Shown here: piece after piece, positions 1 to 64,000 of the stretch
Numbering within the stretch: position 1 is the stretch's first letter
Layout: each line of letters starts with the position of its first letter
Source of the DNA: Escherichia phage S143_2
Reading direction: 5' to 3' (one strand)
Sequence record: MZ189261.1
Length of the DNA stretch: 64,000 nucleotides
Notes under the pieces: generated by a model
Databases searched by the model: none
What the model was told of the DNA's origin: nothing
The model's input: only the letters and a program-made list of their open reading frames with translations
Translations under genes and position numbers: made by a program

Positions 1-154
1 TATCGAAATATTTCGTAGCCTGACTTTCCGGACAATGAGCAAACAGTGATGGTTTATATTCTACTTCACGAGTACGTTCACGGCCATTAGAATCGATGTA
101 ACGTTCAAAAATTGAATCACCAATCTGTTCAACCGTTAAGTAAAATTCTTTCAT
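1..154 (-). CDS. 43: DNA polymerase gp43, N-terminal fragment (gene continues past window start)
   Basis: ATG at 154 on minus strand; translation MKEFYLTVEQIGDSIFERYIDSNGRERTREVEYKPSLFAHCPESQATKYFD matches recalled RB69-type B-family polymerase N-terminus. Confidence 0.85.
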   Translation of the reverse strand, partial: MKEFYLTVEQIGDSIFERYIDSNGRERTREVEYKPSLFAHCPESQATKYFD

Positions 155-213
155 TTAATTTCCTTTAGACGAGTTATTGTCTTTTGTTTGTTGATGAACT
201 TATTATACTCCAA

Positions 214-231
214 ATGGGACCGAAGTCCCAT
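214..231 (-). other. stable stem-loop with UUCG tetraloop (AUGGGAC-UUCG-GUCCCAU) just 3' of regA
   Basis: perfect 7-bp inverted repeat around a cgaa/uucg loop, 5 nt after regA stop; no U-run. Confidence 0.4.
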
Positions 232-235
232 TGCT

Positions 236-604
236 TTAATTACCAATTGTATATTTTGCTTTCAAAGTCCAGTCATCTTTCTGTTTAAAAGAGATAACAC
301 GGAAGTTATTAGTCAGGCTAAATAGATCTTCACGAGCAGAGTCTTCAATAACAATCAATCCCCAGTCTTCAAGCAACTGGGCAATCGAATCACGTCGCTG
401 ATAGTCTTCACCATCAATATCAACCTGACGCCCGTCCATACGCAGCATTTCTTTAAAGTGGACGATATAGTACTTACCTTGCTTTTGGAGGATATGACAA
501 GACTGGTAAAGGACTTTATCCTTGTTATTAGCGATGCCCATACGGGTCAAAGTCTCTTTGACTTTCAGAAAATCTTCAGGGTTCTTCAATTTAATTTCAA
601 TCAT
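236..604 (-). CDS. regA: RegA translational repressor
   Basis: 122-aa product MIEIKLKNPEDFLKVKETLTRMGIANNKDKVLYQSCHILQK resembles T4 RegA; synteny 62-regA-43; track start at 613 is 3 codons upstream. Confidence 0.85.
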   Translation of the reverse strand: MIEIKLKNPEDFLKVKETLTRMGIANNKDKVLYQSCHILQKQGKYYIVHFKEMLRMDGRQVDIDGEDYQRRDSIAQLLEDWGLIVIEDSAREDLFSLTNNFRVISFKQKDDWTLKAKYTIGN

Positions 605-606
605 TT

Positions 607-1170
607 TTACCATTCCAATGCTAATTTTTTAAATTGTTTTTGTTCTTTCACATTTTTTGTAACTTCTTTGAGAAACTCATCAGTGACCATGGCCTTCAGT
701 TCTTTAAGGACTATTGGCAACTTGTTATTTTTTTCAAGGAGCCTCTTATACTCGGTAGCATCATTCATGTTGATTGTGTAATGTTTCATCAACAGTTTGA
801 TAACTAGTAACTCTGAAGTGTCTTCGACTAGTTTAGCCCATTTAGAGAATCGACGTCCACGCGGAATTGCAGCCATCATATAGTTGAAGTGCGCTTCATC
901 ACTTAATTCAGAACCGACTAAGTTCATCATGTAAACGGCTGGCATACATTCTGGGAACTGGGATAATGAGTTCTCAACCATAAATTTTGAGTAGTCGACC
1001 TGAGCAATTGACATAGATTTCTTTTCATTAATAGCATTAATGATTTTAAAGAATTCATTCTCAGGTTTTTCTTTAAACATATCAGCACATTTTTGAATCG
1101 CATCGGCGTCATTAGACTTCCATGCAATTTGGTGCTCGTTAAGCCGGACGTCATCATCGAATAAGTTCAT
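607..1170 (-). CDS. 62: clamp loader small subunit gp62
   Basis: 187 aa, same size as T4 gp62; located between gp44 and regA. Confidence 0.8.
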
Positions 1171-1171
1171 A

Positions 1172-2134
1172 TTATTTCCAAGTCAGTTCGCAGGTCAGTT
1201 GAAGAAGCATATACATAACATGTAATTCAATATTACTTGCTAATCCATGAAACTTATTGTTTTCGCCTGCAATTTCATAAAGCGAAATAATACTTTTACC
1301 AGGTGCAACTTGGTCATAACATTCTGAAACTAATTTATCGATGAACCATGAATAATCTGCGGCATATTTTGGAGCTAATGCACGAAGCTGTTTGATATCT
1401 TTGTTCTTCATTGCTTCGATAACATCAGAGACTGTGCCACGGTCATTAGTTACGATAGACAGAATACCTGCATCAAGAACACCTTTAGACGAGTACTGGT
1501 CTAATTGTCCAATTGTACGACGAAAGTCCGGGAAGTTCTTTTTAACCAGAGCTGCAACAACTTTCATATCAGCGATTTCGATATTTTCGTTCTTACAGAT
1601 TTCAACCATACGATGAATCATTTTCTTCATCATCGAGATTTTATCTTCTTCGGTTGGACGTCCGAATTCGATAACTCGACAACGACTACGTAATGGTTCA
1701 ATAATTCCATCGATGTTGTTAGCAGTAATAATAATAGAACAGTTACTAGAGAATTCTTCCATAAACGTACGAAGGTGACGTTGTGATTCGGCGAGGCCAC
1801 TACGGTCAAATTCATCAATAACAATAACTTTAGGCTTGCCTTCCATTGAGACTGAACGAGCGAATGCAGTTAACGGACCACGCACAAAATCAATCTTACA
1901 ATCAGAACCGTTGACGAACATCATTTCGGCATTGATATCATTACATAATGCTTTTGCTACGGTTGTTTTACCTGTACCAGGAGAAGGAGAGTGCAAAATA
2001 ATATGAGGAAGTTTTCCTTTAGATACTAAAGACTTGAATGTTTCATGGTCATACGCAGGCAGAATACATTCGTCAATGGAAGAAGGACGATATTTCTGTT
2101 CTAGAATGTGTTCTTTGGAATTGATAGTAATCAT
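1172..2134 (-). CDS. 44: clamp loader ATPase gp44
   Basis: 320 aa; Walker A GTGKTT; AAA+ clamp-loader architecture; synteny. Confidence 0.9.
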
Positions 2135-2209
2135 GTAATTTTCCTCATTATCATTAAACTGGAGGATTTCTCCTCCATAATCGTATCACAATAAACGTAA
2201 AGCTTTGAC

Positions 2210-2896
2210 TTAGAAGTCGTGAGTAGAATCGGCTTCCATCGCAATAACATAACTTACTTGAGAGCTTTCAAACTTGGCTGCAACTTTATCACCAGCTCCC
2301 CACAACATTACTTTATAGTTACCTGGCTGGATTTTCATATTAGCCATATTGATTACGAAGTTAAAGTTGTTAGAACCATCATAATCGGTAAGAGTCAAAG
2401 AATACTTAGGACGAGTTAGTCCAGAATCTTCAACTTTATTATAGCCGTTGATAACAATTTTACCATCTTTATTTGTAATAGCAATTGTATCAATCTGAAG
2501 ACCACGTGAAACTCGAAGCAATTGTTGAAGGTCTTCAGCTTTAATTTCAGTAATCACAGAAGCCACTGGGAATTGAATTGGCTTATTAGGAAAAACAATG
2601 GTGCTCTTGTCAGCGGCAGGCCAATAAACCGTGGAACGTGTATCTGCAATTTTAATATTGCCATCGGTGTGCATTGAAATTTCAGCATCATCAGACACTA
2701 GACTCAAAATGCTTAAGAAGCTATTCAAATCATAAAGTGCTACGTCAAAATCAATTTCATCAGAGATATTTGCTTCCGCATAAGTGGTGCCATTAACTGC
2801 ACGAGTCATAATAAATTTACCTTGACTCAGCAGAATGCCTGAGTTAATAGAGGCAAAGTTTTTCAGAATAGCGATAGTATCTTTAGACAGTTTCAT
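2210..2896 (-). CDS. 45: sliding clamp gp45
   Basis: 228 aa from ATG at 2896 (MKLSKDTIAILKNFASINSGI...); track start 2911 is a TTG; matches T4 gp45 sequence and length. Confidence 0.9.
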   Translation of the reverse strand: MKLSKDTIAILKNFASINSGILLSQGKFIMTRAVNGTTYAEANISDEIDFDVALYDLNSFLSILSLVSDDAEISMHTDGNIKIADTRSTVYWPAADKSTIVFPNKPIQFPVASVITEIKAEDLQQLLRVSRGLQIDTIAITNKDGKIVINGYNKVEDSGLTRPKYSLTLTDYDGSNNFNFVINMANMKIQPGNYKVMLWGAGDKVAAKFESSQVSYVIAMEADSTHDF

Positions 2897-2938
2897 TTTA
2901 TTTCCTTTCAAGACAATTCAAAGTTTATAACAAATTTA

Positions 2939-3355
2939 TTATGCAGCAACCATCTGCTTTTTAATAGCTTCAGGCAGTGATTCAATATATTCTGGAATTT
3001 TAGAAGCAACAATTTCGCCAGCTGCAATTAGTTGTTCGTCGGCATCAACACAGTAGAAATCTTCCAGACGCTCAGAACCGTCTTTATCAAGAACGATTTT
3101 TCCGCCAGCTTCAATAGAATCTTTATAGTGCTTACGCATCAGATGAATCCACATATCAGATACATCGTTATCAATAAAACCATAAATCATAAAACGAGTT
3201 TCTTGTGGCAAAGATTGGAGTTTTTTAGCACTTGCGTCATCACAATGCAGGACCCATGCTTTACGAACACGATTATGGTTATGTGGGTTAGCGTCAGTAC
3301 GGATAGAAGTAACTTTCAGATCAGCAGCAGTGAAACCTTTAGCAGTAGTAAACAT
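2939..3355 (-). CDS. rpbA: RNA polymerase binding protein RpbA-like
   Basis: 138-aa ORF immediately upstream of gene 45 as in T4; assignment by position and size only. Confidence 0.55.
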   Translation of the reverse strand: MFTTAKGFTAADLKVTSIRTDANPHNHNRVRKAWVLHCDDASAKKLQSLPQETRFMIYGFIDNDVSDMWIHLMRKHYKDSIEAGGKIVLDKDGSERLEDFYCVDADEQLIAAGEIVASKIPEYIESLPEAIKKQMVAA

Positions 3356-3367
3356 ATTATTTCTCTC

Positions 3368-3568
3368 TTATTCGTAGAAGTCGGTAACTGTCCATGCGGA
3401 ATTGCGATTAGACATTATTTTATTATACTCATCTTTAAAAGCAGATTTGAGCATTTGTTCAGTAACAATATGTTCTTCACCTGAAAACGTATTGGTCAAA
3501 ACATATTTTTTAATTTCAGGGACAACAAGAAGATGTTGTCCGGTTGAATACTCCATGTTGTTCTCCAT
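3368..3568 (-). CDS. hypothetical protein (T4 45.2 position)
   Basis: 66-aa ORF between gene 46 and rpbA. Confidence 0.45.
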   Translation of the reverse strand: MENNMEYSTGQHLLVVPEIKKYVLTNTFSGEEHIVTEQMLKSAFKDEYNKIMSNRNSAWTVTDFYE

Positions 3569-3610
3569 TTAATTTGATGTGGTCATTATAACCACATCGT
3601 GTTAAAGCGT

Positions 3611-5299
3611 TTATGAAACAGTCATTACCGTAAATCGTCCAACTTTGCTCATCTGAAGATGTTGTCCATAACGTTGAGGGTCATGGTCTCGATGAGAGAT
3701 AATGAACACATTAGTATTTTGTAAACTTCCAAGAATGGTATCTATAGCCTTAACAGCCTCAGAATCGACAGCACCATCAAAAACCTCATCAAGAATCAGA
3801 GTGTTGATTTTAACACCAGAGACCTTTTCAGCAATATCTCGCCATGTAAACAACAATGCGATATCGATACGTGCCTTTTCACCTTGACTAAATGAAGCAT
3901 AACTAAAATCTTCACGACCACGTGATTTTATAGATTCATTGAATTCTTCGTCAATAGAAAACACGTAATCAGCTTCCATGATTTTAAGATAATAGTTAAT
4001 CTGCTTGTTGAACAGAGGCACATATTTTTTAATGATAGCACCTTTAATACCAGAATCTTTTAACATATCTGTGATAATACCACGATGGTATTTTTCAAGA
4101 ACGATATCAGATTTTGTTTTAATGATTTTATCAAGTTCTTTTTGAAGCAAAGCTATCTCATCAGCATGGTCGATAAATTCCGCCGAGGCTTGTTCTATTG
4201 CAGCTTTAACTTTCTTAGCTTTATCAATAGTGGCAATCATTGCTTGTTTTTTGGTACGAATATCAGATGCAAGGTCCTGTTTAGTCTTAACATTAGCTCT
4301 ATATTCGTCCACTAGGACACTCAGATTATCTCTGTGGCAGGTAAGTTGCTCGAATGAGTGATTACATTCATGAAGCTTATCGGTAATCTTAGAGACAATA
4401 GGATCACCCTGGTGCAACTGTGATGCACAAGTAGGACATGTACCACCATCATGATACATCTTAATAACTTTGTTATATGAGTCAATTTTAGATTTAATCA
4501 AGAATGCTTCTTGTCCGATCTTGTTGAACGCCTCAGTAGGGTCTTCGTCAAGAACGATATTAAGTAGACGCTCGTTAGCTTCTTCGATTTCTGCTTTTAA
4601 TGAACGAGCTTCTTTGGCTAGGTCGTCATACATATTCTGTAGACGCGCTACATTATCACCAGATAATTTCTTTTGACGTTCGATATTCTCGTTATAAATC
4701 TTAATTTGTTGGATAATACCATCTTTCTTGGCATCGAGAACTTGTCCCTGGGAATTAAGTTCTCGAACTTGAGACTTATTGATTTTATCCATTTCAGCGA
4801 GTGTGCCGACTTCTAAAAGGTCTTCGACAAGTTTTCTACGAGCAGGGGTGCTAAGAGCCATGAAAGGGGTATACCCTGCCGTCCCAAGCACAACGATTTG
4901 TTTAAAAGACGCGTATGACATTCCGATGCTACGTTCAAATTCTTCTTGGAAGTCACGACTGCTGGCAGATTCATCAAGACGAACACCGTCAACGGAGATT
5001 TCGAAAATATTGGGCTTTTGGCCACGTTTAATGAAGTATTTTTTACCATCGAATTCCATCCAAAGCTCAACTAAGAGCTCTTTCTTGTTCGTGCTATTAA
5101 TGATTTGCCCTTTCTTAACATCACGAAATGGTTTACCGAAAAGTCCGAAAGTAATGGCTTCTAACATCGTAGATTTACCACCACCATTTTTACCGGTGAT
5201 TAATGTCTTTTGGACTTTATCTAATTGGATATCAATAGGATTCCCACCTACCGACATGATGTTTTGATAACGAACACGATTTAATTTAAATGATTTCAT
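3611..5299 (-). CDS. 46: recombination nuclease ATPase subunit gp46 (Rad50/SbcC-like)
   Basis: 562 aa; Walker A GKNGGGKST; long coiled-coil middle; CxxC hook (CPTC); T4 gp46 is 560 aa. Confidence 0.9.
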   Translation of the reverse strand: MKSFKLNRVRYQNIMSVGGNPIDIQLDKVQKTLITGKNGGGKSTMLEAITFGLFGKPFRDVKKGQIINSTNKKELLVELWMEFDGKKYFIKRGQKPNIFEISVDGVRLDESASSRDFQEEFERSIGMSYASFKQIVVLGTAGYTPFMALSTPARRKLVEDLLEVGTLAEMDKINKSQVRELNSQGQVLDAKKDGIIQQIKIYNENIERQKKLSGDNVARLQNMYDDLAKEARSLKAEIEEANERLLNIVLDEDPTEAFNKIGQEAFLIKSKIDSYNKVIKMYHDGGTCPTCASQLHQGDPIVSKITDKLHECNHSFEQLTCHRDNLSVLVDEYRANVKTKQDLASDIRTKKQAMIATIDKAKKVKAAIEQASAEFIDHADEIALLQKELDKIIKTKSDIVLEKYHRGIITDMLKDSGIKGAIIKKYVPLFNKQINYYLKIMEADYVFSIDEEFNESIKSRGREDFSYASFSQGEKARIDIALLFTWRDIAEKVSGVKINTLILDEVFDGAVDSEAVKAIDTILGSLQNTNVFIISHRDHDPQRYGQHLQMSKVGRFTVMTVS

Positions 5300-5550
5300 A
5301 TGTATTCTCTTCGAATGAAGTCCTCTACATATTTTAACATGTCATCCCTATCAGCAAAATATTCATCTAGTTCTGCATACATAACAACACCTGGTGCGTA
5401 CTCACAGGTAACATACATTGTTCCAAAGAAACGAGGAGTTGATTCCTCGTAATTCTCAGTCCATTCAACGATACCAATATAACCGTCACCAATACTAAAT
5501 TCATGACGATGGATTTCATAATCAGTCTTCGTCATTATACGCGTCCTCAA
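5296..5550 (-). CDS. hypothetical protein (between 47 and 46)
   Basis: 84-aa ORF with ATGA-type overlap to gp46. Confidence 0.5.
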   Translation of the reverse strand: MRTRIMTKTDYEIHRHEFSIGDGYIGIVEWTENYEESTPRFFGTMYVTCEYAPGVVMYAELDEYFADRDDMLKYVEDFIRREYI

Positions 5551-5779
5551 TACATGCTTCAGCCATTTTAAGAATAGAGCCAGGAGTATCGTTGTCCATT
5601 ATATTAAAGCTAAATTCGATAGCCCAGTCGGTGCAGACATGAACTGCTTTAACTTCATTGCCTTCAATGCGTAATGGCTCAATCCAATACTTGATAGTGT
5701 TCTCGAATCCATCATCATCTTTAATGTCCATTTCAACTTCAAGCCTGAGTCCAGCATTGTTAAATTCATCTAAAGTCAT
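5522..5779 (-). CDS. hypothetical acidic protein (between 47 and 46)
   Basis: 85-aa ORF; overlaps gp47 stop. Confidence 0.5.
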   Translation of the reverse strand: MTLDEFNNAGLRLEVEMDIKDDDGFENTIKYWIEPLRIEGNEVKAVHVCTDWAIEFSFNIMDNDTPGSILKMAEACIEDAYNDED

Positions 5780-6795
5780 TGTGTTGCCTCAATATAAAGT
5801 TCGTTGGAATATTTGACCAGCGCTTCTCTGTCTTCGTCTGAGATATCTGGAATCGCGTCAATATATTCTTTAATGATATCTTGAAGTGATTTAATCTCGA
5901 TTTCCTGGTCGTCATCAGATTCAACACTGTTATCAACTTTAGAAACCATACGAAGAGAGTGAACTACTTTTTCAAGTTCAGATTCAAACTTAGTCAACTC
6001 TGAATCAATTTCTGATACTATAACACGTAAGGCTAGATTAGTATAATCAGAATAATTGATTTTGCCTTTAAACGGATAAGTGATTCGTCGATGCCATGTT
6101 GTTTCATTAGGAATAAATTCCATACGTTCAACATCAGTGTCAAATACCCAGAATCCGCGCGGGTCGTTCTCATCGCCTGCAGTAAGGGTCCATGGTGTCC
6201 CAATATATTTGACGTTAGCAGCTTCAGAGATTGTGTGGAAGTGGCCGGACCAGACTTGTTTATAGGTCTTTAAGAAATCAGGTTCAAGCCCATGAGACTT
6301 CATTCCTTTATAGAAATAAAAGCCATTCAGTTCCCAGTGCCCAACACAATAAGCGGCAGAAGAAGTCTTGATGTGCTCTAAGATTTCACCTGTATTTTCT
6401 TCACACATCCATGGAACGATATCAATCAGACATCCGTCAAAATCTACAGTAGTTGGATGCTCGTAAATAGTAAAGTTTTCAAATTGAGTTAACAATTCAG
6501 AAACAGTGTTAGGTGTTATTGTATTCTTAAACGCCATGTCATGATTTCCTATCGTGACATGAACGTGAATGCCTGCTTTAGAAATCATATCAACGATTTC
6601 ACGATTGAATTCCATTGTACGATGTGTTATTGCTTTACGGACGTCAAACCAATCACCGTACTGAATCCAAGTTTTAATCCCGTGTTTCTTAGAGTATTCA
6701 ATTGCTTGACGAATACCATCACGTTGAATATCTTGAACCCATGGGTCATCTTGTTTGACTCCGATATGGAAGTCGCCTAAGTGCAAAATTTTCAT
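5776..6795 (-). CDS. 47: recombination nuclease subunit gp47 (Mre11/SbcD-like)
   Basis: 339 aa, same as T4 gp47; phosphoesterase motifs (LHLGDFH, GNHD). Confidence 0.9.
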   Translation of the reverse strand: MKILHLGDFHIGVKQDDPWVQDIQRDGIRQAIEYSKKHGIKTWIQYGDWFDVRKAITHRTMEFNREIVDMISKAGIHVHVTIGNHDMAFKNTITPNTVSELLTQFENFTIYEHPTTVDFDGCLIDIVPWMCEENTGEILEHIKTSSAAYCVGHWELNGFYFYKGMKSHGLEPDFLKTYKQVWSGHFHTISEAANVKYIGTPWTLTAGDENDPRGFWVFDTDVERMEFIPNETTWHRRITYPFKGKINYSDYTNLALRVIVSEIDSELTKFESELEKVVHSLRMVSKVDNSVESDDDQEIEIKSLQDIIKEYIDAIPDISDEDREALVKYSNELYIEATQ

Positions 6796-6841
6796 ATTAT
6801 TTCCTCATTAGTTAATTCATTCTATCATCCGTTTATAAAGC

Positions 6842-6873
6842 AAAAAAAAAAAAAGGAACTCCGAAGAGTTCCT
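6842..6873 (-). terminator. rho-independent terminator (minus strand)
   Basis: 8-bp stem GGAACUC/GAGUUCC type with 4-nt loop, followed on minus strand by a 13-nt U run (plus-strand A13 at 6842-6854). Confidence 0.7.
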
Positions 6874-7045
6874 ATCCACATAGTACACCGTACAGAGGCT
6901 CATTTGAACTTTTAAATCGAATGGGCTTGTATGTAATAGTTCCTTCGGCTTTAGCTTTATCATAAGACTCTTTAAAACGTCTCATTCTTTCTGCTTTGCC
7001 TTTACGGATTTTATCGAAATTTTCAGAGGTCAGGTCGTTCGTCAT
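6872..7045 (-). CDS. hypothetical small basic protein (57 aa)
   Basis: ATG at 7045; MTNDLTSENFDKIRKGKAERMRRFKESYDKAKAEG...; below track cutoff; stop overlaps terminator stem. Confidence 0.35.
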   Translation of the reverse strand: MTNDLTSENFDKIRKGKAERMRRFKESYDKAKAEGTITYKPIRFKSSNEPLYGVLCG

Positions 7046-7087
7046 GCATAATCACCTCTCAGAAAATACCTAAATCGATTTCTCTCA

Positions 7088-7306
7088 TCATTTCCACCAT
7101 TTCTTAACTTGAAATGAATCAACCCATACGAGTTGTTTTGGGTCTGCCTTTACAATAGGTGGACAAATTTCTGTAATAGAACCGTCGTGATATTCCTTTT
7201 CAGAGATTTTAACACAAAGAGGACCTCCCAATTTAAGGGTGAACCCTGCGTTCAGCTTCAGACGTTTAAACTTTGTTTGAACTAGCGCCATTAATGATGT
7301 CCTCAA
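7088..7306 (-). CDS. hypothetical protein
   Basis: 72-aa ORF in the interval where T4 carries alpha-glucosyltransferase. Confidence 0.4.
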   Translation of the reverse strand: MRTSLMALVQTKFKRLKLNAGFTLKLGGPLCVKISEKEYHDGSITEICPPIVKADPKQLVWVDSFQVKKWWK

Positions 7307-7589
7307 TAGCCTGACGAGTAGTAACCCACTGGATTTTAATTAACTTGTCATTATATGGTTGTCGTAGAATATCCCGAGATTTCTTAATAGCATATTCGTA
7401 AGCTTCGAAGTTGTTTTGAATTGCTGCTTCTTGAGCATGAGCATAAAGACGGTTTAGTTCAAAACGATTCTTTTTAAGAATCTTTTCGGATTTTTTACGT
7501 GCTTCAGCTTCATTTTTCTTTTGGATTTCTTGTAGCATTTTAGCTACTGCATCTTCTGCTTCTTTATTTTCAATAATCTCGGTAGTCAT
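7266..7589 (-). CDS. hypothetical protein
   Basis: 107-aa ORF downstream of gene 55. Confidence 0.45.
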   Translation of the reverse strand: MTTEIIENKEAEDAVAKMLQEIQKKNEAEARKKSEKILKKNRFELNRLYAHAQEAAIQNNFEAYEYAIKKSRDILRQPYNDKLIKIQWVTTRQAIEDIINGASSNKV

Positions 7590-7590
7590 A

Positions 7591-7806
7591 TTATCTCATT
7601 AAATTAAAATAAAAACGTCCATCCTCTTCAATACAGAACTCATACTCAACCGGAGTCCCATTTATTGAAAATGACACGTCATGTGGGTTCAAAGGGTCGA
7701 TGTCAAAATTAATTTTAAATTCACGACCCAACAGTTTTACCAAATAAGGGATTGCTTCGTCAAAAGGTTCTTCTAAGTAGTTAGAGATGTCAATTGTCAT
7801 CCTCAT
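7591..7806 (-). CDS. hypothetical protein (start uncertain)
   Basis: track ORF 7591..7884 overlaps gene 55 by 95 nt; internal Met ([10 protein letters not shown]) more plausible. Confidence 0.35.
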
Positions 7807-8347
7807 ATAAAAAATCCAAACTAGGCGAATCGCTAACAACTTCCTTCTTTTCAGCCCCAGGAGCTTTATAAGCGGATTCTTCATAATGCGTCATTTTATC
7901 GTAGATGTCTTGAATAAACGTTTCATCTACCAACGCTACCATATCATCGTCATGACTGTCGTAGACATTATGAACGAAGTAACTATATTTCTTTGCAACT
8001 TCCTTACGTTCTTTTTTGATACGTTGGACAAAAGCATTAAAACAAGCTCGAGTTATGTATGCATGTGGGTTATTGTACTTAGTTTCGTCGAAATTATGAA
8101 GTCCCTTAATAGAGGCTTCAATCCCATCTGCAATCATCTCCTGCTTCCAAGACTGGGTATATCCTGAAAAGTTGAAACGTTTGGACAGGCCTTCGGCGAT
8201 AAGCATAATTGCTAAACCGATGGTATCATTCTGACGAATAATTTTGTTTGGGTCTTTATTATTTAAGAGCTCCTTTTTCCACTCGATTATAGCGGCGAGA
8301 AGCTCTTTATTATTCACATAGTTATTTTTAGGTTTTTGTTCAGTCAT
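7790..8347 (-). CDS. 55: late-transcription sigma factor gp55
   Basis: 185 aa, same as T4 gp55; sequence NYVNNKELL...[40 protein letters not shown] matches T4 gp55. Confidence 0.9.
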
Positions 8348-8419
8348 AAGTACCTCTTAGCTCAATTCATAGGTCTATTATATCATAATATTTAGAGACC
8401 TATCTTAAAGCACGAGATA

Positions 8420-8689
8420 CTATCGGAGCAAACAATAAGCCTGAAACACTTTTTCCATTAAACGTTTGAACTCATGGATATCGATATAAAGCTCAGTAAG
8501 ACCGGCATTATAAAGAAAATCTAAAAAGTTCTCATGTGTTTCGTTATAGTCGCCTTCGTTTAATTGAGATACATGAGTTTCCCAAAAACCAACACCTTTA
8601 ACGAATGGAAAATACGTGACTTTCATGTATTCGTCAACATAAAATTCGCCCAGCTTTTCTTCAGTTATACTGATTCGAGTTAATTTCAT
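8420..8689 (-). CDS. hypothetical protein
   Basis: 89-aa ORF. Confidence 0.45.
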   Translation of the reverse strand: MKLTRISITEEKLGEFYVDEYMKVTYFPFVKGVGFWETHVSQLNEGDYNETHENFLDFLYNAGLTELYIDIHEFKRLMEKVFQAYCLLR

Positions 8690-8913
8690 TCTAGTTCCTT
8701 TGCTGCTTCAAGAGCAGCATCCAGCGAATCAAATTGGTCAACGAAATCAATATTCAACGCATCGTCAACCGTAGCATATAACCACCATTGTTTGAATTCG
8801 TATTCTAGAATAAATCCAGGACCTTCAATCTGAGGAAGACCTAGACTATTTGTACCAACTTCGTAACCAGCTAGACGCAGGTCATTAATCAAAGTTTCTG
8901 TTAATACGCTCAT
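8686..8913 (-). CDS. hypothetical acidic protein
   Basis: 75-aa ORF, ATGA overlap with downstream gene. Confidence 0.45.
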   Translation of the reverse strand: MSVLTETLINDLRLAGYEVGTNSLGLPQIEGPGFILEYEFKQWWLYATVDDALNIDFVDQFDSLDAALEAAKELE

Positions 8914-8937
8914 TTTACCGCCTTAACAATTTTAAGG

Positions 8938-9243
8938 TCAACGAATTTTTTTCTTACGTTGATTTTTCATACGACGGATAGTCTTTTCAGAGATTTCATG
9001 TTTCTGATAAGCTTTAGATTCAACACCAAATGCAGCAACGTCAAATTCAGAAAGAATATATTGTACTAGAATTTCACGAATAGAATTACGTCCAATTTTC
9101 TGGTCGTGTTTTTGCATGATTTCATAAAGACGGAATTCCCACGCGTCAAGAACTTGAGGAGTAACAATATTGCCGGATTCCAGAAGAGCAACAACTTTAT
9201 CGAAAGCGAAAGAATTAACTACGTTTTTGATTTTAGTAGACAT
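8938..9243 (-). CDS. hypothetical protein (start corrected to internal ATG)
   Basis: track start 9291 lies inside promoter element; ATG at 9243 preceded by GAGGA. Confidence 0.4.
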   Translation of the reverse strand: MSTKIKNVVNSFAFDKVVALLESGNIVTPQVLDAWEFRLYEIMQKHDQKIGRNSIREILVQYILSEFDVAAFGVESKAYQKHEISEKTIRRMKNQRKKKIR

Positions 9244-9274
9244 ATTATTTTCCTCGGTTATTTTATTATCCAAC

Positions 9275-9310
9275 GAGAGAATTATACTCATCTCTCAAGA
9301 GTTTGTATAT
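9275..9310 (-). promoter_or_regulatory. sigma70-type early promoter with palindrome flanking -10 (module family B)
   Basis: minus strand reads caaactcttGAGAGAtgagTATAATTCTCTCgttggataataaa; near-identical copy at 39872-39906. Confidence 0.5.
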
Positions 9311-9549
9311 TATTTTTTAAGCATGAAAAGTAAGTAATTTGTATCACGTGGAGTAATATCAACACCCATATCAAAGATGCCTTTATAGATTGGGTATTTG
9401 TTTTCGGTTGTATCGAAGCTGAAACTATTTCCATCACAACTAACAGTAATAGCATCTGTTAAAATGTCATACTCAATCCTAACAATTGAATCCCCAATTT
9501 TAACGTCGAGGTGTTTTTTGAATTTGATAAAATCTAATTCTTGGGCCAT
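9310..9549 (-). CDS. hypothetical protein
   Basis: 79-aa ORF. Confidence 0.45.
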   Translation of the reverse strand: MAQELDFIKFKKHLDVKIGDSIVRIEYDILTDAITVSCDGNSFSFDTTENKYPIYKGIFDMGVDITPRDTNYLLFMLKK

Positions 9550-9612
9550 GATATTTTACTCATTTTAAGACGATAGGAAGATAATAACATGTCTTCCTAT
9601 CGTTGTACATTA

Positions 9613-9825
9613 TTAACCGAACTTTTTAGCGCCTTTCCAGCCTTCGTACATAACTGCACAAGTCAATAGTACAGCGTGCTGGCATTCTTTGTATTTGTAA
9701 ACCCAGAACCAGCGTAAGAAGTCTTCATCCTCAACGCCGTTGAGTTTCATATTGGCAAAGAATTCTGCACGTTCTTCACGAAGCTTTTGCGATAACATAG
9801 ATTCAGGATTCATTTTGTGTTCCAC
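9613..9825 (-). CDS. hypothetical protein
   Basis: 70-aa ORF. Confidence 0.4.
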   Translation of the reverse strand: MEHKMNPESMLSQKLREERAEFFANMKLNGVEDEDFLRWFWVYKYKECQHAVLLTCAVMYEGWKGAKKFG

Positions 9826-10037
9826 GCCCCATTTTCATCGATGAACTTAATCCAGTCATTTACAGACCATTTAGTTGTATCACCCTTTGGATTAACATTT
9901 AAAGTGTATAATCCCTGCTTAAAAAGCATTCGTTTGATATTCATAATTTCCTCAACTGTAACGATAACATTCGTTAGCTTTACGTTTGGCTTCAGTATGA
10001 GAAGTATTATAATCATACTCTTCTTTACTGTAAACAT
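9810..10037 (-). CDS. hypothetical protein
   Basis: 75-aa ORF. Confidence 0.4.
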   Translation of the reverse strand: MFTVKKSMIIILLILKPNVKLTNVIVTVEEIMNIKRMLFKQGLYTLNVNPKGDTTKWSVNDWIKFIDENGAWNTK

Positions 10038-10272
10038 CTTTTTTCAACTTACGAACTTCTTTGCGGAGTTGTCGATTCATTTCGTTCTTGACTTCAGAAT
10101 CAACGCCTTTCATACGTTTCCATTTATCTGAGCGGAAGATGTTTTCAACCATGTCTTTGTGGCTAACACCGTCAGGAGCTTTACGCTTACCAAAATAGTC
10201 ATAATCACGAACTTTCAAATCTTTACGACGATATGTTTTACCCATAAGTACCTCAGAGGTTGATCGATACAA
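9952..10272 (-). CDS. hypothetical basic protein (start uncertain)
   Basis: 106-aa Lys/Arg-rich ORF; overlaps neighbour so start probably internal. Confidence 0.35.
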   Translation of the reverse strand: MYRSTSEVLMGKTYRRKDLKVRDYDYFGKRKAPDGVSHKDMVENIFRSDKWKRMKGVDSEVKNEMNRQLRKEVRKLKKDVYSKEEYDYNTSHTEAKRKANECYRYS

Positions 10273-10501
10273 CGCGTTTGATAAAATTCACTTCACTTAC
10301 TGAAAGGTCTTTAAGACCGATTGATTCTAAACGCTGAGTAAGCGTCAACATCGGGATATAATCCCAATGAGTTTTATTTGCTTGATAAGTACGAACGCCA
10401 TTAGCAATTTCAACATGCAAATCGGAAATGGTAATGAATACCGGATGCTCGTCATTAACTTTAAGGGTTAGAACAACCTTCTTTGAATCTAAACTAATCA
10501 T
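10253..10501 (-). CDS. hypothetical protein
   Basis: 82-aa ORF. Confidence 0.4.
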   Translation of the reverse strand: MISLDSKKVVLTLKVNDEHPVFITISDLHVEIANGVRTYQANKTHWDYIPMLTLTQRLESIGLKDLSVSEVNFIKRVVSINL

Positions 10502-10680
10502 GGCTTAATTTCCTTCGCAATTGAACAGAAGATACTACGGTCACAAAGCATTTCACCAATTTCTGGATATTTGATTGAACGGTACCAAACATCCAGGCTT
10601 GAAATTCTGGTTATCCGTACTGCATTACCATTGACAGAATAATACCGGTCAACCTTAATTTCTTTATCTTCAATTGTCAT
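10498..10680 (-). CDS. hypothetical protein (start corrected)
   Basis: ATG at 10680 (MTIEDKEIKV...); region 10681-10846 upstream is non-coding promoter/terminator sequence. Confidence 0.4.
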   Translation of the reverse strand: MTIEDKEIKVDRYYSVNGNAVRITRISSLDVWYRSIKYPEIGEMLCDRSIFCSIAKEIKP

Positions 10681-10809
10681 TTTGTTTTCCTCTATAGCAG
10701 ATGGTTTAATCTTAACATATCTATCGAGGATGTAAACTGTTTTATGAAAAATATTTTTGATTTGAGAGGGGCACAAGGAGATAGTGAAGTGAAGATTCCA
10801 ATGGTTTAT

Positions 10810-10847
10810 ATTAGAAATGAGATAAAGAAGACCAGGCGGCACCTGGT
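10810..10847 (-). terminator. rho-independent terminator after nrdH-like gene
   Basis: 6-bp stem ACCAGG/CCUGGU with 5-nt loop directly after stop codon, followed by U-rich tract on minus strand. Confidence 0.5.
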
Positions 10848-11170
10848 CAATCTTCTATGATATCAGAGTCGTATCCTAATGAAATCAAGGACTTTTTAAA
10901 CTCTGCAATATTCTTTTGTTTCTTATCATTTAAAAATATGACAGGATAACGAATATTAAGTGAAGTGAATCCTGCACGTTTAGCAAGAGATACGATTAAA
11001 GGACGGTCGTATTCAATCTTACCATTATTAGTGAGGACTTTATAAAATGTATAAGGAGCATTGAGCTCCTTTAAAAGTTTTGTAACAGCATAACATCCTG
11101 GACAACGTCCTACTTCTTCAGGGATGCCATAGATTTCAATCTTGTTCTTTAAGTTCGAGTTTTGTTCCAC
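10847..11170 (-). CDS. nrdH: NrdH-like glutaredoxin (start uncertain, possibly GTG at 11170)
   Basis: KIEIYGIPEEVGRCPGCYAVTKLL: beta-strand then CPGC redox motif typical of glutaredoxin fold; no in-frame ATG near domain start. Confidence 0.5.
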   Translation of the reverse strand: MEQNSNLKNKIEIYGIPEEVGRCPGCYAVTKLLKELNAPYTFYKVLTNNGKIEYDRPLIVSLAKRAGFTSLNIRYPVIFLNDKKQKNIAEFKKSLISLGYDSDIIED

Positions 11171-11453
11171 GAGAAATAATTCCTTGGTAAGCCCAATAAG
11201 GAGGATTAACAGAATCCTCACCAGAGTTTTCTTCAGGAAAATAAACCTGGATAACGAAGCCGGATTCATCAAATGTAAAATAAACTGTAGGCAGTTCACC
11301 TAACAATTCGACACGAGCATTAATTTCTTCGAGATCTCGTTCACGTCCAGCCCAAAAACTAGGATTTAGATTACATTCGTAAAAATAATAGTCATTACCG
11401 AACATATCAAACCCCTTCCAACTCTCTACCACGTACCGCTCAAAACTAATCAT
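11136..11453 (-). CDS. hypothetical protein
   Basis: 105-aa ORF immediately upstream of and overlapping the glutaredoxin-like frame. Confidence 0.4.
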   Translation of the reverse strand: MISFERYVVESWKGFDMFGNDYYFYECNLNPSFWAGRERDLEEINARVELLGELPTVYFTFDESGFVIQVYFPEENSGEDSVNPPYWAYQGIISRGTKLELKEQD

Positions 11454-11455
11454 AA

Positions 11456-11671
11456 TTAAGCCTTTTTATCAAGAACAGAATTCAGTTTGTTAGTAATTTT
11501 GTCCAGACGCTCATTGAACTCACTAGAAGATAAACCCTTTTCTGGAGAAATTAAACTAATCACGAAAAATACACCAGTAAAAGGAATAAGAAAAATAGCT
11601 CCAACTGCCATAAACAAAAAGAACGTTACAGTTGTAAGAAAATCAGCTAAACCTTTACGAAATTTGTACAT
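11456..11671 (-). CDS. small membrane protein
   Basis: 71 aa with two hydrophobic helices (FLTTVTFFLFMAVGAIFLIPFTGVFFVISLI). Confidence 0.45.
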   Translation of the reverse strand: MYKFRKGLADFLTTVTFFLFMAVGAIFLIPFTGVFFVISLISPEKGLSSSEFNERLDKITNKLNSVLDKKA

Positions 11672-11781
11672 ATTTACCCTTAATTAACTAAGCATTGATA
11701 ATCATTAAACTATATTGCGAATAAAATTCTGGACCAAAACGAAAAATCATATCATTTATAGTATCCATAATGTAATTCAAT

Positions 11782-12252
11782 TTAATCATGTTTCCACACC
11801 CCATCGGTATTTGACCAAAGTCGCTGATTATCTGATCCTCGCCACAGCTTTTTAGTCGGAAGATTTTTCTCATACTTCCCATCAATAATAACATCAACAT
11901 ATTTAAGCATTTCTAGTTGTTTAATATCTTCAAACTTATATCCTGTCCACAACCAAATGCTTTTATTGGGATAAAGATTTTTTACTGTTTGAGCAATGCG
12001 ATGAATAACATCTCGGTTATCAGGATAGAGAGGGTCTCCTCCGGTTATAGTTAATCCTTCTATATAATCATTATTCAAACATTCAATCAATTGTTCTAGT
12101 GTTTCACCAGTGAATGGAATACCATTTCTAGCATTCCATGTTGATTTATTATAACACCCTTCGCATTTATGCAAACAACCCGTAACGAAAAGAACGACCC
12201 TGCAACCAGGGCCATTCACAAAATCGCAAGGATAAAATCTATCATAATTCAT
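11782..12252 (-). CDS. nrdG: anaerobic ribonucleotide reductase activating protein NrdG
   Basis: 156 aa; radical-SAM CxxxCxxC (CLHKCEGC); directly downstream of nrdD. Confidence 0.9.
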   Translation of the reverse strand: MNYDRFYPCDFVNGPGCRVVLFVTGCLHKCEGCYNKSTWNARNGIPFTGETLEQLIECLNNDYIEGLTITGGDPLYPDNRDVIHRIAQTVKNLYPNKSIWLWTGYKFEDIKQLEMLKYVDVIIDGKYEKNLPTKKLWRGSDNQRLWSNTDGVWKHD

Positions 12253-14066
12253 TGGTGTTTAACCCTATGCATGATTTCTTTATTTTTGCCGAGATTAAAT
12301 CCGCGTTCGTTCGGATTTCCCAAATAACCACAAGTTCTTCTTATTGTGTTCATCTTTTTAGGGTCAGTTTCTCCGCAAACTGAACAAACAAATCCGTTTT
12401 CAGTAGGAGTCATTTCATGGGTACTTCCACATGTAAAACATTTATCTACTGGCATATTAACACCAAAATAATCTAAATGTTGTGCGGCATAATCCCATAC
12501 AGCCTCAAGACCTTTTAAGTTATTTTTCATATCAGGAAGTTCAACATAAGAAATGTGTCCGCCAGTCGCAATGAAATGATATGGGGCTTCGCGAGAAATC
12601 TTTTCAAACGGAGTGATATTTTCTTCTACTGAAACATGGAAACTATTAGTGTACCAGCCTTTATCAGTAACATCCTTTACACTTCCATATTTTTCAGTAT
12701 CAAGTTTACAGAAGCGATAACAAAGGTTTTCAGCAGGTGTAGAATACAAACTAAAAGCAAAACCGGTTCTTTCAGTCCACTGTTTAAGATGAGCATTCAT
12801 TTTAGTTAAAATTTCTTGTCCAATATCACGACCGACAAGAATATTCAATTCGTGAATACCAATGTATCCTAGGGACACTGAACTTCTACCGTTTTTAAAT
12901 AACTCAATTATATCGTCATCAGGTTTAAGACGAACCCCGAATGCACCTTCTTGGTAAAGAATAGGAGCAACAGTCGCTTTAACTCCTTTTAAGGAACTAA
13001 TTCTACACATCAAAGCTTCAAAACACAAATCCATTCGTTCATTGAACAATTCGGCAAATTTCTGTTCATTGAATTGTGTTCCAATATAAGAATCTAACGC
13101 AATGCGAGGAAGATTCAGTGTTACAACACCAAGATTATTGCGTCCATCAAGAATTTCATTACCAGTCGAATCTTTCCATACACTCAAGAAACTACGGCAA
13201 CCCATTGGAGAAACTGGAACTGAAGAACCAGTAATAGCTTTATTATTCTTAACCGAAATAATGTCAGGATACATTCTTTTGCTTGCACATTCTAACGCAA
13301 GTTGTTTAATATCATAGTTCGGATCATCTTTATAAAGATTAACACCTTCTTCAACGAACATAACAAGCTTAGGGAAAATAGGAGTTATTCCATCACGACC
13401 AAGGCCTTTAATGCGGTTTTTAAGAATTGCTTTCTGAATCATTCGTTCAGTCCAGTCGGTTCCTGTACCAAATGTAATTGTTACAAAAGGAGTCTGTCCG
13501 TTTGAACTAAAGAGAGTATTTACTTCATATTCATAAGCTTGGAATGCATCGTATACGTCTTTTTCTGTTTTAGATTGAGCATAATTCAACGCATCAGCGA
13601 TTTGCCATTTTTCTGCATCTTCAACATGTTTAGCGTATGTGCGTTTAACATAAGGAGAAAGAACTTTATCGACATTCGCAAATGTAGTTCCGCCATATTG
13701 GTGTGAAGCAACTTGTGCGGTAATTTGTGCCATAATTGCAGTAGCAACGCCAATAGATTTAGGCGTTTCAATTTGAGCATTGCCTAATTTAAATCCATTC
13801 TCAAGCATCCCCTTTAAATCGACTAAACAGCAATTAGTAAATGGAAGAGCAGGAGAATAATCAATATCATGCATGTGAATGATTCCGCTTTCATGCGCAT
13901 TCATAATAAAAGACGGGACCATATTTTTGGCAATGTGCTTAGACACAATACCAGCCATAAGGTCCCGTTGAGTTGGAAAAACACGAGAATCTTTATTAGC
14001 ATTCTCGTTTAAAAGGTCTTTATTAGTTTTATGAATTAATCCTTCAATTTCTTTTTCAATTTTCAT
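12249..14066 (-). CDS. nrdD: anaerobic ribonucleoside-triphosphate reductase NrdD
   Basis: 605 aa uninterrupted; C-terminal glycyl-radical motif RTCGYLG and Zn-ribbon CFTCG...CSVCG. Confidence 0.95.
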   Translation of the reverse strand: MKIEKEIEGLIHKTNKDLLNENANKDSRVFPTQRDLMAGIVSKHIAKNMVPSFIMNAHESGIIHMHDIDYSPALPFTNCCLVDLKGMLENGFKLGNAQIETPKSIGVATAIMAQITAQVASHQYGGTTFANVDKVLSPYVKRTYAKHVEDAEKWQIADALNYAQSKTEKDVYDAFQAYEYEVNTLFSSNGQTPFVTITFGTGTDWTERMIQKAILKNRIKGLGRDGITPIFPKLVMFVEEGVNLYKDDPNYDIKQLALECASKRMYPDIISVKNNKAITGSSVPVSPMGCRSFLSVWKDSTGNEILDGRNNLGVVTLNLPRIALDSYIGTQFNEQKFAELFNERMDLCFEALMCRISSLKGVKATVAPILYQEGAFGVRLKPDDDIIELFKNGRSSVSLGYIGIHELNILVGRDIGQEILTKMNAHLKQWTERTGFAFSLYSTPAENLCYRFCKLDTEKYGSVKDVTDKGWYTNSFHVSVEENITPFEKISREAPYHFIATGGHISYVELPDMKNNLKGLEAVWDYAAQHLDYFGVNMPVDKCFTCGSTHEMTPTENGFVCSVCGETDPKKMNTIRRTCGYLGNPNERGFNLGKNKEIMHRVKHQ

Positions 14067-14536
14067 TTTAAACTCTTTCTAAGCTGCTTTTTGAATGAAG
14101 CTATTAATTGTGTTTTAGTATCTGATTCATTATATTCAAATCCTCTTTGAAGCATCTCGGTCATCATTTCCTCTTTACCTAGTCTTGAGAACTCTTTAGT
14201 TTTGTCTGGAACAAAATTAGGATGGATATTATTATCAGAATAATCTTGTTTCAAATAAGCGAGAAGAGCTTCAAGCCATTCTAGGTAGTCGACATCACGG
14301 CCTTTAAGACCAGAACGGTTGAACTTATGCTTCATTTGACCTTCTGCTGCGTTGCACAGATTACAGAGTAATCCACGAACTCTACCGGCTTTTGGCCCGT
14401 TTAATTCATGGTCGTGGTCAAGATGGTTACCTTGAACATCAGGGTCTAATTCACGGTGGCAAATAGGACACTTACCGTTCTGTGCATCATAAAATTTTTG
14501 TTTTTCTTCTTTATATTTTGCGCCTGATAATAACAT
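14063..14536 (-). CDS. 49: endonuclease VII (Holliday junction resolvase) gp49
   Basis: 157 aa; near-identical to T4 endo VII (GKCPICHREL...HLDHDHELNGPKAG...CNLCNAAEG). Confidence 0.9.
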   Translation of the reverse strand: MLLSGAKYKEEKQKFYDAQNGKCPICHRELDPDVQGNHLDHDHELNGPKAGRVRGLLCNLCNAAEGQMKHKFNRSGLKGRDVDYLEWLEALLAYLKQDYSDNNIHPNFVPDKTKEFSRLGKEEMMTEMLQRGFEYNESDTKTQLIASFKKQLRKSLK

Positions 14537-14571
14537 GATAAACCCTTACCTTAAATAGATAAGGGTATTTA

Positions 14572-14985
14572 TTAACTTAAACGTCTTTCTAAATATTCAA
14601 TGTATTCTGCGGCTGCTTGCATCAGGTTACCTTCATAGCCGTCGTTATTTTCTTGTCCGGCTAATTTAGCTAAAGCATAAGAAATACGTTCACCTTCGAA
14701 TTCGCCAAGTCCACCATCACAAACTACTTGGTCAATTTCTTCGAGTTCATCTATTGAATGGGATTCCCAGAAGCACCAAAGAGAAGTATCACGGTCATAG
14801 ATGCAAAGTTTCTCACCTGTGTTCAACATCACTTCGATAATGCCATGGTCGCCATAACCATCTTCGGTAGTAGTACCAATTACCTTGATGATCGTATCTT
14901 TCTTTAATTCAGGAAACTTGACTTGTAGTTCTTCATCTTCTTTAACAATCTTGAACCATTTACCGCGAGTTTCAGAAATATTCAT
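14572..14985 (-). CDS. hypothetical acidic protein (start corrected to ATG 14985)
   Basis: 137 aa from MNISETRGKW...; track start 15123 lies in preceding frame. Confidence 0.4.
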   Translation of the reverse strand: MNISETRGKWFKIVKEDEELQVKFPELKKDTIIKVIGTTTEDGYGDHGIIEVMLNTGEKLCIYDRDTSLWCFWESHSIDELEEIDQVVCDGGLGEFEGERISYALAKLAGQENNDGYEGNLMQAAAEYIEYLERRLS

Positions 14986-15285
14986 ATCAATATTCTCTAT
15001 AAAAGTTACGATGAGAACGTTTAGCTTTGCGAAGCTGACGTTTAGTAGGACGAACTGTAAATGGTTGTCCAGAGAAAAAATTCGGATCGGTTTTAATAAG
15101 CAAATACCAATCATGTTTGCCATTTTTTAATAAACGGTACAATAATTTAACTTGCATAATAATCTCTTCCCATTTCCATATCAATTAATTCATTTATTGA
15201 AGGTTCATCATAACACGTTTCTTCGTCGTTGTAAACTGTTTCAACGTCTGGCTCGACAGTCTCCCAACGAGCAGAATACCACGGT

Positions 15286-15642
15286 TTAACCCCGGAGTTT
15301 ATTGAGCTCTTCATAATCAATCCAGGATTCTAGCCCTGACGGTAGGTCACATTCAATGTTCCACAGAAGCTCTTCAATGGCTTGCAGGCGATTATATTCT
15401 TCAACGGTAATGGTAACCATTGGTGCAACCGGTTCTGCCTTTTTAACCATCATATCGTTCATCAGGACGTAAAGGTCATCACGAACGACAGTGTCGTTCC
15501 AACCCCATGATTTGGCTTCGTAAGCTAATGATGAAGGGAGCACATTTAAAACTTCAATAATAGTTGGAGCATCAGGACCAAGTTCATTGGCACAAACTTC
15601 GTATACATCTTGGAAATCTTTAAGATTTAATGAATATGTCAT
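15286..15642 (-). CDS. hypothetical protein
   Basis: 118-aa ORF. Confidence 0.45.
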   Translation of the reverse strand: MTYSLNLKDFQDVYEVCANELGPDAPTIIEVLNVLPSSLAYEAKSWGWNDTVVRDDLYVLMNDMMVKKAEPVAPMVTITVEEYNRLQAIEELLWNIECDLPSGLESWIDYEELNKLRG

Positions 15643-15902
15643 TTAAAATATTCTCGCAGTTGGTCAAATCCACCAATGTGACTTCCATCAGGAGCAAACA
15701 CTTGAGGCATAGTCAATCCGACTTGTGATTCACGTCCAAGCTTAACCAGAAGCTCAGCAATTTTCTCATCATCGAACACACCTTTTTCTGGCATAACATT
15801 AATGAATTCAAATGGCTGTTTCTTAACAGTCAGCAATCGTTTCGCATTATCACAATAAATGCATTTATGAATAGTAGAGTCGTACCCGTACACTTTAAAC
15901 AT
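15639..15902 (-). CDS. nrdC: thioredoxin/glutaredoxin NrdC
   Basis: 87 aa from ATG 15902: MFKVYGYDSTIHKCIYCDNAKRLL... with CxxC; matches T4 NrdC. Confidence 0.85.
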   Translation of the reverse strand: MFKVYGYDSTIHKCIYCDNAKRLLTVKKQPFEFINVMPEKGVFDDEKIAELLVKLGRESQVGLTMPQVFAPDGSHIGGFDQLREYFK

Positions 15903-16308
15903 TATTTTTCCTTTCATCGATTAAATATGCAATGCCAAATACAATACATGTAATAAAACCTGTGATACAGATAGAAACCAACAACACTGTACCAAAGAAC
16001 CAAATAAGGTTATCTTTAGTAGTTTGTTTGATATCCATCTCACGAATTTCTATAGCTATCGTATCACCTTTATTCAGAAGCGTATAAAACGATGGCGATA
16101 CACGCCTGTCAAAAACTCGTCCTTGCTCATCTTTATAGACTGCAATAAATTCTAATTTAGAATATTTTCCTGTAGATTGGCCTGAGATTAATTCCACTAC
16201 CTCCACAGGAATTACTTTAGTTTCCATGTAAGTATTCTGGCTGTTCCAAATGAACGGAACGATGGCAAAAACTAAAGCTGCAATAAAACAACGAAGGCTG
16301 TATCTCAT
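15895..16308 (-). CDS. membrane protein
   Basis: 137 aa; N-terminal and C-terminal hydrophobic helices. Confidence 0.5.
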   Translation of the reverse strand: MRYSLRCFIAALVFAIVPFIWNSQNTYMETKVIPVEVVELISGQSTGKYSKLEFIAVYKDEQGRVFDRRVSPSFYTLLNKGDTIAIEIREMDIKQTTKDNLIWFFGTVLLVSICITGFITCIVFGIAYLIDERKNNV

Positions 16309-16613
16309 TATAATGTTCTCTCAAATTTGTGGAAGCATTTACGGCATTTCAATTTCAAGTTATCGGTGGTCCAGTTAACCAGTTGGACTTGGATAGTTCC
16401 ACATTCCGGACATGGATGTTTTGCTGCCGATTTGGCAGCATTTTCACGTCGTTCAACCATTTTCATTATTTCGTTCCATGCCGGAGGAACGAACTCTTCT
16501 TCACCGTGGATTTTATCTCGCTGAACAAATTCAATCTTTGAACTATCGTCAATAAACTTAACCAAGCCATGATTAGTGCTCATATCAATATCCTCTAAAA
16601 GACGTAGTTTCAT
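16308..16613 (-). CDS. small Zn-ribbon protein
   Basis: 101 aa; CPECG...CRKC four-cysteine motif. Confidence 0.5.
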   Translation of the reverse strand: MKLRLLEDIDMSTNHGLVKFIDDSSKIEFVQRDKIHGEEEFVPPAWNEIMKMVERRENAAKSAAKHPCPECGTIQVQLVNWTTDNLKLKCRKCFHKFERTL

Positions 16614-17563
16614 TATAACACCTCAATGGCATTTCGTAAGCCATCCGCTTTCGCATTCAGAGCTTTTAACGATTTAGTTTGTTCTGCAATCTGGGCTTCG
16701 ACTTCTTTCAGACGAGATTTGAGATATTCGCGTTCTTCTCTTAAGTTATCAACTTTTTCTGCTTTAGGCTCTTTAATAGGCTTAGGTTTATACGTATTAG
16801 GGTTCTTCAGCTTAATTTGAATACGAGAACTGAATAACATTGAACCATTATCTTCAGTTTCGCTGAACATTTCAACAACATCCATAGTCTGTAACATCAT
16901 ACGAAGTTTATAAGACAGCGAACGAACGGTTTTGTTGCGCTTATTAATTTCTTCGGCTTTCATGGTACCGAGATTACGTGAGTAGTAATAAGGAACCTGG
17001 ATATCAATTGACAATGATGCGTTACCATTACCAGTTGGTTTGAATACTGCAGTAACCCAATCTTTAACATGAACTTTATTTGTACGACCATCACCGCCTG
17101 TGAATAATTTACGTGAATGTTTAAAAAGCATATTCACTTGGTTATTGAATTCACAAGCAAATTTATCAGCAAATTTAGTTTCAGGAATGGTAGATAACCA
17201 ATCAGCCAAATGAGTCTTTTTAACATCGTTAATAATAGTAAATTCAACTAAATCAGTTTTAGATGTCACAGATTTAATAAAGCTCGGCTTCATAAAGTTT
17301 TTAATGTTATCACGAGCTACAGTAGAAGATAATAAACGAGAACGTTTGAACCATTGAAGCAGTGTCCCTAATGAATGAGAATACGCATTCTGAGTATCTT
17401 TACAGATATGATTTTCTTGGCCTGTGTATGTACCAAAATCGCGAAGAATACCACTTACTACAACTCGGTGTGGAACATCAAATCCTAATGAACCAGAAGC
17501 ACGTTGGGCATGAACGTTAGCGATAAGACCTGCAAAATAATCAATGTAATGTGAACGTGTCAT
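16613..17563 (-). CDS. hypothetical protein with C-terminal coiled coil (316 aa)
   Basis: first of three tandem ~320-aa ORFs each with own promoter; heptad-rich C-terminus. Confidence 0.55.
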   Translation of the reverse strand: MTRSHYIDYFAGLIANVHAQRASGSLGFDVPHRVVVSGILRDFGTYTGQENHICKDTQNAYSHSLGTLLQWFKRSRLLSSTVARDNIKNFMKPSFIKSVTSKTDLVEFTIINDVKKTHLADWLSTIPETKFADKFACEFNNQVNMLFKHSRKLFTGGDGRTNKVHVKDWVTAVFKPTGNGNASLSIDIQVPYYYSRNLGTMKAEEINKRNKTVRSLSYKLRMMLQTMDVVEMFSETEDNGSMLFSSRIQIKLKNPNTYKPKPIKEPKAEKVDNLREEREYLKSRLKEVEAQIAEQTKSLKALNAKADGLRNAIEVL

Positions 17564-17591
17564 AATATTTTCCTCTCGTTAAGATAGAAAG

Positions 17592-17621
17592 ATTATACTC
17601 CAACCATCCTTGGTTGTAAAC
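17592..17621 (-). promoter_or_regulatory. sigma70-type early promoter with palindromic spacer (module family A)
   Basis: minus strand GTTTACA-accaaggatggttggag-TATAAT; spacer contains perfect palindrome CAACCATCCTTGGTTG. Confidence 0.55.
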
Positions 17622-17625
17622 TGAT

Positions 17626-18585
17626 TTATGATTTTAATGCATTCATTGCGTTAAAAAGTTTAGAGTACTGCAACTGGAGCTTGGTAACTACTTGTTGAGC
17701 ATCACGAAGCTTAGCTTGTGCTTTGTCAAGTTCAACAGACAGTTGGTCCACAGTGGCTTTAATTTGATTATAATAGTAATCTTCGGCCGGAAGAAGGTCA
17801 TTAGAAACATTTAGTTTTACTGCAGACAGTTTGCACACATTTGGCAAACCTTTAAACATTGATTTACCCGAAGTAGAATAAGCACTTAGGACTTCGGCCT
17901 GTTCAATTGGGGTCCCAGTAAGCGATGCTTCAAACAATGCATTTTCCTTTTTAAGATTTTGATAGTATTCAGAGTCTTTGTGCCACCATGGCGCAGGAAC
18001 CTTTTTACCAATAGATACACGAGCCTGGATAGCGATATGGCCCTTATTCTTGATAGGGTCGATAATATTAAGCTCACGAGAATAAATTGCTTTAATCTGG
18101 TGAATATTATCACCTAACACTTCCAACGCTCGGTGGAATACACGAGCAACGTTATCATTCTTAGGTTTATACGTAAGAGTGAACTCGTTCTCACTGATAA
18201 CCATGATTTCCAACTTATCGTAAGTATATTTCAAATGTTTCATGTTAATTGCTTGAGGACGAATACGAGAAGCAATGGCCATCAGATTGTTAAGGTTATT
18301 CCGGAACTGCTTAGCGAAATATTGTCCTTCACCACCAATACAAAAATTACGAAGTTTCTGTTTGGCTAATAAACGGCTGAACTCACCATTTTTAATGAAC
18401 TCTTTAACGGGTGTGTTAGTAACGCATTCAAATTGAGTAAACTTACGAGAAGTAATCCCATAATACGAACAGATTTCCTCAATCTCTTCAGGAGTCTTTA
18501 CAGGCATACGGATAGGATTAGGACCTGGGGTATATGCGTTCGAGGTAAATTCTTTGATAAGTTCTCTACGTGTAATAAAAGCCAT
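17626..18585 (-). CDS. hypothetical protein with C-terminal coiled coil (319 aa)
   Basis: second of tandem trio. Confidence 0.55.
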   Translation of the reverse strand: MAFITRRELIKEFTSNAYTPGPNPIRMPVKTPEEIEEICSYYGITSRKFTQFECVTNTPVKEFIKNGEFSRLLAKQKLRNFCIGGEGQYFAKQFRNNLNNLMAIASRIRPQAINMKHLKYTYDKLEIMVISENEFTLTYKPKNDNVARVFHRALEVLGDNIHQIKAIYSRELNIIDPIKNKGHIAIQARVSIGKKVPAPWWHKDSEYYQNLKKENALFEASLTGTPIEQAEVLSAYSTSGKSMFKGLPNVCKLSAVKLNVSNDLLPAEDYYYNQIKATVDQLSVELDKAQAKLRDAQQVVTKLQLQYSKLFNAMNALKS

Positions 18586-18612
18586 TTTATATTCCTCATG
18601 TTGAAAAATTTA

Positions 18613-18640
18613 TTATACTCCAACCATCCTTGGTTGTACA
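18613..18640 (-). promoter_or_regulatory. sigma70-type early promoter with palindromic spacer (module family A)
   Basis: minus strand TGTACA-accaaggatggttggag-TATAAT; same palindrome as 17601-17616. Confidence 0.5.
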
Positions 18641-19636
18641 TCATTCCTTAAGAAGTTTTACTACCTGAATAAGATTAGCTCGTTCTGTTTTATTTTTACC
18701 GTTTAAGCCTGCTAATCGTGAGATTTCATCGTCAGTCTGTTGAATAGTTACATTAAGTTCGTTAATCAAAGCTTCAAAGTATTTGATTTGCTCAGCATGT
18801 TTTGATTCAAATTTCTGAACTGGAATAACGTCTTGGTTTAGTTCATCAATAAGGTCTTTAAGAGCATCTTCTTGGTTGATATCATATTCAACTTCTTTTA
18901 TTTCTTCAACGAGCTCGTCTTTATATCTAACGTCTTTTAGTCCTGGTGCTGGTCCTGAAATCTCTTCTTTAAGAGTACAAACATATCCAATACGATATCC
19001 AATGCCGTCTCGCTTGATATCAACTTCGTCAATAAATCCACAATGTTTAAGACCAGAGCCGATTAAGTCAAAATATCCTTGACGTCGTCCTTCAAACGTT
19101 ACACGAACTACTAAGACAGTTTTACCTGCAACCTTTTGAAGCTCACATTTATAAAAGTCTGTTGAACCTGAATAACGTGGATGAGTTTTAAAGTTCATCT
19201 GACGATCTAGGCCCATTTGTAAGCGTGCTGATACGGCCATAAAACGTGTTTGGTTCTCGTTAAGATGAGCAACAATCCATTTCAAAGGCATTTTACACTG
19301 TTCACGACCGAACAAATCAGTATATCCTAGATTACGCAGAATGTTGTTAGAGTTAATCATCGACAGAACGTTAAGTTTATTCAGCGCGCTGAAGATTCCA
19401 TCGGCCATTGATTTTCCGTAACCTTTACACGCTTTAATAAGCGCTCGCGGTAGATTAGTATAGATTTCAGACGGCATATGAAAATCAAATTTACTAGTCA
19501 GTAATTGATGAACTTGGATAGCAATTTGCTCATAATTAAGCGCTCTGCGATCATTATGGTCTTTAAACCACACTTTAATCTGTGAAGCACATAAACCGTT
19601 AATTTCATGTTTTACCGCATCAGATGTAATGCTCAT
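18641..19636 (-). CDS. hypothetical protein with C-terminal coiled coil (331 aa)
   Basis: third of tandem trio. Confidence 0.55.
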   Translation of the reverse strand: MSITSDAVKHEINGLCASQIKVWFKDHNDRRALNYEQIAIQVHQLLTSKFDFHMPSEIYTNLPRALIKACKGYGKSMADGIFSALNKLNVLSMINSNNILRNLGYTDLFGREQCKMPLKWIVAHLNENQTRFMAVSARLQMGLDRQMNFKTHPRYSGSTDFYKCELQKVAGKTVLVVRVTFEGRRQGYFDLIGSGLKHCGFIDEVDIKRDGIGYRIGYVCTLKEEISGPAPGLKDVRYKDELVEEIKEVEYDINQEDALKDLIDELNQDVIPVQKFESKHAEQIKYFEALINELNVTIQQTDDEISRLAGLNGKNKTERANLIQVVKLLKE

Positions 19637-19671
19637 AACTATTTCCTCAGATTGAATTGGAACTCAAAACC

Positions 19672-19695
19672 ATTATAACCCTTCCTTGGGTAAAG
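19672..19695 (-). promoter_or_regulatory. sigma70-type early promoter (related to family A)
   Basis: minus strand CTTTAC-ccaaggaagggt-TATAAT upstream of ORF starting 19636. Confidence 0.45.
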
Positions 19696-19698
19696 CGT

Positions 19699-20226
19699 TT
19701 ATGCGTGAACCGTCTTTAAACGTTCTTCAAATTTCCGAAGAGTACTAATACGTTCTGCTTTCTGTTTTGTATAGTTTGCAATACGTTCTGAAGTGAGAGC
19801 GTATCGTTCGTTTACTGTTTCTTTCATGAAGTCAGGGATTTCACGAGAAGCTTTAATTTCATCAAACTTATCGAGTACTGCCTGGTCTTCAGCGATTAAA
19901 TTTTCGTACATCTCGATATCTTTCTTGATAAACTCGATATCTTCCTGGGTTACTTTGGATAAACGAGATGCTTTATCCTTTTTGTACTGCTCGTTAGTTT
20001 CACGAGACCAGAATAATGTACGTTTTTTGTTAGTGTTTTTGTAGACTTCCACAATTCCAACTGAATCGATGATAGCAATCCAATTCCAGCGAGATTTGAA
20101 AATCTGACCTCCGTCCACGGTAATCTCGTTACCATAAGCAACGTCATTAAAGAACTTGCTTTGTGCTTCAGATTTAAATTTACCGTCGTTATAATTTACC
20201 AGGTTGAAAATATCTTTAGCGTTCAT
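19699..20226 (-). CDS. hypothetical protein
   Basis: 175-aa ORF. Confidence 0.5.
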   Translation of the reverse strand: MNAKDIFNLVNYNDGKFKSEAQSKFFNDVAYGNEITVDGGQIFKSRWNWIAIIDSVGIVEVYKNTNKKRTLFWSRETNEQYKKDKASRLSKVTQEDIEFIKKDIEMYENLIAEDQAVLDKFDEIKASREIPDFMKETVNERYALTSERIANYTKQKAERISTLRKFEERLKTVHA

Positions 20227-20239
20227 GTTTTACCTCCAG

Positions 20240-20282
20240 TAGTTGATAGGTCTATAATAACATAACCATAGACCTTGTAAAC
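20240..20282 (-). promoter_or_regulatory. early promoter plus stem-loop module (family C)
   Basis: minus strand GTTTACA-17nt-TATTAT-AGACCTATCAAC; inverted repeat AGGTCTAT/ATAGACCT flanks -10. Confidence 0.5.
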
Positions 20283-20284
20283 AA

Positions 20285-20572
20285 CTAAAAGAAACTTTTT
20301 TCGGTATTTTTTCCACTGAACCAAACAGACTTCGGGATTTTTTGTAATTTTTCAGATTTAAGTTTCTCTTCCTGTTCTTTCTTATATACACTCTTGTCGT
20401 ACTGGAGCATCTCTATGGCATTCTTTTGCAAATGATCTAAGGTAATTAAGGCTTTAGTTTTTCCTTTCAAGGAAGAGTCCTGGCGAACTTCCTCGCTATA
20501 TTGCATCGTAGAACTAACCATACGATGTGCATACAGTTCGACTGCGGCTTTGATTTTTTGCATAAAATCCAT
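20285..20572 (-). CDS. hypothetical protein
   Basis: 95-aa ORF. Confidence 0.4.
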   Translation of the reverse strand: MDFMQKIKAAVELYAHRMVSSTMQYSEEVRQDSSLKGKTKALITLDHLQKNAIEMLQYDKSVYKKEQEEKLKSEKLQKIPKSVWFSGKNTEKSFF

Positions 20573-20710
20573 AACATATCCTCTTTGATTTGTACATCAT
20601 TATTTTTAAATATTTCTATGCCCTCAGTAAGTTCCTAGTGTCCTTCTTTGAGGTAAGCCATATGATTATTCATCTTTATGGCTTTTGTTACCTCAGGACT
20701 TCCTGTAAGC

Positions 20711-21712
20711 TTATTTCAGTAAAGTTACTTCAGAGATTTCCTCCCAACCATCTTTATCAGTTGAAATAAAATCTGCCACATAAAGAGCCGTACGTAATGA
20801 TACATTGCGAAGACGAGATACGTTAGCCTTCATCCAGGACAATGCTTTGTACGTTTCAGCATCAGTCAGACCACGTTTCTGCATCATGTCAGTAGATAAT
20901 ATTACATCTTCAACTCGAACCATAATCTCTTCATTAGAGTGTACTCCAAGATCGAGATATACTGAACGAGATACTAAAGCTTGAAGGTGAGGAGCAAGTT
21001 TCGAACCACGTTCTAACTCTTTATCAATATCAACGTTTGTAATGAAAACGATAGTACCTTCAAACTCAAATTCTTTATCAATACCCTTATCATCGAGATA
21101 AGATGACGCAGTGCTCCAACAAACTTTGCGTTTATCACCGGTATCTAATGCTGCTTTAAGAAGGTTCAAGATGTCCATATCCGAGAATACGTCAACGTCG
21201 TCGATTAAGAGAACGCTGTCTGCATCACGGTTGAGCCAAAGTTGTTCGTAAAGGCCAATACCAGAGATTTTACCATTAATACTTTTGTATTTGATGAAAC
21301 CATTATCATTAGCATTATTAAGTGCTTTATCCAGAGAATACGTCTTACCAATACCTGCTGCACCTGAAATAATGAGTGAACGAATTTTGCCATCGATAAT
21401 ACCATTCGTCATCATGTTCATTACTTTAAAGCGTTTGTTGATACGAGTTTTCATATCTTCAGTGCTTTCAACAACTGCAACTGGTGACGTCTCAACTCCT
21501 TCCATTACGATGTCTGATTTGAAGACCCATACTCCACGTTCAGAACCGTCAATCATAACGAAAATTTTACCATCACCTAAGTGGGAACATTCAGGATTAA
21601 GCTTTGCCGGGAACCAGGTCTTTGTGGCAACATAAGAACCAGAGATTTCGTTATTACGATAGATACCTTTTTTGATTTGAACGTTGAACATTTTATTCTC
21701 CAATTTACTCAT
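20711..21712 (-). CDS. P-loop ATPase (AAA-like)
   Basis: 333 aa; Walker A GAAGIGKT and Walker B LLIDDVD. Confidence 0.6.
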   Translation of the reverse strand: MSKLENKMFNVQIKKGIYRNNEISGSYVATKTWFPAKLNPECSHLGDGKIFVMIDGSERGVWVFKSDIVMEGVETSPVAVVESTEDMKTRINKRFKVMNMMTNGIIDGKIRSLIISGAAGIGKTYSLDKALNNANDNGFIKYKSINGKISGIGLYEQLWLNRDADSVLLIDDVDVFSDMDILNLLKAALDTGDKRKVCWSTASSYLDDKGIDKEFEFEGTIVFITNVDIDKELERGSKLAPHLQALVSRSVYLDLGVHSNEEIMVRVEDVILSTDMMQKRGLTDAETYKALSWMKANVSRLRNVSLRTALYVADFISTDKDGWEEISEVTLLK

Positions 21713-21720
21713 TTCGTTTC

Positions 21721-21758
21721 GATAGGTCTATAATAACATGTTTAAAGCAAAAGTAAAC
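21721..21758 (-). promoter_or_regulatory. early promoter module (family C)
   Basis: minus strand GTTTAC-17nt-TATTAT-AGACCTATC directly upstream of ATPase gene. Confidence 0.45.
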
Positions 21759-21760
21759 AA

Positions 21761-21979
21761 TTATTTGCGACGAGATTTTTTGGTAAGAGGTTGAAAGAAC
21801 ACTGCTTTACCGGCTGGGGTTAAGGTGACTCGTAATGCATTACCGATTCCTAAGGATGCTTTAACTAGACCTTTAGCTTTCAGTTCACCGAATGCTTGAC
21901 GTTGGTCTGCGTCACGAGTGTTAACCATAAGACCTTTATCACCTGCTTCACGAATCATTTCTAACATTTTGGTTTTCAT
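21761..21979 (-). CDS. hypothetical protein (start corrected to ATG 21979)
   Basis: 72 aa MKTKMLEMIREAGDKG...; track start 22036 lies in promoter module. Confidence 0.4.
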   Translation of the reverse strand: MKTKMLEMIREAGDKGLMVNTRDADQRQAFGELKAKGLVKASLGIGNALRVTLTPAGKAVFFQPLTKKSRRK

Positions 21980-22066
21980 TTTGTTCTCCTCTTGTTTTGA
22001 TAGGTCTATAGTATCATATCCTAAAAGCATGTACACTACTTTTTAAAAATATTTTAACCCCCTAAA

Positions 22067-22082
22067 GGGACCCGAAGGTCCC
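22067..22082 (-). other. stable stem-loop with UUCG tetraloop (GGGACC-UUCG-GGUCCC)
   Basis: perfect 6-bp stem; located 5 nt after stop of gene 22088..22369. Confidence 0.45.
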
Positions 22083-22087
22083 CACAT

Positions 22088-22369
22088 TTACTTATCGCAC
22101 TTAGCAACATAATTAGGCATATCACAGAATACGGAGCGAGTAACTACTCGGCCCTTTGACCATGCTTCAGTTGCTTGTCCGGCCGTGCTATTAATATAGC
22201 TTGATCTAATGTTCTCAATACCCTGAGAATGTGATGCATTTACCGAACCATTAGAAGGCCCAGAAGACTGGTTACCACCAGCTCCTGCACTACCACCAGC
22301 AGCACCCGTGGTAGCACCAACAGAGAATGCCATCATTACTGCGAATAAACCAATTACTAATTTTTTCAT
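22088..22369 (-). CDS. secreted Gly/Ser-rich protein
   Basis: 93 aa; N-terminal signal peptide MKKLVIGLFAVMMAFSVGA; low-complexity G/S/A linker; two C-terminal Cys. Confidence 0.5.
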   Translation of the reverse strand: MKKLVIGLFAVMMAFSVGATTGAAGGSAGAGGNQSSGPSNGSVNASHSQGIENIRSSYINSTAGQATEAWSKGRVVTRSVFCDMPNYVAKCDK

Positions 22370-22400
22370 ATTTACCTCAAGTTAATGGTTATTTATCTAC

Positions 22401-23390
22401 TTATTTATAGTAAGAATTATGATTTTCGAGATAGACTTGTTCAAGGAAGTCATCCCAGAAACTCATATCTACTTTTTGTTGCATACCGTTCTTGGCAGCT
22501 TGTTCTGACGCATGTTCAACTTGGTCAACGATATCTTCTAGGAATTCTTGTACAGTTTTAAAAGTATGTTTACCAAGCTTAACATCGAGAATAAATGGAG
22601 CATCCTGAAGTGGGTAAACCAGGTCGCCTGTTTTGTAAATTTCCAATAATTGAAGTCCACCACGGCATGCATGACTCAATGCTTTCCAGTCAATACCTTC
22701 GTTAGCTTCTGCTTTACGAGCACGTTCGCCATAGTTCTCTTCTAGTTTAACAAGGATGGCATTGAACTCTTTATTGGTTAACGTGTCTTGGAATTTACGG
22801 TCTAACAGATTATAGAATGTTTGCTTACCTGTTTTCTCGTTTTCGGTTTCAACCCATGAAGCAAATTCACCTACAGGCAGAACATTCTTCATATGTGATA
22901 AACGAATTACTGCACCATTATCAAAGTATTGTCCCCATTCATTAGAACGTTTAAGGGCTTGACGAAGAACAGCCAGTCGAGAACCCTTGACACCGTATTT
23001 AGAAGCTTGCTTACGGACATACCCTAAATAAGATTTCATGTTAGTGGTATAGAAACGAGACCTGTTATCTTGAATATACTTCCATACATCAGGCAAATCA
23101 GATTTAACTACTAGACTTGGTGGAGTGTGAAGCATATCTAATGCGACGGTTTCACCATCCGCAGCTAGTTTAAAGAAATATTTGAGACTATACAACTCAT
23201 GGTCCACGTCGTCTTTTGTGTTCTTAGAAGATGTGTTATTCGTGTTCTTGCTCATATGTTCTTTAACGTTACCGGTCAAAATATCACGAGCATGAGGGAC
23301 ATAAATTTCTTTAAAATCGACGTCAGATTCAGGAGTAGACGTTCCATAAAGGTGGCTACCAAAGTAGCCTTTCATAATTGTTTTCATCAT
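22401..23390 (-). CDS. nucleotidyltransferase-fold protein (pol-beta-like NTase)
   Basis: 329 aa; N-terminal GSHLYGTSTPESDVDF (G[SG]-x9-13-DxD) followed by helical C-terminal region. Confidence 0.5.
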   Translation of the reverse strand: MMKTIMKGYFGSHLYGTSTPESDVDFKEIYVPHARDILTGNVKEHMSKNTNNTSSKNTKDDVDHELYSLKYFFKLAADGETVALDMLHTPPSLVVKSDLPDVWKYIQDNRSRFYTTNMKSYLGYVRKQASKYGVKGSRLAVLRQALKRSNEWGQYFDNGAVIRLSHMKNVLPVGEFASWVETENEKTGKQTFYNLLDRKFQDTLTNKEFNAILVKLEENYGERARKAEANEGIDWKALSHACRGGLQLLEIYKTGDLVYPLQDAPFILDVKLGKHTFKTVQEFLEDIVDQVEHASEQAAKNGMQQKVDMSFWDDFLEQVYLENHNSYYK

Positions 23391-23860
23391 TTAGCCTTAT
23401 ATTCAAGAGTAGGACAGACTTTTTCTTTACGAGCTTTAAGGTATTCACCTATTAATGATTTCTTACGTTCAATAGGCCCAAGTCCATTTTTAATTCGTTC
23501 TTGGTTTTGCGCAATGAGCTCAATTTCTTTATAATATTTTCTGTCGTTATATTTGTCTAACAGCCAAGACGGACCAATTATCAATCCGGCAGAAATAAAA
23601 GCCATGACTGCTACCATTAAAATGCCTACACCAATTGAGGCCGGAACTAATGTCCATAGACTGCTAAAAACAAAGAATTTAGTTAAAATTTCCTGGCCAA
23701 TGATTGTGACTGCTGCTAAAATCGCAAATACAATAATTGAAACAGCCAATACAGGGATTAACGTTTTCCAAAAATAAGCACACAACGTTTTCGGACGATT
23801 CCATGTACTATTGAACGCGGCATAAATTTTAAAGTGCCAAGAGTTTTCATTGATAATCAT
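23387..23860 (-). CDS. membrane protein
   Basis: 157 aa; three predicted TM helices. Confidence 0.5.
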   Translation of the reverse strand: MIINENSWHFKIYAAFNSTWNRPKTLCAYFWKTLIPVLAVSIIVFAILAAVTIIGQEILTKFFVFSSLWTLVPASIGVGILMVAVMAFISAGLIIGPSWLLDKYNDRKYYKEIELIAQNQERIKNGLGPIERKKSLIGEYLKARKEKVCPTLEYKAK

Positions 23861-23869
23861 AATAATTCC

Positions 23870-24400
23870 TTATTTCAAAGTTGGGATAATGGAATCGAGA
23901 TAAGCTTTAAGAGCTACAGCTTCGTCTTTGGTAAATGTAGTAACATGTGAACGTAAATCATCATTTTGGCGAATAGTTACGACATCACCATCTTCATAAG
24001 AATTCATGACTGCCAAAGTCGTGGTATAGTTTGGAGCTATTGGATTAATAATGTAAGCACCACGACTGATACCCCATTTAAGTTTAGCCTTTTCAGGTGG
24101 TTCGGATTCCAAGAATTCTTTCACCTTAGCAACGAATGTTTTCCAGTTATCGATAGAAAGGCATTTGTCTTCAGTTTCGATATTAGCACCGTTATAAAGC
24201 CCATGATAAAAACGAGCCTGAAGGTCTCCACCAATATTAATTGCCGATGCATGACCAGGCGGATTGAGTTTCAAAATCTCGTCTAGTTCCATAGGACAAA
24301 TAGTAATACCATCATCTTCCTGAGTCAGAACGTATACATTACCACGTTTTTCGATAGTCAAATCACCGAACAGTTCGGTTGTTTCAATTACAGTTTTCAT
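23870..24400 (-). CDS. hypothetical protein (start corrected to ATG 24400)
   Basis: 176 aa from MKTVIETTELF...; track start 24412 is TTG. Confidence 0.5.
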   Translation of the reverse strand: MKTVIETTELFGDLTIEKRGNVYVLTQEDDGITICPMELDEILKLNPPGHASAINIGGDLQARFYHGLYNGANIETEDKCLSIDNWKTFVAKVKEFLESEPPEKAKLKWGISRGAYIINPIAPNYTTTLAVMNSYEDGDVVTIRQNDDLRSHVTTFTKDEAVALKAYLDSIIPTLK

Positions 24401-24401
24401 A

Positions 24402-24581
24402 TTATTCACCAATTAAAGTTTCAACAAAATTCACCAAATCATTCTGACGAGAATCAACTTGTTTTTCATAAAAGTCTCCACAGTCATTTACTGCATGATA
24501 AGCTACATCATTTAAATCTGAATCAGCTTCACGTAAGTCATGGATAAGGTCCATCAATTTATTAGCTTGTTCACGGGTCAT
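24402..24581 (-). CDS. hypothetical small acidic protein (59 aa)
   Basis: ATG at 24581; MTREQANKLMDLIHDLREADSDLNDVAYHAVNDCGDFYEK...; below track cutoff. Confidence 0.3.
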   Translation of the reverse strand: MTREQANKLMDLIHDLREADSDLNDVAYHAVNDCGDFYEKQVDSRQNDLVNFVETLIGE

Positions 24582-24704
24582 TTTACCATACTCGTTTCAA
24601 TAAGATTCACTATGCCGTTTACCATGTTATAAGTAAACATCGGATAATTGTATTGTACTACAACATAAGCGATAAGCAAAAGTTTCATTTTGTTCTCCGT
24701 TTGT

Positions 24705-24736
24705 TTTGATAGGACTACTATAACATAGTCCTACCA
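24705..24736 (-). promoter_or_regulatory. early promoter plus stem-loop module (family C)
   Basis: minus strand GTTTAC-atcttggTAGGACTATgtTATAGTAGTCCTATCAAAAC. Confidence 0.5.
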
Positions 24737-24745
24737 AGATGTAAA

Positions 24746-24982
24746 CTACCGATTGTGTTTTAAATGTTGATAAAGTTCTTCAACTTGTTTAGGGTCCAAA
24801 ACAATTAGGTCATTTTCTTGGCGAAGATAAATCCATCCCTTATCCCCAGGACCATTTTTACAAAACATCACCGTCGTCATATCGTCATCTTCAGCGCTTT
24901 CAGGTAAAAGTTCAAGTACACCGTCTTCAGATTTTCCAGTATAATCGTAAAGCATAATATCCTCACATAATCTCGTTAACAT
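24746..24982 (-). CDS. hypothetical protein
   Basis: 78-aa ORF. Confidence 0.4.
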   Translation of the reverse strand: MLTRLCEDIMLYDYTGKSEDGVLELLPESAEDDDMTTVMFCKNGPGDKGWIYLRQENDLIVLDPKQVEELYQHLKHNR

Positions 24983-25142
24983 ACATTTGCAATTCGGAGT
25001 GGGCTTCGGCCATCTTTTTCATAGCTCTGTTAATGTCGATGTCTCCATCTTCGCAACCATGAGCATTTTCCCAATCAGATACCGCATTAGCGTACTCTTC
25101 AATCAAAAACATTAACTTAGAAATTTTTTCTTTACGTGACAT
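24963..25142 (-). CDS. hypothetical protein (start corrected to ATG 25142)
   Basis: 59 aa MSRKEKISKL...; preceded by GAGGAG. Confidence 0.4.
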   Translation of the reverse strand: MSRKEKISKLMFLIEEYANAVSDWENAHGCEDGDIDINRAMKKMAEAHSELQMYVNEIM

Positions 25143-25148
25143 AACGTT

Positions 25149-25198
25149 CTCCTCTAGTAAGTAAGGACTACTATAACACAACCTGAGGAGAAGTAAAC
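25149..25198 (-). promoter_or_regulatory. early promoter module with SD-complementary upstream arm
   Basis: minus strand GTTTAC-ttCTCCTCaggttgtgt-TATAGT-...-GAGGAG-aacgttATG; CTCCTC can pair with SD GAGGAG. Confidence 0.5.
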
Positions 25199-25243
25199 TG
25201 ATAGATGCCAAAAAGCCCCAACCATAAGGAAGGGGCTAGTAAA

Positions 25244-25546
25244 TTAGATAGATGTAGGCTCTAATTTTATTTTCATGAACTCGGCAAATTGTCTGGCAGT
25301 TTTTATGCCTTGTTCATGACATTCAAATGCATCATCACAGGGGCTATTTTTGTAATGCTTTGCCATATACTTATAGAATTTTTCAGAATTCTCTACATTT
25401 TGAATTTCAAACAAAGTATATACGTTTTTAATCCCTGATTCCATAAAGTTATCAAAATATGGGTCGGTGTACGCAGTACCAACGATAGGAGTTGTTGCTG
25501 CAAAAAACCCCAGCATCGCCATGACAGCTATCGCTCTTAAGGCCAT
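25244..25546 (-). CDS. rI: lysis inhibition regulator rI (periplasmic antiholin-binding)
   Basis: 100 aa; signal-anchor then DPYFDNFMESGIKNVYTLFE... closely resembles T4 RI. Confidence 0.8.
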   Translation of the reverse strand: MALRAIAVMAMLGFFAATTPIVGTAYTDPYFDNFMESGIKNVYTLFEIQNVENSEKFYKYMAKHYKNSPCDDAFECHEQGIKTARQFAEFMKIKLEPTSI

Positions 25547-25558
25547 ATAGGCCTCCTG

Positions 25559-25771
25559 TTAATTTTGGCCAGTATTTATTTTTCGCCTTTGGACGGCCTT
25601 AACATCTGTGAGGTATTTTTCCAGCTTGCGCTTGCGTGTATAATCAGCTTTAGAACCAGTTTGACGGATATCCTCGTTTAAATGAGAAATAGAATGTCCT
25701 AATTCTCTTCGGATTTCATCCAATTGGGCTACAGTAAGATTACGAAGTTGTCTTTCGTTTAATTGCTGCAT
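25559..25771 (-). CDS. hypothetical protein
   Basis: 70-aa ORF between tk and rI. Confidence 0.4.
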
Positions 25772-25798
25772 ATATACCTCTTGGTTAGATATTAGTAT

Positions 25799-26380
25799 TT
25801 ATAACAACCCTGTCAAATCATTCCAATGCTTCCGGCATAATGACACATATCTATCAGTATCACCAATTTCAATTTGACTGCCATCTGTAATTGGAAGTCC
25901 GTCTTCCGTGACTCTAGCTACCATTGTGGCCTTTTTACCACAATGACAGACACCTTTAAGTTCAACAAGCTTATCGGCAATAGCCATTAATGCTTGAGAA
26001 CCTTCAAATAGATTACCTTTAAAATCTGTTCGTAGTCCATATGCCATTACCGGCACATTGTATACGTCAACAATACGACTAAGTTGATACACCTTTTCAG
26101 TAGTTAAGAATTGAGCTTCGTCAACAAATACACAATGAATATCCTTTTGTGCTGCAGCCCATTTATAGAATTCAAAGATATCCATGTCTTTTGTAATTAT
26201 ATTGGCGTCCTGACGAATACCAATACGAGAGACTATTTCACCTTTTGAATCGCGAGTATCAATAGCCGGTTTAAGAACTAATACACCCATGCCACGTTCT
26301 TTATAGTTATGAGCGGCAGTAAGTAATGAAGCAGACTTACCAGCGTTCATAGCGGCATATGTAAAAATTAAACTAGCCAT
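25799..26380 (-). CDS. tk: thymidine kinase
   Basis: 193 aa; P-loop NAGKSASLL; C-terminal Zn cluster CHCG...C; T4 Tk same length. Confidence 0.9.
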   Translation of the reverse strand: MASLIFTYAAMNAGKSASLLTAAHNYKERGMGVLVLKPAIDTRDSKGEIVSRIGIRQDANIITKDMDIFEFYKWAAAQKDIHCVFVDEAQFLTTEKVYQLSRIVDVYNVPVMAYGLRTDFKGNLFEGSQALMAIADKLVELKGVCHCGKKATMVARVTEDGLPITDGSQIEIGDTDRYVSLCRKHWNDLTGLL

Positions 26381-26570
26381 AAGAGTCCTTAGTTAAATTT
26401 TCTAAATATGTTTCTAAATCATTTTCAGCTTTATCGATAGATTTTACTAATTCGTAGTATGTTTCAGCATCTCCATAATCCGAAGCCAATTCAAAAGATA
26501 AATCTCGTTCTAAACTAATAATTTCGCTGATTAAAAATCGTATTTCATTCTTTTGTTCGCGAGTAATCAT
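26373..26570 (-). CDS. hypothetical protein
   Basis: 65-aa ORF. Confidence 0.4.
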   Translation of the reverse strand: MITREQKNEIRFLISEIISLERDLSFELASDYGDAETYYELVKSIDKAENDLETYLENLTKDSYG

Positions 26571-26773
26571 AAGGAATTTATATAATCAATAAGTTCTTGT
26601 TCTTTATCGTCGAAATCTTTACACAGTTCTTCGTATTCGTCGGTATTAAAAGGACCGCATTCATCGCAAACTTTTTCCAATTCACTATTTTTATCCATAA
26701 CTTCGTGAATAAGAGAAAATAGTATGTCTTTTTGTTCTTTACTTAAACTCATAACCATGTAACCTTTAAGCAA
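26567..26773 (-). CDS. hypothetical acidic protein
   Basis: 68-aa ORF. Confidence 0.4.
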   Translation of the reverse strand: MLKGYMVMSLSKEQKDILFSLIHEVMDKNSELEKVCDECGPFNTDEYEELCKDFDDKEQELIDYINSL

Positions 26774-26976
26774 TATTCTTCTACATGTTGTTTACGACCT
26801 TTCTTATCAATAAAGGTATATTCAACGAATGTTCCGATGTAGTCTTTATCTACATCATGTGGACTATTAATTGGACATTTAGTACGACAAATGCGTTCCC
26901 ATTGACGAATAATTACTGCTTTATTTTTAGGATCAAACGGATGTGGGTAATGCACATTCATAATAATGGTTCCCAA
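26749..26976 (-). CDS. hypothetical protein
   Basis: 75-aa ORF. Confidence 0.4.
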   Translation of the reverse strand: MGTIIMNVHYPHPFDPKNKAVIIRQWERICRTKCPINSPHDVDKDYIGTFVEYTFIDKKGRKQHVEEYCLKVTWL

Positions 26977-27455
26977 TCAACAATCACAATTTCTAGTTTA
27001 GTGGAATATGTATCAAGAATTTCTTCAATGATATCCCAGTTTCCACCACCTATACCTGCACCAATTCTTGGCATATAAATTACAGGCTTTGTTATCTTAT
27101 TTTTTCCGAATTCATTTAATTCTATTATACAATTCGTTAAAGCATAGTACTCAAAATTAGGTCCCGGCTCAAACTGTGTATAAAGATTAAAGCAATAAGC
27201 TTTATGGGTCTTAAAATATTTTTCATAAACCGAATAAGTCCCGAGTTTAGACTCGTCTCCGAATTCGGTTTGAAGTTTATCGGCTTCTAGAATTTTTGGA
27301 TAAGCCTTTGCTAATTGTCCTGCCACACCGGCGCCCATTGTATGAAAACAATTACACCCATGAGCTATATTATTACCTTTAGAAAACAGGGCGACAATAT
27401 CGCCCTTGATATAGTTTTTAATCACTTGCTGCAAGTCCTCTAGTATAAGAGTCAA
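26958..27455 (-). CDS. macro-domain protein (ADP-ribose binding/hydrolase fold)
   Basis: 165 aa; GDIVALFSKGNNIAHGCNC...MGAGVAGQLAKA resembles macro-domain Gly-rich diphosphate-binding loop (compare viral X-domain GGGVAGAL). Confidence 0.55.
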   Translation of the reverse strand: MTLILEDLQQVIKNYIKGDIVALFSKGNNIAHGCNCFHTMGAGVAGQLAKAYPKILEADKLQTEFGDESKLGTYSVYEKYFKTHKAYCFNLYTQFEPGPNFEYYALTNCIIELNEFGKNKITKPVIYMPRIGAGIGGGNWDIIEEILDTYSTKLEIVIVDWEPLL

Positions 27456-27765
27456 CTAGACGGTCCACCATAGAATTGCATGCTGCCTTATCTTTAGGTT
27501 CCGCCACCGAGCATTCTAATATTTGCCATTTTTTATAGTATCTTTTAATTAAGGTAGACGCCTTGAACCTACTAGACGCCCCATCTTTTTCTCCGTCTTT
27601 ATACGCATATAACAATTTTTGTGAAAAATCTACTTTACACTCTTGACTTTTACCACAATAATCAGACGCCGTTCTGTTTGTATACTCCGTTACATCAGTA
27701 TATGTAGTATTAGCAAGAGCGCTAAATGAAACCAAGCCAACTATTAAAGCCAACATTTTGGTCAT
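27418..27765 (-). CDS. secreted Cys-containing protein (115 aa; occupies T4 vs position)
   Basis: N-terminal signal peptide MTKMLALIVGLVSFSALA; 5 Cys. Confidence 0.5.
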   Translation of the reverse strand: MTKMLALIVGLVSFSALANTTYTDVTEYTNRTASDYCGKSQECKVDFSQKLLYAYKDGEKDGASSRFKASTLIKRYYKKWQILECSVAEPKDKAACNSMVDRLVDSYTRGLAASD

Positions 27766-28304
27766 TCTTTTATTTCCAGTAGTTTATTTGATTTAAGGTA
27801 ATTAGCCTTTTCTAGGACTTCAGAAGCATATTTACTTCCAGCACTTGTCTTCCATCCCGCATTATATGAGGATATAGCTTTTCTTATATCCCCGTTATGT
27901 ATATTTAACCAATAAGAAAATTCGATATAAGCCCATCTGGCTGAATTAGACCGCTTAGATAGCATTTTCTTAATTTGGGCATCAGTCATATTATAACCAA
28001 GCTGGTTAATTCTTGCCCTCATTGTTGGTAGATAATTTTGGAACATTCCATACGCATGGTGACCTTTCTTATTTTTAAGATTAATACCGGCAGATGATTC
28101 CTGCCATAGTATTGCGGCCATTATGTATCCAAGTCCTTTCTTATGCATATTTTCATGCGTTTTAAATTTTCCATCCTTAGAAAACTGTTCCCCAAACTGA
28201 TAAGCATAATTCAAGTTATCGAGTTGGACATTACTAAAAGTATGCTCGGAGCTATGTGCTGATAACGAAAGAGCAAATAGACCAGCGAGTAGTGCTTTTC
28301 TCAT
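27762..28304 (-). CDS. secreted lytic transglycosylase (SLT domain)
   Basis: 180 aa; signal peptide; SLT family motifs ILWQESSAG (catalytic ES), GMFQ, SYNAGW. Confidence 0.6.
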   Translation of the reverse strand: MRKALLAGLFALSLSAHSSEHTFSNVQLDNLNYAYQFGEQFSKDGKFKTHENMHKKGLGYIMAAILWQESSAGINLKNKKGHHAYGMFQNYLPTMRARINQLGYNMTDAQIKKMLSKRSNSARWAYIEFSYWLNIHNGDIRKAISSYNAGWKTSAGSKYASEVLEKANYLKSNKLLEIKE

Positions 28305-28312
28305 GTTTACCT

Positions 28313-28771
28313 CTAGATTTTAATCACTGCTTTAGAAGCTTTTCCTGGTAGTCGTTTACTGTTAATAATAGCCATTCTGCATTGAAGAGTCTTCATTTTG
28401 AATGCTGGATTTTCGCGACAAACTGTAAGTCCTAACCAAAGATTTCCATCAGTTATTTCTAAACGGCCTGGACGATATTCGACACCTTCGACAAAATCTT
28501 CATCAACATCTGGACGTGCCGGCATTGATAAAAATTCTGCAACTTCTTTAACATGATTTTTTACTTTACGAAATAATTCAAAAACGTAGTTCTCATCTAT
28601 TTCTCTCTGGATAGCACGATCTAAGAGATGTTGAGAATACTTGATATGAAAGCCTGGTAGTCCAAGAGACTTTGCAGCATCTTTTATACCGGCATTTATT
28701 TTGCGGAACTCCGTTTCAAAGATTCGACGGAGTTTATTACGGCGGATAAAAACGTCAGAATTGATAGTCAT
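28313..28771 (-). CDS. regB: RegB endoribonuclease
   Basis: 152 aa; MTINSDVFIRRNKLRR...KYSQHLLDRAIQREIDENYVFELF...GRLEITDGNLWLG matches T4 RegB. Confidence 0.85.
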   Translation of the reverse strand: MTINSDVFIRRNKLRRIFETEFRKINAGIKDAAKSLGLPGFHIKYSQHLLDRAIQREIDENYVFELFRKVKNHVKEVAEFLSMPARPDVDEDFVEGVEYRPGRLEITDGNLWLGLTVCRENPAFKMKTLQCRMAIINSKRLPGKASKAVIKI

Positions 28772-28779
28772 TTTGATTT

Positions 28780-28828
28780 CTCCTCTAGTTGACAGGTCTA
28801 TAGTAACACAACTAGAGGAGAAGTAAAC
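28780..28828 (-). promoter_or_regulatory. early promoter with 12-bp perfect inverted repeat sequestering regB SD
   Basis: minus strand GTTTAC-ttCTCCTCTAGTTGtgttactatagacctgtCAACTAGAGGAGaaatcaaaATG; arms 28780-28791 and 28809-28820. Confidence 0.6.
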
Positions 28829-28832
28829 TACT

Positions 28833-29048
28833 TTATTGATAAAATGGAGTTAAAGCCCAAGATTCTTTAGATACCATATCGGCGAAATGCCTCATCTCTT
28901 CGATTTGGCGACGACGCTGGTCAGCATAGTCTTCTTCGCCTTCTTCCTTACAATCTTCAAGGTCTTCTTCAAGATACTTTAAGTATTCACTACAAATTTT
29001 GTTGACCTTTTCTTGAAAGTCCAATAACCCAGTAATAGTAGAAGCCAT
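28833..29048 (-). CDS. hypothetical acidic protein
   Basis: 71-aa ORF. Confidence 0.4.
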   Translation of the reverse strand: MASTITGLLDFQEKVNKICSEYLKYLEEDLEDCKEEGEEDYADQRRRQIEEMRHFADMVSKESWALTPFYQ

Positions 29049-29314
29049 TAGTATTTTTCCTCAGGTCGAAATACTGCACGACATGCCCACATGCTGGCTT
29101 CTTTTAGATGTTGCTTAGCATACTTAAGAGCCTGCACTGCATCCATATCTTCTTTGGTTTGTTGCTCTGATTCATTTTCTTTCAAGATATATGCTTCTTC
29201 AATCAGAGCATCAAACATCAATCCAAGACGGACTTCTGCGTCTTTAATAGCGTTCACTTTACTGATTTTATCATCGGTATGTGGCTTGTAGCCTTTGATG
29301 TCTTCAATCGACAT
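29048..29314 (-). CDS. hypothetical protein (89 aa, start at internal ATG)
   Basis: track ORF 29048..29482 overlaps neighbour; MSIEDIKGYKPHTDD... from ATG 29314. Confidence 0.35.
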   Translation of the reverse strand: MSIEDIKGYKPHTDDKISKVNAIKDAEVRLGLMFDALIEEAYILKENESEQQTKEDMDAVQALKYAKQHLKEASMWACRAVFRPEEKY

Positions 29315-29528
29315 AAGGAATTTCCTCATCGGTGGCAAGGTCATATTCGACCAATTGGATAGGCTCATTAATACCATATCCGCGTACAGTGATATCGGTT
29401 GACGGATATTTTCCAGTAATATCACCCGTTCTAAATGCTTCAATGAATGATTGCTCGCCTGAGCAACTAAACCAGGCGGCAAAACATTTTAAAACATCTT
29501 CAGACCCTTCTATAATCAATTTAGCCAT
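29304..29528 (-). CDS. hypothetical protein
   Basis: 74-aa ORF. Confidence 0.4.
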   Translation of the reverse strand: MAKLIIEGSEDVLKCFAAWFSCSGEQSFIEAFRTGDITGKYPSTDITVRGYGINEPIQLVEYDLATDEEIPYVD

Positions 29529-29890
29529 TATAGACTCTCAGTAAAGGTACGAGCTATAACGTCGCGCTGCTGTTCTGGAGTCAGAGAGTTAAAGCGAACT
29601 GCATAACCGGATACACGGATGGTCAGCTGCGGATATTTTTCTGGATGCTTAACTGCATCTTCCAGAATTTCACGACGCAGAACGTTAACGTTCAGGTGTT
29701 GACCACCTTCAATTTTAACTTTAGGTTGATGTTCAATTTCAATTTCACGGGCATTCAAACCGTAGAAAATTTCCGGGTCTACAATAGCGTCTTCTTTAAA
29801 AGTCTTAGAGACGATAATCCGGGCTTGAGTACCGTCTTCAAAATAAATAGTGCCTTTATGTGCACCTTCAAGAATTTGATATGCTTTCAT
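29528..29890 (-). CDS. autonomous glycyl radical cofactor (GrcA/YfiD-like)
   Basis: 120 aa; C-terminal ~60 aa ([60 protein letters not shown]) nearly identical to E. coli GrcA glycyl-radical domain. Confidence 0.85.
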
Positions 29891-29896
29891 ATAACC

Positions 29897-30253
29897 TCAA
29901 TTAGAAAATAAATTTATCCAAGATTTTTCTTTAATCAAAAATGGGTCGGAATTAAACGCCATTAAACTTTGAGTGATTAATCCCTTAAATGGCCCATCAA
30001 TAAATTCCATTTTGAAATGCGGAATACTAGTCATCAACCGTGCATTAGGAGCAGTACAAAGAACCTGCTGCCCTGCGAACGGACCTTTAGTCAAACGATA
30101 TCGTTTAGGTTTAAAATGGTAAATCTCATAATTTTCTACAAGAGCCCTTTTATTGCATACTGGGCTGTTATAACAATACTCAAAAACTTCAATAGTGGTC
30201 ATCATTGCATTCCAATCACAAAAAATTGAGGACGAGCAATACCGCCGATGCAA
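29897..30253 (-). CDS. hypothetical protein (start uncertain)
   Basis: 118-aa ORF, overlaps upstream gene. Confidence 0.4.
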   Translation of the reverse strand: MHRRYCSSSIFCDWNAMMTTIEVFEYCYNSPVCNKRALVENYEIYHFKPKRYRLTKGPFAGQQVLCTAPNARLMTSIPHFKMEFIDGPFKGLITQSLMAFNSDPFLIKEKSWINLFSN

Positions 30254-30741
30254 TATTTGCTTTTGCAGCAGTGCTGTACTGATTTAATATGGACATTGTA
30301 AATCTTATCCATATCAGGAGCTTTAATAGGCTCGTCAATTATATACAGAATACGAGAAAGCGTTAATCCACGGAATTTAGAACCTTCATTACCAATAAAA
30401 CTACGGACAGAATCAGTAAATAAACGGAATCGAATATCATCGCTAGAATAACGAGAAAATTCTTTTTTAATGTTGCCAGCAGAAATTTTAGCATAAGCTG
30501 AAGTATTAGAAAGAACAATAACTGTTCCACCATCGAGCAGCCAATTAGCGGCAAAATTAGTTACTGCAGTTGATTTACCAGATTGTCTGCCACCATCTAA
30601 ACGAAGTGTACAGTACTGCTTGAGTACGTCTTCAAATGGTGGGGCATAACCGTTCTTACAAATTTCTTCTACTCTAGCATCAGAATGGTGTGTAAAAGCA
30701 TTCATCAGGGATAGATAAGGTCCAGTTAAAAATGTTCTCAT
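30202..30741 (-). CDS. small P-loop NTPase
   Basis: 179 aa; Walker A GGRQSGKST, Walker B-like LYIIDEP. Confidence 0.45.
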   Translation of the reverse strand: MRTFLTGPYLSLMNAFTHHSDARVEEICKNGYAPPFEDVLKQYCTLRLDGGRQSGKSTAVTNFAANWLLDGGTVIVLSNTSAYAKISAGNIKKEFSRYSSDDIRFRLFTDSVRSFIGNEGSKFRGLTLSRILYIIDEPIKAPDMDKIYNVHIKSVQHCCKSKYCIGGIARPQFFVIGMQ

Positions 30742-30914
30742 TTAGTTTCTCTTAAGGTTGGGGCCATTCCGTGGCACATGTTAGGTCCTTCGACTCGCTA
30801 TGTAAACCCATTACCGCACTTGGGCTCGACCTTATTACAGGTTGGAAAAGGTACATCACTCAGAGGACTCGACGTTCATAAGGAGAGGTTGCGTTTCCCT
30901 TTATTAGGCAAGAA

Positions 30915-31244
30915 TTATACTCTAGGCTTTTGAGCTTGTTTGGTATTGGATTCCCATGCGGCTTTGGTAATTTTGTTAGCGGCATAACCAAAGGCACTAG
31001 ATAGAACACCTTTAGAGTTGAATACATCCAATCCAATAAGTACACCGGCTGTGTTAAATTTAGGAGCAAAGTACGCATTAGTTTTAGAAAGAGCTTTTTT
31101 CAATTCAGGGTCTTGAACCAAGCCATCAAAAACGCCTTTACTATTTACTTTATATGTTACTTTGGGATTTTTAGCTTCTTCGATAGCAGCTTTCTGTTCC
31201 GCAGATAATGTAACTTCAGTGATAAACTCTTGATATGTTTTCAT
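30915..31244 (-). CDS. internal protein (CTS-bearing), IPII-like position
   Basis: 109 aa; N-terminal MKTYQEFITE capsid targeting sequence. Confidence 0.6.
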   Translation of the reverse strand: MKTYQEFITEVTLSAEQKAAIEEAKNPKVTYKVNSKGVFDGLVQDPELKKALSKTNAYFAPKFNTAGVLIGLDVFNSKGVLSSAFGYAANKITKAAWESNTKQAQKPRV

Positions 31245-31282
31245 ATGTTTCCTTTAAATGTAAATAGGCCTAAGTATCGGCC

Positions 31283-31861
31283 TTAATTACCACGGGCTGC
31301 ATTAGCAACGGCATAAGCGTACTGAACATTAGCGTCTTTAAACGTACCTTTAGAGGTATCTATTTCTGCCTTAAAGCCGCCTTTAGCCATAACATCGGCA
31401 AATTCTTTACGGAAGGCCATTGCATCAAGACCTTTCCATGATGATTTATGCTTGGCAAATTCAAGACCTGCGAAGTTGACAGCTTTAGCCAATTTATTAT
31501 CAATGACCCATTTACCGGCTTTAGGCACAAACTTCGGTCCTTTTTGTTTAGAGAACAGTTTTAAATTCCAGCGACGAAGATCACTGTCGGCTTTAACAAA
31601 AGCTGCGTCTAAGTTACTAGCAACAACATCTTCAATATGAGCAAATTTAAGTCCGTCAACTTCAATATTTAGATCGTTACGCCAGCGAAGTCCTTCCCAA
31701 GCGAAGGCTTTAAAATCAGAAGCCTTTGTGGCTAGATATCGTTCAATTGGAGCAGTTTTAGGGTCAAAGCCGTTTCCACCACGATAAGTCCACTCGTCCT
31801 TATTAATGCCTTGAGCTTTTCCTGCAAAGGCCTCGGCGATAAATTCTTTATACGTTTTCAT
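31283..31861 (-). CDS. ipIII: internal protein III-like (CTS-bearing)
   Basis: 192 aa (T4 IPIII 194 aa); N-terminal MKTYKEFIAE. Confidence 0.6.
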   Translation of the reverse strand: MKTYKEFIAEAFAGKAQGINKDEWTYRGGNGFDPKTAPIERYLATKASDFKAFAWEGLRWRNDLNIEVDGLKFAHIEDVVASNLDAAFVKADSDLRRWNLKLFSKQKGPKFVPKAGKWVIDNKLAKAVNFAGLEFAKHKSSWKGLDAMAFRKEFADVMAKGGFKAEIDTSKGTFKDANVQYAYAVANAARGN

Positions 31862-31887
31862 TTTTGTTCCTATTGTTTTAATTTATG

Positions 31888-32202
31888 TTATTCTTTAGGG
31901 AAGTTTTTAGAGTATGCGTCGTAAAGTTTATTGCCGATGCGACGGAAGACTTTAGCTGCAAAACGGTTTTCAGGGTTTTTAATCATGATTTGCATCATGT
32001 AAGTTCCTGCGTCCGAAAGAGCTTCTTCATAGTACCCATTAATTTCTTTAAGAGTCCTACGTTTACCACCAGGACCATCAACAGTAATTTTCCATTTACC
32101 TGTAGAAGTGCGGCTCGGTGGCTCAACTTGTTCAATCCAAATATAACCACCTTCAACGCGTTGGTTGGCTGATTCTGCAATAAATTCTTTATACGTTTTC
32201 AT
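31888..32202 (-). CDS. internal protein (CTS-bearing)
   Basis: 104 aa; MKTYKEFIAE leader. Confidence 0.6.
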   Translation of the reverse strand: MKTYKEFIAESANQRVEGGYIWIEQVEPPSRTSTGKWKITVDGPGGKRRTLKEINGYYEEALSDAGTYMMQIMIKNPENRFAAKVFRRIGNKLYDAYSKNFPKE

Positions 32203-32214
32203 TTTTTGTTTCCT

Positions 32215-32263
32215 TGTTTGTTTTGATAGAGTAATTATACCATATTAATACTTAAGCGTAAAC
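32215..32263 (-). promoter_or_regulatory. early promoter module (family C variant)
   Basis: minus strand GTTTAC-gcttaagtattaatatgg-TATAAT-tactctatcaaaac upstream of IP gene. Confidence 0.45.
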
Positions 32264-32266
32264 TGT

Positions 32267-32527
32267 TTAAGCTTTACCGCCAGAAATAATTCCGAAGTTG
32301 TTAAAATCGTATCCAATATCGTCAACATCTACTTTAGGGCTTGCTACAACATAAGCAATTTCACTACGTTTTGCATAGGTGTTGATTTCTTTACCATCGC
32401 CACCTAAGAAAAAATACCCATTACGTTTTAATGAGCCAAAGTCTTCCGCATCACCAATGAAAGCTTTAACTTTAAATTTGGGGCTTTTGGCATCTGCTTC
32501 AGAGATAAATTCTTGGTACATTTTCAT
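32267..32527 (-). CDS. internal protein (CTS-bearing)
   Basis: 86 aa; MKMYQEFISE leader. Confidence 0.55.
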   Translation of the reverse strand: MKMYQEFISEADAKSPKFKVKAFIGDAEDFGSLKRNGYFFLGGDGKEINTYAKRSEIAYVVASPKVDVDDIGYDFNNFGIISGGKA

Positions 32528-32533
32528 TTTTCC

Positions 32534-32947
32534 TTAGTAAATTGATTTACCATAGTATTTGTACCAAGTAGGGCGCTGAGCAATTTTTTCATCTAAGCGT
32601 GCTTGACTTATCGCAATGGACGCTTCGGACGGGACATAATTATTACGAAATTCGGCAGGGATGTCGGAAATATCCTGGACAGTCGTGTCCTTGATTTTGA
32701 AACCACGTTTCAAGCATTCAGCGATTAGCTCGATTTGTCGTAAACGTAAAAATTCAAGTTTGTCGTAAAAGAATGTTACGTGACCTGTGCCTAAGATAAA
32801 TGTTGGAGAGATTTTAAAATCCTTTACACGTTTACCGTTTTGAACATGTTTACGGACTGCACCAAATACGCGTGGTAATTCACGATACTCAGCCATAAGA
32901 TGTTGGTCGGTCAGTTCAGAAACAAGTGTTAAATTGATACGAGTCAT
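32534..32947 (-). CDS. denV: endonuclease V (pyrimidine dimer DNA glycosylase) DenV
   Basis: 138 aa from ATG 32947: [35 protein letters not shown]... matches T4 DenV. Confidence 0.9.
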
Positions 32948-33005
32948 AAGTTCCTCCAAGTAGTTGATGAATGTATAGTATCAAAGTCCTTGGAGGAAGT
33001 AAACA

Positions 33006-33287
33006 CTATTTTTCTGAAGCGCCTGAAATATATTTTTCAAGACGTTGTTTCATCAGCGAGCCGTTCTTAGCGATTTCTTCCGGTTTATCGCACATACGCA
33101 ACAAGGCTTCAAGCTTAACGATATCGCTGGTACGTTCAAATTTGCGAGTATCTATCTTACTAGCAAGTTCAGAAATACGTGCTAATAGACTTTCAGCTTC
33201 AACCAAAGCTGCACCTAGCTTAGTTGCAAATGTGTCAGTAGCTTCGTTAAGAATAGATTCTGATAAAAATTCACTATATGTTTTCAT
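33006..33287 (-). CDS. internal protein (CTS-bearing)
   Basis: 93 aa from ATG 33287; [10 protein letters not shown] leader. Confidence 0.55.
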
Positions 33288-33772
33288 ATATACGCTTTCC
33301 AAGTTCCTGTTTTAAATGTTGAGATTACGCGTTTCGCGCGATTAGGTGTCTGACGATACCATTTAGATTGGGCTAGATTTACTGCCGCTTCGTCCCAACG
33401 TTTCTGTTGAAGCATACGAAGAGAATTAGTAAAACCAGCGACGCCTGCTACACCCATTTGGAAGACCATATTGACCAATGCACATCGACGAACTGCATCT
33501 AAAGAATCGTATACCGGTTTAAGTTTAGCATTACCCAAGATTCCGCGAACAGCTTTATCAACGTCTTCATTAAATAACTTTTCAGCCTCATCAAGGGTAA
33601 TTGTACCGTTGCATTTACGTCCGATCATTCTGTCAAGTTCAGCTTTAGCTACGGCTAAAGACGGGTTCTTTGTTACTAAATGACCTATGCCAATCGTCCA
33701 AAAGCCTTCAGTGTCTTTGTATAAAGTCAGTCTAAGACCTTCGTCATTACGAAGCATTTCAAATATATTCAT
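33284..33772 (-). CDS. e: lysozyme (endolysin), gene e
   Basis: 162 aa from ATG 33772: [32 protein letters not shown]...; matches T4 lysozyme incl. catalytic E11/D20/T26 context. Confidence 0.9.
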
Positions 33773-33806
33773 AATACCTCCCACGTTTATAGGAGGTATT
33801 TATTAC

Positions 33807-34280
33807 TTATAGGATGGTAGTGAGCACCTTATATAATGATTTGCCCATTACATATTCCCATTGAGAAGGTTTAATTAAAGCGAATGCATCAAATTCAGGA
33901 ATCTGTCGTCCGTCTGGGAATGTATGATAGGAATTACAAACACTGTTTCTGAATTGCTCGTGCTCTACAGGGATGGTATATAGGAACAGATGAATATTCT
34001 TATTGTCTGAGTAATGATGTTCACCTAGGTCTTTCAGGAAGGCAGGGTCATATTGTGTAAACCCAGTTTCTTCTTCGCATTCACGAATAGCGGCTTCGAT
34101 AGGAGATTCGCCGGGCTCGACACGACCTTTAGGAATATCCCACCGATGAGCTAAAGAACCTTTAGGACGAGAACCAGTTACACGCCCCATGAATAATTCT
34201 TTATCTTCGGTAAGGAAAATAATACCAGCTGATAGTTCTTTCACTTTATTTTTCTTACTCATCATCTCAAATTCCTGCAT
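33807..34280 (-). CDS. nudE: Nudix hydrolase NudE
   Basis: Nudix box GRVEPGESPIEAAIRECEEETGF; start probably at internal MMSKKNK. Confidence 0.85.
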   Translation of the reverse strand: MQEFEMMSKKNKVKELSAGIIFLTEDKELFMGRVTGSRPKGSLAHRWDIPKGRVEPGESPIEAAIRECEEETGFTQYDPAFLKDLGEHHYSDNKNIHLFLYTIPVEHEQFRNSVCNSYHTFPDGRQIPEFDAFALIKPSQWEYVMGKSLYKVLTTIL

Positions 34281-34753
34281 TCGGTAATAAAACGTTCAAC
34301 TTCATTATTCTTGGCCTTTATCTTGTCTTTATGTTCTTGTAAACTACTTTTAATAAGATTAATAATGATGGCGGTGGTGCCGCCGCCAATGATGCCACCA
34401 ACAACACTTATGATAATAGATGCTAATAAGATAGCAATAATATCAACAAAACCTAAAGAACTCACCTTAGTACTGAAAAACCATATAGACGGTACAAATA
34501 TAATCCATCCTGTTATCCATTGGCACTTATTGAAAAACTTTTCAAGCTCAGCTTGAGTTGTTTGTATTACTTCATCGATAGGTTGATATCCATTAATGTA
34601 TCTGTTCACGATAATACCTGCTGGCTGGTCGATTTTAAATTCTTGGCAAATACGTTTCACTAAGTAGGATGGACAGGATGTCCAATCTACTGAATAGTAT
34701 GAAATACCTTCATTGCCATCGTCTATATTAGACCAATATGTTTTGTTAATCAT
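34262..34753 (-). CDS. membrane protein with C-terminal ERFITECR motif
   Basis: 163 aa; TM helices; Gly-rich stretch; C-terminus ...EVERFITECRNLR. Confidence 0.5.
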   Translation of the reverse strand: MINKTYWSNIDDGNEGISYYSVDWTSCPSYLVKRICQEFKIDQPAGIIVNRYINGYQPIDEVIQTTQAELEKFFNKCQWITGWIIFVPSIWFFSTKVSSLGFVDIIAILLASIIISVVGGIIGGGTTAIIINLIKSSLQEHKDKIKAKNNEVERFITECRNLR

Positions 34754-35439
34754 TACCAGCCTTCCATAGGGAATTCCAGATAAACTTGAGCATTGACACG
34801 AATTTCATTGGTAATCTTTTTAACTCGGTCTGTATTACGAGATACACGTCCGAACCAACGCCATCCATTACTAATTGCACGAGAACCAGTGTGCCATGTT
34901 TGCCAATCAAACTGAAGAAGAGTACGATCTGGAGCTTCCCATTTCTCTAGTTCACCTTTTTCAATTTTTTCGAGGACTTCTTTGTGCCACTGGCGATAGA
35001 TAAGTTCGCCATCAGGAATCTGACTGAACTCTGCAGTTCCTGTTGCAAAATGAGTAGGACACACATCAGCGTTAACAAGACCAAGAATATGTTCAGACAA
35101 ATAGCGAGGATTGTCATAATCAGGTTGTCCTGCAGTAATAAAGTGTTGACCGACTGGAATATCTGGGCGAGGAACATCATCATGGTGATATCCAGGAATA
35201 GCAGGATACCAACCGGGCATCAGCATGTGAACTCGTGAATCAAATACTACATCCGAGTCTTTCCAATCGTCAGGAAGATTTTGGATAAAGCTACGAGTAA
35301 TCGGGCCACCATTATCAAAAGCAAAATTCAAATCGCAGTTAAAGAACATAGGCTCGTTTTTAATCTGGTCGTTTTTAATCGCATGAGCAAAACCACCTAC
35401 TGCACGAGCTTGGCTATTAAACACTTTAGAACTATTCAT
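34753..35439 (-). CDS. hypothetical His/Asp-rich protein
   Basis: 228 aa; possible metal-binding residues (YHHDD, CPTHF); no confident family. Confidence 0.5.
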   Translation of the reverse strand: MNSSKVFNSQARAVGGFAHAIKNDQIKNEPMFFNCDLNFAFDNGGPITRSFIQNLPDDWKDSDVVFDSRVHMLMPGWYPAIPGYHHDDVPRPDIPVGQHFITAGQPDYDNPRYLSEHILGLVNADVCPTHFATGTAEFSQIPDGELIYRQWHKEVLEKIEKGELEKWEAPDRTLLQFDWQTWHTGSRAISNGWRWFGRVSRNTDRVKKITNEIRVNAQVYLEFPMEGW

Positions 35440-35440
35440 A

Positions 35441-35746
35441 TTATTTTCCTCGACATTCTTTAATGAAATTTTCTAGATTGGTAGATTCAATAGCTTTTTT
35501 ACGAGCTTCTGCGTGTTCTTCTTCAGACAATTTACATTTATAATTGACCCAGACATTATGGTCGAAACTAGTCGTGGCATATAATAACAATGCTCCAACG
35601 AATAGCAAAAACGGTGATAAGAATACGAAACCAGGAACACCATCCATATCGTAGGCCTTTTGTAATACTGCAACAGAAAGAGCTGCGTAAAAAGGTGATG
35701 CAAATATTGTTAAAAGACCGATTCGGTTGGTTTCTGTTAATTTCAT
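35441..35746 (-). CDS. membrane protein with C-terminal ENFIKECR motif
   Basis: 101 aa; two TM helices; C-terminus ...NLENFIKECRGK. Confidence 0.5.
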   Translation of the reverse strand: MKLTETNRIGLLTIFASPFYAALSVAVLQKAYDMDGVPGFVFLSPFLLFVGALLLYATTSFDHNVWVNYKCKLSEEEHAEARKKAIESTNLENFIKECRGK

Positions 35747-35764
35747 AATATTCTCCTCATGTTT

Positions 35765-35804
35765 TAATAGGACTACTATATCATAGTCCTATAATTGTGT
35801 AAAC
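35765..35804 (-). promoter_or_regulatory. early promoter plus stem-loop module (family C)
   Basis: minus strand GTTTAC-acaattaTAGGACTATgaTATAGTAGTCCTATTAAAAC. Confidence 0.5.
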
Positions 35805-35816
35805 AGTTTTGTGAAG

Positions 35817-36773
35817 TTATTTGAAAGGTTTTACCATATGGAAATTTTGTTTGAAACGTTTGACGTAATCATCATGTCCTAAGCTTTGGTACATACTTAC
35901 TACTTTGCTGTAGTTTTCCCAGGCATACTCACGGAACCAACCAGAGGTGATGCTTGTACAGACTTTTTCCAATGCCATCATAAAACTGGCTTCAGGGTTA
36001 ATTTTAAAGTCATTAGGAATTTGAGAACGTTCTAATGCTAGTACACATGATTCTTCGTATACACCGGCCAATTTGACCATTTCTGGTAACGATTCAAACT
36101 TCTCGCGTGAGGTCATGACTTCAGAACCGTCTTTCATATAAAATGTATACGCTGGACGGTCTGTTAGTGCAATGGCTTCATGAATAGTATCATGGTCATA
36201 CGTATAGATGTCATCTTTAAAGAACGCACTTTTAGAAGTGTCAAGAACTGGGTGAGCATAGTTCAAGGTTTCTTTCTGGCGTTTCAGCATAATTTCAGTA
36301 AGTTCATCGTTCAGTGTAACACCTTTACCACGAAGATACTGAATATGGTTCATAGTCTTTAAAAAGAATGGATTATTTTTCTTGAAACGATGAGACAACT
36401 TAATTGCAAGACATATCTCAGGAGTTGCCCAGTAAAACCCGTTCAAACGGTCTTTAGTCAAATTTTTCTTGGCGTATTTTAAAAGGTCATAAGAAGACGT
36501 GAAATCTTCAGGAGTGAGTTCACCTACTAATTCACGGACATTAGTGATTGCCGGAACAATATATGCTTCAAAATGAGTTTCGCGTCCATTATGGAAGCAT
36601 TTGAAAACTTGGACATCAGGGTTATCTTGATGAACATATACACCCATCATTTGATTTTTGAATGCATTCCAAGAACCTTGGTCTGCAATAAAGTCCCAGT
36701 CACTATTTTTGATAGCGTTAGAATCAATAAGACCATGATAGTGAAGTGCACGAGAACCAATAACTAACATCAT
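35817..36773 (-). CDS. nucleotidyltransferase-fold protein (second copy)
   Basis: 318 aa; N-terminal GSRALHYHGLIDSNAIKNSDWDF (G[SG]...DxD). Confidence 0.45.
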   Translation of the reverse strand: MMLVIGSRALHYHGLIDSNAIKNSDWDFIADQGSWNAFKNQMMGVYVHQDNPDVQVFKCFHNGRETHFEAYIVPAITNVRELVGELTPEDFTSSYDLLKYAKKNLTKDRLNGFYWATPEICLAIKLSHRFKKNNPFFLKTMNHIQYLRGKGVTLNDELTEIMLKRQKETLNYAHPVLDTSKSAFFKDDIYTYDHDTIHEAIALTDRPAYTFYMKDGSEVMTSREKFESLPEMVKLAGVYEESCVLALERSQIPNDFKINPEASFMMALEKVCTSITSGWFREYAWENYSKVVSMYQSLGHDDYVKRFKQNFHMVKPFK

Positions 36774-36801
36774 AATATTTTCCTCGGATTAATTCATTAA
36801 C

Positions 36802-37053
36802 TTAAATTTCACGACATGCGATATCATATTCATCCCAGAGGTCATCGTGTGAAGCCTCTACCAATGGAACGATTGTACCATTTATGTCTTCATTATAAGG
36901 GCAAATTGTACAGTGCGCATCTTCGAATCGGATACCTTTGTGTTCAGATTTTTTATAACGCATATCGAATATCTTTGCAAATTTTTCACGAGTAATGGTT
37001 TTACCAACCACTTTGGTTCCGATACTTTCGTAATAAATCATTGTGGACTCCAT
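36802..37053 (-). CDS. hypothetical protein
   Basis: 83-aa ORF. Confidence 0.4.
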   Translation of the reverse strand: MESTMIYYESIGTKVVGKTITREKFAKIFDMRYKKSEHKGIRFEDAHCTICPYNEDINGTIVPLVEASHDDLWDEYDIACREI

Positions 37054-37057
37054 TTAA

Positions 37058-37099
37058 TTTGATAGGACTACTATAACATAGCCCTATCTTGTTGTAAAC
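37058..37099 (-). promoter_or_regulatory. early promoter plus stem-loop module (family C)
   Basis: minus strand GTTTAC-aacaagaTAGGGCTATgtTATAGTAGTCCTATCAAAT. Confidence 0.5.
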
Positions 37100-37103
37100 T
37101 GTT

Positions 37104-37301
37104 TTAGCAAGAATAACTAGACGATACCCAGCCTTGAACAGTGATACTATTGTGGGATAATGAGATCGCGTCCTGGAGATTCAGACCTGCGTTATCTTCA
37201 ATCCATAACGTAACTTCTTCGCGTTCTTCTGTTGCAATTTGGAACAGGTTTTCCAGAGCAGCTACTGCCGTACGTACAGCACAATCTAATTCACGAGACA
37301 T
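37104..37301 (-). CDS. small protein ending W-V-SSSYSC (paralog C)
   Basis: 65 aa; C-terminus QGWVSSSYSC. Confidence 0.5.
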   Translation of the reverse strand: MSRELDCAVRTAVAALENLFQIATEEREEVTLWIEDNAGLNLQDAISLSHNSITVQGWVSSSYSC

Positions 37302-37310
37302 ATGGTTTCC

Positions 37311-37583
37311 TTAGCAAGTGTGAGAAGATGCGATCCAACCACCAGTTTCGAGGCTTAGGTTGTAGTCGTATTGGTAAACGTCGGCCCATTCAGCATAGCC
37401 GTTTTTTGTACAACGTTCAAGGTCGGCTTTAAGCTGTCCGGGTGAATGATATGTTCCACCCATACCATAAGCTGGATACAAGTCGAATGTTGTGTTTTGT
37501 TTATCAGCAATTTCTTTGGCAGCCTCAATAGCTGCATAGATTTTTGCTACAGCTTCAGCCAATTCGGTTTGTTCTTTAGACAT
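37311..37583 (-). CDS. small protein ending W-I-ASSHTC (paralog B)
   Basis: 90 aa; shares N-terminal helix and YG.G.TY core with 37593..37898. Confidence 0.5.
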   Translation of the reverse strand: MSKEQTELAEAVAKIYAAIEAAKEIADKQNTTFDLYPAYGMGGTYHSPGQLKADLERCTKNGYAEWADVYQYDYNLSLETGGWIASSHTC

Positions 37584-37592
37584 AGTGATTCC

Positions 37593-37898
37593 TTAGCACA
37601 ACGCAGAAGACGAAACCCAAGCACCTTCAGTAATAACGTAACCGTTACCTTCACGCTTAACATCGCCACCATTATTTTCAATTTCATCTTTCATCCACTG
37701 GGATACGATTTCACCCTTAGGATAATAAGTACGACCGCTACCATAATCACCTACAGAAAATGATACGGCATATTGGTCTGCGATCTTTGTTGCTTCTTCT
37801 TCGATACGTTCAGCTTGATTCAGAAGTTTATAAATTGCGTCTGAAGCGGATTTGGCATCATTAAACTCTGGTACTTTAATTTCAATAATCTTACTCAT
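37593..37898 (-). CDS. small protein ending W-V-SSSALC (paralog A)
   Basis: 101 aa; C-terminus EGAWVSSSALC. Confidence 0.5.
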   Translation of the reverse strand: MSKIIEIKVPEFNDAKSASDAIYKLLNQAERIEEEATKIADQYAVSFSVGDYGSGRTYYPKGEIVSQWMKDEIENNGGDVKREGNGYVITEGAWVSSSALC

Positions 37899-38254
37899 TT
37901 TCTACATTCCTTAATAAAGTTTTCGATTGTTTCATTTTCACGTCTAGCTAGGAGTTCATTATAACTAATCATTTGAGAAGCGTAAACCTTTTTATTTTTC
38001 TTGTTATGGTTTATAAAGTCGTAGTAAAAATAGACTACAGTACAAAAGGATGCGATGGATGCAAAGGCTTGGGTATACCGTAAGTCCTGCCATTGGTCTG
38101 TGAATCCACCAGTGTTCCCTATAAATCCTAACACAACGCCGTCAATAAGAAATCCAACTAATCCAAAGGCAAATCCCATGCCAATACTCATAATAAAAAT
38201 TAGAATGTTCTCACCAAGAGAAGGCCATACGGTTAAGAGTTGAGGCTTTTGCAT
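37895..38254 (-). CDS. membrane protein with C-terminal ENFIKECR motif
   Basis: 119 aa; multiple TM helices; C-terminus ...TIENFIKECRK. Confidence 0.5.
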   Translation of the reverse strand: MQKPQLLTVWPSLGENILIFIMSIGMGFAFGLVGFLIDGVVLGFIGNTGGFTDQWQDLRYTQAFASIASFCTVVYFYYDFINHNKKNKKVYASQMISYNELLARRENETIENFIKECRK

Positions 38255-38658
38255 CTTATTTCCTTAACGAATTCCATAGCTTCTTCATATTCATACTTTT
38301 TAACAGCTTCATCATACTGAGCTTGGGCTTTTGCGCACTGAACTTTCCATTCTCTTAATCGGGCTCTGTGATGACGGCCTTGGTGCCAATATCCTGCCCA
38401 ATTAATAGGCATTAATAAAAACGGTACAATAAGTGGTGCGACGAACATTAATGAAAACGCTGCATCAGACGATATAACTTTATTGGAATCTAAAACAGCT
38501 CCTATAATCATAAAGATTAAAAACGCTAAAGCTAAAATAGGGCCAAATAGTACTTCATTTGGGATTAATTTACGCTTGTATTCATACGCCCAGGGCTTAC
38601 TTGGCATGTATAGGGTTGGCTTTGACATATTCTCTACATTCCATAATAAATTGCTCAA
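38233..38658 (-). CDS. membrane protein with variant C-terminal motif (EFVKEIRC)
   Basis: 141 aa; two TM helices. Confidence 0.5.
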   Translation of the reverse strand: MSNLLWNVENMSKPTLYMPSKPWAYEYKRKLIPNEVLFGPILALAFLIFMIIGAVLDSNKVISSDAAFSLMFVAPLIVPFLLMPINWAGYWHQGRHHRARLREWKVQCAKAQAQYDEAVKKYEYEEAMEFVKEIRCKSLNS

Positions 38659-39214
38659 GGATTAAATTGTTAGTGAAATTAGGACTAACAACCATGGTTT
38701 CATAAAGCGCATCAATAGCACTTAAAGCATCAACTCTTTTAAGCAAAGGCTTGCCTTCATACATAGTTTCAGAATCGACGATTAAAGTGAAGTAGTATTT
38801 TTTATTATTGACCAGAACTTCTGTATCAATATAAAACATGTTAGACCTTAAAAGCTTGTCTCTAAAGCCTATGTAATCATCTGAACGTTCACTGATATAG
38901 TCCCATTCAGTGTTTAAACAACAAACAGACCACGTAGGAGCAACGAAATCAGTGAATCTAATATCATGGTCTGCAACTAGTTTAGCAATAGCTCCGATAT
39001 CATGAATCATAATACCTGGGGCTAATAAAGATTTTCGGTTATTTGCATATTCAGTTGTCTCATAAGAAGACGACCAGTACCATTTACGTCCAGTTGCAAC
39101 ATATCGTAATGAATCAACTAAAGACGTAGGTGGATTTACCTTATCTCGGAACTCTTCGAACATTGAGTCAATATCATTATTTTGGTTTCGCATGTTAACT
39201 CCTTTATTATCCAA
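38597..39214 (-). CDS. hypothetical protein with EQFIMECR motif near C-terminus (start uncertain)
   Basis: track ORF overlaps upstream gene; probable start MRNQNNDIDS. Confidence 0.4.
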   Translation of the reverse strand: MDNKGVNMRNQNNDIDSMFEEFRDKVNPPTSLVDSLRYVATGRKWYWSSSYETTEYANNRKSLLAPGIMIHDIGAIAKLVADHDIRFTDFVAPTWSVCCLNTEWDYISERSDDYIGFRDKLLRSNMFYIDTEVLVNNKKYYFTLIVDSETMYEGKPLLKRVDALSAIDALYETMVVSPNFTNNLILEQFIMECREYVKANPIHAK

Positions 39215-39242
39215 AAGGAGGACCGGAGTCCTCCGTATTATT

Positions 39243-39836
39243 TTATTTCAAAGAGTTAATATATTCTTGTACATCAGCAGAAGTGGTTTCGACACCAGCT
39301 GGAGTACCATTGAACGTTTCAACACGAGTCAGAGTGTCTTCGATATCAACCTTAGTCAGTGCAGCGATTTCAATTACATCATCAGCCGTAGAGATACCAA
39401 GGGCATTAGCTGCTCGAGTTTCACGAATGTATTCGAGTTTGATTGCCAGATTCTGACGAGCATCGTCAAGTTCAACAACCTTACGAGCAATTTCAATTCG
39501 CATAGCGGCATACCCGTCAGCTTTTGTATTAAGTTGTTCGGCAGTTCGACGATACAGAAGACCAAGCTTGGCATGCATGGTAACATCTTGTCCTTCAGCC
39601 AGGAGCTTACGAATTTCACGTTCCTTAGAAGCGGCTTGCTTATTCTTTTCAATAACAAGTTCGCGAATACGTTTTTCTTCATTAATAGATTTAACAGAAG
39701 CCGTTTTTAGTTCTTTGATTTGGGTAATCAACTTATCTGCAGCTGCGTTATACTGTTCTTCGACAGTCAGATTTTTAGCCATAGCAGTACCCAGTTTAGT
39801 GCGGATGAATTCAACAAGTTTCTTCAGTGTGTTCAT
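39243..39836 (-). CDS. coiled-coil protein, possibly PspA/IM30-like (tentative)
   Basis: 197 aa from ATG 39836; long amphipathic coiled coil; weak resemblance to PspA family. Confidence 0.35.
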
Positions 39837-39871
39837 ATTATTACCTTTCAATTGGTGGTTTATTATCCAAC

Positions 39872-39906
39872 GAGAGCATTATACTCTGCTCTCAAGAGTT
39901 TGTAAA
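39872..39906 (-). promoter_or_regulatory. sigma70-type early promoter with palindrome flanking -10 (module family B)
   Basis: minus strand TTTACA-aactcttGAGAGCagag-TATAAT-GCTCTCgttggataataaa; paralog of 9275-9310. Confidence 0.55.
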
Positions 39907-40134
39907 TTATTTTTTAATCAAATTGACATAAAACTCGGCGTCTTCCGGGTGCATGCCTTCGCAGTATTCTTCAACCATGAACTTCTTAACAGCTTCATAA
40001 GGACCACTCAGATTAAGCTCAGTTGTCCAGAACTTGGAATCTTGGACTGAATCGATACGAACTTCAGGGTGTCGGTTGCGAATAACTTCTTCGGTGTATT
40101 CATAATCAACGACATCAATACTAACTTTAGCCAT
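39907..40134 (-). CDS. hypothetical acidic protein
   Basis: 75-aa ORF. Confidence 0.4.
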   Translation of the reverse strand: MAKVSIDVVDYEYTEEVIRNRHPEVRIDSVQDSKFWTTELNLSGPYEAVKKFMVEEYCEGMHPEDAEFYVNLIKK

Positions 40135-40180
40135 TTTATTTTCCTCTTGATTTGATGTGATTACTATAACATAAACTTAC

Positions 40181-40345
40181 TTAGATGTAAATTATTTCAA
40201 CGTCACCTTTAGCTGCTTTATAACCTTCAGCCCAAGATACAACAGAGTTTTTATCCGAGGATTCAAATTCAGGCATTGGACTTTCACCAATATTCACACA
40301 GTATGTTTCTTCATTTTCGTCAAACCAAATAATTAAAGTAGTCAT
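40181..40345 (-). CDS. hypothetical small protein (54 aa)
   Basis: ATG at 40345; MTTLIIWFDENEETYCVNIGESPMPEF...; below track cutoff. Confidence 0.3.
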   Translation of the reverse strand: MTTLIIWFDENEETYCVNIGESPMPEFESSDKNSVVSWAEGYKAAKGDVEIIYI

Positions 40346-40412
40346 TTTGTTTACTCCACTGTAGTTGATAAGTCTATAGTATCACCATCCTTGGTGCTTG
40401 TACATCATTATT

Positions 40413-40718
40413 TTATTTTTTCCAACTTAACAACTTGTAGTGTCCTTCATTCATACGTGGTTTATCCCAAGAAATACTAATATACGATTCACTGTCAATA
40501 GAAGTCGCCGGGTTTTTCTCTACCGTAAGACCTTCACTTTCCAGCCATTCAATAGTATTTGCGCATAAATCTGAAGAACACCTCATCGGAAACCGGCAAG
40601 ATTTTTCACCTTTAGCTGCAGTGTTATACATCTTTTCTAAAATACGCTTTTGCACGTTTTTAAAAATAGTTTCAGCAGATTCTTCAGATTTTTTATTCAG
40701 TTCGGTATAAAGACTCAT
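40413..40718 (-). CDS. hypothetical protein
   Basis: 101-aa ORF. Confidence 0.45.
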   Translation of the reverse strand: MSLYTELNKKSEESAETIFKNVQKRILEKMYNTAAKGEKSCRFPMRCSSDLCANTIEWLESEGLTVEKNPATSIDSESYISISWDKPRMNEGHYKLLSWKK

Positions 40719-40804
40719 AACATTTTCCTCATGTTTTTATAGGTCTATAGTAACACATCTAGGGAAGAAGTAAACAACTTTTTCAGTAAGTTATAGACCC
40801 CCTA

Positions 40805-40824
40805 ATGGGGACCGAAGTCCCCAT
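40805..40824 (-). other. stable stem-loop with UUCG tetraloop (AUGGGGAC-UUCG-GUCCCCAU)
   Basis: perfect 8-bp stem 4 nt after stop of 40828..41454. Confidence 0.45.
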
Positions 40825-40827
40825 TCT

Positions 40828-41454
40828 TTACTTACGAGTTTTTGCATACTGAGCAGCGTCAGCAGCCAAACGACCTGCCTGACGAAGTTTTTCTTTAATC
40901 GCATCGTGAAGTGGTTGAGTATACTTCAAACCTTCGATAGTCAAATAAAGACGATAAAGGTCTGGGGTGTCAAGGTTGTTGATATGTTGGCCATTACGAA
41001 GAATATTGAATTCACGAACGAGTGAAGATGTATCAGATTCAATATCACGAACAAGCGAAGATAGTTGTTTATATTTTTTTTCCAGGCTAGAAGTATCAAA
41101 CTTAAGAGCAGGAGCTTTAGGAGTTGCTTTTACTTCCGGCTTAGGCTCAGGTTTTGCTACTGCTTTAGGGGTCGCAGGTTTAGGAGTGGTAGGAGCAGGT
41201 TTCACTTTAGGCGAACCCGATTTAGCAGAAACACCACCACTAACAATATCTTTGAATGCTTTAGAAGCTCTGTAATATTCTTTTTGGCTGGAAGTGTCGA
41301 TACCGTACATGGCTTGAACGTTTTTGAAAAACTCTGTACTAGTTTTTGTACCAGAAATAGCATCGTAAGCAGCTTGCCATTTCTCTTTTGTCATACGTAC
41401 ACCGGCTTCGGTGATTACTTCCGTTTCGGCTAAAAATTCATTAAAAGTATACAT
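40828..41454 (-). CDS. Pro/Lys-rich protein with degenerate CTS-like leader
   Basis: 208 aa; N-terminus MYTFNEFLAE resembles CTS; central PKPATPKAVAKPEPKPEVKATPKAP low-complexity linker. Confidence 0.5.
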   Translation of the reverse strand: MYTFNEFLAETEVITEAGVRMTKEKWQAAYDAISGTKTSTEFFKNVQAMYGIDTSSQKEYYRASKAFKDIVSGGVSAKSGSPKVKPAPTTPKPATPKAVAKPEPKPEVKATPKAPALKFDTSSLEKKYKQLSSLVRDIESDTSSLVREFNILRNGQHINNLDTPDLYRLYLTIEGLKYTQPLHDAIKEKLRQAGRLAADAAQYAKTRK

Positions 41455-41498
41455 TGATGGTCCTTAGAAAGTAGGTTTATTGTTTACTATATTTATAC

Positions 41499-41526
41499 AA
41501 AAAAGCCCCAACCTTTCGGAAGGGGC
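41499..41526 (-). terminator. rho-independent terminator (minus strand)
   Basis: interrupted GC-rich hairpin (GCCCC..CC-uuuc-GG..GGGGC) followed by U6 on minus strand. Confidence 0.55.
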
Positions 41527-41829
41527 TATATACCTTGTCGGGGTTCCACCTACTAAGGCAAGTGTTTGTACGAAACGCCGGGGTTCGAACCCGGTTATTA
41601 AGCAGTTGACGCTACTCAATATTTTTAAAAGGCCATATCTCGACCATATCCGAACGTTCCGTCAAAAACGCTACTCGGCTTACGGCAAAGATATTTCCTC
41701 GAATCGATAATTCGGTGCGCCGTTTCTGCTGTGGTGTAAGGGGATATTAACAAATCGTAAAGATTTATTAAGACCAGTCCTTACTCAGGGAACATCAGTC
41801 CGACGACTTACCGGTAGCGACCCGGCTTC

Positions 41830-42174
41830 TTATTTTGGCATATCATCAATTTGCTCTCGACGCCGACGCCATAGATTAATCGCTTCATTAACACATTCGG
41901 CGTTTGGTATATGACGGCAATAATATAATGATTCGCGTTTCTGGAACCGATGTTGCAATGGGATTTCGTTTAAAAGGTCTTTACGGTCAAAGTATTCAAA
42001 ACTAGTTAACCCGGAACGGTTTTTAATGAACTTCCAATGACCGAATTCATTTTGAACATAGATGTAATCTGCGTGTTGGTATAACAAATTAATCAATCGG
42101 TCTGAAATAACTGTATCATGTTCGTTAAAATAAAACGTTAAATCATGAACTACTAAGTAAACATTACCTTTCAT
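41830..42174 (-). CDS. hypothetical protein (start corrected to ATG 42174)
   Basis: 115 aa from MKGNVYLVVHD...; track start 42222 would overlap tRNA-Arg. Confidence 0.45.
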   Translation of the reverse strand: MKGNVYLVVHDLTFYFNEHDTVISDRLINLLYQHADYIYVQNEFGHWKFIKNRSGLTSFEYFDRKDLLNEIPLQHRFQKRESLYYCRHIPNAECVNEAINLWRRRREQIDDMPK

Positions 42175-42192
42175 ATTTTCCTCACTTAAAGT

Positions 42193-42269
<77 letters not shown>

Positions 42270-42273
42270 TATT

Positions 42274-42348
42274 TGGCGGACGTGATAGGATTCGAACCTA
42301 TAACCAATCGCTTAACAGGCGATCGCTCTGCCATTGAGCTACACATCC
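42274..42348 (-). tRNA. tRNA-Asn (anticodon GUU)
   Basis: 75-nt cloverleaf; anticodon stem ATCGC/GCGAT, loop CUGUUAA; T-arm GGTTCGAATCC; encoded CCA. Confidence 0.8.
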
Positions 42349-42352
42349 AAAT

Positions 42353-42439
42353 TGGTGGGGAGTGATGGAGTCGAACCACCCGAGTCGCAATGACAATGGA
42401 TTTACAGTCCACACCGCTACCTCTACGGGATAACTCCCC
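42353..42439 (-). tRNA. tRNA-Tyr (anticodon GUA)
   Basis: 87 nt with long variable arm; anticodon loop CUGUAAA; acceptor GGGGAGT/ACTCCCC; encoded CCA. Confidence 0.75.
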
Positions 42440-42451
42440 TAATTCATAATT

Positions 42452-42526
42452 TGGTGGCCCTGGGTGGAATTGAACCACCATCTGGCGATTATGAGTCGCT
42501 TGCTTGAACCTTCCAGCTACAGGGCC
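42452..42526 (-). tRNA. tRNA with CAU anticodon (Met or Ile2)
   Basis: 75-nt cloverleaf; anticodon loop CUCAUAA; position after Thr corresponds to T4 tRNA-Ile. Confidence 0.75.
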
Positions 42527-42527
42527 T

Positions 42528-42604
42528 TGGTGCTGATTGACGGAATCGAACCGCCGACCTTCTCATTACAAGTGAGTTGCTCTACCTACTGAGCTAAATC
42601 AGCA
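42528..42604 (-). tRNA. tRNA-Thr (anticodon UGU)
   Basis: 77-nt cloverleaf; anticodon loop CUUGUAA; T-arm GGTTCGATTCC. Confidence 0.8.
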
Positions 42605-42608
42605 AAAC

Positions 42609-42698
42609 TGGCGGAGGCGATAGGATTTGAACCTATGAGTCGCCGGAGCGACTGCCGGTTTTCAAGACCGGTGCATTAAACCACTCTGCCACGCCTCC
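42609..42698 (-). tRNA. tRNA-Ser (anticodon UGA)
   Basis: 90 nt with long variable arm; anticodon loop CUUGAAA; acceptor GGAGGCG/CGCCTCC. Confidence 0.8.
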
Positions 42699-42700
42699 AG

Positions 42701-42774
42701 TCTCCATACAAGGATTTGAACCTTGGGCCTCCTGATCCCAAATCAGGCGCTCTACCAAACTGAGCTACACGGAG
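42701..42774 (-). tRNA. tRNA-Pro (anticodon UGG)
   Basis: 74 nt; anticodon loop UUUGGGA; T-arm GGTTCAAATCC; CCA not encoded. Confidence 0.75.
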
Positions 42775-42784
42775 TAAATTAAAT

Positions 42785-42858
<74 letters not shown>

Positions 42859-42863
42859 AAATT

Positions 42864-42950
42864 TGGTGCGAGAAGTGGGACTCGAACCCACAAGGAAATC
42901 ATTCCGCAGCATTTTAAGTGCTGTGCCTTTACCAATTTGGCCATTCTCGC
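42864..42950 (-). tRNA. tRNA-Leu (anticodon UAA)
   Basis: 87 nt with long variable arm; anticodon loop CUUAAAA. Confidence 0.8.
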
Positions 42951-42951
42951 G

Positions 42952-43024
42952 CTGGGAATAAAGGACTCGAACCTTTGCATCCTGGAATCAAAATCCAGTG
43001 CCTTACCAACTTGGCTAATTCCCA
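42952..43024 (-). tRNA. tRNA-Gln (anticodon UUG)
   Basis: 73 nt; anticodon loop UUUUGAU; T-arm GGTTCGAGTCC; CCA not encoded. Confidence 0.75.
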
Positions 43025-43121
43025 ATTATTAACAAAGGCTCTCTAACAAGAACCCTTGATGATAGAGGGTATTAATCAGTGCGATATGAGTTAATAATAA
43101 CAAATAATTCTTAAAGCATAT

Positions 43122-43415
43122 TTACCATTTATGATAATACATATTTACGATGCAGTCAAGACCCAAAGGATTCTTGAAAATATCATATTCAAGAGGACCT
43201 TTTTCCGTTTCAATAAAGAAATCAAAATTTACTGTATTAAATTTACGGTCTTCCTTCACTAATTTAACTTGAGAAGATGAACGGTCAATGTAAACCTTTT
43301 CAACTTCAAAACATGTTAAAATGCCATAATCATCAATCAAGGCTTTAGCCGCGTCTTGATCATATTTATATCCATTTTCAATAGACGATACTTTAGCATA
43401 AAGAATCATTATCAA
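43122..43415 (-). CDS. hypothetical protein
   Basis: 97-aa ORF upstream of tRNA cluster. Confidence 0.45.
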   Translation of the reverse strand: MIMILYAKVSSIENGYKYDQDAAKALIDDYGILTCFEVEKVYIDRSSSQVKLVKEDRKFNTVNFDFFIETEKGPLEYDIFKNPLGLDCIVNMYYHKW

Positions 43416-43810
43416 CCTTCATCAACAATAGTATGAGTATGAGCATTTACAATTTGCCACCAATCAAAGCGATTAGAACCATACATCAGGTTGTTCTCAT
43501 TTTCTTTGATAATGTCACGGAGTTCATCTTCAGTAGCGGCTTTCGCTATTAAATCAGCATATCCACCGCGAGGATAATAATTATCACCTGCAAAAAGTAA
43601 AAAGTTCGGTTTAATATTATTGAACTCTTCAAGAGTAATAACTTTTCCTGTCGGTTGAACAATCTCTACATATTTATATCCTAATTTTTGAGCAGCATCT
43701 ACTGCTTCAAGCAAAGTATCATGAGCCCATCCAATTTGACAACCTGGCTTTTCAGATGGATTAGCCTGATAATCCGCGTACACTTTATACATTCTATTCA
43801 CCTTTTGCAA
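43412..43810 (-). CDS. hypothetical protein
   Basis: 132-aa ORF. Confidence 0.45.
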   Translation of the reverse strand: MQKVNRMYKVYADYQANPSEKPGCQIGWAHDTLLEAVDAAQKLGYKYVEIVQPTGKVITLEEFNNIKPNFLLFAGDNYYPRGGYADLIAKAATEDELRDIIKENENNLMYGSNRFDWWQIVNAHTHTIVDEG

Positions 43811-43979
43811 TTTTATCCATAACGATAGCGATTAAGCCGATTAGAAATGCTACTACCAATGAGATAGAATTTTCGGTTGTTGTCAGTAGTCCACAAATGA
43901 ATCCTACAAACATCGAAAAACTAAAAGCCATTGAAGCAATTACTACAGCAACATTACGAATCAGTTCAGCGCGTTTCAT
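43794..43979 (-). CDS. small membrane protein
   Basis: 61 aa, two hydrophobic helices. Confidence 0.45.
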   Translation of the reverse strand: MKRAELIRNVAVVIASMAFSFSMFVGFICGLLTTTENSISLVVAFLIGLIAIVMDKIAKGE

Positions 43980-44048
43980 TTTATTCTCCTCGGTAGTTGA
44001 TAGGGTAATAGTATCACTACCCTATCTAAAAGTAAACGGTTTTATAAA

Positions 44049-44357
44049 CTATTTTATTCCGCGTGATGCAATCGTATTCTGCCGTTTAACGCCAGTTTGT
44101 TTAAAGTTATGATTGTCAAGTTGATCGGTACGAGCAACTCCGAATGATGATTTAATCTTAGCTTTAGATCCTTTAGTTATAGAAATAAACATCTCGGGAG
44201 CCCCTTTCTTAAAGTCCGAAGCAATTACTTCAACACCGTTCTTAGCAAGTGACCTCAGAATTGCTTCCGCGTACTCATCATCAAGACCCGCTTGAGTATG
44301 AATAACGAATGTCTTTGGTGCAGCCGCTTCATTGATAAATTCTTTATAGGTTTTCAT
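44049..44357 (-). CDS. internal protein (CTS-bearing), IPI-locus
   Basis: 102 aa; MKTYKEFINE leader; early promoter module upstream. Confidence 0.6.
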   Translation of the reverse strand: MKTYKEFINEAAAPKTFVIHTQAGLDDEYAEAILRSLAKNGVEVIASDFKKGAPEMFISITKGSKAKIKSSFGVARTDQLDNHNFKQTGVKRQNTIASRGIK

Positions 44358-44417
44358 TTTATTTTCCTAATTAATTTTGATGAGATAATAATACCACAAC
44401 CCTATTTAAAAGTAAAC

Positions 44418-44690
44418 TCATTTTAAATAAATTGCGTATTTTTTATAACCCGCCGACTCATGACGAAGACCCTTATCATTAGCAAAACGCTCAATGTTGT
44501 TAATTTGATTCTGGTCAAGTTCAGAGATGTCAAACACGAAAAAGTTACGTTTGTTACCAACTGTTACATAGTCAGTTAAATCAATATCATATAGGTAATT
44601 GATGTCAGCAATCAAAGTCTTGACAGCTTTGCTAATTTTTACTTTTTCGTTAAAAGTAGCTTCATTGATAAATTCTTTATAGGTTTTCAT
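44418..44690 (-). CDS. internal protein (CTS-bearing), IPI-locus
   Basis: 90 aa; MKTYKEFINE leader. Confidence 0.6.
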   Translation of the reverse strand: MKTYKEFINEATFNEKVKISKAVKTLIADINYLYDIDLTDYVTVGNKRNFFVFDISELDQNQINNIERFANDKGLRHESAGYKKYAIYLK

Positions 44691-44704
44691 TTTATTTACT
44701 TGAG

Positions 44705-44754
44705 GTCGTTTATTTGATAGGACTACTATAACATAGTCCTACAGGTGTGTAAAC
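44705..44754 (-). promoter_or_regulatory. early promoter plus stem-loop module (family C)
   Basis: minus strand GTTTAC-acacctgTAGGACTatgt-TATAGT-AGTCCTATCAAATAAAC. Confidence 0.5.
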
Positions 44755-44767
44755 TGTTTTGTAAAAA

Positions 44768-45453
<686 letters not shown>

Positions 45454-45457
45454 TTTA

Positions 45458-46192
45458 TTACCTTAAGATTGTTTCAATTTTAGAATAAAGCTCTTCTAAA
45501 GAGCCGTCGTTTGTAATAACTAAATCGCCTTCTTCAATAGGCAACCCAGCTTCTGTAATATGTTTATCGGTGGATTCCGTACCAGAGCGAACCACATGAA
45601 TAACTGTAGCACCCATCGCTCTAGCGGTTTCCATTTCATGGACTTGGCGGGTATCGGTCACAACGTAGTAATCGAAATCGCTTCCAATATAATCCATATA
45701 GTTTAATGCAAAAAGTTTAACCCAATACATACGGTCAAATAAATTAACGACAACATCCGTACCGAGGGCTTGCATAAGACGGCGGATTGACCATGTGTCG
45801 TTGATATTATTTATAGCTTCGCGCAGGGCTTCATATGGTTTAATATCTAGATACGAATATCCACCTTCTAACGATGATAATACTTTAACATTATTAATTG
45901 GTAAATATTGACTTTGCAAATAAATTAGCGCTTCTTCCAATAATTCAATAACATCCAACTTATTGAGATTTAATGGTGTTTCACGGTCGTATCCAATGCC
46001 TTCAAAGTATTCGTATTTCAACTCTGTGAATACATCAGGATTTTCAGCATGCCTACGTTCCCAGGCTATTGCTAGAGCGTCTTTAATCGGATATGCCAAT
46101 TGATATTTTACTGATTTAAAGTTTGAATTGATGTAATCAGCAGTAGTATCTTTGCCACTACGTTTGATGCCACTTAAAAAGATTAGCTCCAT
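45458..46192 (-). CDS. 1: deoxynucleoside monophosphate kinase gp1
   Basis: 244 aa; P-loop GIKRSGKDT; T4 gp1 is 241 aa. Confidence 0.9.
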   Translation of the reverse strand: MELIFLSGIKRSGKDTTADYINSNFKSVKYQLAYPIKDALAIAWERRHAENPDVFTELKYEYFEGIGYDRETPLNLNKLDVIELLEEALIYLQSQYLPINNVKVLSSLEGGYSYLDIKPYEALREAINNINDTWSIRRLMQALGTDVVVNLFDRMYWVKLFALNYMDYIGSDFDYYVVTDTRQVHEMETARAMGATVIHVVRSGTESTDKHITEAGLPIEEGDLVITNDGSLEELYSKIETILR

Positions 46193-46245
46193 AGGTTTTC
46201 CTCATATAATTTATGAGTGATTATAACATACGGAGCTAGAAGCGA

Positions 46246-46830
46246 TTAACGCAAGGAAGGGTGCCTAGAAATGGATTTAGATTCGACAGCTTGGAGTGGT
46301 TGTTGAGATACAATGACTTCGCCATCCTTTTCTATCGTCATATACGCGTAGTGAATAGTTGCTACGCACGTAACGGCAGGATCAGAATCTTCAGTGTAAC
46401 TAAATTCAATTTCGCTCAAATCAGAAATCCATGGTTTATAGAAATTTGCCGTCAAAACGACTTCAGTCTTATTGTTGTTTAAAATGTGCAAAGTAACAAA
46501 CTCAGGACCATCGGAGTGGGCCGTATTATGCCCGGTTATATAGTTATTAGTGCTGAGCATCCATTTATACATGTTCATCCAGGACGTCATGTCTTCATCA
46601 ACTATAAATCGTACAATAAAAGGGTCATATTCAAATGTAGTGCCTGCGCGCATTGCACGTCCTAACCCCATTGTGCCTGTCACAGTTTCAACAACAGGAA
46701 TTCTCACACCAGGTAGTGGAGCCGTTTGGGCATTGAGCACAAAACCTGAAGTTCGTGTACTATCCGGGATATCCACAACAAAGTTTGTTATATTTGTTTG
46801 GTTAAAAATCTGTCTCGCTGGACGAGTCAT
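46246..46830 (-). CDS. 3: tail completion/sheath stabiliser gp3 (start at ATG 46830)
   Basis: synteny 4-2-3-1; track start 46836 is GTG; longer than T4 gp3 (176 aa) so C-terminal extension or different start possible. Confidence 0.7.
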   Translation of the reverse strand: MTRPARQIFNQTNITNFVVDIPDSTRTSGFVLNAQTAPLPGVRIPVVETVTGTMGLGRAMRAGTTFEYDPFIVRFIVDEDMTSWMNMYKWMLSTNNYITGHNTAHSDGPEFVTLHILNNNKTEVVLTANFYKPWISDLSEIEFSYTEDSDPAVTCVATIHYAYMTIEKDGEVIVSQQPLQAVESKSISRHPSLR

Positions 46831-46932
46831 AAGCACCTCAAAAACGCTTTAATAAAAATGCAGTATAATGGTTTTAGGTCTCTTCCATTAATCCGGTTCA
46901 ACAGAATACCAGAAGAACGGAAGAGAATAGAA

Positions 46933-47754
46933 TTAAGATTTCCAAACAGTATTCGCAGAGAAACGTTTTCCTTTTGACATAAACTGCTGAGTAGGTAACA
47001 TGATTATGTTAGCCCAGTCTTTAGGAGCGATTTCTGTTATTGTTCCTCTAATGTGGCCTGGCAGGTATGCTTTAATCATTTTGTCAGCACCTTGAAATCC
47101 TTTCACCTTGCTCCAGTCTATCTTCAACTTTGTGTTATTAGTAATAGTAGTTGTGCTAGCATATTGCTTCAGCAATTCTTCAAGAAACTGTTGTCGTGCT
47201 TTAGGTGGGATATAGTGCAAGTTTAACCCGTACATCAAATTATGTTTACCTAATCCTAAATAAATAATCAAAGGATATCGGTCCCAGTACGGCAGAGTAT
47301 CTTTATGTTTAGCATCATAAACGTAAGTATAAATTTTGCCTGGCGTAGGCTTGACTACTTTATGACCTTTTACACTTTTCTTAATTGTTTCAACGAACCA
47401 CTTAGATGATTTGTTGTTTACTGCTGCGCCTTCATTTCTAATCTTTTCTCGTATTGAACTGCGAAACGAGTTTATCATCAGAAGTTGACGTTCTTGCTTA
47501 TTGAGTTTATTTTTAGGTTTAGATTCAAGCGTTTCAATTTTCTGTGCAGTCTTAATAGATGATGCATATCTAGACATTGCAGATGTAAACGACGAGTATT
47601 TTATTCCTTTTGATTCTGCAAATGCTTTTGCAGTGATTCCTTTCTCTTTAGCTTTCTTGTATTCTAATCCTATCTCAATCCATTTTCTTTCATTCATAGA
47701 CTGAGCAATCTTAGGGGCTTGTACGCCTTCAGATATAATTTGGAATATGCTCAT
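46933..47754 (-). CDS. 2: DNA end protector gp2
   Basis: 273 aa (T4 gp2 274 aa); synteny. Confidence 0.85.
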
Positions 47755-47756
47755 AA

Positions 47757-48206
47757 TTACCCCTTGTATCCGAGTTTCCTAAGTCCGTCTTCGGTTAGAA
47801 CTCGAAATTTTATATTTCTCTTTTCTGCGACAGCAGAAGCAGCTTTCCATTTGTCGCAGTTCACAGACCAGGTGTATATTTCATTCATATAACGTTTCTT
47901 TGCTGCGGTAGTAAGATTTGCAGGCTTAATAGGTGGCTGAGTTTCTTTCTTTGGTTTTATTTCTACAAAGAACTCTTGACCTGATGCATCTTTCATCCAT
48001 ATGTCCATATAGTATCGACGTTTCTTACCTTCAGCATTACAAAAATATGGAATTACTGCCGTTTCGCTGCCCCATGCAATAATTTCTGGATTTTTATCCA
48101 ACCATTCGAAAAAGAATTTTTCCCAGTTTGAACGATACGTTATTTTGGTATGGTCTCCACGGTATTTTTTTAAATTTTTCGGGACCCATTTACCAGAGTA
48201 GGCCAT
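47757..48206 (-). CDS. 4: head completion protein gp4
   Basis: 150 aa from ATG 48206 ([11 protein letters not shown]...), preceded by AAGGAGG; T4 gp4 is 150 aa. Confidence 0.85.
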
Positions 48207-48217
48207 GTTGTCCTCCT

Positions 48218-48225
48218 TATAAATA
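48218..48225 (+). promoter_or_regulatory. late promoter TATAAATA (for gene 53 operon)
   Basis: exact T4 late consensus TATAAATA 43 nt upstream of gene 53 start. Confidence 0.6.
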
Positions 48226-48232
48226 GTATTAT

Positions 48233-48240
48233 TATTTATA
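48233..48240 (-). promoter_or_regulatory. late promoter TATAAATA (for gene 4)
   Basis: exact TATAAATA on minus strand 27 nt upstream of gene 4 ATG. Confidence 0.6.
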
Positions 48241-48267
48241 CCAATTTCATATTGGAAGGAGACTATT

Positions 48268-48843
48268 TTGTTATTTACATTCTTCGACCCAATAGGATAT
48301 AGTGCTAAAACAGTTGATAAGAATGCACCTACTATTCCTATGACAGACATATTTCGTAACTATAAAGAGTACTTTAAACGTGTTGCTGCCAATTATAGAT
48401 TACGTTCTTATTATATTAAAGGCTCTCCACGTCCTGAAGAACTAGCAAACATAATTTATGGCAACCCTCAATTATACTGGGTCCTTTTGATGTGTAATGA
48501 TAACTATGATCCGTATTATGGTTGGATTACATCTCAGGAAGCAGCGTATCAAGCTTCTATTCAGAAATATGCTAATGCTGGCGGAGACCAAGTTCTTTAT
48601 CATATTAATGAAAATCGTGAGAAATTTTACAATTTGGTTTCATATCCGGATGAGCCATTAGTATGGTATGATAAAGGCGATAAAGCTCGTAAGTATCCAC
48701 AATATAAAGGACCTTTAGCTGCAGTAGATACTTATGAAGCGGCAGTATTAGATAATGAAAAACTTCGTAAAATAAAAATTGTTGCAAAAGAAGATATAAA
48801 CTCGTTTATCACAGATTTGATTCGTGAGATGGAGATTGCATAA
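48268..48843 (+). CDS. 53: baseplate wedge protein gp53
   Basis: 191 aa; LFTFFDPIGYSAKTVDKNAPTIPMTDIFRNYK matches T4 gp53; initiator is TTG with AAGGAG 7 nt upstream. Confidence 0.9.
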   Translation: MLFTFFDPIGYSAKTVDKNAPTIPMTDIFRNYKEYFKRVAANYRLRSYYIKGSPRPEELANIIYGNPQLYWVLLMCNDNYDPYYGWITSQEAAYQASIQKYANAGGDQVLYHINENREKFYNLVSYPDEPLVWYDKGDKARKYPQYKGPLAAVDTYEAAVLDNEKLRKIKIVAKEDINSFITDLIREMEIA

Positions 48844-50576
48844 TGGAAATGATTAGCAGTAGCCTTAATTGGTTCGTTGGTGTTGTCGAGGACAGAATGG
48901 ACCCATTAAAACAAGGGCGAGTTCGAGTTCGAGTCGTTGGTCTTCATCCGGCGCAGAGAACACAAGGTGATGTACAAGGTATTCCTACAGAAAAACTTCC
49001 ATGGATGACTGTTATTCAACCTATTACGTCTGCATCAATGTCAGGTATTGGTGGTTCTGTTACAGGTCCTGTTGAAGGAACTCGAGTATATGGTCATTTC
49101 TTAGACAAATGGAAAACAAACGGGATTGTACTTGGTACATATGGCGGAATAGTACGTGAAAAGCCTAATAGACTTGAAGGTTTTTCAGACCCGACAGGTC
49201 AGTATCCGCGACGTTTAGGTAATGATACGAACGTATTAAACCAAGGTGGTGAAGCTGGTTATTATTCGAACTCTAACGTAATTCAAGATAACAACTTGGA
49301 TTACGGTATAAACCCAGATGATACAGATTTAGCAAATATTCCAGAAGATGACGACCCTAATTTTACAATAACAGAAATGTTACGTCGTGATGAAGGTCTT
49401 CGTGATAAAGTGTATTGGGACCATCTCGGGTATCCTACAGTAGGTATTGGACACCTTATCGTAATGGAAAAGACCCGAGATATGTCTCGAATTAATAAAT
49501 TGTTATCTGATCAAGTAGGGCGTGAAGTAACAGGAAATCCTGGAACTATTACATTAGAAGAAGCAACAGCGTTATTTGAGAAGGACCTTGCTAAGATGCA
49601 GAAAGACATTCGTTCTAATTCTAAAGTAGGTCCTGTTTATGCTAAAATGAACAGATCTCGTCAAATGGCATTAGAAAACATGTGCTTCCAGATGGGCGTT
49701 GGTGGTGTAGCAAAATTCAATACTATGCTTAAAGCAATGGCCACAGGTGATTGGAAAACCGCATACAAATCTGGACGCGATTCGTTATGGTTCCAACAGA
49801 CTAAAGGGCGTGCTTCACGTGTAACAACAATTATTTTAACTGGTAACATGGAATCATATGGCGTTCCTGTTAAAACACCACCTTCACCAGGAGTTGGTGC
49901 TGATTTAGTTACTAGAAATACCGATCCAGAAGACCCGGCTGGTCCTCCTGTTCCGTTAGATTCACGTATCCTTTTTAAAGAACCTGAATCAAGTTATCGT
50001 GGTGAATATCCATACGTTCATGCTATGGAAACAGAAAGCGGTCATATCCAAGAATTTGACGATACTCCAGGTAATGAACGTTATCGCTTAGTTCATCCAA
50101 CAGGGTCATATGAGGAAGTTTCTCCGTCTGGGCGTCGTACTCGTAAAACTGTAGAAGACCTTTTTGACATCACTAATGGCGATGGGAACTTCTTGATTTC
50201 TGGTGATAAACTTGTTAACGTTGGTGCTAATGAAATATATTATAACATGGCAGACCGCCTCCATCAAATAGACGGCAATGACACAATCTTTATTCGTGGT
50301 AACCAATCTAAAACTGTTGAAGGCGATGGAACTCTTTACGTTAAGGGTAATATCAAAATAGTTGTTGACGGAAATGCAGATATTCTTGTTAAAGGTGATG
50401 CTAAAACTCAGGTCGAAGGGAATCATGATTACACAGTCAACGGAAACGTTAAATGGACTGTTAATGGTAATGTTGATATGACTGTTGCCGGTGATTGGGC
50501 AGAAACAATGTCTACAATGAGCTCAGTAGCTTCAGGACAATACACTGTTGACGGATCTCGTATTGATATTGGGTAA
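48843..50576 (+). CDS. 5: baseplate hub and tail lysozyme gp5
   Basis: 577 aa; OB-fold N-term, lysozyme domain (EMLRRDEGLRDKVYWDHLGYPTVGIGHL), C-terminal VxGxxxxx beta-helix repeats. Confidence 0.95.
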   Translation: MEMISSSLNWFVGVVEDRMDPLKQGRVRVRVVGLHPAQRTQGDVQGIPTEKLPWMTVIQPITSASMSGIGGSVTGPVEGTRVYGHFLDKWKTNGIVLGTYGGIVREKPNRLEGFSDPTGQYPRRLGNDTNVLNQGGEAGYYSNSNVIQDNNLDYGINPDDTDLANIPEDDDPNFTITEMLRRDEGLRDKVYWDHLGYPTVGIGHLIVMEKTRDMSRINKLLSDQVGREVTGNPGTITLEEATALFEKDLAKMQKDIRSNSKVGPVYAKMNRSRQMALENMCFQMGVGGVAKFNTMLKAMATGDWKTAYKSGRDSLWFQQTKGRASRVTTIILTGNMESYGVPVKTPPSPGVGADLVTRNTDPEDPAGPPVPLDSRILFKEPESSYRGEYPYVHAMETESGHIQEFDDTPGNERYRLVHPTGSYEEVSPSGRRTRKTVEDLFDITNGDGNFLISGDKLVNVGANEIYYNMADRLHQIDGNDTIFIRGNQSKTVEGDGTLYVKGNIKIVVDGNADILVKGDAKTQVEGNHDYTVNGNVKWTVNGNVDMTVAGDWAETMSTMSSVASGQYTVDGSRIDIG

Positions 50577-50579
50577 TAT

Positions 50580-51095
50580 ATGGCACAAATACTTCCTTTA
50601 AATACCGACTTAGGAGAAGACATGGAAGGGGCGTCTATTGACGTCCTTTTTACTCCACAGTTAGAAACAACCGAAACTTTAGTGTCAATAAATATAACAG
50701 ATTATGAACCGACACAAGGCATTACGGTGGATGGTAACCGTTTATATGGAACATATGAAAGTGTGTTTAGCTTTTCTTCAGATGCATTGAAATACCGATT
50801 AAATGATGATTTTGAAACCGCATCTTCATGGGATGATTTACCAAAAGATGAATCTACACAGTTATATTTGTGGAGAGCTCCTCAGAATCTTCGTAAAGTG
50901 TTTAGTTATACGGTTGAAATGATTTATAACTACCAAGAAGAAAGTTCATCAGGCGGTTCTAGAAGTGACTCTGGTACAGAACCTCCACCGGCTCCAGTAC
51001 AAAAAACTCTTACTAAGGTTTATACAAAAACTATAGTAGGAAATTGGAGCAAATGGGCTCATCAATTACGAAACTATGTTTATGTGAGGCCGTGA
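50580..51095 (+). CDS. hypothetical protein (gene 5.1 position)
   Basis: 171-aa ORF between 5 and 5.4. Confidence 0.5.
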
Positions 51096-51097
51096 AA

Positions 51098-51391
51098 ATG
51101 TCAGGCTTAAGTTACGACAAGTGCGTTACAACAGGTCATGAAGCATGGCCTCCTACTGTAATAAATGCTTCCCAATCTAAAGTATTCACCGGCGGTATTC
51201 CTGTTCTTGTGGCAGGAGACCAAATAACACCCCATACAGAAATTAAAAAACCATACGAGACTCATGGAGGTGTTACTGAACCTCGTACATCTAAAGTATA
51301 CGTCACCGGTAAAAAGGCTGTTCAAATGGCTGACCCAATTTCATGCGGGGATACTGTTTCTCAGGCCTCGTCAAAAGTCTTTATAAAATAG
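51098..51391 (+). CDS. 5.4: PAAR-repeat spike tip protein gp5.4
   Basis: 97 aa from ATG 51098 ([19 protein letters not shown]...); size equals T4 gp5.4; track start 51044 extends upstream. Confidence 0.7.
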
Positions 51392-51399
51392 GAATTAAA

Positions 51400-53373
51400 A
51401 TGGCAAACACTCCTGTAAATTATCAATTAACCCGAACAGCGAATGCTATTCCCGAGATTTTTATCGGGGGCACATTTGCCGAAATCAAACAGAACATTAT
51501 TGAATGGCTCAATGGGCAGAATGAATTTCTTGATTATGATTTTGAAGGTTCACGCTTAAACGTATTGTGCGACCTTTTAGCATATAACACTCTTTACATC
51601 CAACAGTTCAGTAATAGTGCAGTGTATGAAAGTTTTATGCGTACTGCAAACTTGCGTAGTTCTGTTGTACAAGCGGCTCAAGATAACGGATATCTGCCTT
51701 CATCTAAATCAGCAGCACAAACAGAAATTATGCTCACATGTACGGATGCATTAAATAGAAACTATATCACCATTCCGCGTGGCACTCGTTTCTTAGCATA
51801 CGCTAAAGATACTTCTGTTAACCCGTATAACTTTGTTTCTACTGAAGATGTCATTGTAGTTAAAGACAAAAATAACCAATATTTCCCACGTCTTCGATTA
51901 GCTCAGGGACGTATTGTTCGTACTGAATTAACATTTGATAAATTAAAACCTATCATTATTCGTGATAAGAACATTGACCGTAATTTAGTTAAGTTGTACG
52001 TTGATGGAGCAGAATGGATTAACTGGACACGTAAGTCGATGGTTCACGCTGGTTCTACGTCAACGATCTATTATATGCGTGAAACAGTTGATGGGAACAC
52101 CGAATTTTATTTTGGTGAAGGCGAAATCTCTATTAACACGTCAGAAGGTGCGTTAACGTCTAACTATATTGGTGGCCTTAAACCTGTTCAGGGTTCTAAA
52201 ATCGTAATTGAGTATATTTCTACTAATGGCGCAGATGCTAACGGTGCTGTAGGATTTTCTTATGCTGATACATTAGCTAATATCACGGTAATCGATATTA
52301 ACGAGAACCCTAGCAATAACCCAGACTTTGTTGGGGCCGACGGCGGTGGTGACCCTGAAGATATTGAACGTATCCGCGAATTAGGCACAATTAAACGCGA
52401 AACTCAACAACGTTGTGTAACCGCTTCCGACTATGACACATTCGTCTCTGAGCGGTTTGGTTCTATTATTCAAGCAGTTCAAACATTCACAGATTCGTCT
52501 AAACCTGGGTATGCATACATTGCTGCTAAGCCTAAATCTGGATTGTATTTGACTTCTGTCCAACGTGATGATATCAAAAACTATTTGAATGATTATAACT
52601 TAGGGACTATTACACCTGTTGTTATTTCGCCTGATTATTTGTTTATCAAAATGAATATCAAAGTTACATACGCGTTGAATAAACTCCAAGAATCAGAACA
52701 ATATCTTGAAGGGCAGATTATTAATAAAATTGACCGTTATTATATTGAAGATGTAGAAATTTTTAACTCATCGTTTGCAAAATCTAAAATGCTAACTTAT
52801 GTCGATGATGCAGATATTTCTATTATTGGTTCTTCAGCTACTATTCAAATGGTTCGCGAAGTACAAAACTTCTATAAAACGCCTGAGGCCGGTATTAAAT
52901 ACAATAATCAGATTAAAGATAGATCGATGGAATCTAATATATTCTCGTTTGATTCGCACAGACCTAATCCAGAAAATGCAAACGAAACTATTAAATACGG
53001 TGTTCGCATAGTATCTTCCGACCGTAATGACCGTGGCATAGGTCAAGTTATTATTGGTCCATTTGCAGACGGTGATGTTGTTGAAAACGAAAATATACAA
53101 CCTTATACAGGTAATGATTTTAATAAACTTACTGTTACTGACGGACGAAACAAATACTATTCAATTGGTGAAGTGAATTATCCTGCCGATTCGATTTATT
53201 GGAACATTGCTAAAATTGACCTCACTTCAGACCGTTTTGAAGTTCAAACAATTGAACTTTATTCCGACCCTGCAGATGATATTATTTTTACAAAGGATGG
53301 TTCTTTAATCGTATTCGAAAATGACTTACGTCCTCAGTACTTAACTATAGATTTGGAGCCTATTTCACAATGA
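51400..53373 (+). CDS. 6: baseplate wedge protein gp6
   Basis: 657 aa from ATG 51400: MANTPVNYQLTRTANAIPEIFIGG matches T4 gp6. Confidence 0.95.
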   Translation: MANTPVNYQLTRTANAIPEIFIGGTFAEIKQNIIEWLNGQNEFLDYDFEGSRLNVLCDLLAYNTLYIQQFSNSAVYESFMRTANLRSSVVQAAQDNGYLPSSKSAAQTEIMLTCTDALNRNYITIPRGTRFLAYAKDTSVNPYNFVSTEDVIVVKDKNNQYFPRLRLAQGRIVRTELTFDKLKPIIIRDKNIDRNLVKLYVDGAEWINWTRKSMVHAGSTSTIYYMRETVDGNTEFYFGEGEISINTSEGALTSNYIGGLKPVQGSKIVIEYISTNGADANGAVGFSYADTLANITVIDINENPSNNPDFVGADGGGDPEDIERIRELGTIKRETQQRCVTASDYDTFVSERFGSIIQAVQTFTDSSKPGYAYIAAKPKSGLYLTSVQRDDIKNYLNDYNLGTITPVVISPDYLFIKMNIKVTYALNKLQESEQYLEGQIINKIDRYYIEDVEIFNSSFAKSKMLTYVDDADISIIGSSATIQMVREVQNFYKTPEAGIKYNNQIKDRSMESNIFSFDSHRPNPENANETIKYGVRIVSSDRNDRGIGQVIIGPFADGDVVENENIQPYTGNDFNKLTVTDGRNKYYSIGEVNYPADSIYWNIAKIDLTSDRFEVQTIELYSDPADDIIFTKDGSLIVFENDLRPQYLTIDLEPISQ

Positions 53374-56300
53374 CAGTAAAAGCGCCAGCAGTCACAAGTC
53401 TCAGAATATCCAAGTTGTCCGCTAACCAAGTTCAAATACGCTGGGATGACGTTGGTGCTAATTTCTACTATTTCGTAGAAATCGCTGAGACTAAAACGGC
53501 GGATGGGGAAATAATTCCACCTGCCAGCTACAGATGGATAAATTTAGGATATACTCCTAATAGCAACTGGTTCGAAAGTAGCTTAGACCCATTAACTTCT
53601 TATATTATTCGTGTATCAACTGCCGCCGAAGGCTTCGAGAGATCTGATTGGGTATATACCGAAATATTTGAATCATTTCAGACTAACGCGTATACATTTC
53701 AACATATGATTGAAATGCAATTGGCTAACACTTTTATTAGAGAAAAATTTACAAATAACAACACGGCTTATGTCGATTTTAATAAAGACACTATAATGGC
53801 AGCTCTAATGAATGAATCATTCCAATTTAGCCCTGCTTATGCGGATATTTCATCTATTAAAAATTTCATTATTGGCGAAAATGAGTATCATGAAATTCAA
53901 GGTTCTATTCAACAGGTGTGTCATGATATAAACCGTGTTTATTTGATGGAATCCGAAGGAATTCTTTATTTGTTTGAACGGTATCAGCCTGTGGTTAAAG
54001 TCTCTAATGATAAGGGACAAACCTGGAAATCGGTTAAATTGTTTAATGACCGTGTAGGGTACCCTGTATCAAGAACAGTGTATTACCAGACAGATTATAC
54101 CACGTATGTTCTTGGGTATGATAAATTATTTTACGGCCGTAAATCAACTGACGTTCGTTGGTCTGCTGATGATGTGAGATTTAGTTCTCAAGATATAACA
54201 TTTGCTAAAATTGGTGACCAGTTAAATTTAGGATTTGATGTAGAAATATTTGGTAACTACGCATCATTACCTGCTAACGTATCACGTATTGCAGAAGCTA
54301 TCGTTTGCAATGACGATTACGTATATGTTGCTGCTCGAGATAAAGTTCGGTTTATTAAAACTAGTAATGCCCCTATTGATTCAGACCCGTTATCTCCGAC
54401 ATATTCCGAACGTTTGTTTGAACAAGAAACATTTAACATCACAGGTAACCCTAAGGCAGTTTGCTATAAAATGGATTCTGTCGGTGGTAAAATATTTGCA
54501 CTGATTATCGGTGAAGTTGTTAATCTTAACGATGACCCGAGGACCACTCCTATTGTTGATTCTGCTGATAAAGGTGTTTACGTTCTAGACCATGATGCTG
54601 GCACATTTAAACGTGTGTTTGGTAATACTGAAGAAGAACGTCGCCGTATTGAACCAGGGTACACCAGTATGTCTACTGATGGTGTTGAGTTATCTATTTC
54701 ATCTAGTAATTTTAAATTTCTAGAATCGGATATTGTTGGTGACCCAAAAACACAAGTCAAGTATGGTTTAATCGGTGCTGTTAAATATGAGTATCCTCGT
54801 GAATGGCTGGCTGATAAACATTATCATATGATGGCATTTATTTCAACTGAAGACTCTCAATGGGAATCGTTCACTCCCCAACCAATGGAATACTATGCTG
54901 AGCCATTCTTTAGTTATTCTAGAAAGTCTGGTACTCGTTGTTGGATTAATAACTCAGACAAGGCCGTTGTAATTTATTCTGATTTACTTTACACTAAAGT
55001 TATTGAGAATCGTCCGCTTAGTTCTTCAGATCGAGAAGTTCATGAATATTGGAAGGATGGCGACTGTACAATAGTGATGCCTAACGTAGATTTCACCGGA
55101 TTTAAAAAATATGCATCCGGCATGATTTTCTATAAAGCATCAGGTGAGATTATTTCTTATTATGATTTTAGTTATCGTGTTAGAGATAACGTTTCTATAA
55201 TTTGGAAGCCTACTAATATATTCTTAACAGCATCGTTACAAAACCAAGAAAAAGATACCACATGGACTCCTGTAGAAGAGAACGGTATTGCAGACCCAGA
55301 TTTACGTCCATTGCTCACTACAATGATGCCAGAGTCTTATCTTTTAGATAATACAAACTTCGAAGCATTCTGCGAGGCTTATATTCAGTATCTTTCTGAC
55401 GGTTATGGGACCCATTATAACAACCTTTTGAATCTTATTAAAAATCAATATCCGCGAGAAGAACATGCGTGGGAATACTTATGGTCTGAGATTTATAAAC
55501 GAAACATTTACTTAAACGCCGAAAAACGCGATTTAGTGTCTCGTTTCTTTGAATCAAGAAGTTATGACTTCTATTCAACTAAAGGAACTGAAGCATCATA
55601 TAAATTCTTGTTTAAAGTGCTTTATAACGAAGATGTTGAAATTGAAATTGAATCTAGTTCCGGGACTGAATATGATATCATCATTGAATCTGATTCGTTG
55701 ACAGAAGATTTGGTCGGACAGACCATATACACCGCGACAGGACGTTGTAATGTGACGTATATCGAGAGAAGTTACTCTAAAGGTAAATTACAATGGACCG
55801 TAACAATTCACAACCTATTAGGTCGTTTAATCCAAGGACAGGAAGTTAAAGCTGAAAGACTCCCTGGTTTTGAAGGTGAAATTGTTCGTGGTATTAAAGG
55901 TAAGGAGCTTTCTCAGAACAACATCGATTACATAAATCGTGGTAGAGCATACTACGTAATGAAGATTAAATCTAAACTTCCATCATCTCGTTGGAAATCA
56001 GACGTATTACGTTTTGTTCATCCAGTTGGATTTGGATTTATCGCAATTACCCTTCTCACAATGTTTATTAACACCGGATTAACACTTAAACATGTTGAAA
56101 CCATTATTAATAAATACAAAAACTATAAGTGGGATTCTGGATTACCAACTAAATATGCAGACCGAGTGGCTAAATTAGACCCACAAGGAAATGTTGAGTT
56201 TAACCCTATTACAGGTGAAGCGATATATGAAATAGGCCCTATGGCTGGTCAAGATTATCCATTGCCTGAAGATTATAACGCTGAAAACAATAACTCCATA

Positions 56301-56468
56301 TTTCAAGGTCAACTTCCATCGGAACGACGTAAACTGATGAGCCCATTATTTGATGCGTCTGGAACAACATTCTCTAGATTTAGAGATTTGGTTGAACAGC
56401 GGTTAATCGATAATGTAGGAAATCCAAGAGACCCCGTGAATCCACCACAGGTTAAATTAGATGAATGA
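53370..56468 (+). CDS. 7: baseplate wedge protein gp7
   Basis: 1032 aa, identical length to T4 gp7; synteny. Confidence 0.95.
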   Translation: MTVKAPAVTSLRISKLSANQVQIRWDDVGANFYYFVEIAETKTADGEIIPPASYRWINLGYTPNSNWFESSLDPLTSYIIRVSTAAEGFERSDWVYTEIFESFQTNAYTFQHMIEMQLANTFIREKFTNNNTAYVDFNKDTIMAALMNESFQFSPAYADISSIKNFIIGENEYHEIQGSIQQVCHDINRVYLMESEGILYLFERYQPVVKVSNDKGQTWKSVKLFNDRVGYPVSRTVYYQTDYTTYVLGYDKLFYGRKSTDVRWSADDVRFSSQDITFAKIGDQLNLGFDVEIFGNYASLPANVSRIAEAIVCNDDYVYVAARDKVRFIKTSNAPIDSDPLSPTYSERLFEQETFNITGNPKAVCYKMDSVGGKIFALIIGEVVNLNDDPRTTPIVDSADKGVYVLDHDAGTFKRVFGNTEEERRRIEPGYTSMSTDGVELSISSSNFKFLESDIVGDPKTQVKYGLIGAVKYEYPREWLADKHYHMMAFISTEDSQWESFTPQPMEYYAEPFFSYSRKSGTRCWINNSDKAVVIYSDLLYTKVIENRPLSSSDREVHEYWKDGDCTIVMPNVDFTGFKKYASGMIFYKASGEIISYYDFSYRVRDNVSIIWKPTNIFLTASLQNQEKDTTWTPVEENGIADPDLRPLLTTMMPESYLLDNTNFEAFCEAYIQYLSDGYGTHYNNLLNLIKNQYPREEHAWEYLWSEIYKRNIYLNAEKRDLVSRFFESRSYDFYSTKGTEASYKFLFKVLYNEDVEIEIESSSGTEYDIIIESDSLTEDLVGQTIYTATGRCNVTYIERSYSKGKLQWTVTIHNLLGRLIQGQEVKAERLPGFEGEIVRGIKGKELSQNNIDYINRGRAYYVMKIKSKLPSSRWKSDVLRFVHPVGFGFIAITLLTMFINTGLTLKHVETIINKYKNYKWDSGLPTKYADRVAKLDPQGNVEFNPITGEAIYEIGPMAGQDYPLPEDYNAENNNSIFQGQLPSERRKLMSPLFDASGTTFSRFRDLVEQRLIDNVGNPRDPVNPPQVKLDE

Positions 56469-57465
56469 TTCAAGTGTTATCTATCGTGCAATAGTTACAT
56501 CAAAATTTAGAACAGAGAAAATGCTGAATTTTTATAATTCAGTTGGGGATGGAGATGATAAGAACTCCATTTATATTACGTTTGGACGTTCAGAGCCTTG
56601 GGCGTCAAATGAAAATGAGGTGGGCTTCGCCCCACCTTATCCTACAGATTCTGTTCTTGGTGTTACTGATATGTGGACCCATATGATGGGCACCGTTAAA
56701 GTTTTACCTTCAATGTTAGATTCTGTTATTCCTAGACGTGATTGGGGAGATGTGCGATATCCAGACCCTTACACGTTTAGAATTAACGATATAGTCGCAT
56801 GTAATACTGCTCCGTACAACGCGACAGAAGTTGGAGCTGGTTGGTTAATTTACCGTTGTTTAGATGTCCCTGACGTAGGGCTCTGTTCAATAGAATCTTT
56901 AGATAATAAAGATGAATGTCTTAAATTGGGTGGTAAATGGACTCCGTCTGTTCGTTCTATGTCTCCTCCTGAAGGCAGAGGCGATGCTAATGGGGTTATC
57001 GAAACCGGTGATGGATATATTTGGGAATATCTTTATGAGATTCCTGCTGATGTGTCAATTAACCGTTGCACTAACGAATATCTTGTAGTTCCATGGCCGG
57101 AAGAAATTAAAGAAGACCCCACCCGTTGGGGATATGAAAATAACTTAACTTGGCAACAAGATGACTACGGTTTGATTTACCGTGTTAAAGCTAATACGAT
57201 GCGGTTTAAAGCATATTTTGATTCTGTTTATTTCCCTGAGGCAGCTTTGCCTGGTAACAAGGGTTTTAGACAGATATCAATTATCGCAAACCCGTTAGAA
57301 GCTAAGAAAAATCCAAATGACCCTAATGTTAAAGCAGAAAAGGATTATTACGACCCTAGAGACCTGCAACGTCATTCCGGTGAAATGATTTATATGGAAA
57401 ACCGACCACCTGTTATTATGGCAATGGACCAAACAGAAGAAATTAACATTTTGTTTATGTTTTAA
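56461..57465 (+). CDS. 8: baseplate wedge protein gp8
   Basis: 334 aa, same as T4 gp8; 8-nt overlap with gene 7. Confidence 0.95.
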   Translation: MNDSSVIYRAIVTSKFRTEKMLNFYNSVGDGDDKNSIYITFGRSEPWASNENEVGFAPPYPTDSVLGVTDMWTHMMGTVKVLPSMLDSVIPRRDWGDVRYPDPYTFRINDIVACNTAPYNATEVGAGWLIYRCLDVPDVGLCSIESLDNKDECLKLGGKWTPSVRSMSPPEGRGDANGVIETGDGYIWEYLYEIPADVSINRCTNEYLVVPWPEEIKEDPTRWGYENNLTWQQDDYGLIYRVKANTMRFKAYFDSVYFPEAALPGNKGFRQISIIANPLEAKKNPNDPNVKAEKDYYDPRDLQRHSGEMIYMENRPPVIMAMDQTEEINILFMF

Positions 57466-57468
57466 TTA

Positions 57469-57493
57469 GGGAGCCTTCGGGCTCCCATTTTTG
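57469..57493 (+). terminator. rho-independent terminator after gene 8
   Basis: GGGAGCC-UUCG-GGCUCCC hairpin followed by AUUUUUG. Confidence 0.75.
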
Positions 57494-57497
57494 TATC

Positions 57498-57505
57498 TAT
57501 AAATA
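57498..57505 (+). promoter_or_regulatory. late promoter TATAAATA (for gene 9)
   Basis: exact late consensus 32 nt upstream of gene 9 ATG. Confidence 0.65.
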
Positions 57506-57537
57506 GAATATAATATCGGACAACAAAAGGCAGAATT

Positions 57538-58410
57538 ATGGCATTTTTTAAGCAAACTCCTAAACAATTAATCGATACCGGCGAAATTGGTAATGCCTCA
57601 ACAGGTGATATCTTATTCGACGGTGGTAATAAAATAAATGACGATATCAACGCTATTTACAATGCATTTGGCGATCAACGTAAAATGGCCGTAGCAGATG
57701 GAACCGGACCTACAGGTCAAACTATTCATGCCACAGGTTATTATCAAAAAGGAAAGGCGGTCGATTATCAAACTCCTATTAAACCAGGCACTATGCATGA
57801 TATTGATGCTTCTGACGGTGGTGTGATTGTTATTATTGACCGTCCTGAATTAGGTGACTCTGTAGAATTCATAAACTCTAATGGGTCTATTTCTGTTAAC
57901 AATCCTTTAAGTATCCAAGTAACCGATGGTTCGATTAAAGGTGTTCTTAATAATCTTGTTATTTCCACCCCTTATACTCATGTTGTTCTTCGTTGTGTTG
58001 AACTTAATGGGCAGACTTCAGTATGGAATTATTCTACTGATAGCATGTTTGGGCAGAAAGAATCTCCTGTCGATGGGACTTGGAGTCTTACAGGAAACAC
58101 AGTTTCTATTCCTCTGTTTTATCGCACAGATTATAACATGGCTAAATTGCTTGTTACATGTCAATCCGCTGACGGTAGAAAAATAAAAACATGTGAAATA
58201 AATATTCTAATAGATACAATTAACTCAGAAGTTCTTTCTACCGAATTTGCAGTAATGCGAGTTGGTAATGTAGATGAAACCGACGAGATTGCTAATATTA
58301 GCTTTAGTATTATTAACAACTTTGCTACTATGACGATTACATCCGATATTATTGGATTACGTTCGGCAGTTAAAATTATCTCAACTCAGAAAATTGGGGT
58401 CGCTCAATAA
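57538..58410 (+). CDS. 9: baseplate wedge tail-fibre connector gp9
   Basis: 290 aa (T4 gp9 288 aa); synteny. Confidence 0.95.
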   Translation: MAFFKQTPKQLIDTGEIGNASTGDILFDGGNKINDDINAIYNAFGDQRKMAVADGTGPTGQTIHATGYYQKGKAVDYQTPIKPGTMHDIDASDGGVIVIIDRPELGDSVEFINSNGSISVNNPLSIQVTDGSIKGVLNNLVISTPYTHVVLRCVELNGQTSVWNYSTDSMFGQKESPVDGTWSLTGNTVSIPLFYRTDYNMAKLLVTCQSADGRKIKTCEINILIDTINSEVLSTEFAVMRVGNVDETDEIANISFSIINNFATMTITSDIIGLRSAVKIISTQKIGVAQ

Positions 58411-60215
58411 TGAAACAAAATATTAAAATTGGTAACGTCGTTGATGACGGACAAGGCGATTACCTTCGTCGAGGTGGCGAAAAAATAAATGAGAACTTTG
58501 ACGAAATCTATTATGAATTAGGTGATGGTGAAGTTCCTTATGCCGCTGGTGCATGGAAGACTTATGATGCGGCTGATGGTCTTAATCTTAAGGCTGCTTG
58601 GGGTAAATCTTATGCAATTAATACTACTTCTGGGCGAGTTTCGGTAAATCTTCCTAAAGGGACAATTGCAGACTATAATAAAGTTATTCGTGCCCGTGAC
58701 GTATTTGCAACTTGGAACATTAACCCTGTTACTTTAATTCCGGCAAACGGAGACACGATTAAAGGTTCTTCATCTCCGGTGGAAATTAACGTTCAGTTCT
58801 CTGATTTAGAATTAGTTTATTGTGCTCCTGGACGTTGGGAATACATCAAGAACAAACAAATTGACAAAATAGTTAGCTCTGACATTAGTAACGTTGCTCG
58901 TAGAGAATATCTGGTTGAAACCCAAGGTCAGACCGATTTCATGGATGTTTTTAACGGGACCTCTTATAACGTTAACAACATTCGCGTAAAACATCGTGGC
59001 AACGAATTGTACTATGGTGATGTATTCAGTGATAACAGTGATTTTGGTTCTCCAGGCGCTAATCCTGGTGAACTGGTTGCACTTGATGGATTTAATATTA
59101 GATTACGCCAACCATGTAATGTTGGCGACACTGTACAAATTGAGACATTCTTAGATGGTGTTTCTCAGTGGCGTAGTTCATATACTCGTCGCCAAGTTCG
59201 CATTTTAGATAGTAAATTGACTGCTAAAAAATCTATTGACGGAAGTATTTACGTCACTGATTTGAGTACGTTCCGGTCTATTCCATTTACAGCATTTGGT
59301 ATTAATCCTACGGAACCACCTAACCCTAATTCGTTAGAAGTTCGCTTCAATGGTATTCTCCAAGAATTAGCTGGTACTGTTGGAACTCCTATTTTCCGTT
59401 GTGAAGGTGTGGATGCTGATTCTGAAGAGTCATGCGCTAATCTCGGTGGGACATGGACTCAATCATATACAGATTATGCGATTGAATATACTGATAATAT
59501 CCCTAGCGCAATTCTGTTTGACCGTCAATTTGAAGACCAAGACATTATTACCATCACATGGTTTAATAACGATTTAGGAACTCTTCTTGAAATGGACGAA
59601 ATCCTTGATGTCGCTGATGAGAAATATGTTTCTCAAGGGTCTAACATTGAAATTACTGGTGACGTTGCATTAACCGATTTCGATAAAATTGGATGGCCTA
59701 ATGTAGAACCTGTTCCTAAGTATGAACGTGAATTCTCGACTATCTCAGCAATATTTGATACAATTTATCCTGTCGGGACTATTTACGAAAATGCGGTTAA
59801 CCCTAATAATCCGGCCACTTATTTAGGTTTTGGTTCGTGGAAAATTTGGGGACAAGGCAAAGTATTAGCAGGTTGGAATGACGACGAGTCGGATCCTAAT
59901 TTTGCATTAAATAATAATGACCTTGACGTCAATGGTAACCCTACTCATACCGCAGGTGGGACCGTTGGTGTAACAACCATCACATTAGAAAATGCTGATT
60001 TACCAGCTACACAAACCGATGAAAAGGTTCTTATTTCTGATGATAATGGTACAGTAATTATAGGCGGTTGTCAATATGACCCAGATGAAGAAGGTCCTAT
60101 TTACACTAAATATCGTGAAGACCATGCAAAGACTAATGGATCTCATGTTCCAGCGCGTTCTATAACTAATATTCAGCCATCTATAACTGTATACCGTTGG
60201 GTAAGGATTGCATAA
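58410..60215 (+). CDS. 10: baseplate wedge/short-fibre attachment gp10
   Basis: 601 aa (T4 gp10 602 aa). Confidence 0.95.
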
Positions 60216-60874
60216 TGACTGTACTTAATACAAAGGCGGGAGTTATTTCCCGTCATGCTGATTTTTTGAATTACAGAAAAAATCCAGCTCAAATTGATGT
60301 TTTAAACAACCAAGCTGTAGGTTCCGTGACTATTTCTCAGTTAGCTCGCGGTTTTTATGATGCTAACGTAGAATCTGCAATAAACGATGTCCATAATATG
60401 GCACGAGCTGATATTGGTACTGTTGTCACAAACACTTCAGGCGTATCGCCTGAAGGTACAGCACAAGTTGATTATTGGACTTTTTCTGGTGATGTTCTCG
60501 ACGATACTTTGGCCCCTGGAACGCCGGTCGTTATTAACGTATTTGGACTTGCTGTTAAAGCAACAATTGGTATGACTGATAACGAATTAACGGCACAAGT
60601 TCGTATAGCTTTACAAGAAGCCATTGCTAATCAAATCGCTATTTCTTCTTATAAAGACCATCCGACCGAAGGTAATAAACTTCAGGTGACATATTTAGAT
60701 AACCAACGTCATGTGTTGCCAACATATGCTTCGTTTGGTGTAACAATTTCGCAAGAAATTTTGTCTGAAGCAAAATCCGGATACGGAACATGGAATTTAT
60801 TGGGTGCCCAAACGGTTACTCTTGATAACCATAGCACTCCTACCGTTTTCTACCACTTTGTGAGAGCCTCATGA
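60215..60874 (+). CDS. 11: baseplate wedge protein gp11
   Basis: 219 aa from ATG 60215 ([18 protein letters not shown]...), matches T4 gp11; track start 60197 is TTG. Confidence 0.9.
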
Positions 60875-62454
60875 GTAATAACAATACATACCAACACGTT
60901 TCAAACGAATCCATTTACGTTGAATTCGACCCTACGGGGTCGAATTTTCCAGATACAGTCACTAATGTCCAAGCCGCATTAGCTGCTATTTCTCCTTCAG
61001 GTGTTAATGGTGTACCGGAAGCAACAACTACTACACCAGGAATTATTCAAATAGCTACTCCACAAGAAGTTATTGATGGATTAGATAATAGTAAAGCTGT
61101 TACTCCGGCAACACTGAATGCTCGTCTACAATATCCTAATGCAACCGAAACTCAATATGGCTTAACTCGTTATGCGACTGAAGATGAAGCAGTAACCGGA
61201 GCTATTGACGATGCATCAATTACTCCGCTTAAATTAAATCAAAAAATAGACAATGTATTTCAGACAAAAGTGTCGACAGAAGCAACAAATGGTGTAATTA
61301 AAATTTCAACTTCTGCCGCGGCATTAGCTGGTTCTGACGATACAACGGCAATGACTCCGTTAAAAACGCAACAATTAGCAATTAAACTTATTTCGCAAAT
61401 TGCTCCAAATAATAGTGACGCCACCGAATCTATTACAGGTGTTGTTCGTTTGGCTACAGTTGCTCAAGCACAACAAGGCACCCTGCGTGAAGGCTATGCA
61501 ATTTCACCTTATACCTTTATGAATTCAGTAGCATCAGAAACTAATAAAGGTGTCGTTAAACTAGGGACACAGACTGAAGTAAATAGTAACAACTCTTCAG
61601 TTGTAGTGACCGGCGCAACATTAAACGGACGTGGGGCTACAACTTCTTTACGTGGAGTTGTTCGTTTAACTACACAAGCCGGTAGCCAATCAGGTGGTGA
61701 TGGTTCTTCTGCCCTTGCTTGGAATGCTGATGTTATCCACCAACGAGGTGGACAAACTATTAATGGCACGCTTCGCATTAATAATACGTTGACGGTTGGT
61801 TCTGGTGGAGCTAATATAACTGGTAATGTCAATATGACCGGTGGTTATATTCAAGGCAATCGTATTGTGACTCAAAATGAATTAGACCGAATTCTTCCAG
61901 TTGGCGCTATTACAATGTGGGCTGCAGATAGTTTACCGAGTTCTGACTGGCGCTTCTGTCATGGTGGGACCGTTTCTGCTTCAGAATGCCCGGTATATGC
62001 TTCCAGAATTGGGACACGATATGGTGGTAGTTCTTCTAACCCAGGCTTGCCTGATATGCGTGGATTATTTGTTCGCGGCTCAGGTCGTGGTAACCATTTA
62101 ACTAACCCTAATGTTAATGGTAATGACCAATTCGGTAAGCCTCGTCTGGCGGTAGGTTGTACCGGTGGATATGTTGGTGAAGTGCAAAAACAACAGATGT
62201 CATATCATAAGCATGCTGGTGGTTTTGGTGAATATGACGATTCCGGTGCATTTGGTAATACTCGTCGTTCAAACTTTGTTGGTACTCGTAAAGGACTTGA
62301 CTGGGATAACCGTTCGTATTTTACTAACGAGGGATATGAAATTGATCCGGCGTCTCAGCGTAACTCTAGATATACCATGAATCGTCCAGAATTAATTGGA
62401 AATGAAACTCGCCCATGGAATATTTCTTTAAACTATATCATTAAGGTAAAATAA
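60871..62454 (+). CDS. 12: short tail fibre gp12
   Basis: 527 aa, same length as T4 gp12. Confidence 0.95.
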
Positions 62455-63902
62455 TGACTGATATAACTCTGGTAGATTTACCATATGTTGACGGCCCGCC
62501 AGACGCGGGTCAGAGCCGTATTGAATGGATTAAAAACGATGAAGAAATAACAGGTGCTGACACAAAATACGGTTCTGAAGGTGTAATGAACCGTCCTATT
62601 GTTGAAGTTCAACGTAACGTAGAAGCGTTAGATGTTAATATTAAAACTATAGCATCTTCTTTGAATACGGCCAATGAAGATATCAAAGTTATTCAAGGTA
62701 TTTTAGATGTTTCCGGGGATGTTGATGCTCTTGCACAGATAGGCCAGAACACCCAAGATATCGATGTCATTAAAGTCACAGTTCAAACCCATGCTAGTGA
62801 ATTGAATGATTTGAATAAACATATTGATGCGAATACTGATGATATTGGCGTTTATAATCAGGAAACAGATTCAGTTTATAGAACTGTTCGTAACGACCTG
62901 CTTTGGATTAAAAATGAATTAGGACAATATACCGGTCAAGATATTAATGGGGTTCCTACTCCAGGAAATGATAGCACTGGTATGAAACGCCGTATTATGA
63001 CTAATAGCTCCGTGATTGTTGACCACGGTGTTCGATTAACTGATTTAGAAACTAAATTTGCTGATTCTGACGTCGGCTCTTTAACTAATGAAGTCGAACA
63101 CTTACGCGAAGAAATGGGGCCTCGCACTTCTTTCACTACTCCAGTATTTAGTCGTCTTTCCGGTATTGATTTAACTTTGTCGCGTCAAAATGCTGACTTA
63201 GATGGCATTAAACAGTCTATTGGGTATCCTAATACGACTTCTATTATTACTACAACTAATGCGAATAGTTCAGCAATAAACGACATTAATCTTGAGCTCA
63301 ATCAATCGGGTGGTATTAAACCTCGTTTGACCACAGTAGAAACTGCCATTGGCGCCGATGATTTGCCTACTACAATCCAAGGACGTATTAAACTCAATAC
63401 TGATGCTATCGGAGCATTGAACACTGTTGTCGGCTCTGATTCTTCGTCAGGATTGCGTTTTAATGTGTCATGGTTAAATAACGTAGTCGGTGTTGACGCT
63501 TCAGGTGGGAAACCGGAACCAGAAGGCTCTTTGCTTTATCGTACTAGAGCGCTTGAAGGATCTATCGGTGAGATGAGTAACGACATTCAGAACATTCAAA
63601 CTGATGTTGGGACTAATACCACAGGGGTTAAGGGTTCTGTAAACACATTAAATACTCTTATAAACGGCACCAACCCAAATGGTTCGACTGTTGAAGAACG
63701 TGGTATATTGCCTACAGTTAAAAGTCATGATACGACAATTAATGGTTTAACTTCTAGAATTGCTACTCTTGAAACTGATTTGGCCGCTGCAGAAGCTGAA
63801 ATCCAAACTCTTAAGGACGCTGGATATATTGAAGATGCTCCTTCAGACGGTAAATTCTATGTTCGCAAAGACGGTGCATGGGTTGAACTTCCTACAGCTT
63901 AA
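62454..63902 (+). CDS. wac: fibritin (whisker antigen control)
   Basis: 482 aa; coiled-coil repeats and C-terminal foldon GYIEDAPSDGKFYVRKDGAWVELPTA. Confidence 0.9.
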   Translation: MTDITLVDLPYVDGPPDAGQSRIEWIKNDEEITGADTKYGSEGVMNRPIVEVQRNVEALDVNIKTIASSLNTANEDIKVIQGILDVSGDVDALAQIGQNTQDIDVIKVTVQTHASELNDLNKHIDANTDDIGVYNQETDSVYRTVRNDLLWIKNELGQYTGQDINGVPTPGNDSTGMKRRIMTNSSVIVDHGVRLTDLETKFADSDVGSLTNEVEHLREEMGPRTSFTTPVFSRLSGIDLTLSRQNADLDGIKQSIGYPNTTSIITTTNANSSAINDINLELNQSGGIKPRLTTVETAIGADDLPTTIQGRIKLNTDAIGALNTVVGSDSSSGLRFNVSWLNNVVGVDASGGKPEPEGSLLYRTRALEGSIGEMSNDIQNIQTDVGTNTTGVKGSVNTLNTLINGTNPNGSTVEERGILPTVKSHDTTINGLTSRIATLETDLAAAEAEIQTLKDAGYIEDAPSDGKFYVRKDGAWVELPTA

Positions 63903-63908
63903 TGAAAA

Positions 63909-63922
63909 GGGCCTTCGGGCCC
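63909..63922 (+). other. stem-loop with UUCG tetraloop after wac (weak terminator)
   Basis: GGGCC-UUCG-GGCCC 7 nt after wac stop; no strong U-run. Confidence 0.45.
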
Positions 63923-63934
63923 TAAAGGATTTAT

Positions 63935-64000
63935 ATGTCAGGTTATAATGCACAAAACCCTAAAGAATTAAAGGATGTAATATTACGTCGTTTAGGCGCT
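63935..64000 (+). CDS. 13: neck protein gp13, N-terminal fragment (continues past window end)
   Basis: MSGYNAQNPKELKDVILRRLGA matches T4 gp13 N-terminus. Confidence 0.85.
   Translation, partial: MSGYNAQNPKELKDVILRRLGA

Follow-up and report, generated by a model that had tools for sequence, protein, structure and literature searches.

Which genes take the place of T4 ipI when the slot of that gene holds two ORFs with the same start, how did they come to be there, and what would they do for the phage? In the 64,000-nt stretch of Escherichia phage S143_2 analysed here (sequence record MZ189261.1; hereafter the window), two minus-strand ORFs, 44418-44690 (90 aa) and 44049-44357 (102 aa), both have the N-terminus MKTYKEFINEA. 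On the coding strand the genes run in the order gene 1 (dNMP kinase), 57A (Pfam GP57 match, E=5.9e-23), Acb1/57B, ip9, ip7, trna.4, trna.3, trna.2 and ten tRNA genes. T4 has the identical gene order, with ipI alone occupying the slot between 57B and trna.4, and this slot is one of two internal protein (IP) loci, the other lying near ipII/ipIII. A first-pass annotation of the window had rightly assigned the two ORFs, which lie between Acb1/57B and trna.4, to the position of the single T4 ipI, but had placed them "directly upstream" of 57B/Acb1; because the coding-strand order is 57A, Acb1, Ip9, Ip7, trna.4, both genes in fact lie downstream of it. The 22 kb around the locus shows 96-97.5% identity with Mosigvirus (RB69-like) genomes. 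The genes of the slot and its flanks are as follows.

44768..45223, minus strand: Acb1 / gp57B homologue, left conserved flank (Pfam Acb1, E=1.8e-58)
44418..44690, minus strand: ip9, predicted 90-aa internal head protein precursor (phrog_7673, RB15 Ip9)
44049..44357, minus strand: ip7, predicted 102-aa internal head protein precursor (phrog_2667, WG01/T2 Ip7)
43794..43979, minus strand: trna.4 homologue, 61 aa, hydrophobic, right conserved flank (phrog_1692, E=1.4e-32)

Just downstream of trna.2 lies the ten-tRNA cluster (42193-43024, minus strand; Arg, Asn, Tyr, Met, Thr, Ser, Pro, Gly, Leu, Gln), compared with eight tRNA genes and an inserted segB in the T4 tRNA cluster.

The 90-aa protein matched phrog_7673 'internal head protein' from end to end (residues 1-90 of 90, E=9.2e-55) and is 93% identical to RB15 Ip9 (UniProt Q38376). 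The 102-aa protein matched phrog_2667 over residues 1-102 (E=5.6e-41), with 97% identity to WG01 Ip7 and 91% to T2 'internal head protein 7', and in the ATK47 record its orthologue is annotated as Ip7, citing RB15 Ip7 CAA84464. From these sequence matches we identify the two ORFs as ip9 and ip7, unrelated members of the T-even internal protein set. Repoila, Tetart, Bouet and Krisch (1994, EMBO J 13:4181) reportedly named Ip9 and Ip7, for phages RB15, K3 and T2, and are said to have described polymorphic IP loci with promoter/stem-loop elements. Relative to the Ip9 and Ip7 of RB15, K3 and T2, the leader and locus in the window are identical and the differences amount to a few substitutions; vB_VIPECOMC06 shares the Ip9-then-Ip7 order and differs in the promoter module ahead of ip9. 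Scans of both proteins against Pfam, NCBIfam and PADLOC returned nothing above threshold, and a PDB sequence search returned chance matches only (E of at least 0.03); none of these searches pointed to a target. In GenBank the exact proteins of phage S143_2 stand side by side as QWV60229.1 (Ip9) and QWV60228.1 (Ip7), both labelled 'hypothetical protein'; several other GenBank records also leave Ip7/Ip9 unannotated, so the annotation could be improved.

The shared start was then traced at the DNA level. As the first-pass annotation had said, both ORFs begin with MKTYKEFINE, and these starts lie within a 39-nt perfect direct repeat that consists of AAATAAA-ATG and 10.7 leader codons (ribosome-binding site, ATG and leader). 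Both match the internal-protein leader consensus MKT[YF][QK]EFIxE (about 10 residues), and the leader motif MK.[YFW].[EDQ][FYW] starts only 7 ORFs in the 64-kb window. The perfect repeat and the restriction of the motif to 7 ORFs indicate that the shared start is not due to chance. The coordinates of leaders and repeats are:

44661..44690, minus strand: Ip9 capsid-targeting sequence MKTYKEFINE, with a predicted prohead-protease site between I-N-E and A
44328..44357, minus strand: Ip7 capsid-targeting sequence MKTYKEFINE, with the same predicted site between I-N-E and A
44659..44697, minus strand: 39-nt perfect direct repeat, copy 1, left recombination boundary of the Ip9/IpI swap
44326..44364, minus strand: 39-nt perfect direct repeat, copy 2

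The T4 prohead protease gp21 follows the cleavage rule (L/I)-x-E. At the sequence level, the I-x-E-[A/S] cleavage motif is conserved in the Ip9 and Ip7 family alignments, and the longer pattern M-K-x-[YF]-x-E-F-I-x-E-[AS] is conserved in Ip families. In T4 the leader directs internal protein packaging (PMC3012670). The Ip9 and Ip7 leaders of one genome tend to have codon variants in common: ACC-TAT-AAA in the window, ACA-TTT-AAA in vB_VIPECOMC06 and TAT-CAA...ACT in Moon. Leader identity was 37-43 of 48 nt within genomes and about 38-45 between genomes, with no clear separation; since the within-genome identity is not clearly above the between-genome identity, gene conversion between the adjacent leaders of one genome is only suggestive.

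The remaining five leader-bearing ORFs lie together on the minus strand at the second IP locus (30915-33287):

30915-31244, minus strand: leader-bearing ORF, 109 aa
31283-31861, minus strand: leader-bearing ORF, 192 aa (phrog_5341 internal virion protein)
31888-32202, minus strand: leader-bearing ORF, 104 aa
32267-32527, minus strand: leader-bearing ORF, 86 aa (phrog_2667)
33006-33287, minus strand: leader-bearing ORF, 93 aa (phrog_3499)

With ip9 and ip7 this makes seven predicted internal proteins, whose cargos are mutually unrelated. The ORF at 32267-32527 matched the Ip7 PHROG phrog_2667 over residues 1-84 (E=2.7e-20), with an empty BLASTP result for its cargo against Ip7, and may be a distant Ip7-family paralogue. 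In phage VR5, a gene annotated ip7 lies about 11 kb away from ip9.

Behind the leader, the two proteins have nothing in common that we could align. BLASTP of Ip9 against Ip7 aligned residues 1-11 only, and profile-profile comparison of the family alignments likewise recovered the leader only (11-15 residues, BLASTP included). The mature domains were also compared to T4 IPI*, and only the first few leader residues aligned. The ORFs are thus not IPI variants by alignment. T4 IPI has the same slot, the same kind of leader, the same promoter/ribosome-binding-site module and similar size and basic charge, but its leader is 19 residues long (MKTFKEFTSTTTPVSTITE) compared to 10 in Ip9 and Ip7, and the cargos are dissimilar. 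T4 Ip2 and Ip3, the inhibitors of GmrSD ECOR21 and ECOR17, share the leader-plus-cargo design, at another locus and with unrelated cargos. The possibility raised at the outset that both genes are close orthologues of characterised IPI variants therefore holds in its first half only, because they are close orthologues of named, functionally uncharacterised Ips and not of IPI.

Each gene is preceded by a predicted promoter of T4-early type with an extended -10 element, in agreement with the first-pass claim that each has its own early promoter module; these are consensus matches only. Counting the one ahead of trna.4, the modules are:

44718..44753, minus strand: predicted promoter module ahead of ip9, TTTACA-17-TATAGT with TG (consensus at 44753-44725)
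44375..44417, minus strand: predicted promoter module ahead of ip7, TTTACT-17-TATTAT with TG (consensus at 44416-44388)
43997..44037, minus strand: promoter/stem-loop module ahead of trna.4, right edge of the cassette array

The ip9 module forms an 8-bp stem-loop (44718-44741) around the -10 element (-5.1 kcal/mol, z -1.95), and the trna.4 module forms one at 43999-44026 (-6.9 kcal/mol, z -4.0). Both window promoters align with the T4 ipI module, which likewise has a stem-loop around its -10 element (-8.1 kcal/mol). The trna.4 and ip7 modules are 83% identical (41-nt promoter repeat). The ip7 module has a left arm of the trna.4-module type and a right arm of the T4-ipI-module type, and because its two arms differ in type it forms no stem (fold 0 kcal/mol). 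We read this module as a recombination scar. The late-promoter motif TATAAATA was absent next to ip9 and ip7; the nearest upstream one is at 45808-45815.

The boundaries of exchange became visible in the comparison with phage ATK47, whose slot holds IpI then Ip7 where the window holds Ip9 then Ip7. The flanks of the first promoter module are shared between the two phages (the central stem-loop differs), and the sequences are then identical through the first 8 leader codons. After leader codon 8 the cargos are unrelated, Ip9 in one phage and IpI in the other, and homology comes back within the ip7 promoter module, in its right half. The swap is thus bounded by the leader at one end and by the promoter module at the other.

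Comparing this anti-restriction locus across T4-like phages, an idea already put forward in the first-pass annotation, extended the picture to 37 related loci (33 IMG/VR loci found with Acb1, and four GenBank loci), in which the slot contained 0, 1, 2, 3 or 4 leader-bearing genes with many cargo types. The Ip9-then-Ip7 pair also occurs in vB_VIPECOMC06, UFV-AREG1, Citrobacter phage Moon and locus L027. UFV-AREG1 has IpI, Ip9, Ip7 and then a 74-aa Ip in its slot, and locus L010 has the reverse order, with Ip7 before Ip9. The slot is empty in two IMG/VR loci (L008, 3948-4071; L009, 3206-3330) whose trna.4 and Acb1 are, respectively, 100% and 99-100% identical to those of the window; one stem-loop promoter, of the window ip9 type, drives trna.4 directly in both. 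These empty slots suggest that the Ip9-Ip7 block was gained or lost very recently. A 77-aa 'ip7 protein' of Escherichia phage OLB35 (P0017) is a chimera, with an N-terminal part from the Ip7 core (91% over 43% of Ip7) and a C-terminal part from Ip9 (80% over 39% of Ip9); it would fit a deletion or recombination event that joined neighbouring Ip7 and Ip9 cassettes arranged as in L010.

We propose that the cassette unit consists of an early promoter, a ribosome-binding site, the 10-residue leader and a private cargo domain, set in a hyperplastic slot, and that homologous recombination, acting on the leader repeats and on the repeats of the promoter/stem-loop module, would bring such units in, remove them and swap them. 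The PeSL cassettes of T4-type phages (Arbiol 2010; Comeau 2014) likewise combine an early promoter with a stem-loop around the -10 element and flank small variable genes, and there too the exchange boundaries fall inside the promoter/stem-loop modules. The S143_2 locus differs from them in that the leader serves as a second recombination site. More than 30 IP variants have been described, and PeSL-type elements mediate modular shuffling; the authors of these studies see the elements of the IP locus as analogues and not homologues of PeSLs, with T4-early instead of sigma-70 promoters and weaker AT-rich stems (PMC2839356, PMC4122927).

We next consider what the cargos look like. Predicted mature Ip9 (residues 11-90) is 9.3 kDa with pI 8.2, and predicted mature Ip7 (residues 11-102) is 9.9 kDa with pI 9.9; both are Lys-rich, and these properties match those of T4 IPI* (8.0 kDa, pI 9.0). 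The AlphaFold (AF2) model of Ip9 has pLDDT 82 and pTM 0.69 with the topology alpha-beta-beta-alpha-beta-beta. The Ip7 model (pLDDT 65) shows a core, residues 12-72, of the topology beta-alpha-beta-beta-alpha, plus a tail. Both cargos are predicted to be generic small alpha+beta domains. The C-terminal tail of Ip7 (residues 74-102, at 44049-44138; VARTDQLDNHNFKQTGVKRQNTIASRGIK) has 29 residues and a pI of 11 and is near-invariant across the family, yet is predicted to be disordered (pLDDT about 40). It may contact DNA, or it may serve as a binding motif that becomes ordered on meeting its partner.

The Ip9 cargo (residues about 17-90) has relatives beyond the T-even phages. Kagunavirus siphophages encode leaderless 72-aa proteins with about 50% identity to it; the homologue in the Escherichia phage JSSK01 (L005, 4007-4225) matched phrog_7673 at E=6.8e-27 and heads an early rightward operon beside HTH regulators, a typical anti-defence position. 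About 20 close variants of the JSSK01-type homologue occur in metagenomes. In Ackermannviridae the Ip9 cargo forms the C-terminal domain of 660-861-aa proteins, carried by SKML-39, P0056 and a contig labelled 'Enterococcus phage Efm 3-10' (UNVERIFIED_ORG). SKML-39 and the contig with the 'Efm 3-10' label (L007, 1279-4503; L006, 1883-5128) have three ORFs in a row whose N-termini resemble leaders (MATPSFLNFLEE, MKPFIEYFKE and MKGFKDFLAE); the first ORF (660-783 aa, phrog_3867) ends in the Ip9-like domain (phrog_7673, E=1.7e-8). The products of the three ORFs may serve Ackermannviridae as internal or ejection proteins. The Ip9-cargo family is small: when 1.8 billion cluster representatives were searched exhaustively by HMMER with this cargo, only 8 clusters matched, all of them unannotated.

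Taken together with the literature on T4, our main reading, to which we give a probability of about 60%, is that ip9 and ip7 are unrelated, exchangeable leader-cargo cassettes whose products are injected and block a first-line host defence. The leader would bring the precursor, made during infection, to the prohead scaffolding core, and the prohead protease would then cut the leader off after I-N-E. The basic mature proteins (about 9-10 kDa) would stay with the packaged DNA and be ejected with it into the next host, and each would most likely bind and neutralise one narrow-specificity, first-response host defence. The most plausible class of target would be a nuclease that attacks the modified DNA of the phage, and the block would precede any phage gene expression. 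The sequences show which proteins the two genes encode, that both carry the leader, how the cassettes are built, where exchange takes place and how variably the slot is filled; packaging, cleavage, injection and an anti-defence role most likely carry over to Ip9 and Ip7 by analogy with T4 Ip1-3. IPI* inhibits GmrSD (CT596) (PMC3012670), Ip1, Ip2 and Ip3 each block one GmrSD subtype with no cross-protection (PMC12373910), and IPIII is active in the cytoplasm without its leader (PMC9391042). From these studies and those on T4 packaging, our reading is that Ip7 and Ip9 are injected and inhibit a first-response host defence.

The same studies raise the more specific idea, also found in the first-pass annotation, that Ip7 and Ip9 are both inhibitors of GmrSD-type type IV restriction enzymes with new specificities, like Ip1-3. 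All three characterised T4 Ips inhibit distinct GmrSD subtypes, ATK47 and RB69-type relatives have IpI itself at the Ip9 position, as if either protein could fill the same role, and the diversity of GmrSD is far larger than the panel tested. The test against GmrSD enzymes that the first-pass annotation had suggested has largely been carried out: when Silas et al. assayed ip4-10 on 8 active GmrSD variants, no inhibition was reproducible (PMC12373910 section 10, Suppl. Fig. 9; 2025), and an apparent signal of ip7 against CLS_011 failed in triplicate plaque assays (PMC12373910). Ip9 and Ip7 also lack sequence similarity to IPI, and homologues of the Ip9 cargo occur in Kagunavirus siphophages, for which hmC DNA is not known. 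The GmrSD-specific proposal is thereby weakened, and we regard it as possible but rather doubtful.

The distribution of the Ip9 cargo suggests, tentatively, a different kind of target. The cargo could be a portable anti-defence module of roughly 70 residues, directed at a widespread first-line defence that is not hmC-specific and reaching it by three routes: by injection through the leader in T-even phages, as a leaderless early gene in Kagunavirus, and as a C-terminal domain in Ackermannviridae. If the target is not hmC-specific, the negative GmrSD tests would be explained. Compared to the literature consulted, the leaderless and fused relatives are only a mildly new lead, and a hypothetical one.

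Injection against a host defence also has to be weighed against other roles. Ip9 and Ip7 could lack a specific host target and work mainly in the head, as basic counter-ions or as aids to DNA packing, which would suit small, basic, Lys-rich mature proteins, the contacts that lysines of T4 internal proteins make with DNA phosphates in the head (PMC3012670), and the conserved, very basic (pI 11), predicted-disordered tail of Ip7. Generic charge, however, would not account for private and well-conserved folded cargos, and it would leave unexplained both the rapid presence/absence turnover between near-identical phages and the leaderless early-gene homologues of Ip9; moreover, Ip1-3 all have specific targets (PMC12373910). 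We consider this role improbable. Still less probable is that the leader is vestigial and that Ip9 and Ip7, expressed from early promoters of their own, work in the cytoplasm like any other early protein, as an early-type promoter for each gene with no adjacent late-promoter motif, and the leaderless early Ip9 cargo gene of Kagunavirus, might suggest. The leader is kept in both families, down to the 39-nt perfect repeat and I-x-E-[A/S], and T4 ipI has the same promoter arrangement and yet its product is packaged (PMC3012670).

That ipI, or one ancestral ip gene, was duplicated in tandem and the copies then diverged has hardly any likelihood left; this reading was rejected on the leader-only profile-profile alignment. 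The adjacent genes do begin with the same 39 nt and have similar promoter modules, but past residue 11 neither BLASTP nor profile-profile comparison found similarity, the two predicted topologies differ, other phages carry orthologues of each cargo alone or in different combinations and orders, and the Ip9 cargo is present without a leader in unrelated phages. Of the two origins that the first-pass annotation had offered, cassette exchange is thus borne out by the ATK47 boundaries, and duplication is not.

We return to the reading of ip9 and ip7 as exchangeable cassettes for injected defence inhibitors. Both the sequence and the concept were already known, and the locus is an ordinary T-even internal-protein cassette array. 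What stays interesting is the role of Ip7 and Ip9, since only Ip1-3 among more than 30 Ip variants have known targets. Here the leaderless and fused relatives would give a practical handle, as a 72-aa protein lends itself to direct expression in hosts and a comparison across three phage groups would help to triangulate a common target. Better annotation of Ips also matters for the prediction of host range in therapeutic T4-like phages.
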